DNA from: Intoshia linei | Taxonomy: Eukaryota; Animalia; Orthonectida | Direction of reading: 5' to 3' | DNA length: 64,000 nt | Assembly: GCA_001642005.1 (NCBI GenBank) | Contig: LWCA01000059.1 | Location: 1-64,000, forward strand | Shown here: piece after piece, positions 1-64,000 of the stretch | Numbering within the stretch: the first letter of the stretch is position 1 | How the letters are laid out: each line of letters opens with the position of its first letter | Program-made: the position numbers and the translations under genes | The notes under the pieces: model-generated | Databases searched by the model: none | Told to the model about the DNA's origin: nothing | The model's input: only the letters and a program-made list of their open reading frames with translations

Positions 1-2762
1 ATTTAATGTTATAATTATTTAGCTATGTGGAGCTTGTTGAATATGAAGCATATACCGATGAAGATATTTAAAACCGTGACTATATTTTTAATTTCGTATT
101 ATATTGTGGACAAATTTAATTCTCGTTTATATTTTTAAGTAAAATTATGTGTAACTTAGTTGTAACGTTGTATACTAACATCTGTATAACAAAGTTATGT
201 TTGACATTTCTTTATTTACTATTATAAACGTCCTTGAAAGATTACAAAGACTTAGAAATATTTAATTTTTAATTAAAGGTTTATAATATTCTTCAAGACT
301 TTACATTAGTGCAAAATGTTAATGCGTATTAATATTATTTATTAATCCGCATAAATTGTCGTATTTAAACCTACTCCATAGTAAATTTCATCATACTAAT
401 AGATTATACGAGATAAATTATAAATTTGTATGTAAGTTTAGTTTATTTAATCATTATGGATTTGTACAATTTATTAAACGTCATTTTGATCAAGAAATAA
501 TAGAATATTATGAAAATTATCATAGGAAATGTTTTGAAAAATACATTTGGCACTTCTGATAAACTAAATATTATGGGAATAGATTTTATATCGATATTAC
601 GAAAATAAAAAATTAATCAATGAAGCATAAAATTGTAATCAATTCAGCCAAAAGAGTCTTACAAAAATATAAACGATCATTAAATTTGTACACAAAAGAA
701 AAAGAAATTCAAAATACAGTGATGATTTTTAATACATTTTTTATAAATGCTTGGATGAGTTACATTCCCGTTTATAATATATTTTGGGTTAAAATTTATA
801 AAATTTTTTATTTTGTTGGTATTTTGCGTTGAGGATATATAAAATTTTGGTTGGATTATGACAATCTTAAGTTTCTTATAAAAGTAGACTAAAATTTTTG
901 AAATGATAGACAAATTTCTACATTTAACCCATCACAAAGATCAAAACAAAATGATAAATATAGCTATAATTTGAAATTTATTTTTCATATTATAGAATAA
1001 CATCAATGGTACATGACGCAGCTTAACATTATTTATTAAAATATACGAACATTATTAAATTGTCAAGACAAACAAAGCATGAATTCAAGTTTTTGTAAAA
1101 AAAATTAAGAAAAACATAAAAATAAACTTCAATTTAGCTATTTTTTGTTAATTATTTAATTGATCAACGATGAGTCATTAATGAGTATTTTTCAGAATTG
1201 GTTATCGGATTGTCATTTTTTTTCAAATTACATCTTATCTACTTGGTATATTTTTGAATTTCTTAAAAAAAATATTTGATGTGACACCCTAATATATATG
1301 TCTAGTGCATAATTTTCACTTTACAATACGAGTTTGGCAGAATGCATGAACTCGAAGAGTAAGAGCATTCAACACATGAGTTTTGTAAAAGTGTGAAAAT
1401 TATAAGCTATGACATGTAATTTTTTTACTATTTAGTCTATTGAATCAAAATTTCAATTTTTGCATGTTGAAATATATAAATAATTTATTTTCAAAAACTT
1501 TATTATTTAACGATATTATATTATGGATTATTCTATGTTACAGGCAATTTGAATTATTGAATTTAATTATTCCATTCCATTGGTATTGTTCCACATGCCA
1601 AAAGTTGTACTTTGTCGTAGTAAATAAACTTAAAAATTGAAATTTAACTTAAATGTTTTTTTCTAATAAAAAATTAATCAAAAACATATTTTGTTTATAA
1701 GCAATAAAGTACTACTTTTAGTACGACAAAAATATGGTCAGTAGGGTGTTAACTTTTTGATCGAATTTTAGAAATTAAAAAAATACAGGGTCGTACGGTA
1801 TGAGAAATGCAATGAAAATAACATCTGCGGTGTTTGTTTTTAATATTATTACAAAAACATCGGCCTGCCTGCAATTTAAAAATACCCATAATATTTTGAA
1901 CTGAAATTTATTATTATTATATTATTTTTTATGATTATTAATTTCAAGCGATTAACGGTGTCATTATCTAATTCACCGTCAATACATGTAACCGATTTAA
2001 TTTTTGTAGGGATTTGAAAGTATTTATGGTACTGTCGTTACTTCACACCGTAAAGAATCTGAGAAATAGTATAAATAAATTTTTTTAATAGAAGTGGAAA
2101 GGTTGCTTTTTATGAGTGAATTCTACGGTAGAACATTTAACAGTGAAAAAATATACATATGATGCAACAAACTTTTTTAAATGTATCATTATAATTCAAC
2201 TTACAACCATACAACTTGTATGGGTCCAACAGTTACGAATTTGGCTTCCTTAAAATTTCATCAACTTTATACTCGTGATGTATAATTTCTGTGAGATTTT
2301 ATATACGAATTATAGTTTTGTCAAAAATGTTGCTTCTCAAAGATATCTACATGAGATTGAGGGTTCCTTTTATTTTACAGATAGAATATGGAAGACATGA
2401 AACATTACAATCTGATTAGAATCAAAATAATTATTATTTTTTCATTGAGCTGAATTTTATTAAGTGATTTATGTCAATTATATTACGTTTATATTATTTT
2501 GACACAAAAAAAAAATTTAGCAATTACTGATGAAATTTTGAATATAAAATAGAAAGAAAAAAATATTTTTTTGTCATTAATTAGACCCATTTTAATTTTT
2601 TTCGCAGGCAGGTAAGATTGTTGTCAATAGAAATGACGATTTGAATAAATAATATAAATATAATGGCAAGGTTACACACAATGTTATAAATCTTATTTCT
2701 GAAAACTATTTCCTTTCAGCAGCCTGATGTTTTTCAAAATTTAGGCTTAAAGAATGATATAA

Positions 2763-5700
2763 TTATACATCAATACTTTTGATAGCATTCCAAGCATAAT
2801 CAACATCTTGTTCCTTGGTTGACTCGGCACAAATTACGAAACGTAGTATAAAAATGTCTTTAACCATAGCACCGATAATGTGTATACGTCCATCTCTGTT
2901 AATTTTATCCAATATATCTTGATTGCAACTATTGGAACCCTGAAAATAATATAACATAAATAAAATGTACCTTGTGTCGAAAACAAACTAATCCCATGTT
3001 GACAGGATGCGTGATATAAAAATGGTCATCCTTTATCACATAACTTTCAAAACGATGTGCCAATTTGATTTGCTACTTTTATTATATACATATAAACTGT
3101 ATTATAGACGTTCTCAACCTTTATCTTTTAACGGCCACGTTAAAATTTAAATATATTTAAATTAAAACTTTAGTTTTAATTATTATGGTCGTAATTAATT
3201 ATTAAACACTTTCTTAATAAGATTATTTTACCGTAAACATTAACTGAATAATATTTTAAAGACTCTTGGATTTTGAGGATTGTTAGAATATGCAAAATTA
3301 CGATTTTTCCATGCATGAAACGCTATGCACCAGTTTAAGTGTCCCACAATGAAAGTATAATATAGATTTGGATACTCAACCTGTCATTTGAAAAATTTTA
3401 AAATTTTTGCTTGGTGTTCTTAAATTAAACGTTTTTTATGATTTTTATAGACATTTTTTCTTATGTCCATTATATTGTTATAAACATCTTAGATAAACCA
3501 TATTATTATTTAAATTTTGTTGAAAATATAATAATCTTATTGTCTAATCTCTTTTAGAGGTTAAATTAAAATAAATTTGATATATAACTACATTAAAGAA
3601 TCTCTGAATAAATATTCTAATTTATCGTAAATCTTATGTTTGACCTTATATTAAAAAGTAATCTTAATTTTAGATTGTAATATATAGTACAGTAACAATT
3701 ATTATATTTTACATTTAATACAATTTGGTATTTTTAACACATATCAAAATTCTTATATAATTATACATTAGGGCAGGGGTGGCCAATTTTTTACATACAA
3801 TGCACGATATTTTTATCATGCTATCTCAGATTAGCCAAATTTTTATGTGAAACTTCGGTTACTAATAGAATTTATACGTATAGAAATATAAAGTATTAAA
3901 TTAAACACAAAATTAACTTTGATATTGATATAAAATAAAATATTGAGAAAATTTAAATCCATTTTGAGAAAGTGATCAAAGTCAAAAATGTAACTTTATT
4001 TTATAATTATTATGATAGAAATATTTTAAATTGAATGGAATCTGATTTAAACTTTTTCAATTTTAACTAAAATGATATATTTCATTGTATTGTATTAATA
4101 CAATAAAGCAACCACAAATATTCTTACAATATAGTATTTATTTCATAAAAAATGTGAACGTATGCATATTAGAACTAATCTGTATTCAAAAATTTTTTCT
4201 TTGTGTAAATTGATACTAATACATTTTCTGCTAATTGACGATTTCATTAATAATCATATGATTAAAAGTAACATATTCATACAGATATTTTTTAAGACAC
4301 TGGCATAAATTTTATCTTAATTTGACGTTTAAAAGTGACCACTGTATTAAGGCCTATATTTTAATCTAAATTTAAAAAATAATATGATTTAGCAAGGATG
4401 TTTATAACAAATGACTTGTTATTGATAGAAAAAAATTAAATGATAATAAATTTTAAAAATACTTTGTGTATATTTAAAGATTTCAAACATCTACTGTAAT
4501 GAGAAAACGTCTATGTTGATAAACCTTATTTAATATTATATTATTTTATATTAATAAATACGTATCGAATATATTGTTGCAATCCATCAACTCCATAGGA
4601 TCTGATTACAAACCACAATTTTAAGGATCTAAATCTTCTCCCTAATGGAATTTGCCAATGCTAGTAATATGTTTATTGTATTATATTTATAATAAATTAT
4701 TGACTATAATATTTATATAAATCAGCTCTGAAGAACACGTTACCAGCGGGAAATTGTTGTCCATGTGGAATTTTATTGCTGCCCGCCACTTAAATTTTTT
4801 AATTTAGAGGATTTTTCATCTTACAGTTTATTTAGCTTATTTAGCTTAGGAGTGACATCTATACTGAATATCGATAGAGGGGGAAGAATAAGAATGAAAT
4901 TTGTAAACTGAGCCATTTAAATTAAATCATTAATGTAGTGAAAATTTAATCAAAATTTAAATTATAAACTCATTGGCTTGTAATTATATGTAGAATAACT
5001 AAATTTATTAATAAATACATGTATTATTAAAATGAATTAAAACTTTATCACTTAACTTAAAATTTGTAAATTTTTTTAAAGAAATATAAAAATTTGACTT
5101 TCAAAATTTTATAATGGAAATATATATAGAAATTGAAATAAACTGTTGATAAAAAACAAATCCAATATATACAATATAATTAAAATTATAATTTAATTCA
5201 GTGGCCACCAAACTACCACCCGCGTGCCAAACCTGGGCCGCAATTCAATTTTATTCGGTCCGCGAATTACAAAGTTATTGCAAAATATACCCGTCATATC
5301 TTACAAATTATCATATATCATCGACTTGTCATTTCTAGATCATGAGAAACATATAAATTAATTAACTTAAATTTTAATTAATAAATTACTCTAAAATCAA
5401 TAGCGTTTTTATCATTAGCATATTGTAAATATGAAGGGTTGATTTTGAATGTCTCTGTAAAGTATTTGTGGTTCTTTAACCTGTAATTTTAAATAAATTA
5501 AATTAAATTTTAATTACACAGTCCAACACCAAAAACATGCAAGGATGATGAATACATCATTTTGTTCGTCTCAACGAGCTGGTCAACGTTAATCACGTTC
5601 AAATTTGTTTTAAAATTGATGTTAAAGTTGCATAAATGCTCAAAATAGAGGATTTTAAAGCCATATGAAACACAATTAAAAATGCCGATTATTTGTTTTA

Positions 5701-8008
5701 TGAAGTAATAATATATTAATTAATGTCATACTATATTTTGTTTAATCAAAAATATTATTCTTTTTGAGAAACGTCAAATAATGTAATTCGACCAAATTAT
5801 ATGAGATCAAAATATTGAAATGCAAGTTAAACAGTATAATGTATAACATAAAGTCAAGTAAAATCTTTATTACGCAACATAAGCTGGAATTAATTAGTAT
5901 TAAAGACCACATTACACAAATTTTCTCTATAATTAGTAGCAGAATGGCAGAATTAGTGGCAGCTCGTCATTAAAGTCAGAATTGACAAATTATTTAAAAA
6001 TTATAATTTTATAATACACAGTACAAAGAAAATTGTAATAGTTTGAGCTTCACTGTTTGCAGCCTGAAATTTGTAAATTTCGTTATATAACCATCATATT
6101 ACAATTCAATAAATTAAACACAAATTGTAATTTCTATTCAAAATGTAATAATGTGGGCTGCACTGTTTGCAGTCCGTGATTTGTGAATTTAAGTATGTAA
6201 CTTAAACATTGAAATTCACAAATTAAAAAGTGTAATAGCCATATTACAGTTCAATACATAAAACATACATGTTCTTGCAGTCATCAAATTATTTTGTGCA
6301 CTAGCCGCCACTGAAATCAATGTAACATTTATTGAAAATAGTAATTTTCTGTCAAAATAGGGAAGAGGCCGCAACCTTCTGCATCTCGTGGGCCACTTTT
6401 TTAAATTAAAAAATTATATGGGCCCCGTTTTTACAACTTTAAACATGATCGATTTCAATTTTAACTGAAGAGAAACGTTTCTAGTATATTCAACAAAATA
6501 AAATCCGGGACAATCTGAAAATTTAGTATTAAAATGATTATAATGAGCCAATTATACAATTATATTGTAGTAGAAAATGTTCAAAACGGTGATTAAAAGT
6601 TGAAAAATTTAAAAATAAATAATTAACATATTTACTCAAATAAGCATCAAAATTATTCTGTGGGCCACTGGTTGTCAACTCTTGCAGTGAAAAGGTAACA
6701 TTGTTAATCTGTTAAAACATTATTTACTATATAAAATTTATTTTACTAATTTTAGATTGTAATATTAAAATCTAAATTTATTTACCATAAAGCTGAAACA
6801 TCATAGTTAACTAAGAGCCATTTATGAGGGTTGAAATTAAATGAATCTGCAAGCTAATATGTAATGAAATTTAATTTACTATTATTATTGAAATTACTTC
6901 TATTCCTTTCATATAAAACCTATATTCAGGGCAAATAAATGCAGACCCAGCGTATGCTGAATCAATATGTAACCAGATATCATGAACTTTAGCTATAATA
7001 TTAATAATCATCATTATTCATATATAAACTTATATTTCCAATTAATGCTAGATTGTCGAATGAGCACGTTGATGTTGTCCCTAGAGTAGCAACAACCTAT
7101 GTAATTATTATTAAAATATATATATCAATATTTTTAAATTACGTAGAATGGATATAAACCGTTAAGTTTATCAGCCAAAATGGTACTACTCAGCTCTGAA
7201 ACATTCATACTGTTATCCTCGTTTGTAGGTATTTTACGTAATATTACGGAAGCTAACATCCCTGCTCTTTCCACGGAACTGTGTGACTTGTAAAAAAATT
7301 AAATATAATTATAATACATAATTATGATCAATTAATATTTAAAATACCTGATCTGATCCATACATGACTAATTTATGTAGTTGATCTGACGCTTTTGTTT
7401 TTTGTAATAATTTCGATCGAGCAGCCATCAAACAAATTAATGTAGATTCACTGGCTGATGCCTAAAATTAATTATTTTTCGTAAAAAATGCATTCACTTG
7501 AATGACTCCACCACCTGTTTTAGAGTTTGATTTAAAATGCTCAGGTAAATCAAGCATTTCACAGAGCCAGTCCATCATGACAATCTCCAATTCTGTACAA
7601 GATGGACTCGATATCTAAAGTTATCGAGATATAATATGTTAATACAAAATTAAACCCACGAAAATCCAACACATCCTAGACAGCTTGACAGCATATCGGC
7701 ACAAATTGACGGGTACGATTGTCCGGCTGGAAAATATGCGAAAAATTTGGGACTATTCCAGTGCGTAGTCTACACTTTTATTAATAATACTATTTTAAAA
7801 ACTATACCCCACCAACAATATGTTTTTTAAAATCTTCCATAATATCCTGAAATTTATGACCTTCGCTAGGAGGGTGTTCTGGTAGACATAATTCCATAAA
7901 CCCTGGCTCAACCTTTGAAAGTACTGGTAATTCACGAATGCTATCCATATAATCGGCAATGTAATCGACGATCTCTTTACCCACCTTTCTAAATTCTTTA
8001 CTATCCAT
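2763..8008 (-). CDS. DDC: Aromatic-L-amino-acid (DOPA) decarboxylase, multi-exon
   Basis: Spliced exons read [20 protein letters not shown]..., [58 protein letters not shown]-lysine motif [11 protein letters not shown] (~6800-6850), [18 protein letters not shown] (~4600-4660) and a last exon ending at 2763. Gly in HWQIPLGRR fits DDC rather than HDC/TDC, which have Ser. All introns are GT-AG. Confidence 0.93.
3774..4344. mobile_element. hAT-type MITE in DDC intron
   Basis: CAGGGGTGGCC...GTGACCACTG termini; degenerate 8-bp TSD CATTAGGG/TATTAAGG. Confidence 0.6.
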
Positions 8009-8809
8009 GTATATTTAAATATTTTTGTCAATACTGGTATTTTAAATGTTATTTATTCGAGTTTATTTACAGAATATCAAATTCTAAGACCACTATATAA
8101 AAATGACTAATTACATTCCAACTGTTAATTAGAATAATAAACAGCTTAAATAAATACATATATATAGTTTTTTCAATGTCGACACTTACTCATAGATTAT
8201 TAAACATTAATAATTCCACTTTAGCTATTTTTTTGCAATTATATCAAACCTGTGTTTGTTCACACTTTCTTATGGTGTACAGTTTTTTGATGAATTTAAA
8301 TATGAGAAATTTATTTTTAGTTAGTTTTGCGAGGTTTTTGATAAAGGTCGCTATTTTATATATATTAAATAAGGTTGGCAATTTATTGAATAAATTTTTA
8401 CCCGTAAATTACCTATACATTTTATTTATACATTTATATTTAATTATTTATCAAAACTAATTTAATATCAGATATTTTGTATCAGATAGATAATAAATTA
8501 TATATTATTTAATTTATTAAACATTTATTTTTTGAAATAGTATTTTAAGAATATCAATGCATTAACAAAATCTGCAGATATTCTAGATCGACTATTAGTA
8601 ATTTATTGCCGGCAGCACAAAATTCCTTTTATGACTTTGACTCAATGGTAGGTTTAATACTTGTCAGTGCGGGTATAACCTTGTTACATTATCGGTTCTC
8701 ATTCCTTATCTTTCGAAAGCTGATAATTCACCAATTACTGTTTTTAATATTTTTTATTAGTTATCTGGATATAACTGTATTAATTGTTATTTTTGTAAAA
8801 TAGTGTTTA

Positions 8810-9305
8810 AATTCTAGGACTATTTTCATTTTTAACAAAATAAAATGGTATTCTCTGGTTTTAATCGTGAAAATGCACTTTTTGGAGGTTGCAATGTATG
8901 ATAATGTTTATGATTTTTAAACATATACCACAATTGACGTTGTATAACATTCTAGGGCTTTTATCATTTTTACTAAAAGAGGGTAATTTGTGGTTTTGGC
9001 CGTGAAGATATAAGATTTTCGAATTTAAATTTATCATAATGGTTATGATTTTAAATGTTTATCAGATTGTGTATTTGTTATAATTCTAGGACTCGTTAGA
9101 ATTTAAAAAAAAAGATGATTTGGTTTTTTGACCTTCAACGACTCAATTTCTGAAATTTGCATTAAATTTGCTATAAAACAACACACTCGACAAACTGCAT
9201 TAGAAATGGGATTAGTAAAAATCTACGCCTCTTAAATAAACTGGAACAAACAAATAAATAAACGGACATACCTTTTTAACTAAATTACTTTATATAAGTT
9301 AGGAT
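8810..9305 (+). repeat. Dispersed repeat with ~135-bp degenerate internal tandem units
   Basis: Units begin ATTCTAGG at ~8810, ~8950 and ~9083; reverse-oriented relatives at ~37140-37330/37800-37930 and ~61000-61090. Confidence 0.6.
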
Positions 9306-9637
9306 TTACCTTTATAAATTTAAAAAATATTTTACCGGTAATTTACCTAAATATTTTTATTATTAATTTAAACATAAATTTTGTCGATTCCTAATATTTT
9401 CAGAGTACTTTACTACATTGTACAAATTATATATCAAGTTAAGTTCAATCATAGCGGTTATTAATTTATTTTATGTAGTTTACTTTTTAGTTATTATTCG
9501 ATATGCATTAACTTTGATTATACAGTAATTCAATAGTATTAATTTAACCTTGACATTATTTATTCAAATGTACATTCAAATGTAGTTATACATTATAGTA
9601 CAAAAATATTTTCTAAATTTAATACATTGTATTAAAC

Positions 9638-9956
9638 CAGTGGTTCCCGAAAGGGGGTCATTGGACCCCGGGTCCAAAACTACATGCCTTGGGGTCGGTA
9701 AGATTCAAATAAACTATAAAAATATAAATATATATATTAAAAAGTCTACCAACCTAAATTATAAGAAAAATCACCTTTTCTAATATTTTTTTGAAAAACA
9801 CGATTTTACCAAATCTTATTAGAAATAACCTTTAATTTGGTCATAAAATTTATGTACATGTGTATTTCATGTTTCCTTTGGGGTCAAAAAAAATAATATT
9901 TTGAAATGTGGATCGGTAGTACGGACTCCGTACACTGTTTAAATCGGACAATACTG
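9638..9956. mobile_element. hAT-type MITE
   Basis: CAGTGGTTCCC start, ..ATACTG end; TSD TATTAAAC/TATTAATC. Confidence 0.6.
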
Positions 9957-10528
9957 TATTAATCATTTAAAATGTAAAATGAATGCATTATTTTTCCTGA
10001 TGGCTGGATATCCTATACGAGAATTCCATTATATGGTTTCGACCATGGCGTGGTAAACCACTCACAAAATTTTGTGAACCCTGAAACTGGTCACCTCACA
10101 CAAATAAGATTGAATCGTTATGGGCTTCATTAGTTTAGCACATTTTACACAAAATAAACTTTTTAAATTTCTGTGAAATTATGTATTTTTTTATCATTTC
10201 ACATTACACATATCTATAGAAATGTGGGAACATTGTTGATTTAGAATCTAAATCAATAATCTAAATTTGAGATTAAGTATTGGCACGGTCGAAAGAAAAA
10301 TAATAATAATTGTAATTCGAAATACAGTCCGACAGGAACTATTTATAAATAAAGAGATAAACCGAGAATATAAATATGATTACATAATTCATTTATTCAT
10401 TCAGGTCAATATTGTATTCACAGTAAATACCAATAAAGTTTATTTGAAATTATTTGATTTCTGTTTGTTGACTGATATAAAAAATATTAAAATAAAATAT
10501 CTTAAAATTGTACAATTAATATTGAAAA

Positions 10529-12478
10529 ATGGAAAGTATTGTCGAAGAATCTTTAGAAAAGCAAAAATATCTCGCTGTCGATGAAGATGTTTACAATCCA
10601 GCTGACTTTTTAGAAACCTCAATTGATCCGACAGATGAACTTTACCCTATTGCGGTACTGATTGATGAAATGAGAAATGATAATGTTCAATTGAGGCTGA
10701 ACAGTATCACAAATGTAAAAACAATTGCCTTTGCTTTGGGACCTGAAAGAACTAGAAATGAATTGATACCATATTTGACTGACAAAATTCATGATGATGA
10801 TGAAATATTATCTGTCATGGCCCTAAAACTGGGTGATTTTATTTCTTTGGTTGGAGGAATCGAATATTGCCATTTAATTCTAAAACCACTTGAAATGCTG
10901 TGTTCAAATGAAGATACGCAGGTTCGTAAGCGAACTATGGAGTCTTTAACTAAAATTATTGACAATATGGATATATCAGCGATAAATGAACACGTTGTTC
11001 CAATGATACACAGATTACACAAAGCTGAATGGTATTCAATGCGATGCGCTTGTTCCTGTTTACTAATAAATTCATATTTACATTCTGATGAAGACACCCA
11101 ATCAGAATTTCGTAATTTGTACATTTCTTTATTGCAGGATCCAGTAGCAATGGTACGCAGAGCCACAGTAAGTAGGTTTACCAATTTTATCAAAGTCGTT
11201 GACTTTCGTCATGTATATGAAGAATTGGTTCCAATATTTCAAACTCTTATATCTGATGGACAAGATTCTGTTAGATTTATGGTAGCAGAAGAATTTGCAG
11301 ATGCTATTAAGATTTTAGTACCTTCAGAAGTGTTTGATGAAACAAATGAGACTAGTGATATTCAAGAACGAAAAAAATGTATCATTGATGATAATTTAGT
11401 TGAAAAATTTTTCAATTTTTTGGAGGATTTGGTTAATGATTGTAGTTGGAGAGTTAGATGCGTCATTGCTAAAAATATATTTAAATTTCAAGAGTCTTTC
11501 GGAAAATGTTTATCAAATGAAAAAATTGCCAAATGTTACGGAAAATTACTCAAAGATGATGAACCTGAAGTTAAATCAGCAGCATCCTTGAGTTTTACTG
11601 ATTTTATGAATGCTGTTAGGGAGGAAGAACGTGAAGGTATTTACACGTCAATTTTTTCAGAATGCATTGTGGCATTATCATCTGATGTCAATGAATATGT
11701 CAAAATTTCACTTTCTTCTGTAATAATGAAACTGTCTAAAACAATGGGTATCGATTTTACCATTTCCGACCTACTACCTATATATTTGCAGTTATTGAAG
11801 GATGAATGTTCAAACGTTCGTTTAAACATAATATCCAACCTTAATTATGTCAATAATGTGATAGGAATGACACAATTAACGGAATGTTTATTACCCGCCA
11901 TGTTTGATCTAGCTAATGATGAAAAATGGAGAGTTAGGTTGGCTATACTTACATTGACTCCAGTTTTGGCGTCTCAACTGGGTGAAGAATTTTTTAATAA
12001 AGAATTCCTTAGTATTTGTTTCAAATGGCTGGATGATCCAGTTTACGAGATACGCAGAAGTGCAGCAATTACATTTGATGAAATCATTCAAAATTATGGC
12101 AAAGATTGGGCCAATGAAAAAGTTGTACCACAGCTTGTTCTTAAATTAGAGACATCATCCAATTATTTACGCAGATTGTCTATCATTAACTGCTTGGCCG
12201 TTATTTCTGAGCCATGTGGCACTGAAATTGTTGAAAATAATATTATCCCTGCTTTAATCAAACTCACAGAAGACAAAATTTCTAATGTTAGATTCAATGT
12301 ATGCAAAGCTTTTTTAAAAATCGATCAACTCATAAGTGGTGATTTTTACTATCAAAATATTGAACCTATTCTTAACGGCCTCATCAAAAATGACAAGGAT
12401 TCTCTAGTTAAATTTTTTGCTCAACAAACAATTGACAATATTCACAAAAAATCTATTCCACCAAAAAATTTTGATTAA
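10529..12478 (+). CDS. PPP2R1A: Protein phosphatase 2A 65 kDa scaffold (A) subunit, single exon
   Basis: 649-aa ORF with LYPIAVLIDEMRNDNVQLRLNSI..LGPERTRNELIPYL and HEAT repeats (SWRVR, NVRLNII, KWRVRLAI, NVRFNV). A-alpha versus A-beta paralog assignment is not meaningful here. Confidence 0.95.
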   Translation: MESIVEESLEKQKYLAVDEDVYNPADFLETSIDPTDELYPIAVLIDEMRNDNVQLRLNSITNVKTIAFALGPERTRNELIPYLTDKIHDDDEILSVMALKLGDFISLVGGIEYCHLILKPLEMLCSNEDTQVRKRTMESLTKIIDNMDISAINEHVVPMIHRLHKAEWYSMRCACSCLLINSYLHSDEDTQSEFRNLYISLLQDPVAMVRRATVSRFTNFIKVVDFRHVYEELVPIFQTLISDGQDSVRFMVAEEFADAIKILVPSEVFDETNETSDIQERKKCIIDDNLVEKFFNFLEDLVNDCSWRVRCVIAKNIFKFQESFGKCLSNEKIAKCYGKLLKDDEPEVKSAASLSFTDFMNAVREEEREGIYTSIFSECIVALSSDVNEYVKISLSSVIMKLSKTMGIDFTISDLLPIYLQLLKDECSNVRLNIISNLNYVNNVIGMTQLTECLLPAMFDLANDEKWRVRLAILTLTPVLASQLGEEFFNKEFLSICFKWLDDPVYEIRRSAAITFDEIIQNYGKDWANEKVVPQLVLKLETSSNYLRRLSIINCLAVISEPCGTEIVENNIIPALIKLTEDKISNVRFNVCKAFLKIDQLISGDFYYQNIEPILNGLIKNDKDSLVKFFAQQTIDNIHKKSIPPKNFD

Positions 12479-12571
12479 ATTTATATATTAACCAGCAAAT
12501 ATCCTCAATTGTGTTTCTATAGTTTTTAGATATGTATCTTAAATAAACTATTTGTAATATTATTTTGTATA

Positions 12572-14608
12572 ATGACAATCGAGCAAAAAATTAAAGATAT
12601 AGAAGATGAGGTACCATATTCATATGTTGTTTTTCCTTTACTTATCGTTTCTGTTTATGCTTATATTTGAATATTCAATTTAAATCCGAAGATGTTTAAA
12701 TCTATTTACAAAACGTGCTTTAAATTTGATTATCTTCAGAATCTAAAATTAATGATATGAAAGTCACATTTCCTTTACTGTTTGAATTTGAAACATAAAA
12801 TAGTTATCCATCATGACATGATATTCGAAAATATAATTTTTATAATTTGGACAAATGATGCTTTTATTTTACACAAATTTCGTTTAAGACACGAAAAAGT
12901 CTATCGGTACTATAGATTCGCATTTGCTCTTTTTCATTAGCTACAAATATATACTGTATTACAAAAAGGTCAATTCTAAAGATTAAAAAAAATCAAAATT
13001 AGTAAGTGGATCTAACTAAATTAATATAAAACGTTTAAATGTTTTCAGTTTATGGACACCGGTTCTGGAGACGTGACGGGGACATTTGTTATTCCAATTG
13101 AACCCTTTACTGTATTCGTTATTTATAAACAATACATTTAAAATATAAAATGTTTCCAATCCATCTCGCGGTCCCACGAAAATTTTGTAAAAAACGACAG
13201 TGAGAAACTAGTCAGCATTACTAGCTATCAAAATTAAAACTTATTTTCCTTTGTTAGTCGGCTCTTTTAATTATTTTGAAAAAACATTTTAAAATATTTT
13301 TTAAAGTGAAATTAATGTAATGTACAGATGAATCGAACCCAAAAGAATAAAGCTACCATGAACCACCTTGGTATGCTTAAGGTAGGACTGAATAGGGTTC
13401 AGTGTTTATTTTATTTATTTAGGCTCGCATGGCGAAACTAAAACAGCAATTAATCAACCCAAAAGGTGGCGGAGGAGGTGGTCCAGGTGAAGGTTTCGAT
13501 GTAGCTTCAACTGGTGACGCTAGAATTGGATTTGTCGGTTATTTGGTATTATTATTATCTTATATCATGTTTAGGATTCCCCTCAGTCGGGAAATCGACC
13601 TTAATGACCAATTTAGCCGGTATAGAATCTGAAGTTGCTGCCTATGAATTTACCACACTAACGACAATCCCTGGAGTAATTAAATACAAAGGTGCCAGAA
13701 TCCAGCTACTTGATTTACCGGGAATTATAGAAGGAGCAAAGGATGGAAAGGGTCGCGGGAGACAAGTTATTGCAGGTTCATTTTTTTTGTATCTATTAAA
13801 TTTTTTAGTGGCTTATACGTGCAATCTACTTTTCATTGTATTGGATGTTTTGAAACCGATGATTCATAAAACCATTATTGAACGGGAACTAGAAGGTTTC
13901 GGAATAAGACTAAACAAAGGACCACCAAATATTCGTGTTAGAAAAAAGGAAAAGGGAGGCATTGGTATAAATATTCAGGTTCCACAAACTGAACTAGACC
14001 ATGACACTATAAAAGCTGTTCTAAGCGAGTATAAAATACACAATGCGGATGTTACATTATTTATCGACGCTACTGTAGATGAACTCATTGATGTGATTGA
14101 AGGAAATCGTGTTTATATTCCCTGTGTATACCTTTTAAATAAAATAGACCAAATATCAATTGAAGTAAATAGTTCTATCGAATAATATTAATTTTTTTAA
14201 GGAACTTGAAATTTTACATAAAATGCCAAATTGTGTACCCATTTCAGCTAAAGATTTTTGGAACTTTGATGATTTATTAGAAATGATGTGGACAAAACTC
14301 AGCTTAATAAGAATGTATGCTTTTTAAAATTTAAATGATTATAATGTAGTTATACCAAACCAAAATTTGAGGAACCAGACTTCAAAAGTCCTGTAATATT
14401 AAAATGTGCACGATCAGTTGAACGTTTCTGTCAAAAGATACATAAAGAAATACTGCAACAATTTAAACAGTAATTCTTTTTTAAACTTTGTTATATTAAA
14501 ATATATAGCGCTCTTGTATGGGGTACATCCGTTAAACACCAACCACAAATCGTAGGCAAAGATCATTTATTGGACGACGAGGACGTTATTCAAATAATAA
14601 AAAAATAA
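12572..14608 (+). CDS. DRG1: Developmentally regulated GTP-binding protein 1, multi-exon
   Basis: Exon 1 [13 protein letters not shown] (12572-12610), then [60 protein letters not shown] and a TGS domain ending VIQIIKK* at 14608. Confidence 0.95.
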
Positions 14609-14643
14609 CGGTGTAATCAGTTAGGGATATAAACAATTTATAT

Positions 14644-17600
14644 TCATTTTTTAGAAGGTTGAGGAATAGGTATAAAACTTCTTCGTTTAGTTTTATCTTG
14701 ATTTTTTATGGACCTTCTTTGTATTATATTGTTCGAATCCATAGGCCTATAACTAGATTTCTCAACAATTTTTTCATCCTTTTTTACTTTAAGTTTATTT
14801 GAAAAGGCATCTACAAATGAAGGTTTTCGATTGATTTTGATTGGTTCACACATTGCTTTTGTAAATATCTCTTTTTCAGTGGTAGGCTTGATTTTCATTG
14901 ATGCAGAAGATTTTCTCTTGGAAAATAATGATGTAAATGTAAACTTTTTCGGTGGAGCTACCAACGTTTCTTTGCTGAGGCTTTTTAATTTTAAATTTGT
15001 TTTAATTGGGTTTGATGGATTGGTAGGTGGTTTACTAATTGTCATTGATATTGCTTTTGTTATGATTTTTGGCTTTGTGTGTGGAGAACGTAGTATATCA
15101 TCGTTTGCGTTTTTCCTGGGTAGTGTGGATGTACTATATTCTGATTTATTAAATTTCATACTGGCACTTTTTGCAATTAAACTATTTCTTTTGCTTTTTA
15201 CTGAAACAGGTAAATTTGAATTTGTAGATTTTCGCATACTGGATACACGTCGTACTATATTTTTTTCAATTGGTACAATTTCTTCAGGCTTTTCAAAAAC
15301 TCTATTATCATCAACTATCTTATGTTTCCCATTTTCAGATCTACCGATGATGAGCACTTGTTTGGTTGTTTTCTTTTTATTCAAACTTGCGTCTTTTTTT
15401 AAAGTTTCTATTGCTTGAGTATCAATAATTTGTTCTGGTTCTTGAATTGATTTTTTATTTTTTTGTTTTCTAATAAAATAAATATATTAATTAATCTATA
15501 GTTCACAAAAAATTTTTAAAATGCGACCATAATATGGTATTCAAACTTTTTATATCCTAATTGCTTTCACTAACTTCTTACCAAACAAAAATCTGCATTT
15601 ATTTTACTTATATATTTTTTAAATGTAAATCTTCAAAAATGTTACTATTTGCAAACTTTCAATTCACTCATCTGAGCCATTTTTTACACCCAAAATTTTA
15701 AATTTTCATGATAAATGTATTTACCGCTTTGCAAATTGAGCATTTCGTTTATTCGTTGTGTGACCATTATCACATCTGCAAGGATCGTGTCTATTTAAAT
15801 AATCTTCAAAAGTTGCCCAGCCGCCTCCAATTCGAACCATCAAATGATTTCTCAAGGACTTAATATTAATATGATGTAATTTTATTTTATTTTAATAAAT
15901 TATATAAAATTTACTCTGACAAATATTGGCGTAGATTCATCTCCAATTAAATATCTGCCTTCACTTACTTCGTAAACTGGGAAAATACTTGGACATGTGC
16001 ACTTACTAAGTGCACGACGAACCTAAAATTTACAGTTACATTAATGTCACTTCTCTCAGACATAAAATATGAAACAGGAGTTTAGAACTAATGATCGAAA
16101 CGGTGTATCTAGGATTATAAAAACTATTGCAATTCGTTGATAATGGCTATTTAAAGATTGTTGCTTTTTAATTGATGAAACCATCGATCGAAAAATTGGT
16201 TATTTTGACTCAGTATTTGAGTCAATTTTTTTTACATCTATAAATATAAATGTTATTTTTATTAGATGAATAAAATTGAATCTGTATAAAGTTTAGGAAC
16301 CCCTGTTTTAAAGGGTTGGTCATAGTTAAATATTTATGTAAGAATAATTTTGATTATTTAAAAAACAGTTAATATTATTGTCACAATTGTAAAACATTAA
16401 TTATTATCCAAACTTTCAGAGGGATTTTAATTTTTTTTTAAACCAAATTATCTTAAAATCCCCTGAAAATTTGGTTAATAAGTGATGTTATTACAAGTGA
16501 AAGAATATTTTATAATTGTGAAATGAAATATAACCCTATAAAAAAGTCTACTGTCGTGAAGCGAAATGTTGATAGATAAGTTATGGACCACTAATATACC
16601 ATTCTACAAAATTTACCAATTCATTTAAAGTCAAATCCTCCAATTTTAAAATTCTTCTAACTGGTTTTTTTTGTTTAGGTTTGGGTTTATCTTTCTTAAC
16701 TTTAACATTTTTAACTTCTTCATTATTTGAAACTTGGCTAATTGTAGTATTTAAACTGGAATCGACGTATTCTTCAGGTTTCGGTGATTTCGGTAAATAC
16801 AAATTATCTTGCGACAACGTTAACTGGCTTTTCACAGATTCAATTTCTGAATTGTTCAATACAGTGTCTGTGTCAGTTTCTAGAGAATCCGATAGTCGCG
16901 ACATTGGTTTCATGTCAGCTATATTGAAATTTTCAGTATCTACCTTTTCGGCTTTTTCTTTTTCAATTTCCTGTTCTAATTCTATTATTTTCGGAGCTAT
17001 CATTCCATATCTGATATAATTCTTTATATAATTATGCAATCAATGATAATTATCATTGAATACCACGTTGTTATGTCATACTTTTTACATAGGGTGTCAT
17101 AAAAATAGATTTTTTTAAATATATGATGTACGTTGTATATCACGGATCACCAAAATACCATCCCAATTATGATTTTATAGACTTTTCAAAAAATAAACCA
17201 GTTCTAGAAGGAAACCAATTTTATATAAAATCATGTTTTTATGATCCAAAAAATATTATTTTTTCAACTTAAATCAATAATTAGCATCAAGGGATAGAGA
17301 ATTTTATATGTATTTTTTACTTTACAAAAATAGATTTCATCTGATGATTTATTTAAATTATAATTCTATGTTGATGGACTTGGACCCAAATTGTATACTT
17401 ATTACCTAGCTCCAATTCTTCCCAACTCCAATAAGGTGACAATTACATTGTGTTCATTTTTCCGCATAACCAAATCTTCTGTTTCTTAGAAAAAAATATA
17501 AATTATACAATCAAACTACTTACCAAACATGACTGAATTTGGCAACCCCAGATTTTTACACCAATTTAAGAATTTCGCAATATTGTCTCTCGCAAAAAAC

Positions 17601-18021
17601 GATTTTGCTTGAACATTTTTACGGTACGTTATTTGTGAATTGGGTATTTTTATATCTACTTTATTTAGCATGCCTATAACCAAAGATTCATTTTGAATTA
17701 ACCAATTTTTAATGTGAGTAGTCATTCTAAAATATTTTTACGACAACAATTGCATATTTACAGATTGGCGTGAATGCAGAGTAAACTCCCGTCCTCCAGG
17801 TTATTAAAAAAACTGATGGCATGGATTGAAACATTGTGAAGTTCGTTCAGCCATTCGGACAAGTCTTCTCTCATGGCCTAGCAAAGATTCTACCAATGAA
17901 AGATAAATTTACTAATTACTTCATGATAAGTCCCACGATTTTGATATTTTTGTACCGAAATCAAATCCATTGACAATATGTCGCCAGAAGATTTCGTCAA
18001 GCTATTGGAACGTCTAAGCAT
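14644..18021 (-). CDS. GAS2L: GAS2-like protein (calponin-homology + GAR domain, basic Ser/Lys-rich tail)
   Basis: CH domain [50 protein letters not shown]; GAR domain [42 protein letters not shown]; long basic last exon ending ..[11 protein letters not shown] at 14644. Confidence 0.88.
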
Positions 18022-19052
18022 TATTCATTTCACTAAATTCTCCAGTGTAAGTAAAATCAATACAGTGATTACTTCTTCACAAGTTTTATTTCAGTTTGTC
18101 AATATTTGAGAATAGTATATAATACCATTAGTTATTATGTAGAATCTACATTGAGATAATATCAAACATTCATTTTTTTAGACCTGTAGTTGTTATTTTG
18201 CGTTTATTTGAACGATATTATTAAGTGTATAGCTTTACTTATCAAATAAATGACACTAGTATTCAGTTATGCGTAAAATTCTTTTTTTAAATTTTTAAAA
18301 GACAAAAACATATTTTGTAAATACATTAATTTTGGTTCCGTATTTCGTCACAAATATTGCCAATCTTTATATTTCACCACATTTATTTTGTCATGAACTC
18401 AATTATACATTAGTATTATTATATATGTTAAATTTAGCGGATAAATATACAGTTTATATTTATCACTGTTTGTTGTATATTATACACATATCCAGAATAT
18501 AGAATATCATAATGAGGTGACCTTGTTATTGAACGGTTTGAAATGTGTTGAACAAATAGCTACAAATATGTATTTCCTTTTTTGGGCAAAGACGAACAAA
18601 TCATATGTATTAAAGTTGTTCCCATGGTTGAATTGTTGTGTCCTTTACATTGTAGTAAAGTAGAGGTAGAATCCTTAAGTGTCCTTGTAATCCTTGTAAG
18701 TGTATATCACTATAGCATAGTGATTATGCACTAGTCATGAATCATGACTCATGATTTTTGATATATCTCACTTGTGATGTATAACTGTCACTGTGGTTAT
18801 AATCATATATAATTGCATAGTATACAATAGTTCGAATCCGATTTGGACATATTTTTATTTAAGATAAACTTATCTGAGTTCGCTCTGCCAATCGTTACAG
18901 TAAGATTAGAAAATATTATAAGTGTCAAAAATTTATATCGTAACGAATCGGTTGCAAAGGGAAAAGGTTGAAACCCACTGTTATAGTTAGTTTATTTATG
19001 TTACTAATAAAGTTTGAAAGATAACAATATAAGTTTATTTGTATTATTGTAT

Positions 19053-20363
19053 ATGTTGCAATTTTTCTATTTGCAAGCAAAAGTCTCGATTCCTTGTTGT
19101 TTTATGAGTAAAACAAGTAAACTAGCTAAATATCTTCCTGAAATCATCAAAAAAGACGTTGTAGAAGATTGGGTAAAAGGATGGGGACCTGGTGGTCAAA
19201 GTGTTAATACTTCTAGTAACTGTCTTGTTCTTAAACATTTACCTACTGGAATAGTGATTAAGGTATTTACACATATTCATAAAATAATAGATATTTTTAT
19301 TAATGAGACAAAAAATTTTTTAAAATATGTAGGACTGAATTGATTGAAAACGGTATAAAAAAGATTGATAATATCCAAGGGTATTACCAGCATAATTAAA
19401 AAATTAGTTTATTTTTGTAAATTACATCATTATCTAAAAAATCCAAAGTTTAATAATATTCTTCATAATTATTGATACACGCATGTACTTTAGGGTGTCA
19501 CTGTTGATACTTTTTTGATTTTAAACATTTATCTAAAAAATCGGTTAATATTTACTCTCTCCTAAATACAAATATTAAAAGTAATTCAGAAGTGTTTAGA
19601 TAAATTAAAAATATATCTTAATTCAATTTATTTGCAGAATTTTTGTAATTTTTATGGCTGTATTGTCTTTGATGGGTTTACCATATTTTATATTGCATTT
19701 TGTTTTTTAAATTTATTTTGGTTTTTAAGCATGTTTGGATTATTATATAATTAACCCAAACAGCTGGAGAAAACTCAAAATAAATTTCTTTACGCAAATT
19801 CTCATCATAAAATTTTCTATAAAATTGGAGCTGTTATGATGTTTAGCTATTATGAACGTTTATCTGATAGACTTAGACCAAGGGTGCACTGAACAACTTT
19901 TCTACCATTTCAGCCGCAAAGCTACTTTATTGATTGATACTACGGCCGCACAAAATTTACTTTAATACTGAGAAAGTTTTAATCCATTTTGAGAATGTGG
20001 CCGAAGTCAAAAATGTAAAATTCGTTGTTGTTTTGTTTAAAAATTATATCCAAACTTACTACTCGATTAATTGTTATTATATAAAAAAAGGTTCATCCAC
20101 ACCTACGTTTTATTATATATTTTAAAACTACTTGTCTATAAAAGCTAATTTAGTGTCATGAAACAAAAAGCATCGAAACTAATCGAAAAAGGGCATACGA
20201 AAGACTACAGGTAAAATTAGATCAATTCAAAAATGGTGAAAATAGCGTCGTCGTTCAGTTAGAAAATAAACTCAGAGAAAAACAGAAAAGAAATAACATA
20301 AGTAAAAATAAACACAGAGAAACTGCTAAACACTGGAAGGAATATATAAAGAATATCAATTAG
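19053..20363 (+). CDS. MTRFR: Mitochondrial translation release factor in rescue (C12orf65), 2 exons
   Basis: Exon 1 VKGWGPGGQSVNTSSNCLVLKHLPTGIVIK with the GGQ motif; ~890-nt intron; exon 2 from ~20154 reads CHETKSIETNRKRAYERLQVKLD..NGENS, then a basic tail and TAG at 20361-20363. Confidence 0.9.
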
Positions 20364-20404
20364 AACATATCTTCATTTGTATATATTATCGTCTACAAAT
20401 TTAA

Positions 20405-20962
20405 ATGCGACCTCTTACGACAGAAGAATCTAAAGCAGTATTCAAGAAACTAGCAAAGTATATTGGTCCAAGGTGTAAAGAATTGATTGATAAATGTAGT
20501 GGCATCAATGGAACTACCGAATATTGTTTTAGGTATCACCGCCAACGAATTTTTTATTCTTCTGCAATGTTAGCTAAGCGTGCTAGTAGTATAAAAGCAG
20601 ATAATTTACTTAGTTTTGGAATATGTATAGGAAAATTCACAAAAACCCACCAATTTATATTAAAAATTACTTCACTGCATGTCATCGCACCACTATTTAC
20701 AAATAGAATGTGGCTCAAACCAGCAGCAGAGCAACGATTTTTGTATGGACGAAATATAGAAAAAACAGGTCTTGCTCGTATGACTGATACAACACAAAAA
20801 TATGATGGTATATTAATGGTTTCGATGAACGAAGTTCCTCTAGGATTCGGATTAGCAGCCAAATCATCTACAGAATGCAGAAACACTGACCCTGGAACAT
20901 GTATTGCGTTTCATCAAGCTGATGTTGGCGAGTTTATTAGAAACGAAGACACATTGCTGTAA
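20405..20962 (+). CDS. NIP7: 60S ribosome biogenesis protein NIP7, single exon
   Basis: MRPLTTEESKAVFKKLAKYIG...IGKFTKT..F.LKITSL...FLYG...PLGFG.AAKS...FHQADVGEFIRNEDTL, the NIP7/PUA signature. Confidence 0.96.
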   Translation: MRPLTTEESKAVFKKLAKYIGPRCKELIDKCSGINGTTEYCFRYHRQRIFYSSAMLAKRASSIKADNLLSFGICIGKFTKTHQFILKITSLHVIAPLFTNRMWLKPAAEQRFLYGRNIEKTGLARMTDTTQKYDGILMVSMNEVPLGFGLAAKSSTECRNTDPGTCIAFHQADVGEFIRNEDTLL

Positions 20963-20968
20963 TATTTA

Positions 20969-23900
20969 TTATATTAAAGTCAAACATTTTTCACATTTCT
21001 TTATTAAAATATCTTTTATCGTTTCTTCTCGTTTGTTTTTTAAATCTAAATTCAATTTTTCTCTGTAATTTCCTAAAATATATTTCACTCCTTCACATGA
21101 ATGTATTTCTGCTGCCTGTATTAACAACTATGAAAAAAGTATATGTGATAGTTACTATATGCAAAGGTGTATTATCTAAAAAATCTGTAGAATTGATGTC
21201 TGCGCCAGCCAGTATATAACAACTCACTTTTTCGTAGTGACCTAATGCCATTCCTCTAAATTTTTTTTAAAAATATATTACGATAATGATATAGATATAG
21301 TACTCAAATTTAAAAATGTCGAATTTTTTATCAATTTGTTTTCATACAAAAATGGTCATTGTAGTATTTCATAACTTTTTAGAGGTATCAGTGATTGACA
21401 AACTACACCAGGTGCACACAAAAATTTAATAGAGTTTTGAAACTAATTGATTAAAATTCTCAATGAATGCTGTTTTCATCACGTTATGCTAGAAAGCATG
21501 TATATTATCGATAATTACTGGCATATTTTGTATCCAACTTGATGTGGGCAGTTAAGGTGAGCTCCAGTTGCAATGAGAAGTTTTATAATTTCTGGGTAAA
21601 TAAATTGTACTGCATTATCCAATGGTGTATATCCAAATCTATCTTTCACATGAACAGTGGCTCCTTTTGATAGTAAAAACCTAGTAATGCTCACATTTCC
21701 TTCGGAAGCAGCTATGTGTAGAGCAGTTCTACCATCGTAGTCACTGCTATTAATTACACCTCCCTATATTTAATTAATAAATATTAAAATGATTTATACG
21801 GGTTGTAATATAGTATTCAATGCACAAATATCATTATTTCTGGTGGCAAAACATACTAAATAAGGCATTATTACGTCACACAATTCATTAGACGCCTATT
21901 TTTAAGTAAATTATATTAAATTATAATTATACAGATCTTGTTTTGAAATTCATGGCTAAGGATATTTGTTGAATAAGGGAACTGTTGTATAGTGCATTGT
22001 CTTTAGTAGATTTTATGCATTTCATTTCTCCTCTCATATTCGTTGCCATTAATTTACATTTATCTGAATAGCTTAGATATTTTCCTAACACATAACTTAG
22101 TTTTGCCAAAGTAGCTTCAACTGTCATGTCACTACCAGAAACAACTCCGATATCCTTAAAAATCTATATTCTAAATAGACATTTAACACATCAAATATAT
22201 ACCTTTCCAGTTGCATATGATGTAGAAACTGAACCTTTGGCACATTGACTTAAATTAACAATTAAGACGCCTCTGCTTATAGCCTTCTTTAAAATTGCAA
22301 TAAATGTAACGTTTGTATAAGGTCCATTTCCTGACCCGTACGATTGTATTACGAACCCTTGAATAGGAGGTTGACAAAATGTTTCTATCTATGAATTTAT
22401 TTGTGTAAATAAATAATTACTATTTGATTTGGTATTCCAGGGTTAAGTCTAATTACTCCCACGTTTTCGGACATTTTACAAAAAATATCAAACGGTTCAG
22501 ACACTCTAGCCATCAATATTTGATTCCAGTTTACTAAATTTATAGTATAAATAAAAAAAAATTTAAACCATTTATATTGATTCCTAAGGTGACCAAAGGG
22601 GCTTCGTTGTGAGAATCAAAAGCATTAAACTCTGACGTGTCATGTTTTGTAGTTCTGTTGCCTCTGAAAATTTTATTGCTGAATGCGATAAGTACCTATG
22701 TTATAAGATAAATTTTTCGTATAACTTACTTCAGGGATGTTATAATATCCGGCAATAACAAGGGCATCTATAAAATTGTCGCGGCCGTCACTGCGAAGTT
22801 CGAAAATTGGTACCTAAATATCTGTATTTGAGAATTTTAGATAACCATACTTGAGAACCTGTTAAAATGACTGGTTTTCCTAAATTTTCCAACATAAATG
22901 ATAGCGCTGAAGCTGTATAAGACATGGTATCTGTTCCGTGTAGTATGACAAATCCATCAAACTTTTTATAGTATTTCTACAAAATCAATATTTATTTTTG
23001 TAAATAAATACTTTTATGTCATTTGCCAGCTGTACCCAATTGGAAATAGCCAAGCTAGCCGAGTCCATCAATGGGTAATATTCTATTACATCGTAGAGTA
23101 TTTTAAAATTATCCTTTATACCCCTAAATAGAAATTTTATTGGCACATTAGTGAAATACGGAAGTATAAGAGGTGTTTGGTCCAATTTTGGAAAATTGTC
23201 GTTAATATACTCGATATCGTTGAATAGAGTTGAATTAGTTAGTTCTTTTTTCAAAATATTAGGACATGGTACATATACTAAAATAGTATTAAATATTAAA
23301 TTAAAGTATCTCGTATTATTATTAATTAAAACTAAACTATGCATTCAACGAATTATGATTTAAATTTTAAATGATAAACCAGCGGTTCCAAAATGCCGCT
23401 GGGTGGAAAATTATAAATATAATATTGTAATGTTTAGATTTTTTAATTTAGATTAGATATCATTGTATTTGTTATAATTTTCCCAAGTAATTTCGTTTTA
23501 GTGGTCCGCGTAGAAGAAACTGTGATAAACCATTGTATGCGTCAAGTAAGACATTGGATTAATTTACTAACAAAGTGAAATTACTTATATTAGAGACTCA
23601 TATTAAGTTTATTTTTCAATTACATTTTAAATGTTTATTATTGTCAAACCTTTATTATGTTTCTGGTACTGAAGTGTATATATAACCCGCCTTCGAATAT
23701 ATGCAGTCTACTATTATTTTTATGAAAAGAATTAGAAATAAAGCTAGCAGTAAAGAAAATGTTGATTCTTCATTAATTTACAAACCATAAAATGGAACTA
23801 CGATATTTATTTATTTAGAAATCTAAGTATTTTTGTTAATTAATTTTAGTTCACCTATAACTGAGTTTTTCAAAGTGGGAATCGTTTAAATTATTATAAA

Positions 23901-24381
23901 AAATATATTTAAATTAAATCTAAATTAAGAATAAAAATACATTTTGTTATTTTCAAAAAAATATCCAACTACATGTACTGAGTACATTGTATTCATAATA
24001 TTGTCAATAAGGATTCCTCATCATTACTAATATATTATTTCAACTGCATTTGATGTTGGAGTGTAATTTTAATAAATAATTTGTAGGTCTATAAAAATTA
24101 TTTTGTTTATTTTGTATAAAAACGATCCTAGTACAAAGGATCTTAGGTCTTAGGATTTATGATCTTAGGTCATTATTAAATCTAAACATGTATATACCAA
24201 ACTATAATTATAGATAATAACGATACTTATTAAAAATATTACCGCTGTTTTTTGTTTTCATTCCAATTGTACCGCCAGTATATATGACCAATATTGATTT
24301 AAAACACTCTTTAACGTTTAATAGTGAAAGTAATTTATGAATATCGGTTATGCCATTGTTGGTATGCATTTTTGTTTTCAT
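20969..24381 (-). CDS. ASPG: L-asparaginase with C-terminal ankyrin repeats (60 kDa lysophospholipase), copy 1
   Basis: [89 protein letters not shown] and ankyrin motifs [22 protein letters not shown]; stop at 20971-20969. Confidence 0.92.
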
Positions 24382-25109
24382 AATAGAATCAAATATTCAC
24401 AAAAAATTTGATTTCATGTTCTAAAATTTTAACACAAAATGTTGAATTTATTTTAAATAAACACATACATTGTAGATATACAAATATTTTCCTTATGCAA
24501 ATAAAATTTTTCAGTGACAATGACGTATTTATTATACGAAAACTTAAAGGGATTTCAATTTACTTGTTCTGTAAATCAGGGATACCAACGACGCGATCGG
24601 GATGGGTTGGTCGATCGCCATAATTTAATTACTCTTTTAATGTTATTGCTTTTGAGTAGAAATAATTTTTGTGATACGAATTGATAAAAGTTGACACTTT
24701 TAATTATCATGTATTGTACAATGTACATAACGGGGTTAAAATTTAGCCGTTAAATCATCATCAGGAAAAGTATACAACTCAAAAATGACACCAGTAATTT
24801 GAATATTCCTGACATATTTTATACATCAAAAAATTACTGTTAACTGGTTTTTTGAAAGGTTAAATTTCACCCTAGAATAAATTTTATTTTTTCATTTTGA
24901 AGGAAAAGTGGTTTTGCGCATTCGTCGTATATTTAAACCAGTGACGATTCGAATCATCACTTATGAATTAATTGCATCTTTCGTCGATTTTTGCGGTCAA
25001 ATGATCTACGTATAACAAATGTTGTTCCTAGAATATATTGATTTGCATCAAACTTATACAAATTGTATAAGAAACTTTTGAAAAAACAAAAGAAATGTTT
25101 ATGTGATTT

Positions 25110-28100
25110 TTATTGTAATAAAAGTAAACATTTTTTACACTGATTAACAAGAATATTTTTTATTGTTTCATTTCGCTTGTTCTTTAGATTCAAATTTAAT
25201 TTTCCCTTATAATGTTCAATTATATATTTTACTCCTTCGCATGCATGCATTTCTGCGGCCTATATAAAATATAATATTAAATTTATTATTACTTATAAAA
25301 AGATTCATTAAATGTGATGAATAATTACTGTATGTAATGGTGTATTATCCATGTAATCTGTAGAATTGATGTCGGCGCCAGCTGTTACATAGCAATTAAC
25401 TTTTTCGTAATGGCCTAATGATATTGCTCTAAAATTTTAAATATAATCCCTATATGTTCGGTCTATTTTTACCTTGTATTCGTATCTAATTTGAAAAGTA
25501 TAATATTTAGCAAAAAAATACAAATATTTTCACTTAGCATATATAATATATGTATTAGGAGTGTGAACGAATTTTTATATCAAAAGTGCACCCTTCCACC
25601 ATATGAACATTTTGAAAATATTCAATTTGCACCCAATCTTACCTCTCAACTGTTAAAAAAAACCCTGGGGCATCGCCTCTAAAGTTTTGAACAATATATG
25701 ACAATTTTCTTAAAAATATTATTTTAAATATAAAATTTTTTATACAAATAGCTATAAAGATGCCCAAAATTATCGTCTAAAAAATCATGAACGCCGAATT
25801 AATAAAAAAACCGATATTAATAAGAACTGAATAAATATAAATTGAAAATTAATTGTTATGGAAATAATTATTACTATGAAATTTACTATACAAAAAAAAT
25901 TAAATTTTGATTACTATTCATATTTTGAAGTGCTTTGCCCTAGGGTTTTTTTAATCTTTTTTATATAATTTATTGATAATTGTGTATCATTCAACCCCAT
26001 CTTCCACGTATGGGGTGGCACTTTTGTATTTTCGCAAAAAAGTGAAAAAATTCACACCCCTAATATGTATGCTGTATTATATATAATACATACAGCAGCC
26101 ATGTAAAACTTGCGGTCCACATCGACTTTGTATATGTATATATACTATATTATTATTAAATATTCCAAAATTAATTGTGTATCATTATCAGACCTAAACT
26201 ACGAGAAAATCACATTGACGAGATCAACGATATAATTAAAATTATGATAATTATCTCTTACTTCAAAATTAGTAAAAATACGTGCAAGTCATATCAAATT
26301 AAATTCTAGTTTTATCATTCTAATGTTAATTTAATAAAATCAATGGATACAAAAAAATAAATAATTAAATCATTGAGTATTACACACTGATCTCGATTCA
26401 TATTATAATGACTTTCAAAGGTAATACTAGAAAAAATTTTTAAAAAAATGGCCCGCTTCGTATTTCAGTTTGACATGGCTGACATACAGTGTAAGTGTAT
26501 GTTATACACGTAGAAATATTAATCTATTAAGTATAATATCAGTGGTTCTTATATTAGTTTCAGTTATTGAACAGGGAAATGTAAATTACAGTATAGATAT
26601 CAAAACTTTTAGATGCTTCACAAAAACACTATTAGCCCTAGAAATTGAATTTAAACATTATTTTCCTTTTCTTAATTAAATGAAATTTTATTAAACTTAT
26701 ATTTTTTTGAGTTGACGATATAGATATTAAAAAAACTATTTTGATGATGAATGTTCGTTAGAATCAATAAGCTTTTATACAAAAATATATAAAGATTTTA
26801 CTCCCGTGCAACGTGTAATACACAGTGTGTATATAACTGGTTTTCTACCTCTTAGATATAAAAATATAGTAAATTACACATATTTAAAATCATAAAATTA
26901 ACTCTACTAACTAAATTAGTGGAAAAGCTGAGAACCACTGTTTAAAAACGTACTACTAAATTACTGGCAAATATTATATCCAACAAGATGCGGATTATTA
27001 AGGTAAGCCCCAGTTTTGATTAGAAGTTTTATAATTTCGAGATGAATAAATTGTACAGCATTATCCAGTGGTGTAAAACCAAATCTATCCTTCGCGTGAA
27101 CAATGGCTCCCTTTGCCAACAAAAACCTAGTTATGCCAACATTTCCTTCAGAAGCTGAAATGTGTAAAGCCGTTCTTCCGTCATAGTCACTGCAATTAAT
27201 TACACCGTCCTACATTTTATGAATACATTATATTGTAAGAATACATGTTGCAATATATTATTCAAAGCCGAAATATCATTGTTTCGAGTGGCAGAACAAA
27301 CTAGATAAGGCATTATTGCATCACATAATTCATTAGATGCCTGTTTATAAATAAATTTTGATTGGTAATATATAATTTTACAGCTCTTGTTTTTAAATTC
27401 ATAGCTTCAGATATCTGTTCAATGAGGGAATTGTCGTATAATGCACCATCTGTGGTCGTTTTTATGCATCTCATTTCTCCTCTCAAGTTTGATTCCATTA
27501 ATTTACATTTATCAGAGTAACTTGCATTTTTACCTAATACATAGCTCAACTTTGCCAATGTTGTTTCTACCGTCATATCACTACCAGAAACAACGCCAAT
27601 ATCATGAAATATCTGTTGTACCGTTGAAAATTTTTATATAAAATATACCTTTCCCGTTTCATATGCTGAGGAAACTGAACCTTTTGCACATTGACTTATA
27701 TTAACAATTAAAACGCCTCTATTAATAGCTTTCTTTAATATATCAATAAATTTAACATTTTCATAAGGACCATTTCCTGATCCATACGATTGTATTACGA
27801 ATCCTTGAATAGGAGGTTGACAAAATGTTTCAATCTATTCAGTTGGTCATGTAAATATATGATTACTATTTGATCGGGTATTCCAGGGTTAAGTCTAATT
27901 ACACCCACATTTTCGGACATTTTGCAAAAAATATCGAAAGGTTCAGACACACCCGCAATTAATACTTGATTCCAGTTAACTAAATTTATATTAGAAATAA
28001 AAAATTATTAACCATTTATATTAATTCCGAAAGTGACCAAAGGAACTTCGTTGTGAGAATCGAAAGCATTAAAACCTGCACTGTCATATTTAGTAGTTCT

Positions 28101-29384
28101 ATTTCCTCTCAAAATTTTATTACTAAAAGCAATGAGCACCTATAATTATATTGTATCCTATATAAATCTTTATATAAATTACTTCAGGTATGTAATAATA
28201 TCCGGCTGTAACAAGGGCATCAATAAAATTATCGCGACCGTCGCTTCGAAGTTCAAAAATTGGAACCTAAATGTCAGAGTGAAAAATAATTATATTGTTT
28301 ACTTGCGATCCTGTCAAAATGACAGGTTTGCCTAAATTTTCCAACATAAACGATAAGGCAGAAGCTGTATAAGCCATAGTATCTGTTCCATGTAGTATGA
28401 CAAATCCGTCGAATTCTTTATAATAATTCTATCCAAAAAATAACCCAATTTATTACTTAAATTACTTTTATGTCATTTGCTATTTGTACCCAATTTGAAA
28501 TACACATGTTAGCCGAGTCTAACAACGGATTGTATTCAATAACATCGTAAATAATTTTAAAATTGTCCTTTTTACCCCTAAATAAGTTTAAATTTAAATT
28601 TGATGTATTTACGGAAGAACAAGAGGAATTTCGTCCAATTTAGGAAAGTGTTCATTAATATACTCGATATCGTTGAATAGAGTAGAATTGCATAGTTCAC
28701 TTTTCAAAACATTTTTGGATGGAACATAAACTAAAACATTAGCGTTGAATAATTATATTCATTTTCAGGGGTAAAAAAAAGTTAATTATAAAAGACACAG
28801 GCATATTTCAATTTTTTTTAAATCAGAAAAACTCTAAATAATTCAGATTTTATAATTATAAAATTTAATATAAGTTATTTTTTCTTAATCATCTAATACA
28901 GAGGTAGGGGAAGCATTTAATATTCGAAGACCGCACTAACGTCCCAAAAATTTAATAAGGCCGCACCTTTCTAAATAAAAATTAAATCAACTACTGCAGT
29001 GCTTCTCATGTGGGTGAATACGAAAATTTTAGATGATTAAAGTGAATTATACATTTTTAGCATTTGTATTCAAATTAATGAAATTTTATGAGAAAAAACC
29101 AAAATTTTACCAATATTTTTTTTAAAATCCCATTTCACCAAAAATTACTATAAAATATTTTAAATGAAAAATTGTTCAGAAGGCCGCACTTTTACCACTT
29201 CTGATCTAATATATATTAAATTATTTTTAAAATATACCACTGATTACGCAATATTACCTCCATTTTTTGTTTTCATCCCAATTGTACCACCCGTGTATAT
29301 GACCAATATCGACTTAAAACACTCATTGACAGTTAACAAAGAAATCAATTTACCAATATCAGCAATATGATTTTTTTTATTCAT
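25110..29384 (-). CDS. ASPG: L-asparaginase with ankyrin repeats, tandem copy 2
   Basis: Same exon structure and motifs as copy 1 ([52 protein letters not shown]); ATG at 29384, stop at 25112-25110. Confidence 0.92.
25556..26062 (+). mobile_element. hAT-type MITE family 1, copy 1 (in ASPG copy-2 intron)
   Basis: TIR TAGG(A/G)GTGTG...CACACCCCTA; perfect 8-bp TSD ATATGTAT; homologous in inverted orientation to 45741-46246. Confidence 0.9.
26540..26940. mobile_element. MITE with CAGTGGTTCT TIRs
   Basis: CAGTGGTTCT ... AGAACCACTG inverted termini; no clear TSD. Confidence 0.55.
28899..29203. mobile_element. hAT-type MITE (in ASPG copy-2 first intron)
   Basis: Ends CAGAGGTAGG / CCACTTCTG; perfect TSD ATCTAATA; related sequence starts at ~61127. 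Confidence 0.8.
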
Positions 29385-29437
29385 AATAAAATCAAATGGA
29401 TTTAAATTTTATTTTATGTACAATAAGATGAATGACA

Positions 29438-30827
29438 TTAAACGTTGAACTTATTTCTCAATAGACACATGGATATCCAAATTGCTTCCTAATAGAAATA
29501 TAATGATGAGTACAAGATTGAATATGTTATATTGAGATAAACCTCTGTTCTAATAGTTTTAGTTCCTTGATTTGGACATGTATTAACATAAAATTCGAAA
29601 AAATCTCGTACATTATCAGGCATATCACTATCTAATAAAACTGCATTCTCTAATCCTTTTACACCTCCAAAGACTACTAGACAGTGTCTAAAAAATAATA
29701 ACATAATAGCGATTTGCATTTAAAAATATAGAAAAAACCTAAATTTGGGGAAATCCACCTTTTCTACATTATCGCCTTTATCCGAAGTACCTATGATTAA
29801 ATCATACCCGTTTTTAGAAAAAGAACATTCATTAAAAACATTTGATAATTTATCTGCATATCGAATATAATACCCCCTGTAAAAATTTTCCTCCATATTG
29901 TAACGATATGGGTTTTTTATAAAACTGTCAATTTTATCTAAATATATATTTTTTTTAAAATTATATTTTTACTTTTTTTCATAGATACGGTAATTCTTTC
30001 ATTTAATTCAAATGCACCATCTACATGAGCCATAGAATCCAAGCCAACATTTACCAAACATCGAGTATCATTAATTTTATCTACAATTATTCCCTCTCGG
30101 TATTTACATTCATCTGTGGATTGACAATGATGAGTCATGTTGGTTGGATGCAATAAACCAGCAAATTTTAAATCTTGATGCATGTCAAATTTCTGACGTC
30201 GTAAATATGCTGGACATTCCAAATAATCCAGGATTCGCATCATTTTTTTGCACGCTTCCGTCGATTTACTAAAAAAATAATAACATTGATTACAAAAATT
30301 ACCTATCATTTGGATTTTCATTAAAAATAATAATTTCATCAATAGAATATACCGCTAAAACTTTTGATATCTGAAAATAAAAGAAATGTGAGTCGTTTTT
30401 ACCTGATAAACAAGGGCTGTCTGTAAAATTGGATTTTGAACATTTGATAAAATCGATGCTGGAAGTGCTACTGAAATTGATCCGTTAAAATCTGTTAAAT
30501 TAGATGAAACAATGAAAGTTTAGTGTCATATCATAAAATTATACAAAAAGAAGTAAAGGAATATTTACTTTAATGTTCACGTAATACTTTATTTAATATA
30601 CCTGTTTTATTTTTTCTAATGTTTTTCATAGCTTTTCTTAACTAAATATACATTAAATATTCCATAAATATTTTTTACGTGTATTAATGATTTGGAGGGT
30701 GTGTATAAATCTAAATTTTATAATAAATATAAATGTATGATAAAATACCCTTCACAATTTTAATTGATCCATTAAATTTTTCTTTTTTTGCCATTTTTTT
30801 AGGTGGTTCTATCACTTCAGATTTTAA
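29438..30827 (-). CDS. SPOUT1: SPOUT-domain methyltransferase C9orf114/CENP-32 (possibly the C-terminal part of a LYAR fusion)
   Basis: ISVALPASILSNVQ..LVYQISKVLAVYSIDEIIIF, ILDYLECPAYLR..DLKFAGLLHP..HH..YREG, YDLIIGTSDKG, LVVFGGVKGLE, VNTCPNQGTKTIRTEEAI; stop at 29440-29438. The 5' boundary is uncertain (ATG at 30794, or fusion with LYAR). Confidence 0.9.
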
Positions 30828-31064
30828 CTAAAACGAAATATCACTAAATATTTCAGCATTAACTCATCATTCATGAAGACGTTAATATTAAATCAATATG
30901 GTTGTATAAAAAATCGTAAAATGATAAACACAACACTGAATTGCAATCTGGGGTAAAATGATGTACAACAAAATCGGCCTGTAGGTTTGCCTGACTTCGC
31001 AGTACAAACTTTGTACATATTTCGAGACAAAATAAATTTTTTCTCTATGATAACATAAAATTAC

Positions 31065-32124
31065 GCAGATTTCCTTGAGTTTTTTATTTTTTATATAATC
31101 ATCAATAAATTTCCATGCATTTTCGACTGTATTTGTATCTCTAATTTTCAAACTATTCGAAACGAATGCCTAAAAATTATATCACATTAAAAGTAAATAC
31201 AATATTTTTTCAATAATTAGCCAGTTCCGTAGTTTACCAATCCAGTATAAATGTATGTCTAATTATCTTTGTATTTTGGAAATGTTCATAAACAGGGGCC
31301 AATGTATGGAAAAATTATTTAATAAAAATTCATAGTATTATGTACGATTTGTGTTATATATTTCGCAAAATCACGGTAAAATTGGTGCCAACATTGGCGA
31401 ACTAGTTGAAGAATATTGTAATTGTATCCAAATATAATAAACAGTTTTTACAACAATGATGTATTTACCATAAATTTCTTAATTTTTTTGGGGATATTTG
31501 TAGATTGAAGTAATTTTTGGTAAACATATTTATCCTTTGACGTTTTTACAATAGCCACATTACATGCTTCATGAACCATCTAATATAAGAGTTATTTCAT
31601 ATAAATATAGTATTATAATATTACATTGGTCCAGTCTGCTTGCTTCTTATCACCCTTGGAGTGATCAATTTGGTTAACGTCAAAATTTGGCCCATATTTA
31701 TTTTTTTCAGAAACGCACATTCTATGACTGTCAAAAGTATCCAAGCTAAATATTGATAAATAATAACAATAATATACAAACAGGTCATATACATCCGAAA
31801 ATGACTATTCTCAACCTATCGGATATCGCCACTTCTGAGAAATTTCAGATTGTAACTAAATGATGAAAGAATTTTGATTTGATAATACAGAGATTAAATT
31901 ATACAAATTATGTATAAGAAAAATTTAAGAATAAGAAATTGGTACTAATATGTATTATTTAAAAAATTTCATGAAAAAAACTAAAAATTAATAAATATCA
32001 ATTACCTAAATGTTTTTTGACAATCCATACAAGTGACCATAGATTTGCAATTATATTCAATGTGATTTCTAACCATTTTCTTTCGAAGAGAATCTCCACA
32101 ATTTTCACACGAAAACACTACCAT
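31065..32124 (-). CDS. LYAR: Cell growth-regulating nucleolar protein LYAR (C2HC zinc fingers); 3' end unresolved
   Basis: MVVFSCENCGDSLRKKMVRNH...C..VTCMDCQKTF..FDSHRMCVSEKNKYG..KGDKKQADW..NIPKKIKKFMAFVSNSL...W. Unspliced, the ORF runs to 30888; otherwise it splices at 31064 into the SPOUT1 frame. Confidence 0.9.
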
Positions 32125-33275
32125 TAATATCAAATTAAAGACTTCACGTGATTAAAATAAATAAAGTTACTATCTATTTAAGATTAGTCATTTTTGATAT
32201 TCAATTTTACTATAAATTTTATACTAACGTAATTACTAATTAGTCGTATTGACTTTGGTTTAATTGACCCCACAAATACACAATATTAAATTTTCTAACC
32301 ATTTTTTTTCGATCTTTTGGTTAATTGTACCGATATTCATGTAACCTTCGCTTAATGCAGCTAAATCAAATCTCTTCAAATTGGTAATTTATGAATTACC
32401 TTGAATTAGTGTGGTATAATTCTAGAATCCATTAACCACACTTTGATGGTTAACTGTACTCAGTACAGTTAACCTTATATTATAGTACACTGTAATGTCA
32501 AAATTATCAAAATTTTTATTGAATATTCAAATATTACATTTAAAGTAGTGTTCAAAATGGTTCAAATTAAAATTGTACATTTATAAAATTAGCCAAATGA
32601 GTAATTCAACGTAAAAACGACAAATTTTTATAAAATTAGTAACTTTTTGAAAAGATAGAATAATACATATACCCGTTTACAACATTTGTAAATTAAGTAA
32701 AATTTTAAAAATCTATAATTATTATAAAATGTTGATAAACTTAATTTTTAAATTTTAAATCAAAATCAGTTATTCTAGCCTAGAACTTCGAACCTATCGT
32801 AACCGAGACCCCTTTTCACGGATTTGAACGAATTTTTTGTAAAATGGGGGCCATGTTTCCAAAGTGAGCATTAAAAAGATTATCTTTTTGAATATCATAA
32901 CTATTTTGTGTTACATTTAAAATGTCAAGTTAAGAGCCTTAGAGAGGTCATACAATATGACACTATGCATCATTTTGTAAAAACATTTTTTAGGGGTAAT
33001 TTTTCAATTTGAAGTGACTTCGATCTTGGTAGGTTCGGCTCTCGGGATAATTCAAATTTAATCATCAAAAAACTTATGATTATCGCACATAGTCAGTATT
33101 CAAAAATTTAAACTAAGTTTAAAACTAATGTTATATTCAATCTTTGTACTATGTAGTATATGATATTAACCATGTTAATAATAATAACTTGTTACATCTA
33201 AGTTGAAAATGATCAATAAATAACCACAAATAAAGATATGTTGACGAAAATTTGCTTAAAAACATTTCCAACATT

Positions 33276-35820
33276 ATGATTATATTTCAAATTTTGCTAA
33301 TAGTAAAATATATTCACGGATACAACAAAAAATTGTCTGGCAATTTGCCAATAACTGAATATACAATACCATCTACTGCATATTACCCTTGCATAACTCG
33401 GAATGGAATTAAAATTTTTGGTTGCACATCTGATTATGGGGGAAATTCAGGGATTGTAAACTTTCTTCTTCCAAGATCCGAATATACCTGGGAAGATGAA
33501 TTCCACACAAATGTTATTAATAACAATGAAAATGTTGTTTATTTTATAAATGCTGACATGATCAATGAGTAATTTTTTTATAATAAAAATATTTATTAAT
33601 TTTAGAAAAACTTTTAATTTTATATTTTTAAAACCCGATAAAATTGCAGGGATTGTATTTTATGATGATACCGGAAAATATAATCATTGGAATGATACGC
33701 TATTTAGAAAATACATGTGTAATTTTTAAATTATACTGATTATTGTAAAAAATGTATAATTATGATAAATTTAGACGATTATTCAAAAATTCCCATAATC
33801 TATTTAAAAGATGTAACAACTTTGAAATTTATCAAGGAAGAGGTATACTAAAAATATAATGGATATCATTCCAATTTTATATTTCAGTGTTATGAAAAAT
33901 ATAATGCTAATGATAATATGGTTCGTAAATGTAAAGCCAACTTGCGGACAAGCATGACATCCCAAGCACCAGTAATGAAATGTTTGAATAGATCTGATGA
34001 TAATTTCTCTTCCGCAATTTTTCAATCTCCCGGTATTTAACTATCAGTACACACACGGGGAAAGTGCTCCCGCGTTATGATTATTTAAGGGTTATATGAC
34101 AGTGGGTTTAAGGTGGATAAAGTCCACTAGGAATATATAAAATATCATGCCAGTGTGGAAACTTGATACAATTCATTTAAAAATAATTTAATATTTTTTG
34201 TCGTCATCAACTATAATATATTTATTCCCTAATTAAAATATTTAGTTAGATGTAATTTATTGGGCGGAAAAAGCGTTCATTACATGACAGAATCAGATGA
34301 ACCAATTTCATATCTGTTCCAAATACCTGTAAGTTCATTTGACTGTATTTATGAAAAATAAAACATTTAATTGATTAGATTGATGGATTTTCAATGTTTG
34401 ACGGATTTGCACCTAGTATTACCACTACAGTTGTCCCACTTGCTCTATTTTTAAATTTTATGAATTCTTTAAACATGAAAGATTTAAAAAAAGAAATAAT
34501 TTTCTCATTGTTTGGTGGAGTAATTACATTAAATATTAAAATTAATTCATTTAAACAGGAAACAATGAATTCGATTGGAAGTACTCGAATGAATTTAGAC
34601 TTAAAAGATAAAACGTTTCCCAGAATGTTCAAAGTTTCTAAAACTGCTAAATACTACAATTTCAAATATTACAACATTCTATATGATTTTAATGCTACGC
34701 TTCAAGAGAATGTAATATTTAAATAAAAATGTGTATTCAGTATTAGTGTTTGAATTATTTTGACCAAATGGAACAGTACAAAACTGATTCAAAAGCAAAA
34801 AATACAGGACTCCTAGCATGTCATCAAAAGGAATTTGTAGAAAATGAGTAAACTAATTTTATTTTTTATTCCAGCATTTAGATTTCTATTCACGTCAATT
34901 TTTGATACCATTAAAAACTTTGAAAGGAATTGTAAAGTTAATAAAACTGATGTTAATGAGGCTATTGATAGTCATACCAAAAAAATTATTCAATTTATTT
35001 TTGGATATGAGAAAGTAAAACTATTTGACAGCAAAAGAAAATTTGACGTAATATAATTTAAATTGAGAGTTTATAATTTAGTAAATTATATTTAAAGTAA
35101 ATTAAATTTACTAGCCAAACGAATTTATAAATTGTGTTGCTGTCAATTCCAATTGTACGTTATTTAATGCAGTCATTTCAGATCATGAAAAAATTCAATT
35201 AAGTAAAACCCTTATAAATTATATTACTAAAAAGAATATTATTTAATATTTTCTTGTATAAAATATTTAGGTGGTCCAATGGATTTATATGTTGGTATAA
35301 ACGAAAATGAAAATATGTTCACATTCATGGTCAAGCGTTTAGTGGATTATATCACCGGAGAAAATGTACCCAATGTTAACATTACTGAATGCCACAACAT
35401 GACTACCAAAGTATTTTAATACTGTATTTATCTTAAATAATTTTAGAACTACACGTATATATGGATGAATGGATACAAAAAAGAAGGGTTATGTATAAAA
35501 TCATCAGCATTTTATTCCAAAGCAATGTTAGAAAACGCCACAGATGATAAAGGTAGATTATGTTAAACATGTAACTAAAATATTCAGTGTACAGATATAT
35601 AAATTCAAAACATTTAATGGCGGAAAGTAGTTGGAATACTGATAGTATACAATTTACCCTTTATATTGTACAGTCAAAAAATTATCAAGTAAATTGAAAA
35701 TATTGTTATTATAATATATTTTAATTTTATTAGCGAACAATTATTTCTGTTTCAATAGTATGGACAATTGTTGTTATTATAGGTTTGTGGTGGATATTTA
35801 AACATGTAACTTTGAAATAA
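33276..35820 (+). CDS. NCSTN: Nicastrin (gamma-secretase subunit), divergent and shortened
   Basis: Signal-like N-terminus, PCITRNGIKIFGCTSDYGGNSGIV, KIPIIYL..CYEKYN..C...MKCLNRS, IDGFSMFDGFAPS, FSLFGGETMNSIGSTRM..KTFP, FTSIFDT, C..NSNCTLF, YVGI, AESSW, a TM helix and TAA at 35818-35820. Confidence 0.85.
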
Positions 35821-35839
35821 ATACATTTTATATATAAGT

Positions 35840-38800
35840 TTACATAAACGGTGGGGTACAGTCATGTTGAATTGTGAACCCGCTTTGTTGTATAATATAA
35901 TGTGCTGCTTTGTTTCCAGTTATTATTCCTCTTTTATAATCATTTTCATTTTTTATATAAACCGAAAGGAAGCCTATAAATTATTATAGTGAAATAAAAG
36001 CAAACCTCCAACAAAGGCATCACCAGCTCCGTTGGTATCTACAATATTTTCTGGATTAATTTTTGTAATTTCAATTTTTTCAAATTTTACTGGCTCACAA
36101 TCATCAAATTCTGCATAAAATACTGGATCAGAACCACACGTCATGATTAGCTTTAAAGAATGGTTATTGTATTGCGAAATTATTTTTTCTCCTAATAATT
36201 TTAGTAAATCTTTGGGTTTTCCTTCTATATTGTATAATTTTGCCAAACTCAAAAATTCCTATAATTTAAAAATAAGAGTAACCTCTAAACCCGACACGTA
36301 TAACCTAATTATAATTAAGTTATTATATTAATATTTGTTTCATCATAACAACTTTCATTCTACCCAAAATATTTTCCTATTTGTGTTTAAAAATTTATAT
36401 ATATGGCAGTCGTGGGGTAAAGGTTATACATGTCGCTGCGACATATCTGCAACATTGTCGCAATGTTGCGACTAAATGGTCATAAATAATATTTATTAAA
36501 CAGATAATAAATAACCTGATCGTTTCCAATAATAATGTGAACATATTGCATCAATTTAACAATGTACGTGGATGCCAGATTACAAATAAATTCTGCTGAT
36601 ATATTGTAAACAATACGCTTGTTACCATCAAAAAGTTCCTTTGCCAATTTTATTATACATTGTGGCTTTAACATAAAGAAATAACCCTACATATAGTGTA
36701 TAGAAATTTCTACAAAGATAACATTTAAAACCATGAATAATTTATTATTTGTATTTTATGTAAATTATATTGCTCGCCGAAATATTATAATATAAATAAA
36801 TTTAAATGGGGCCTCATATTTTCAAATTGATTATTTTATAAATCATAGCATTTTCAAGTTGATAAAGTTGTGTACAGAATATATAATAAATGGTTTTTGT
36901 TAAAAAATTAACAATCGCCCCATTAAAAAATTTACAATTATGGTAATTAAATTAAATCATAATTGCGTTTCAATTAATTCAGACTTCGTGGTCCTGTATA
37001 ACTAAAAACTATTTATCTATGCAATTCGAAGAAAATAAAACTCCAGTTTATTTAAGAAAGTAAGAGGAATCGAGTTTTGAAAATTACATATTTCTATTAC
37101 AGCTTTTCGAGAATATTGTTTTATTGCAAATTTCAGAAATTGAGTCCTTCAAAGTCAAAAACCCCAATTGTCCTTTTTTTAAATTCAAACCATTATAGAA
37201 ATATAAAAAATACACAATCTCATAAAGATTTTAAATTCATAAACATTATGATAATTTCAAAATATTATATCTTCAGTTCAAAAACAAATTATCCTTTTTT
37301 GTAAAAATTAAAAGTCCTATAATTGTATACAACAGGGGTGGGGACCCTTTTGCGTGCAACGGGTCAAACCGCACATTTTATTTTATCACCTATCGCACCA
37401 AGAAAAATTCTTCAATTTTACTTCGTTCCATTTTTTAAAAATTTTTTTAATCAATATTACAAACCCTTATATCTATTTTCACTAGTTTAAGAATATTTTA
37501 AGGTTAATCGTCAATACATTTACTCTTTAAATGTATTTGAATGAAGTAAATTCTCATATTCGGCAAAATTTATAAAAATAATACTAAATCATTATGGTTT
37601 ATTATTAATCAGTTAATTCACTTATACTTATGAATGATTTTGCTTTTTTCTGACAATTGAATAAGACCTGGTTTAATGCTACTTGTGTATTAATTAAATT
37701 TAAACTATTTGAAATTTTTAATTTCACTCGCGTGTAGCAAAAATTTATAAAAGGGTCGCATGCGGCCCGCGGGCCATACTTAGCTCATATATGGTATACA
37801 ACATAAATTCTGGGATATTTTTTAAAATCATAAGCATTACATAAATCGCAACCTCAAAATAGTGCATTTTCACAATCAAAATCCCAGATTACCCTTTTTT
37901 TTAAAAATGAAAACAACCATAGAATTTAAAAGAAATATACAGATGATACAGTAATTTACAGGTAACACAAATACAAAGTTTTAATTTGAACTAGTGACGC
38001 CTTCACGGTCAAAAAAGAACTTTAGTATTCATCTTTTTTATATAGAAACTATATTATTAAAACAAAAAATTTGAAATAATGAACGGTCTTACAATTAAAA
38101 AAAAAGATTATTCTTAAATGGCTTATCCAGTTGATGTAGATACAAAAATTTAAAACGTAAAACGTCAAAACGTAACTAATTTTGAAAAAACTTTAGTTGT
38201 ATATTTTAAATTAATCATTAATTTAATGACAAGTTATAGTATACAATGTTAATACATTAATGTTTGTATTTCCATATTACAGTAATAATCATCACACAGA
38301 GAATACTGCATTATTAGGTAAATCACAAAGTTATGTCGTTTTTATTGATGTAATTGATTAAAAACGCTATATCATCGATAAGATTTCACATATTTCCAAA
38401 TATAAAATTTTTTTTTGTAACAATCATGTGTATGACCACATCAGATGAGAACGTAATTTATTTAAATCTACATTTATTCAATGGTTATTTAGACGAAATA
38501 TTTTAATGATTTTGAGGGACATTTACGTCATATTTTACTGTATGAGTACTTTAAGGACCGCAGTGTAGTGGTATCTACCAAAAATATATGTGCTGTGTAT
38601 GTTAAGGATGTTTTAAAAAACAGAAAATGTCAAATATGGTTTAATAGATTTCGTGATGAAAACCACACCCTAATGGATTTCCAACGTTCCGGTAAATCAG
38701 TGGTTTTGTAAGATTTAATGAAGTAATAGATTTAATAAATGATTCCACTGCAAGTAATATTTTCTATCAAAAACCACTAAGTTCTTTTTGGTGTAATATG

Positions 38801-41800
38801 ATTGATTTATATCCAAATGTATTTACGATTGCTTTGAGATTGCTACTATCTTTACTGTCAACTTATCTGCATGAAGCAGGATTTTATACGCTTTTTCATA
38901 TAAAAACAATCAATAAACAGATTCAATGTTAAAAATGATATGAGGCTCGCCTTATCGCATACACTGCAAAATATCAATAATTGTATCTAAAATGGAACCT
39001 GAAATTTCACATAAAGAAAATAAATTTAATTATTATAATAATACATTGTACTGAGGTGCTCACTGAGCACAGTATAAAATATAAATAGAACTGAATATGA
39101 TTTTTTAATATTTTCATTTATGTAAACTGATATGATGTTTAAAGTATATAGAAAATTTTTGTGTCGCGAAAATTTTTTATGTTTATAAGAGGGTCGCGAA
39201 CACAAAAAAATTGAAAACCACTGCGGTAGACCTTCAACTATTGATATTAATATAATAAAAATTGAATTGAAAAAATATCCAATTCAAACATGTCAATCGC
39301 TTTCCATTGTTGCCAGCTGTTCAAAAACCAGTGCCTATAATTGGTTGAAACGTTACACAAAGTGAATAAGTCTGAAATATGAGTACCCCACTTATTAACG
39401 ATTCAACATAAATTCAATATAAAAAACATGCCAATAATTACTAGACAGACTAAAAAATGAACCGTTTTTAGAAAATATTGTGACTGGTGATAAAAAATGG
39501 ATACATTGTGATAATACTAAATTGAAAAAACAATGGCTATCTTCCCAGGAATCACCGATATTGACTCCAAAACCAGAACTCCATGGTAAAAAGGTAATGA
39601 TGAGTATTTGGTGGGATATGAAAGGCATACTTTATTATGAATATCTTAAAAACATAAAAACCATTAATGCGGAAAACTATTGCGAATAATTGGATGAATT
39701 GACCGATGCAATTGACCGTAAAAGACCTCAAATTTTATCTAAAGGTAATATTATTTTGTTACACGACAATGATAGACCTCATACTGCTATAAAGACTAGA
39801 AAACATTTAATGGACCTTAATTATAAGGTATTAGATCACCCACCATATTCTCCAGGCATTGCTCCTTCTGACTATCACCTTTTTAGGTCAATGAGTAACC
39901 ATTACCATGGAAAAAACGATTCAATTGAGCATTTAAAATCTGACATTGATACCTTTTTGACAAATAAAAGCCAGAGTTTTTTTTAAAATGGAATTAAGAG
40001 GATACCGGAACATTGGAGAAGAATTGTCAAATGTAATATAGAATGTTTTGTAGAATAAATGTTAATCAAAATTGTTATTTTAAAAGTTTTAATTATACAT
40101 TAAATTTAACTATGTAGTTATAAAAACGACATTACTTGGTGATTAACCTAATAGTAATAAATTAATACTACATTTTTGCCATTTCATTTATACATTATAT
40201 TGCAAACGTAGTTATAATTTAAGTCTAATATATACATTTATATATATTTAAATATTTATAAACGTAATTATAATTTAACTCTAATATATATTTAAATTAA
40301 CCCATATACTCCCTGTGTGACCATATGATCACTTTTATAAAAAACACGTATCAAATTGAAACAAAGTTAATTAAATATAAAAAATTAAATTAATTAGTAT
40401 ATTATATACCATTCGAGTATATTAGTTATGAGTTTTCACCGATTAGCCTCCTGTGTCACTAACAGTGGGCCAAAATGATTTTTTGAAAAAATTTTTTATA
40501 TTTTTTTGTTGTTAAAGTTGTGATAACTGAATTTAATGAATACCATATGATGAATTCATGTATTGGCTACAATTTGATGAAATAATTAGGTATATTGACG
40601 ATACGGTTTTATATATACATGCTTTTATTTGCCTTATTCTCCCAATGTGAACATATGGAATGTGAAATAACTCCATAACTACAATTGGTAATTACCTAAA
40701 ATTATATATGGTGAGCAATAGGCAAGTATGTATTAACTTCCCAAATTTTTGGAAAAATCGAATCCAAAAAATTGGAAAAATTTGTCTGGGAGTATAAGGG
40801 TTAATGTAAACTATCTGAGTTTAAAAGGTTCGATATATTTTTTTCATAAGAAAAATTTAAATATAAAAAATTGTAGTAGTCGTCTTAGGTTTCTTACAGC
40901 TGGTTTAGATCATAAGGTTTAAGAAAACATTGCATTCAAATCATAGATAAATATAAATATTTTAAAAAAATATTACCGTTATGTAAAATACGTTAGTATT
41001 TTTCAGATAATTTAAATTTTCAGGTGAAAGCATAAATTCTTCAGATATGTCTTGAGTCGCACCAAGATTTGTGGCTAAAGACCTGCAATTCAAATAATAA
41101 AATGTATATACAAAACTTTCCTATATTTTCGGTCTTTTGAAATCATGGCGCAACAAATGCCTGTTGAATTCTTGTGTGATATTTCAAAATTTGTTTTCAA
41201 ATGTGACTTACTACACTCGATTCGTAATTGTCTACCCTCTTCATCATTCCCAATGCAACTAGCATAAGCTATACAGTTTTTTTCGTTGATAATCCACTTT
41301 TATATTAATTTTAAAAATGTAGTGAATAACATTTTATGTAACATTAAATATTAACGGGCGGACACATGGTATTTTAAATATTGATTGAGGGTGAGTCAAA
41401 ATTGTAATGATTTAAAATTGATTTTATATTATTGTTGTTGGGAATCGTTCATATACCGATGAATTAGATGTGATATTGGTCATTAGTAATGACTCATTAC
41501 GAATAATGTGGACATATTTACGGTTCAGTTAAACATAAAATTGTAATCATGGAGTAAAACGTTCGCCCGTTCGGAGCGGTGTATACCTGTAACATTCTTA
41601 AAACATTCAGACTAGAACCACCTAAATGTAAATATAAAAGTAAATGATAAGTTAACCTGGCACAATATCATATTCATACGTATCGATAAAATCTTTAAAG
41701 CTAATATTAATATTTAACGATATACATTGTATATTATACAATAATAATATATTAATAACATATATAATAGTAATGTATAATATTACAGATTTTTCTGTTT

Positions 41801-42039
41801 TTCGCCAACAATAATTAACCCATCCTTCTCCAAGCCATATCTAGTTTTTTAGATTATAATACGTATTAGTTTTGCACCACGAACGATGACGAATTTTGAG
41901 ATACATATTTTAGAAAAATTTTGTACATTTTGATAATTTAATAATTAAATAATAAAAGTTACTTTTCTAAAAATGACTCATCTACAACAGCACTAATGTC
42001 AAGTAAGGCATTCCCAAACGCAAATAACTGATTTTTCAT
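35840..42039 (-). CDS. ADK: Adenosine kinase (PfkB family), tandem copy A
   Basis: FGNALLDISAVVDESFLEKY, PGGSSLN, CIGNDEEG, TGICCAMI, SLATNLGA, YNISAEF, GNDQE, DTNGAGDAFVGGFL, IIQQSG; includes a 4.3-kb TE-filled intron at 36687-40976. Confidence 0.9.
37333..37793. mobile_element. hAT-type MITE
   Basis: Starts CAGGGGTGGG, has subterminal GCGGCCCGCGGGCC and TSD GTATACAA on both sides; it interrupts another repeat. Confidence 0.75.
38314..40151 (+). mobile_element. Defective mariner (DD34D) transposon, interrupted by a hAT insertion
   Basis: Imperfect ~30-bp TIRs TTAGGT(A/T)AATCAC.AAGT.ATGTCGTTTTTA with TA flanks; transposase remnants TGDKKW, HDNDRPH, YSPGIAPSDYHLF (34 aa between D2 and D3); internal stops; about 1.3 kb once the insert is removed. 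Confidence 0.92.
38698..39223 (+). mobile_element. Non-autonomous hAT (Buster/Charlie-like) element nested in the mariner
   Basis: TIR CAGTGGTTTT...AAAACCACTG; 8-bp TSD CGGTAAAT/CGGTAGAC; contains a degraded Buster-type C-terminus (SFWCNM..YP...ALRLL...TYL.EAGF...NDMRLALS). Confidence 0.85.
40301..40800. mobile_element. piggyBac-type MITE
   Basis: TTAA on both sides (40297-40300, 40801-40804) and TIR CCC(A/T)TATACTCCC. Confidence 0.8.
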
Positions 42040-42750
42040 GCTTTTTTGAAATTAAACGCTTAAAATAAATAAAAATTTATTTATACTACTAGGCAAATAT
42101 GTTGCTATATTTTATTACGCTTTGAATTACGTTTGTATTGTTTCAAATATCATGTAAATATCACTTTACGATTTTGTGGCATAAACTTTATGCTTGAAAT
42201 AATCGTTAAATAAAGAATTGCAATTGCATTTGTATAAAATACTATTGTACCGTCTCGTTGGAAGAATTAAATTGTGTGCAAAACCATAGAACTTCCACTA
42301 AACAAAAATATTTAGATTTGAATGGTACAACTGTATTAGACAGACCTTTAAATTCTAGAGGTTTAGAGTCTAGAACAAGGGAGAAATGTGATCAAAAAAA
42401 AATTTTAAGAGAAGAGATATAATACTGTTTTTACTGTATTCTAATTTGAAAATTAAAAAGTTATTTTGTTCTATCTTCTGTTAGATTTTGCGGTATAGAA
42501 AGAAGTTTTAGCATGCTGAAGAAAGTACTACAAAGTAAGTAAGCAAAGAAATTTTTTTATAGATCAGCGTACCAATAAAGTAAAGCGACTAAAAGTACAT
42601 TTTTTTGGCAAAATCGAAAACGTACTAATTAACAAATTATTTAATTAAAGTCATACACAAAAAATAAACTTTTGCTTCGCTAAGCCATGAATCATGAAAT
42701 CTTATCCGATCGCAATGTTAACATTACATTTTACATTGTTAACATTTATT

Positions 42751-45168
42751 TTACAGAAACGGTGGGTTTATATCGTGTTCAATGTTAAAACCGCTTTGTT
42801 GGATAATGTAATTGGCTGCTTTGTTTCCTCGTAATATTGCCTTTTTGTAATCATTTTCATTTTTTATATACACTGAAAGAAACCCTAATTTAATTTTAAT
42901 ATTTAAAAATGATATGTAAACCTCCAGCAAATGCATCTCCAGCACCATTAGTATCATTTATATCTGCATTGTCAATTTTTATTATATTTATTTTTTCACA
43001 TTTTATAGATTCACATTCATCAACTTCGGCATAAATTACAGGATCAGAACCACAAGTCATTATCAATTTCAGTGAATGATTAAAATATTCGTTTATTAGT
43101 TTTTTACCCAACGTTTTTAATAATATTTCATCTTTAACTGATATATCGTACAATTTGGCCAAACTTTCAAATTCCTATAATATTATATTATATTATATAT
43201 GTTAAGATTTATTATTTCAAAAATTGAAAAATTTTTGTTGATAACTAAGACAATTTTTGAATGTAATTTATGTTTTTCATTGAAATACTATTTATATTGT
43301 TAACGTACATTATAGTATATTTATTGTATGTATCAATAAATTCATTCTTACAAGAGAATGAAAATAGTCCTATAATTATAAAAAACAAATTATGCAACAG
43401 TTTTCAAATCACTAACATAATCGTAAATCTTACCTCAAGTGACACTTTTTTTGAAAATGAAAAGGGTTATAGAATTTTTACAATATTATGCTTATTCGAT
43501 AAATTTATGCGTAATTTTAATTATATTGTAATATAAAAATTTTTAGATCAATAAACCTGATCATTCCCAATTACAATATGAACGTATTTCATCAGTTTAA
43601 TAATGTGTTTCGATGCCACATGACAAATAAATTCTGCTGATATGTTGTATATGACCCGTTTGTTACTTTCATAATATTCTTTTGCCAATTTTAAAATGCA
43701 TTTAGGTCTCAACATAAATATATAACCCTAAATAAAATGCATATATATTGTAGTAAATAAATATTGCTAATGTCGAACCTACCGTATTCTACAATACCCT
43801 CTTCAGGTGGGGTAGAATCGAAAAATTTAGGTCAAATTGTAGGTTCTATACTGCTTAAATTAATTCATATTTTTCATAATTTACCTAACAAATTCGACAA
43901 ACGAATCATAAAAACATCGAGTTGATTTACAAAAAATAATATAATACCCAAATCTCTCAACTCTTTTAATATATCATCAGATATACTTCAATAAACAGGC
44001 TTAACGGATGTAGCTAAAATAACGATATACAAAATATTAAAAACTAAAGGTAAAGTAGGGAATACTGAATCTAAAACACTTTCCCCTAAAAGACACAATA
44101 AATTACGGTTGATTAGGGTAAATAGTTATATGAAGATAAATTTTGGTAATTTAATTATAATTATATACCGTAATGTAAAATATGTGCGAATCTCGTAAAT
44201 GATTCATATTGATGGGTGAAACCATAAAATCTTCGGATATGTGTTGAGTGGCACCTAGATCCGTTGCCAGTGATCTAAATTAAAATGTAAAAGTGTTAAA
44301 TTCAACTTGCCTATATCTTCTGTCTTTTGAAATCATGACACAACAAATACCTGTTTGGTGCTCTTTTGATATTTCAAAGTTTGTTATTAAATTCGATTTA
44401 CTGCATTGGATGTTTAACTGCCTCCCCATTTCGTCATCACCAATACAACTAGCATAAAATATAACATTTTCTTCGTTTATAATCCACTAAAAAATAAACA
44501 TAATAAATAAACGACTAAATAAATAAAAATACGTAAGGAAAATGTGATTACTGAATTTTCAGATCGCCCTGGACTTTATTTTGTTGAATATACTGGAATC
44601 GTTTTTCTTCAGTTAAAATTGAAATTTATCATGTTTACATTTTCAAAAACGGGGCCTGTATAATTTTTTGATATAAAAAAGTGCCCATAAGATGAAAAAG
44701 GTTGTCGATCCCTGGTGTAATATATAATATATTTCTAATTTTAAAAATTTTAAAAAACCTGCATCATTCTGAAAACATTTAAAGATGATCCACCTACATG
44801 AATTACATATGAATACTTTACATTTAGTAATTACCTGGTACGACATCACATTTATAATTTCTTGAAAATTCAAGTATTCTAAATTTATTTATATTAAAAC
44901 AAGTACAAGTATGTGCGAATAACGGAAGTTCCACAGTATTTAATTAAAGGTAAAAGTAAATGTTAGGAAATATAAATTACAAATTTTTTGCTTTTTCATC
45001 TATGAGAATGATTCCATTTTTTTCCAAATTGTATCTATAATATATATTGATATAATATCAAAAATTGATTATATTGTAGTACAAAAAATACTTTTGAAGG
45101 AAGGTTGTGTCGACAATAGCACTTTTATCGACTAAAGCATTTCCAAATGCAAATATTTTATTTTTCAT
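42751..45168 (-). CDS. ADK: Adenosine kinase, tandem copy B
   Basis: FGNALVDKSA, PGGSSLN, CIGDDEMG, RSLATDLGA, GNDQE, DTNGAGDAFAGGFL; same exon structure as copy A, with one GC-AG intron (44275-44310). Confidence 0.9.
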
Positions 45169-45740
45169 ACTCAATTTTTTTTTTTATTATGTAATTAAGA
45201 AATACTGGAATAAATGTTGAAAATTTAGCATACAAGTTAAGTATACAATATTCTAGCATTTTATTGATATATTTATCTAATACAAAAAATTTATTTTGTG
45301 TAAATATCATAAACATTTTTTATTTATATTATTGTATAACAAAGATTTTATAAAATTGGTGTATTGTTGCAAAAATTTGTTAAAATAACGACTGCTATAC
45401 ATATACAATGTATACATATGCATAAAATACACCAGAAAATGATAATTAATGTTACCGTACTACAAATACATGTACGTTGCACATTAGAATATGGTCAACT
45501 TTAATTAACAGTCAGTGAACGTATTTTAATACAAAAATATTGATAAATAATATTCTATTACATAAATAAATGTCATTTATATAATTTAACATGCAAGTAG
45601 TTTCTCGTTTATAAGTACACTTGCTATTAAGGGCGCACTATAAAAAGATCGTAAATCAAAAGATCGTAAAAATAAACTTTGTAACTAAAATAAATATACT
45701 AAATTAAATTGGATACAAAAATATTATCTGGTGTGAACAC

Positions 45741-46246
45741 TAGGGGGGTGTCAATTTTTTCACTTTTTGGCGAAAATACAAAAGTGCCACCCCAGACGTG
45801 GAAGATAGGGTTAAATGATACACAATTATCAAAAAATTATATAAAAAGGATTAAAAAAAACCCTGGAGCAAAGCACTTCAAAATATGAATAATAAACAAA
45901 ATTTAATTTTATTTGTATAGTAAATTTCATAGTAATAATAATTTATATAACAATTAATCTTCATTTTATATTTTTTTATCAATTCGGCGTTCATGATTCG
46001 CTAGACGATAATTTTGCGCATCTTTATAGCTATTTGTCGAAAAATTTTTATATTTAAAATAATATTTTTAAGAAAATTGTCATCTATTAGTTACTGTGAG
46101 CGATATATTGTTCAAAATTTTAGAGGCGATGCCCATCGGGTTTTTTTAACAATTGAGAGGTAAGATTGGGTGCAAATTGAATATTTTCAAAAATTTTATA
46201 TGGTGGAAGGGTGCACTTTTAATATAAAAATTCGTTCACACCCCTA
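45741..46246 (-). mobile_element. hAT-type MITE family 1, copy 2
   Basis: Inverted homolog of 25556-26062; perfect 8-bp TSD GTGAACAC. Confidence 0.9.
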
Positions 46247-47320
46247 GTGAACACCATAGAATATTTATAATTTTTTTGTAATATAGTTTGTAGGTATAAT
46301 ATGGTATTTTAATATTTTAGTTTTAACTTGGGTCTGTAGTCTAAATTAAATGAATTAGTTAATGAATTATTTGATTTTTATTAAGCTTTTTAGTTAGTTA
46401 TTATATTGACAGTGAAAACTAAAAATATTATGTACAAAATCGAAGACTAAAAATAATAACTTATATATTAATACCAATATACTTATATACTATTAATATT
46501 ATATTACTTAAATATTTTACACTGAATGTTGCTAAGAATTATAACAATATAAGTATTGAGAATAAGATTAACATTTAATTTTTATTAATTAATTTGCATT
46601 TAAGTGTATATAAGTTATTAAAATCTAATTTCATTTCTTGTTTTTGGGTATATGCGATTAATTTATCTACAGAACTTAGCATATCTTGCCTCTCATCCTC
46701 GGATATGGATGGTTCAGCATCGTCCCTATATAATCGTTAGTCGTAATCATAGTCGATATTACTGTTTTGCATGGTCGTTGGTAATCATCAGTTACCTATT
46801 GGTATGATTTACCATCTTCAATTTCGGATATAATGTTTAATTACATTACATTTAAAGTCAGTAAATAAATTTAGTAAAGCGACTAGTAAAGTCAGTAAAG
46901 CAATTCTTCATTTGACATACATAATTAAATTTTAAAATGAAAATAAGCAGACTTTGATAATTTAATTTAATTATATTTATTTTAATTTGCGGAATTATTT
47001 CACCCATCAACAATTTTAAAATTGGTGTTTTATTGCTGTATTTAATAACAAGATACTACTGTATATAAAAACAATTAGAAATAACATTTATATGGAAAGT
47101 TAAATTTTAACTATTAACAGTAGTGTAGAATCTATGAAGTAAATGTAGTACGATGTATGTTTTTGATTTATAAATTGTTATACTGAATGCAGTGAATTAT
47201 TATAATAAATAATATATATAAATAAATAATAATAAATATTCAATAATTATTGAATATTCAATGAGCAGCACTGCAGTAATTTGTTCAAAATTTATATTGG
47301 TACCGCCTTATTTTGGTTTG

Positions 47321-47452
47321 TATACAAACCATAGTAAATTTATGAGTGTAGTTTTTGGCATTTATACAAATCAATGTTAATTTATGAGTGTAGTTTTTGG
47401 CATCTATACAAACAAATATAAATTTATGAGTGCAGTTTTTAGCATCTATACA
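47321..47452 (+). repeat. 42-bp minisatellite, 3 copies
   Basis: Unit TATACAAA..AATTTATGAGTG(T/C)AGTTTTT(G/A)GCAT starting at 47321, 47363 and 47405. Confidence 0.85.
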
Positions 47453-47479
47453 TGCAATCGTCTCGTAAAATTGAAAATG

Positions 47480-47830
47480 TAAATAGTGATCCTACAATTT
47501 CAAAAAAAATTTGCATAGAACATATACACATTTCCAATAAAGAAATATGGGTGAAAATCTATATAATTCATTCTTTCTTATTTTTTTCATTGCTACGCAA
47601 TTTTTCATGCTCAAATACTCATTTTCAAAAAATTTATCAAAATTAAAATCTAAATCAAAATAATATATTAACTGATAATATTAATTAATAATAATTAATA
47701 TGATAAAAACTTATTAATATTTTTGTATCTATTACAATGCTTTGCAATGTTGGTAAAATTCTTCTTAAATGTTTTTAAACTTCTGCTTCCGTTATTATTA
47801 TTATTGATACATAATTGGTATTTTTAATTA
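47480..47830 (+). repeat. Dispersed repeat shared with ~57510-57835
   Basis: Shared blocks ACACATTTCCAATAAA.AAATATGGGTGAAAATCTATATAAT and TTCATTGCTACGCAATTTTT. Confidence 0.7.
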
Positions 47831-48179
47831 TTTATTGTATTGATAATGAATCATGTTACATCAAATTTAAATTTATAATGTTAAAATTAGATAGGCCCGC
47901 CCTCGGCAGATCTAGGTGCTGTTTGTACGTAGTATAAAGCAACCAAACTAGTTATAATTATAATAATCATATGTTTGAGTTTCTTATACTACAAATAATT
48001 TTTTATTATTTATGATTATAATCATTCCTGCATACTATATAGTTTTAAACAAATATTTTAAAATTCGGGATTGGTTCGATTTATTTTTAAATTTTTAAAT
48101 AAATTCAATTTTCTTCGATATCTTGCCAATCCCAATAAATACTGATAAAACTATTATTTATTTATATTTATTATAAAAA

Positions 48180-51100
48180 TTATATACAAAATTTTTGTCT
48201 CTTTTTCCTAGATAAATTGAAGCAACATTGTTTCATAATATAATTTGCACATTTATTTCCTACATGCAAAGCTGATTTATAATGATCTTCTTCGTTTATA
48301 TAAACAGATAAAAATCCTTAATTACGTGATAAATGATTAAAATTTAATTAAATCATACCACCCATGAATGCATCACCAGCGCCATTGGTATCCATAATAT
48401 CATTGTTTTTTATTTTTATTGTATCAACGGAATCCAAAATTTTACACTTACTATCTTGGAATTCTCCATAAATTACGCTTTTTTCAGCCCTCGTCATTAT
48501 AATCTTTAATTTATATTGGCAATTAAATATCAATTTTTCTCCTATAGCTTTCACTAAACAAATATCATCATTATTTTCTATTTCGTATATTTTAGCAAAA
48601 GACTCGAATTCCTAAAATAAAAGCATGAAACAATTAATTTTAGTGTAAAAATACTTCTTTATTTCCAACCAAAACATTCACAAATTGCATTAATTTTTTT
48701 AATTCGTTTGGTACTTTCATTGATATAAAACATGCGGAAATGTTATATATGACACGCCTTCTTGATGTATAAAAGTTTCTTGCATATTTTGTTATAGATT
48801 CATGATGCATGTGGAAAAAATAGCCCTAAAATATTAAAATTATTACATTATCATTTTGAATTTACTGTTATGTAAAATATGTAACATTTGTCCATCAAAA
48901 TAGAGTTTTGATTAGAAGACACAAAATTTTCGGTAGTGAAAAGATTTGCTCCCAGGTCGGTAGCTAAGGATCTATGCATTTATATATATTAAAAATAAAT
49001 ACAAACCTGGATGTGCTTTTATTCGATATCATTACACAACAATTCCCTGTGTATATATTACTAATAACTTCAAAATATGCAACAATATTAGTTTTTTCAC
49101 AATCTTTTATCAGCATTTTCCCGATTTTATCATTGCCTATCGAACTAGAAAAATATAATGTGTGAGGTTTCTGCAAAAGGAACTAAATTGAATTAAGCTA
49201 TGTAGACTCTATATAATACATCAAGCATTCTTAAAACGTTCAGAGCCGATCCACCTAATTTTATAGATGTTTAGTTTGATAATTATAAATTAATTCATGT
49301 CGTGTGCACTAGGGAGTGATATTCGATTATTAAGAGAAAAATGGGAATATATTCCGATTAATCGATTAATAACATTTACATTAAATTTATTATTTTTTAT
49401 AAACAATTTTAATTATCACTAATGTTTGGTTGTGATTATAATTTCATCATATTGCAGTGTTAGAGTTATAATGTTCTATCTGCATTTTTGTCAAAAATGA
49501 GGTTTTTGATGAAAAATGTTTTAAATCATATCTTTTACATTTTTACCAAAAAAATTAAGCTTGAAAACGTATTATTTTATGATATAACGAACATTTACTG
49601 GTTCAATTACTAAATCTCGACTTGATAATTCCTTACAAAATTATCAAATTCCTATTAAAAATAACCTCACAGATTCTAAAAAGCAAGATATTAAAAGTAT
49701 GTTAATTAAAATGGACAATGAGTAAAGAATTGTATAATTTAATCATATAAATTGATAAAAATTTTGATGCTAAAAATGTTAAATGTTATCAGTTTTAATA
49801 GAATAATGTTCTATTTGCAATTTTTTCAAATCAAATAGTTACAGATTGTTCCATTAGTAAAATTAAAGTTTTGAAAAACCTTTATCTTTTTATTTTTATC
49901 GTACGAAACTTTTCAATATACTTTAACAAATATTAAAAAACTAAATTGTATAATTAAATTTTAACATAAAAATTATATTTTAGGCAATATAGTACTTTTA
50001 AACTTTAAAGTCGATTTATGAAAAACTATGTTTATGCAGATAGAACATTATAACTCTAACACTGCGATATATAAAGATAATATTACTCTATCTGAGATGT
50101 AAATATATGCGATCGCATCAAACCTAGAATGAACCCTACTCTTTCCCACATTTGTGAATTTCTTAAAAATTAAAAATCAGTAGATTCGTCCAATTGTAAA
50201 ATAAATTTTACTGGATTTTTTCCAAGTTCATCCATACCTTGAATTTCGATAACTTCTGGAAAATATTTAATTCTTTTACAAAGGAATTGATTTAAATGTC
50301 TTTTTTTCATCATTTCCAAGTTCTGCAATTTTAAGAGTATAGGGTTTGATCAACGTTTGCGATGGTATGAGACTTTTTTTGTTTATTAATCATGTAAGCA
50401 ACATGATATTATGCCTGTAAAATTATGTTACATGGTGAAGAAATGATAAATTTATCAACTGTTCCACCTATATCGAAACGTCTTCTTTTTCGAGAGATAA
50501 CTTCAACACTGTCAATGATAATTGAGTGTTTTACATGCTTATTGTTACATAGGCGGCTTGGCTTCGTGCTATTATAGCATAAAACACCAAACATTAAATG
50601 CACAGACTCAAGTTTTTCGGATTCACCTGAAATTCGCCTGAAATATGTTTATAAAATGAAGACTCCGTTAATTATTGATAATTATTAGTATATTAAATTC
50701 AATGAGCGTTAATTATAATTAATTAGTTAATAATTATTAACTTAATTTACACTTTGTTAATAAGTAATAACAATATGAAATTATATCTTATATATAATTT
50801 TTTTGTTGATAATAAAAATATTATGTAATTTGACTCATTTAGAAACAAAATTAATAGATTAATTACCAATTAATTTTTAGCTAATTATTTTATTATTATT
50901 AAAATTTTTACTTTACATAAACAGTAAAGAATTATATTATAATATAAATATCAATTAATCATAAAAAAATATTTATATGAAGTTTAACTTCCAGTTTATA
51001 AGAATAGTTTGAAATGTCTTATAGTTTTTTCGCGCACTGTAAACGATCTCCACTAAAAAATATTTTACAAGTTTTAGGAACAAGAAGGATTTTGTTAAAT

Positions 51101-52597
51101 TTTAAAAGGCTTTGTTAGGATAGTTTTAATTTTTTAATTTAAAACATTTTTTCGATTAATCGATTAACCCTTAGACATTTTGATTGTTTTTTACATGATC
51201 TACACACCAGATAAATTTTCTCAAAATGTCAAAAATTAATTTTAAAATATTGTCAAACGTATGTATACATTGTATAACAATAGTAATACACAGAGCCGTC
51301 TTAAGCCACTTCGGGGCCTTTAAAATTTCGAGCGAAGCGATAAAAAAAATTAAGTCCCCTGTTTAGAAGACAGAGCATACTGTTGGTTGGAGACTTAGAG
51401 TTTTATTTTATTGAGTATTAGTAAAAGCATTAAAAGATATTATGTGAATTTCTAGTAACTTTTATTTATTTTACAAAAACCTACTAACATTAATTAATAA
51501 ACAAAGTTTACTTTTTCATTTGAAAATATGCACCATGCGTCACAAAAAACTCTTGATAATTCTTCACAAATGTTGTTTTCTCACTTTTTTCTGAGAGAAA
51601 TCAAATATGATATTATCAAAACTGATATCATTCTCAATTGACATTAAGGAGAGCGCATTCAAACGAGGTTGAGCTAAGCAATTTCGAAGTTCATTCTTAA
51701 TTATTTTTAGTTTAGAAAAAGTTCAAACTTCAATAAACTTCAAAACTTATAAACTGATTCTTAAGATATAAATGTGAAGTATTTTTTAATAAATTGGGGC
51801 CTCTTTTTAAGATATAAATGTAAGTACTTTTATTAATTTGGGCCCTTTTTAATGAGGGACCCATATTGCCCATGCCTTAAAACGGATCTGGTAATACATT
51901 AATATACATAAACTTATTGAAAAACATAACATTTTTGTGTCGCATATACATTTATTTGCATTTTGAAGTCTAAGGATTAATCGGTTGCAAGTTAACCGGA
52001 ATTATTCGAAAATAGTATTTTAATTTTTCAAATAATCGATACTCCCCAGTGGGCACTGCGTAATCTGATAAATACTATTTTAATTATTGTTTTTCAGCGT
52101 ACAAATGTAATTATAATTTATAAAAAAAGTTGGTAACTAAACTTTATACCTACCTTCGAATCTTTGACACCGGGAGTTGGTGATCATGAAAAATAAAAAA
52201 TGTTCAATATATTTAAAAATACATACATGTATATCAATTTCTATTTACAAGATAATGATATCATCACACAATTGTAAACAGAAACCGTTATAGATATTTA
52301 AAGATATCTAAAATTTTATACCACTAATAATTTTGCAATCGTATGTGTTTATCAAGTCCTCGTATCTAATTCTATTTTAATATAATAATATATAATATAA
52401 TAATAACAACACTATATTAAAAAAATACAAATATTTATGAGCATCTCCTCGTAGAATCATGGAATTTGGATTTAGATCATATCTAGATAATTTTATATAA
52501 AAAAATTATACTGTTACTTTTCTAAAAATTCTTGATCTACATGAGCACTTACATCCATCAACGCATGTCCAAAAGAAAATATAGCTTTGTTCAACAT
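48180..52597 (-). CDS. ADK: Adenosine kinase, tandem copy C (most divergent)
   Basis: FGHALMDVSAHVDQEFLEKY, GGSALN, SIGNDKIG, TGNCCVMI, RSLATDLGA, GNKEE, DTNGAGDAFMGGFL; includes a ~3-kb TE-filled intron at ~49256-52321. Confidence 0.88.
49454..50065. mobile_element. MITE with perfect 32-bp TIRs
   Basis: GCAGTGTTAGAGTTATAATGTTCTATCTGCAT at 49454 and its exact reverse complement ending at 50065. Confidence 0.85.
50340..50625 (-). pseudogene. Degraded hAT Buster/ZBED5-like transposase N-terminal fragment
   Basis: Minus-strand remnants NSTKPSRL...KH and LQA*YHVAYMINKQKKSHTIA.TLIKP match the Buster/Charlie motif ASY.VA..IAK.KKPHTI.E.LI.P; homologous to ~62090-62360. Confidence 0.7.
51291..51890 (-). 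mobile_element. Non-autonomous hAT element with transposase C-terminal remnant
   Basis: TIR CAGAGCCGTCTTAAG / CTTAAAACGGATCTG; perfect TSD GTAATACA; minus strand reads FSKLKIIKNELRNCLAQPRLNALSLMSIENDI (hAT dimerisation region). Confidence 0.88.
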
Positions 52598-54268
52598 TTA
52601 TAGTTTAATACTAAAGTTGAGAGTGAAAATTTATTTACCAGTATAATGAAAATGTTTATTTGATCTAATCTCATCTTTAACTATGAAAATAATTTTGATA
52701 TTTAAACTAGATTTAACATTGAAAAATATTTATTCAAACGAGTTTATAGTTTTCGAGTGATTGCCACTCTGTGTCGATGTAGTTTACATAACTTTGAAAA
52801 TTCAAAATACATGTACTTTGTGTAATAATAATCGAAACATTACTGTATAGAAAAAAAACATTTACATTTGTAAATTAAATCAGGCTGATTCATAGTGAGT
52901 CCACGGTACAAAAATTTGTGGATTCATAAAATAAATTAATAAAAATTTTAACTTATTTATTTGTGCAATTTTTAGTCAGTTAGTTTAATAATAAAAGATA
53001 ATAATTTTTTAATAAATATATGCTATTGCGGCTATCAAAACATTTTTTAGATAGAATACTACATTTTGTTGTTAATTAAATTATACATATCAAAGTAACT
53101 ATCTTTTTAATTTTAGCTTACTAATCGTATGCGTCATACCCTACAAAGCTACCGTAATTTTTTTATTTTACAAGTGGTTCACTGTCAAAAAAATTTCAAA
53201 CCCACTCATTTAAATAATGAACTAGAAATTATATTGTTAATATCATGGAAGAAATGATTTATTTATTTACGGTTTTACAGTAAATAAGATTTTCGTTGCA
53301 TTATTTTGTGATAATTCGATCTTGGAAATTAGAAATGAAATATTTTAATATATGGTTTTGTATCCATTGTGTAAGATTTATGTTTTTTAAATTAACGTCC
53401 GAATGATACAACTAGAATTTTAATTTGATATGATATATTATTTTTTATATTTTTTTTTAACTGAAATTGACAATTTATTTAATAAATTTATTGTCAGTAG
53501 ATTATTTATTAGTAATTACAGCATATATTTACACATAAAAAATTTACTGCTTTTAACCCTAATATGTTTATACAAAGTTTTCCCTCAATGTTTTGATGCG
53601 ACGGACCAATAAGATATGATATATATAAGGGTGTTTCATTAAATCAAACTATGTAAAAATTTAAATTAAATTAGGTTTCATTTGGTATAGAAATCACTAT
53701 GCCAAAAAACATTTTCCATACAAATTCGGTTTAAAGTGTCGCAGGTCATTTTTATAACCTCATACATAAATGTTAGATAAAAAATAAAACTGAACTTTAT
53801 TGCCTAAACCACTGGAATTTATTGGTAACTAAGTTTAACCGTGCTATCATATTAATTAGTCTGCTCCCACTATATATTTTAAATTTTTAAATTACGTTGT
53901 AGCTTAATTATTTTGATTTTTAAACGTCTTTTAAAATATCAAAAAAAACCAAAATATAAATATTTGTAATTAATATTGGGTTTTTCTCATTTTTAAAAAT
54001 TAAGTAACTGCAACAGTTTCAGGTTACAAGTGATAATGTTTTTGACAAGATTACTTAATAACGGTGGAACTAGTAATTTTAAAGTTTAATGAAATACCGC
54101 AGGATATTTTTATTATGATAAATAAGTTAAAAACACCCTGCGCAACTTGATTAGTGGTTAAAAATAATTTTGTTTCTGGTTTTAAGTATTACCGTGAAAA
54201 ACTTTATAGCTTCTTACCCAAAATTGTTTGCAATGACAAAATTTGTACAAATATGAAATACCCTAATA

Positions 54269-54810
54269 CAATCAAAATCTCATTTAACGAATGTCGAAAT
54301 TTTATTTTCTATATAAATGCCTAAATATCTGATATTTAACCGAATTTTTGATTAACGAACGCGTAAATTCAATATTATTTTATTTTTTTAATAGTTTTTT
54401 ACTATATTGTTATAGTTTTATGGCTTTGAATATTAGATCGTCTCTTTTAAGAAGTCATGAATGTTTTTATATATATAAAATTACAATAAATTATCAATGT
54501 CAGATATTATTATAAAAAGTTTAATTATATGTTCATATTAAATATAATTTTGATAAATTTAAGACACGTGTGCAGCAGCACATTTCTAATAGTTATATTT
54601 CTAATATTTTCGTTAAATTCATTTAACGAATACGCCATTTTAACGTTTTTCCATTGTAGCGATATTAATTGTATAAACGAACTGATATGAGGTTATACAA
54701 GATTGTGTTCGAAGAATTTAATATTAATTATACACTAACTTTATGTTTATATTATATTACACTATAGTGATTATCACTACAGCCATTATCGTTAAATGAG
54801 ATTTTGACTG
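54269..54810. mobile_element. pogo/Tigger-type MITE
   Basis: TIR CA(A/G)TCAAAATCTCATTTAACGA with TA flanks. Confidence 0.8.
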
Positions 54811-55657
54811 TATATTATGAATACAACTTTATATTAAAATACCATGGATATAAATAGTAACAGTTATACTTAGTACCAATGACCAAAAAATTACAATAAT
54901 AATTAATGTTTTATTTCATTTTAAATAAATAAATTGTAATGTTTTGGTGCTTGAATGTCTTCGATATTAAGCGAAACTTATTACAAATAATTTCAAGACA
55001 ATTTGACGTAACTGTTTAATACAAAATCATAAAGTGAGCGACAACTTGCTCACTTGATTACAACCATAACAACTAAACTGGTACAACACTACAAAAATAA
55101 AAAATCAAAGAAAATCAGGTGTGCTTTATATAGGAATATAAAATTTGCGTGTGACACTCCATTTGTTGTGAAAAATTTTTTTTTTGATTATGTGGGCATG
55201 ATCAAAACTTCACAACTTGTGACTTAAAGTTGTTACCAATGACAAAATGTTCCAAATTTTGAAACACCATAATGTATATGTAATGATGTGGACTCTAACA
55301 GAGGCAAAAGTTCAGGGTGAAATGAATAAATACAATACTAAAGTGGTTCTTAATCGCGGCGTCGTTAAAAATATTTTGGAGTAGCGTGATTTTACTCAAT
55401 TTTTTTATAATTTTAAATGTATACATTTCTATAAACACATAGAAATCTCTATTAGAGTATTTATCTCAAATGTTTGGACTAGATTTACTTTACATTAATA
55501 ATGTAATACTGGATTTACTACAGTGCCAAAAACAACACCAAAATTTGAAGATCAAAGTCAGATAAAAAAAGTTTATCATGTATCAAATTTTTATCATTTC
55601 ATTAATTGTATAATTTGAATTTTACATTTATTTATAACTCAAACTTGTGATGTTGGT

Positions 55658-56200
55658 CAGAGCCGTCTTAAGCAATTTAGTGGCTGTAGACTAAGCAAAG
55701 GGCCGGAGGCCCTTTACAATTTAAATAGCGAAGTCATCAAAAAAATTTAGGGCCCCTTTTTAGAAGACAGGGGATACTGTTTGTTGGAGACTTATTTCAT
55801 TGAGTATTAATAAAAGCATGACAAGATATTATGTAGGTTTCTAGTAACTTTTATTACTACTTTACAACTTACCTACTTTCTTTTTTGAATGTTCACTTAA
55901 TAGAAAGGTTTTAATGTTTAATATTATCATTTGAAACAGTTTTTATGACAATATCACATGATGAACATTGTAGAATATATTTTAAATCGAATAATAACCA
56001 GAACTTTAATTCTTTAAACTATTTTCTTTCTAGCTATTTGAATTCCCACACTTCAAAACTTATAAAATGTTTTTTAAGATATAAATGTAAAGTATTTTTT
56101 AATAATTCGGCCTCGTTTTAAGATATAAATATAAAGTACTTTTATTAATTTGGGGGCCTTTTTTAATGAGTGGCCCTGATCTACAGCCCATATTGCTCGT
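55658..56200 (-). mobile_element. Second, partial copy of the CAGAGCCGTCTTAAG hAT family
   Basis: Same left end and subterminal blocks as 51291-51890; right TIR not evident. Confidence 0.7.
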
Positions 56201-58288
56201 GTGGGATCAGTCGTCATAAAAGTTGAAGAAGTCTGCAGTATTGATTTTAATACACATTTTTAAATTTACATAAATTATAAATATCAATAAACAGATAATA
56301 TAAATAAATAAGGTATAATGACTAGAGTGGACACAATTTTCATAGTAAATTTTTTTTTTACATTTTCTGATAGGCCCTTCGATAATTTTGTTCATTTTAT
56401 GAATACATACACACATGCCAAATTTTACATAAAAAAATAACATCATATAAGTGCTCAATGACGTGCAAAGCTAAAAAATTAGACATTTTGGTCAAAAAAT
56501 TGGCATAAATGGTCATATATATTTGTTTACTAATATTCTCTAATGGGCCATTCTCTAATTTTATTCTTCTGATTCATACGTATGTCTATGCAAAATTTTA
56601 GGAAGCAAGATTAATTTTAATGTAGTGCTCAAGTTGGTTTTAAGTTTACCCAGCTTTATTAATTTAAATTATAAAGTTTTGTTTGAAATGCACGTATTAA
56701 CAAAATCCGCGGATTATATTTGGATAATAGGCAATGTGATGGAAGATTTTTGTAAATATAACTTCCCAACATTACGGGACGTATTGAAGGTTTATTTTTA
56801 TCATAGAAAAAAGGAATATGGGGGTTTTTTAATTAGGCACACCTAAAAACCTTTGGTAATAATTTAAACACAATAGTTTTCGCCAAACTGAACGTCTCCG
56901 TAATCAATATTATTTTAAATATGGTAAAACTAAGATAAACCCTCGGTATATTTTACTCATAGATAGTTATATATACAAATCGTATACTAAAATTCAGTAT
57001 CCTTGAGCACTCTCGCAGAGTTTTCAAATTTTGTTAAAATTTTGTATTTTAAGTTAACTTAAGAAAACGAAACTTTCTGGCTAATGGCCCATAAGAAATT
57101 CAAAAATATTGAAATTGTGTTCACCCTAATGATGACCGTTGGCACATGTCAATGAAATCTTAATTGAGTAGACTTTTAAGTGTATATCACTGTATATCAA
57201 AGCATTTTCTATTAATTTATTTTCGTTGAAACCTATTTGAGAAGCATTACTAAATGATTGAAATTTACCAAATACTAAGTACAAGTTTAATGTAATTGAT
57301 ACATGAAACTAAATTCACGTACATGAACATTGAAATCTTTTTTTAAGAATAGGCAAAATTTAACCTTTTTTATGATTTCGATTCTCTACATTTTTTTGAG
57401 AAATTATTCCAGATGATATAAATATAAAATTTCAATCCCAGAATCTACGCATTCCCGGTTAAAAATAATTTTTAATATATTTTCAACCATTATTTTTCAA
57501 ATATTTGCATTAAAATAAAAATTGATCCTACATTTTCAAAAAAGATGTGCATTGAACATCTACACATTTCCAATAAAAAAATATGGGTGAAAATCTATAT
57601 AATCATTCTTTTGAATTTTTTTCATTGCTACGCAATTTTTATATCTAAAATTCTCATTTTCAAAACATTTTGTTTAAAATTTAAATTAAAACTACAACGA
57701 ATTACTAAAAGTAATCCAACTTTATTATTATCATTTTTATATTAATTACAGTTCTTTGCAATATTTGTAAAATTCACCTAAAATATGTTTATAAAGTGAA
57801 GATTCCGTTAATTATTGATACATAATTGGTATTTTTCGAATTATTGTCATAATTCTGGAATTTATGAAAGGGTTAAATCGAAACTTTTACATTAAGTTTG
57901 ACGTGGTGGCTTCAATGGCGTAATTAAAAAAAGTATTAATTTGAAACATATTTATGGCGAATTACCAGTGCCGAACCTATATATAGGCCTATAAATGAAT
58001 ATTTCTGCATACTAAAAAGTATAGATAAAAGTTTTATGCGATCGAAGTTTGGCCCCTGCAATATAATAAAATACATGTATATTCAATGAATATTATTCAT
58101 ATAATGAAATTAGTTTATTAAATTAAATCTTTAAAATTTCACCAAAACCTCAAAATAAATAATTTAAATCTGGTTTCATAATATATTAATTAAATAAACA
58201 AAATTGGCATATGCTCATAATATAATGCAGCCATTTAGATTTTAAATTAAAAAACAAATTAATTACGGAAAATGGATAATTTATTTAA

Positions 58289-60454
58289 TTACAACTTATT
58301 GTAGATACGACTTCCAAATAAAATTGTACCGAGACGGACTATATCGCTCCCATGTTTTATCTAAACATAAATGATCATTGTAATAATCTAATTACAGCAT
58401 TTTCATAATCATTTGACATTCCCATACTCAATAGAACACCAATATCTCCCATTTGATGGTATATATCTTTTCGTAGATTAGCCAGTGTCTAAATAAAGGA
58501 AAAATTGAAACGAGATATTTATATAACTGCAAAATCATTGTTTTCAGAATTTTTTTTTATTCCAATAGTCATAAGGCCACTAAATTCCAAATTACCGCAA
58601 TCACTTTGAATATATTTAATGATGTCAAATACATCACTCTCAATGCACCCAGATTTAACTAAAATTAAGTTATGATGTAATATATCGATATAACAAGTTT
58701 CATGAGAAGTATTGACTTGAATCAAAACATTTATTTTCTTTTCGAAACAATCATTATTTGAACTGTCCTTTAAATATTGAATCCTAGAATTGATTTTCAG
58801 AGCAATTGCATGGTTGTGAATAGATTGTATCATTTTTAAATTTTTACAATCTATAAAAAATATGAAATCAGGATCAATATACATTTATACTTGTATAATT
58901 TTGTTAAAAATTGTAAACAAAAATGGACACTGTAAATTTTAAAAACTGATGAGTAAATTATAATATTATGTTACACATAACTATAAAAACTGAAACCAAC
59001 CTGTTTTACAAATTTTCGAATTTCGGACATTGTGAGTCAAAAAAATTTGTAATTATTTAAAACAAAATTTTAAAATTACTTAGCAGTTTATTGACTTTAT
59101 TGGATTGAAGATGACCAACAAAATGCCATCGTATATTGGGACAATAAGATAAAATCTAAAAAATATACAAGAAATTAAATTAAATTACCAATTCATTCGT
59201 TGATTTTTCATACAACTCATCTACCTATTTAACCAATATAGTTCATGTTTCATGGGTTTAAAAATTACATAATTTTCACCAAAATCGCGATGACCAAATG
59301 CATATGCACATATTATTTTATCTATAGTTTGTTTCTTTGATACAGCTAGAATAATAACGTTGGTGGACTAGAAATAGATACAATATATATTTTTTCATAT
59401 TAGTTTGAGAAGCGTTGTCTATCGTTCATTATTGAAAAAATGATAATGGTAAATACCTATTGTAGTGAGTCCTTGTAATATACCTTAACGCGATCCGTAG
59501 GTTACAACAATGTAGAAATTACAACAATTAAAAAATGTCATGTTGATGTTTTCAGCTTTAGTAATTATGTTCTCAGTAATGCAGTATAGTAATTTATTTA
59601 TTTTGTAAAATTGTAAGGGTTCTCGAATTAATATTTGATGAATGTTATGTTAATGAAAAACAATATTTTAATTCGCATTTACATATTTATATTGTATATG
59701 CATATTTATTTCACTCAGTTCAATATATAAGATGCAATTCTGTCTATAGTTGAGACAGTACACTATAATGACAGTAGTTGTCATAAATCACACAATTTTA
59801 TAAAAATTTTCTTGTGCTCTGACTTAGAACTTCGATAGTCAGTTCTGTAATGAAGGTAATCACTTGTATATAAATTTAATTTCAAAACATTAATTTTATT
59901 CATAAAATGTATCATTAAAATGTAATTAAATGGAAAATAAGAACGCAGTAAATACAATGTAATTGTAATTGAATTTGATATGTACTATAAATCGATAATA
60001 CGAATATATACTGTTATAAATGTTTGTCTCACATTTTTGTTTTACATTTCAATGCGTTTAATTTTAATTTTTCAAACTTGCCATCAATTTCCTTAAAATT
60101 CATTAATTTTTTTCCTTTTATAACGGGGAGATATTTTATGATAATATGCATGTCATGAATACTATATTTTAATTCCTAGTCAAATAAAAATTAGAGATTA
60201 TTGCATGGGTTAATGATTATAATATGAAAAAACCCCTACGTATCTTTTGGTTAAAAAAATATATTTATGAATACCTTTTCTTTGTTATTCATAGTTATCT
60301 TTTGTATATTTTCAGTTACTTTGTAGAAAGAGTTATAAATATCATTTTTTAGTTTGGTTTCAATATTGTATTCAGGTAATTTAAATTCAGGATAATTATT
60401 TTTTTGAACTTTTTCGGAATTTAAATCCAAATCCAAATTTTCATATTGATTCAT
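58289..60454 (-). CDS. PLPBP: Pyridoxal phosphate homeostasis protein (PROSC/YggS family)
   Basis: [84 protein letters not shown]. The first exon (60454-60275) is inferred from an N-terminal helix-like segment and phase match. Confidence 0.9.
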
Positions 60455-61358
60455 GGTTAAAATTTGAAATTCAAATAGAAAATATACATTTTCATATTAA
60501 ATTTGACATGTATAACTACTATAACAACATATTAACGTAATAGGTTTAAATACCTGGTTGCTTCAGGTTGGTTCCAAAGAAAATAGATTCAATTAAATTT
60601 TTGTTTGTTATACACATTCTCTATACGTCTTTGAAAAAAACTAGTCCAAATAAGCAAACAATGCTATATTTTTAGTTTTTAGTTCATCCTTTATACACAA
60701 ATCCATATAAATTTGTATTACTTTTTCTGTAATTCACTTACAGTACAAAAATATATAAACTTAATTAGTAGATATAGTAATATTTATATTATAGTTGCAA
60801 TTATTGATATTAATACTCCATGTTAATATTATCCACAATAACTGATAATTTTAATTATTTTTTGATTCTAGAAATACAATTCTAGCTTTCCAAATATATT
60901 TAAACCTTTACTGATATAAAATGGAATGTTTGTGTGTGTTTCCCTTTATTAAAAAACTAACTGTCGTAGCATTTATATTAGAAAAATATAAATTCTGGGA
61001 TTCCTTCTAAAATTATTTTCGTACACCTCAGCCTCAAAAACGCATACTTTCATTATCAAAACCAAAATTACTCTTTGTTTTAAAAATAGTTAAAATTAAA
61101 AAATAAAAAACATTGAACGTCCACATCAGATGTGGGGAAAGTGCGGCCTTATTGACGATTTGGTGCTGCCTTCTGAACAATTGAATTATTTTTAAAATAT
61201 TAATTATTGGTAAAAGCAGTTTTTTTCCTTAAGGGTTGGTAAAATTTTGGTTTTTTCTAATAAGATGCTTCTAAATTGAATAAAATAAGCTAAAAAATTA
61301 TCTTACCCCAATTAACTAAAATTTTAGTATTCACCACCTAATAAACTATTCACTAGGG

Positions 61359-62751
61359 CGGTCGTTCTTAATTTTTTTGTCCTATGCACCCCCAAATATT
61401 GATCTTAATGACTGTGCACCCCTGATTAAATATACAATAATAATATTTAATAATTAGTACAATATGAATTATAAATAAAGTGTTAACTAGTTACTTAAAT
61501 TAAACGGATACAATTTAAGAATTAAAGCTGATTTGATCATAATAATGGTCGTGGAGAGCCAGCAAAAAGCCCGGCACGATGGAAAGTATAAACCCCTATA
61601 AAAAATTTTTTAAAAAAAAACCTTTATATATTAATTAATCGAACGTTCATTATCTAAAAATTGAAAATAACCATTAAAAATCGTATTGATTATTGAAAAT
61701 ATGATATACTTAAGAAAATTTTCATCAATATATATTAATAAATTAAAAAAGTAGGCCCTCATGATTGTAGACACGGGACATATGACCCTCTCAATGACCA
61801 TGTCTGTACTTACTTCAAACCTTTATAAAAATAAAGACATGTCAACTATCATATCCACTAAAAGTTTTGTAAGTACTACTGCAATATCCAGTAGATATAT
61901 TATCTATTTTCCATTGAAAAATATCGGAAAATGTAGTAGCCCTGGTCATACCACCAAATTCATTAATCAAAAATAGAATATTCAAATATAATGTTAAAAA
62001 CTCAGAAAATAAACGAATTAAGTAGTAGTAGAAAACTTTTACATAACAATTGAACAAATTTATTTACATAAATTTTAATAGGATCGTTATTGTTGATCAA
62101 CGTTTCCGATGGTATGATGCTTTTTTTGTTTAAAAAACATGTAAGCAACATGATATTATGCCTCTACAAATTTGTTACATTGAGAAGAAATGATAAATTG
62201 TCAACTGTTCCACTTATATCAAAATGTCTTATTTTTCGAGAGATAACTTCCATACTGTCAATGAGGTTTGAGTGTTTTATATTCTCATGATTACGTAGGA
62301 GGTTTGGCTTTATGCTATTATTTCATAAAACGCCGAAAAGTAAATGCACTGAGGTTTTTCGGTTTTATCTGCATCATTACGACAGGTATAACTAAATTCT
62401 ACGTAACTGTTATTTTATTGTCTTTTTTTAGACATCCTTAGAGAAGGTTAAAAACTCGATGAATATGTTATATGCTAATGATAATTTATATATTAAAATA
62501 CACAATTTGTATACCTTAAAAAAGTTAAAATATAAATTAATTTGATTATTAAATGATTGTGAATAAATTCAATGAGCGTTAATTATTAACTTAACTTAAT
62601 AAGTATAAATTTTTAGTAATTATGTATTATATCTAATCTTTTTGTTGATAATAAAAATATCAATTATGTAATTTCATTCATTTAGAAAAAAATTGAAAAT
62701 AGCTCTGTGCACCCCCAAAAATTGATTATGCACCCCGGTTATGAACCACTG
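61359..62751. mobile_element. hAT (Buster-like) derived element nested in other repeats
   Basis: Perfect TSD CACTAGGG (61351-61358, 62752-62759); degenerate TIR CGGTCGTTCTTAA / TTATGAACCACTG; subterminal GCACCCC motifs; Buster transposase remnant at ~62090-62360. Confidence 0.8.
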
Positions 62752-63797
62752 CACTAGGGTGTTAACTTTTTTTTAAATCAAAAATACAGGGTACTACAGG
62801 GTGAGAAATATACATTTCAGAGTCGTGGTATAGTTTTTTAATCTTAAATTTTGAAAAAGTCCGGCCACCCCAAGCAAGTTAGGTATTAGAAATATAATTT
62901 TTGAAACCTTAACATTTAATTTATTTTAATTGCTGTTACCATAGTTTTTATTTTATAATTTGATTAGTATAATGCAATTGTTCCGCCTTTTTTATTGGCT
63001 GACCGGTAATAAATTGTAATATTTATCGCAGACCATTAAAGCGAAACTGCTACCTTTATAAAAAAGTTGATAAAAAACGTAATAAATTCACTTTAATTAG
63101 TAAAAAAATTTTCACAATTATTTCGCGAACTAGGTAACAATTTTCACGGGTACCACCTCTTCAAGTTGTTCTAACAATGAGGTTTCTGAGCGTGCAATAA
63201 ACAGAGTACAATACCAATGAAACAGATCCTTATTGAAGTATATTGACGATAAACTAAGTCAATACTACCATTAATAAACTGAAAAATATATAAATATATA
63301 GAAATAATAAACAATCGTTCATAATAAAATGTGTGATTTTTCAAGATAAAAGGTGGCCGGACTTTTTATCATTATATTAAAAAATTATTCAAAAATGAAA
63401 ACATTTAAATATTTATTTGTATTCCAGTAGCACGTAAGTTGCGACATCTCCGACTTATCTATCTAACATCAAAAATAATTTAAGTGTCGGATAATAACGA
63501 TGAATAATTCATAGTGAATTTCAGACCATGATAGGAATAAAAAGTTCAATTGTTTGTAGTTAATGCTAAGAAACTTGTAGTTATTTGAAAGAAAAGCAAT
63601 ACATGTTTAGTTTCTATGTTTTGATTATAACTTTTTTTGGTATTTAAAATTACTCCAAATTATTATTTTGCTAAATAATTGAAATTTTAAAAGTTATCTA
63701 TATTTTGTAAATATTAAACTATGAGTAATATTAACATTACATTTTTCGATCAATCGAATCGCGTTTACAATAGGTAATTTAATAAAATTTGTAAATA

Positions 63798-64000
63798 ATG
63801 TATAGTTTTGTTGCAAATAACAAAAAATTTGAATATGCTGGAAATACTAATCCCGACTCATTCAAATATTTTTTGAACAAAAAAATTATTAAAGTCGTTA
63901 GTGGAAAAGATTACATAGCTCTGTTGACTCAGGTTTGTAAAATAATGAATGGTTTTGATGTATTCATAGGATGGAGGTATTTGTCGCATTAAATTTACTG
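63798..64000 (+). CDS. 5' portion of a gene with an RCC1-like repeat (runs off window)
   Basis: KKIIKVVSGKDYIALLTQ|DGG resembles the RCC1/BLIP-II blade consensus (I..V..G..H...LT.DG); short GT-AG intron at ~63933-63969. Confidence 0.5.

Follow-up and report, generated by a model that had tools for sequence, protein, structure and literature searches.

One open reading frame of 484 amino acids, spread over 13 exons on the minus strand of the genome of the parasite Intoshia linei from ATG 32124 to TAA 29438, joins an N-terminal LYAR zinc finger module to a SPOUT1 methyltransferase domain (positions are those of the window, the whole 64-kb stretch of DNA analyzed). We consider the chances about even that the fused LYAR-SPOUT1 protein is made, and it is quite conceivable, if a little short of even, that two proteins are made instead. 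Two genes a short distance apart would be about as likely as a fusion, and DNA alone cannot show a fused protein.

A sequence-only reading of this DNA had proposed the single frame, and our reconstruction reproduced it: each of the 12 junctions has GT-AG ends and keeps the phase, and the 1455-nt coding sequence has one stop, at its end. The LYAR part occupies exons 1 to 4 (32124-32006, 31745-31625, 31579-31469, and 31169-31065), a linker occupies exons 5 to 7 (30827-30749, 30710-30679, and 30641-30602), and SPOUT1 occupies exons 8 to 13 (30491-30403, 30370-30303, 30268-29973, 29937-29739, 29687-29543, and 29488-29438), all on the minus strand. Between exons 4 and 5, the phase-0 donor at 31064 after ..KLKEIC and the acceptor AG at 30829-30828, with downstream sequence that opens LKSEVIEPPKKMAKKEK, were found where that reading had placed them. 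By chance the phases would agree in 1 in 3 cases and the 11 codons ahead of the ATG would stay open with a probability of ~0.4, so these two features alone are not significant. The fused model is already public, being letter for letter the I. linei protein OAF71349.1. No sign of transcript support was found for that model, which is the lone member of its cluster; a search for transcript-derived fragments with exon 4 plus its read-through as the query returned zero candidates, and the only I. linei reads listed in a 2018 reanalysis (10.1101/282285) are genomic.

Both halves of the protein have the identities first proposed for them, by Pfam profiles as well as by matches to human proteins. The SPOUT1 (PF02598) methyltransferase domain, encoded by exons 8 to 13 (29438..30491, minus strand, ending in TAA 29440-29438; residues 204-484), scores 272.8 bits against the Methyltrn_RNA_3 profile, with residues 208-478 covering profile positions 2-302 of 302. 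Residues 207-479 align with the human SPOUT1/C9orf114 structures 4RG1 and 8QSU at E values of about 2e-62 (1.8e-62 for 4RG1), the structural match of the domain has a TM value of 0.77, and the knot-region motifs GTS..G, VVFGG, and NTCP.QG..TIRTEEA are conserved with human C9orf114. No other locus in the genome matches PF02598, and the best matches of this one among relatives are animal SPOUT1 proteins. In flies and humans, SPOUT1 is the 28S rRNA (uridine-N3)-methyltransferase that forms m3U at a peptidyl-transferase-center uridine (PMC11641110), and Intoshia SPOUT1, with its complete domain, is a predicted 28S rRNA m3U methyltransferase. Exon 8 contains no ATG of its own and a stop in the same frame lies just upstream, as had been claimed. 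Read-through of that upstream intron, intron 7 (30492..30601, minus strand, 110 nt), meets an in-frame stop, and the intron, with AATAAA at 30593 and ATTAAA at 30597 and 30574, could possibly act as an alternative 3' end. Downstream of the SPOUT1 stop, a 53-nt spacer (29385..29437, minus strand) that contains AATAAA and lacks any AG leads to ATG 29384 of an asparaginase-ankyrin gene model of 11 exons and 522 amino acids.

The LYAR module (exons 1 to 4, 31065..32124, minus strand; 152 amino acids) was delimited by the zf-LYAR profile and by alignment with human LYAR, and it contains two LYAR-type zinc fingers followed by a conserved middle region. The zf-LYAR profile (PF08790) matches residues 30-57 with 39.8 bits against a cutoff of 20.7, both C-x2-C...H-x(n)-C fingers are intact, and residues 1-142 align with residues 1-140 of human LYAR (E value of 7.5e-17). 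No second zf-LYAR locus exists in the 41.6-Mb genome. The lysine-rich middle and the C-terminal domain of LYAR were not found, in a comparison of low power that gave a single aligned stretch against the 379-amino-acid human chain. A word-index search with LYAR returned only the Intoshia protein itself, and since no other LYAR relatives were found, exons 5 to 7 were compared with LYAR C termini through one human PDB chain. Upstream of the gene, a CACGTG E-box lies 21 nt from the LYAR ATG (32145..32150) and may be part of the promoter of this ribosome-biogenesis gene; it is one of 2 such sites in the window, and because that count matches the chance expectation, its position alone is suggestive.

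The lysine-rich linker (30602..30827, minus strand; exons 5 to 7, residues 153-203) matches neither LYAR nor the SPOUT domain. A likeness of its KFNGSIK..LRK stretch to the LYAR C-terminal domain, suggested by the sequence-only reading, went undetected when phmmer was run against the full-length human LYAR chain, and exon 5 alone had no match in the PDB at E values up to 10. Exon 5 might have arisen by duplication of the first part of exon 8, with which it shares FNGSI and 14 of 15 identical nucleotides, but at a P value of 0.12 the resemblance is not significant. Within the linker, Met164 (ATG 30794-30792) is a candidate SPOUT1 start, with a second Met in exon 7; its context is A-rich and then G, and a stand-alone SPOUT1 beginning there would have 321 amino acids, a normal size. 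The 11 codons before Met164 nevertheless look coding, with a codon log-likelihood ratio (LLR) of +4.1, against +5.0 for exons 5 to 7 together. Among stop-free noncoding windows 1.3% reach +4.1, and among coding windows 12% do; the density ratio is ~4.7.

The 237 nt between the two halves (30828..31064, minus strand, GT..AG, phase 0/phase 0) would be an intron in the fused model and a 3' end plus spacer in separate genes. As a reference for splice signals, 21 introns of three local genes were curated by coordinates. Against these, the junction donor has a PWM score of 4.0, inside the real range, and the acceptor scores 4.0 versus a real-acceptor mean of 4.6. AG dinucleotides occur 16 and 35 nt upstream of the 30828 acceptor, versus an AG within 16 nt in 0 of 21 curated introns, and the tails of the four other long introns are free of AG over 59 to 101 nt. 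The single YTRAY branch-point motif in the tail lies 31 nt from AG 30828 and 15 nt from AG 30844, and in real introns where the motif was found this distance is 7 to 17 nt. In lacking an AG-free tail and in its branch-point distance, then, the junction intron is unlike local introns.

These departures bear on the better of the two rival models, in which the exon 4 donor is spliced to an upstream TAG acceptor (AG 30845-30844) that is followed directly by an in-frame TGA at 30843-30841 (30841..30845, minus strand). LYAR would then end at 152 amino acids, immediately after ..KLKEIC, and SPOUT1 would begin at Met164, its ATG at 30794 lying 46 nt downstream, either on a transcript of its own that begins within the gap or on one shared with LYAR, as in an operon. 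We regard this arrangement as somewhat unlikely. The placement of the TGA speaks for it, as does the sole YTRAY motif, whose distance from AG 30844 falls inside the real range. A 46-nt spacer would resemble the 53- and 93-nt spacers of neighboring co-oriented pairs, and across about 270 relatives SPOUT1 as a rule stands alone. The TAG acceptor itself argues the other way: its PWM score of -0.9 is at the low end of real acceptors (3 of 21 are as low) and is reached by 40% of decoy AGs, and a GAG precedes it by 19 nt. The spacer would also lack a poly(A) hexamer, and this model gives no reason why the 11 codons ahead of Met164 score like coding sequence.

In the other rival model there is no splicing at 31064. 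LYAR would read through to TAA 30890-30888, giving 210 amino acids with a 58-residue hydrophobic, Tyr/Cys-rich tail, SPOUT1 would start at Met164, 93 nt past the LYAR stop, and the public model would be an ab initio merging artifact in a very compact genome. This we judge distinctly unlikely. A hydrophobic end of unspliced LYAR had been described before, and exon 4 does stay open for 58 hydrophobic codons before that TAA, an outcome reproduced by just 1.3% of Markov-simulated gap sequences. The 93-nt spacing is also that of a neighboring pair, merged neighbor models are common in annotation, and the density of AG upstream of 30828 is that of ordinary nonintronic sequence. Codon usage in the tail, however, is noncoding: the read-through frame has an LLR of -11.6, compared with -8.1 (standard deviation [sd], 5.6) for local noncoding sequence and +7.4 (sd, 6.8) for coding chunks, of which 1.7% are as low. 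Both the fused model and the model with a 152-residue LYAR account equally well for this noncoding look. Since the same 152 nt (30895..31046, minus strand) are open in all three frames, the openness of the read-through is not specific to a frame and gives no sign of coding selection. Such a 58-residue hydrophobic extension is implausible for a protein of the nucleolus, one mutation would have been enough to shorten it, and no poly(A) hexamer lies in the 93-nt spacer.

The 152-nt stretch is free of TAA, TAG, TGA, and TGG in all three frames, and neither strand of the window has a longer run of this kind; it was stop-free in 0 of 100000 shuffles, and a pyrimidine follows 22 of its 22 TA or TG dinucleotides. 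It has a fold z-score of -2.0 and no alignment with other stop-free islands of the window, and it was rejected as a repeat, being single copy. Rfam gave no match over 27000-35000, so the gap offers no support for a snoRNA or another known RNA, and inspection by eye revealed no convincing arrangement of C/D or H/ACA boxes. Trans-splicing onto SPOUT1, raised as an alternative by the sequence-only reading, found no support: no SL1-like RNA was detected in the genome (a weak test, the Rfam SL1 model being a nematode one). No poly(A) hexamer precedes the acceptor in the gap, and the SPOUT1-asparaginase spacer has no AG.

The fused model is thus favored by codon usage, acceptor strength, and the missing poly(A) hexamer, and it is disfavored by the AGs 16 and 35 nt upstream of its acceptor and by a TAG acceptor whose use would stop LYAR immediately. 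Neither AATAAA nor ATTAAA occurs in the 237-nt gap, and AATAAA is present in both neighboring stop-to-ATG spacers inspected, a judgment calibrated on three local 3' ends because window-wide calibration was too noisy. Pairs of genes in the same orientation, separated by 53 and 93 nt, lie nearby, and merged neighbor models occur in annotation, observations that count against a fusion. Under the fused model, a single LYAR gene would have lost everything past its conserved N-terminal 140 to 150 residues, and the exon 4 donor at 31064 would have come to be spliced in phase to the acceptor at 30828, 33 nt upstream of the adjacent SPOUT1 start codon. One mRNA would then encode 484 amino acids comprising the LYAR zinc fingers, a lysine-rich linker of ~50 residues, and the complete SPOUT1 domain, possibly alongside a LYAR-only product made through the TAG acceptor 16 nt upstream. 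If the junction is used, the LYAR module could bring the methyltransferase to nucleolar preribosomes.

A natural gene fusion is a classical pointer to functional partnership. We think it unlikely, but worth stating, that this locus is a real "Rosetta stone" fusion, in which the nucleolar, preribosome-targeting module of LYAR is covalently tied to the enzyme that methylates the peptidyl-transferase-center uridine, in place of the LYAR C terminus that occupies the neighboring A site in humans. If so, LYAR and SPOUT1 would be expected to cooperate, physically or sequentially, as the large subunit forms in humans and other animals. The existence of a fused protein would also suggest, in a form open to testing, how an m3U methyltransferase that stands alone is led to its substrate. 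Both are nucleolar factors, and both work in ribosome biogenesis or on the large subunit (PMC11641110, PMC6821171, PMC7402621); no functional link between them was found in the searched literature. A true fusion would also suggest that extreme genome reduction in an orthonectid gives rise to new architectures through collapsed neighbor genes. A false one would serve as a warning that public I. linei proteins include merged models at gene pairs tens of bases apart.

The fused protein, if it exists, would be the only known joining of LYAR and SPOUT1. A search for proteins combining the two domains, proposed earlier for related taxa, found no other, the relatives covered being non-orthonectid; zf-LYAR occurs in 0 of about 270 SPOUT1 relatives examined. 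Over the core exon, identity to the next best SPOUT1, from unrelated organisms, does not exceed 51%, and the two closest other SPOUT1 proteins are from unrelated, intronless eukaryotes.

Compared with SPOUT1/C9orf114/Drosophila Ptch, the Intoshia domain is ~40 to 45% identical to animal orthologues over 98 to 100% of its length. Animal orthologues are typically 330 to 400 amino acids long with a lysine-rich N terminus of their own of 60 to 110 amino acids, whereas only 43 residues separate Met164 from the Intoshia domain, and the fused model adds the LYAR module upstream. Likeness to LYAR (human, 379 amino acids; PDB 6ZMI chain CE and 1WJV) comprises both C2HC fingers with all ligands and the region up to ..NSLK.....W. 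For human residues 141-379, which include the BRD2-binding segment 175-219 (PMC6821171) and a C terminus that sits in the ribosomal A site (PMC7402621), no counterpart was detected in Intoshia, and the fused model has the linker and the SPOUT1 domain instead. Merged models (P0197, P0248, vertebrate SPOUT1-aminotransferase, PF02598+PF00155) likewise join two unrelated neighbors in a single species. Unlike in those models, the upstream gene here has neither a recognizable C terminus nor a stop of its own before the junction, and this is the main reason to take a LYAR-SPOUT1 fusion seriously.

As the sequence-only reading had it, one in-phase GT-AG frame joins LYAR to SPOUT1: the model runs on the minus strand from ATG 32124 to TAA 29438 through 13 exons and 12 GT-AG introns, every junction in phase, and its 1,455-nt coding sequence specifies 484 amino acids in which both domains are recognized. 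The window is very AT-rich (GC, ~26%) and belongs to an assembly of 41.6 Mb. Exon-by-exon searches placed one half of a LYAR-type zinc finger on exon 1 and the other on exon 2, with successive portions of Pfam PF02598 (Methyltrn_RNA_3) on exons 10, 11, and 12. Queried against protein representatives, exon 10 retrieved at 100% identity a 484-aa public protein, P0001 (GenBank OAF71349.1, UniProt A0A177BAK5), which is "hypothetical protein A3Q56_00902" of the orthonectid Intoshia linei. A script checked the frame of the joined model and its identity with P0001, the two sequences being the same letter for letter, and protein searches were run on P0001. The gene model is already public, and its LYAR-SPOUT1 architecture appears to have gone unremarked so far. 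By phmmer, residues 1 to 142 resemble residues 1 to 140 of human LYAR (E = 7.5e-17); residues 207 to 479 resemble human C9orf114/SPOUT1 (E = 1.8e-62) and keep the knot-region motifs. Pfam scores were 39.8 bits for zf-LYAR and 272.8 bits for PF02598, the latter across the entire profile, and in the ESM Atlas predicted structure residues 199 to 484 match a SPOUT1 cluster. LYAR and SPOUT1 each have one locus in the genome.

Between the halves, no match was found for residues 143 to 206, which span the end of exon 4, exons 5 to 7, and the opening residues of exon 8. The linker KFNGSIK..LRK had been thought to recall the LYAR C-terminal domain, a likeness that was not detected: phmmer aligned the whole protein with the full-length human LYAR chain over its N-terminal stretch only. 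Exon 5 alone had no match in the PDB at E values up to 10. The FNGSI motif appears again where the SPOUT domain begins, in exon 8; at the DNA level 14 of 15 nt match, which is not significant (P = 0.12). Intron 7, at 30492 to 30601 on the minus strand, is, at 110 nt, longer than any other intron in the SPOUT1 half and contains three canonical poly(A) hexamers and an in-frame stop after 10 read-through codons; a possible role is as an alternative 3' end, yielding a LYAR-plus-linker product of ~213 aa.

The sequence gives evidence both for and against the 237-nt gap between the exon 4 donor at 31064 and the exon 5 acceptor at 30828 being an intron of a true fusion gene. P0001 is the sole member of its cluster, no transcript-derived fragments were found with either the LYAR part or exon 4 plus its read-through as the query, and a 2018 reanalysis used genomic read sets only for I. 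linei and transcriptomes for dicyemids (10.1101/282285); we thus found no sign of anything beyond the DNA behind the public model. We set a low prior for joinable neighbors in ab initio annotation being a true fusion, applied rough factors, and put the chance that a fused protein is made, possibly beside a LYAR-only product, at about even.

In favor of fusion are the 11 codons from the acceptor at 30828 to Met164, the candidate start (ATG at 30794 to 30792, exon 5) of a stand-alone SPOUT1. Under a codon model trained on the window's long open reading frames versus noncoding sequence they score +4.1, a coding-like value attained by 1.3% of stop-free noncoding windows versus 12% of coding windows and weighted at ~5 to 1. 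Position weight matrices built from 21 curated local introns give the acceptor at 30828 a score of 4.0 (real acceptors: mean, 4.6; SD, 3.3) and the donor at 31064 a score of 4.0 (real donors: mean, 6.1; minimum, 2.2). Neither AATAAA nor ATTAAA occurs within the gap; the spacer that follows the SPOUT1 stop and the one behind the stop at 12478 both have an AATAAA ~25 nt ahead of the next ATG. Because the third local 3' end judged, that of the asparaginase gene, also has no poly(A) hexamer within 120 nt, the absent signal is a weak point for fusion and was weighted accordingly.

The factor against fusion, at ~1 to 5, is the AG-rich acceptor region. The acceptor at 30828 has AG dinucleotides 16 and 35 nt before it; among the curated introns, none of 21 has an AG within 16 nt of its acceptor and 1 of 21 has one within 20 nt, and the other four long introns (110 to 527 nt) end in AG-free tails of 59 to 101 nt. 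At its 3' end, the gap does not resemble introns of this genome. One possibility, which we consider rather unlikely, is that exon 4 is instead spliced to the nearer AG (30845 to 30844), a TAG acceptor in a ATATTTAG context common to three real acceptors of this gene. An in-frame TGA directly after it would end LYAR at 152 aa, 46 nt ahead of Met164, a spacing typical of co-oriented pairs here (verified for two pairs), and a separate SPOUT1 from Met164 would have a normal size of 321 aa. The sole YTRAY branch-point motif in the gap tail is 31 nt from the AG at 30828 and 15 nt from this upstream AG, inside the 7- to 17-nt range of the curated introns in which the motif occurs. However, the upstream acceptor has a poor matrix score (-0.9).

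It is improbable that LYAR is left unspliced, reading through to TAA 30890 to 30888 (LYAR-210) beside a separate SPOUT1. Without the donor at 31064, LYAR runs for 58 more codons rich in Tyr, Cys, Ile, and Phe, described earlier as an atypical hydrophobic tail. Its codon score of -11.6 bits lies near noncoding sequence (-8.1; SD, 5.6) and is matched or undercut by 1.7% of coding chunks of the same length (+7.4; SD, 6.8). This noncoding, implausible tail counted in favor of fusion and against leaving LYAR unspliced. The length of the open read-through frame is no evidence of coding, because all three frames are open: from 31046 to 30895 (minus strand), 152 nt are devoid of TAA, TAG, TGA, and TGG in all frames, and no stop-free run on either strand of the window is longer. 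A pyrimidine follows each of the 12 TA and 10 TG dinucleotides in this stretch, C precedes every purine run of at least 2, and its stop-freeness was reproduced in 0 of 100,000 shuffles. It is single copy, matched no Rfam family, is only marginally more stable when folded than shuffled versions (z = -2.0), and scores as noncoding in all frames. Other long stretches free of stop trinucleotides lie at 5195 to 5337 and 37321 to 37437 (plus strand) and 44644 to 44736 (minus strand), all GC-richer islands in an AT-rich background, and at 33908 to 34023 (minus strand); these four align neither to one another nor to the stretch in the gap. The rest of the probability was assigned to other arrangements.

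LYAR and SPOUT1 probably have at least part of a transcript in common. Same-strand gene pairs here stand 53 nt (29385 to 29437) and 93 nt (12479 to 12573) apart, stop to ATG, and it is 53 nt past the SPOUT1 stop that an asparaginase-ankyrin gene, modeled as 11 exons and 522 aa, begins. The 53-nt spacer has no AG anywhere, which rules out classical SL trans-splicing into it, and the gene downstream must begin within, or overlap with, its upstream neighbor. In intron 1 of the asparaginase-ankyrin gene (28731 to 29257, minus strand; 527 nt, ~10 times the genome median), the short GC-rich motif GTGCGGYCTT occurs three times, near 29185, 28965, and 28945; it may represent a small repeat, a regulatory element, or an RNA element. 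At the other end of the locus, a CACGTG E-box at 32145 to 32150, 21 nt upstream of the LYAR start codon, is one of two in the window, a count at chance level; such E-boxes are typical of Myc-regulated ribosome-biogenesis promoters. LYAR introns 1 (31746 to 32005, 260 nt) and 3 (31170 to 31468, 299 nt), both on the minus strand of a genome with a median intron of 57 nt (PMC6543705), each have a GC-richer core with small palindromes; neither matched Rfam, and they are candidate hosts of small RNAs in a ribosome-biogenesis gene.

Apart from P0001, the 149 best SPOUT1 representatives were examined, and none has a LYAR-like N terminus. The search for both domains together in other taxa, proposed with the sequence-only reading, returned P0001 only: in a larger collection it alone carried PF08790 among the best 120 of 359 SPOUT1 homologues, in collections that include no close Intoshia relative and whose next best SPOUT1 proteins (44 to 51% identity) are encoded by intron-less genes in unrelated eukaryotes. 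In the larger collection, two vertebrate models (P0197 and P0248) combine SPOUT1 with a class I/II aminotransferase (PF02598+PF00155); both probably arose by read-through or by merging of adjacent genes and are a reminder that annotation does merge neighbors. The literature searched yielded no functional LYAR-SPOUT1 link. A fused protein would retain the conserved LYAR N-terminal module, the methyltransferase would take the place of the LYAR C-terminal half, and the module may tether the enzyme to nucleolar pre-ribosomes. In known systems, SPOUT1/Ptch is a nucleolar enzyme that makes m3U on a universally conserved uridine in the peptidyl transferase center of 28S rRNA (PMC11641110), and LYAR, which binds immature ribosomal particles, promotes both the processing of pre-rRNA and the transcription of rDNA (PMC6821171); its C terminus has been observed in the A site of inactive 80S ribosomes (PMC7402621).
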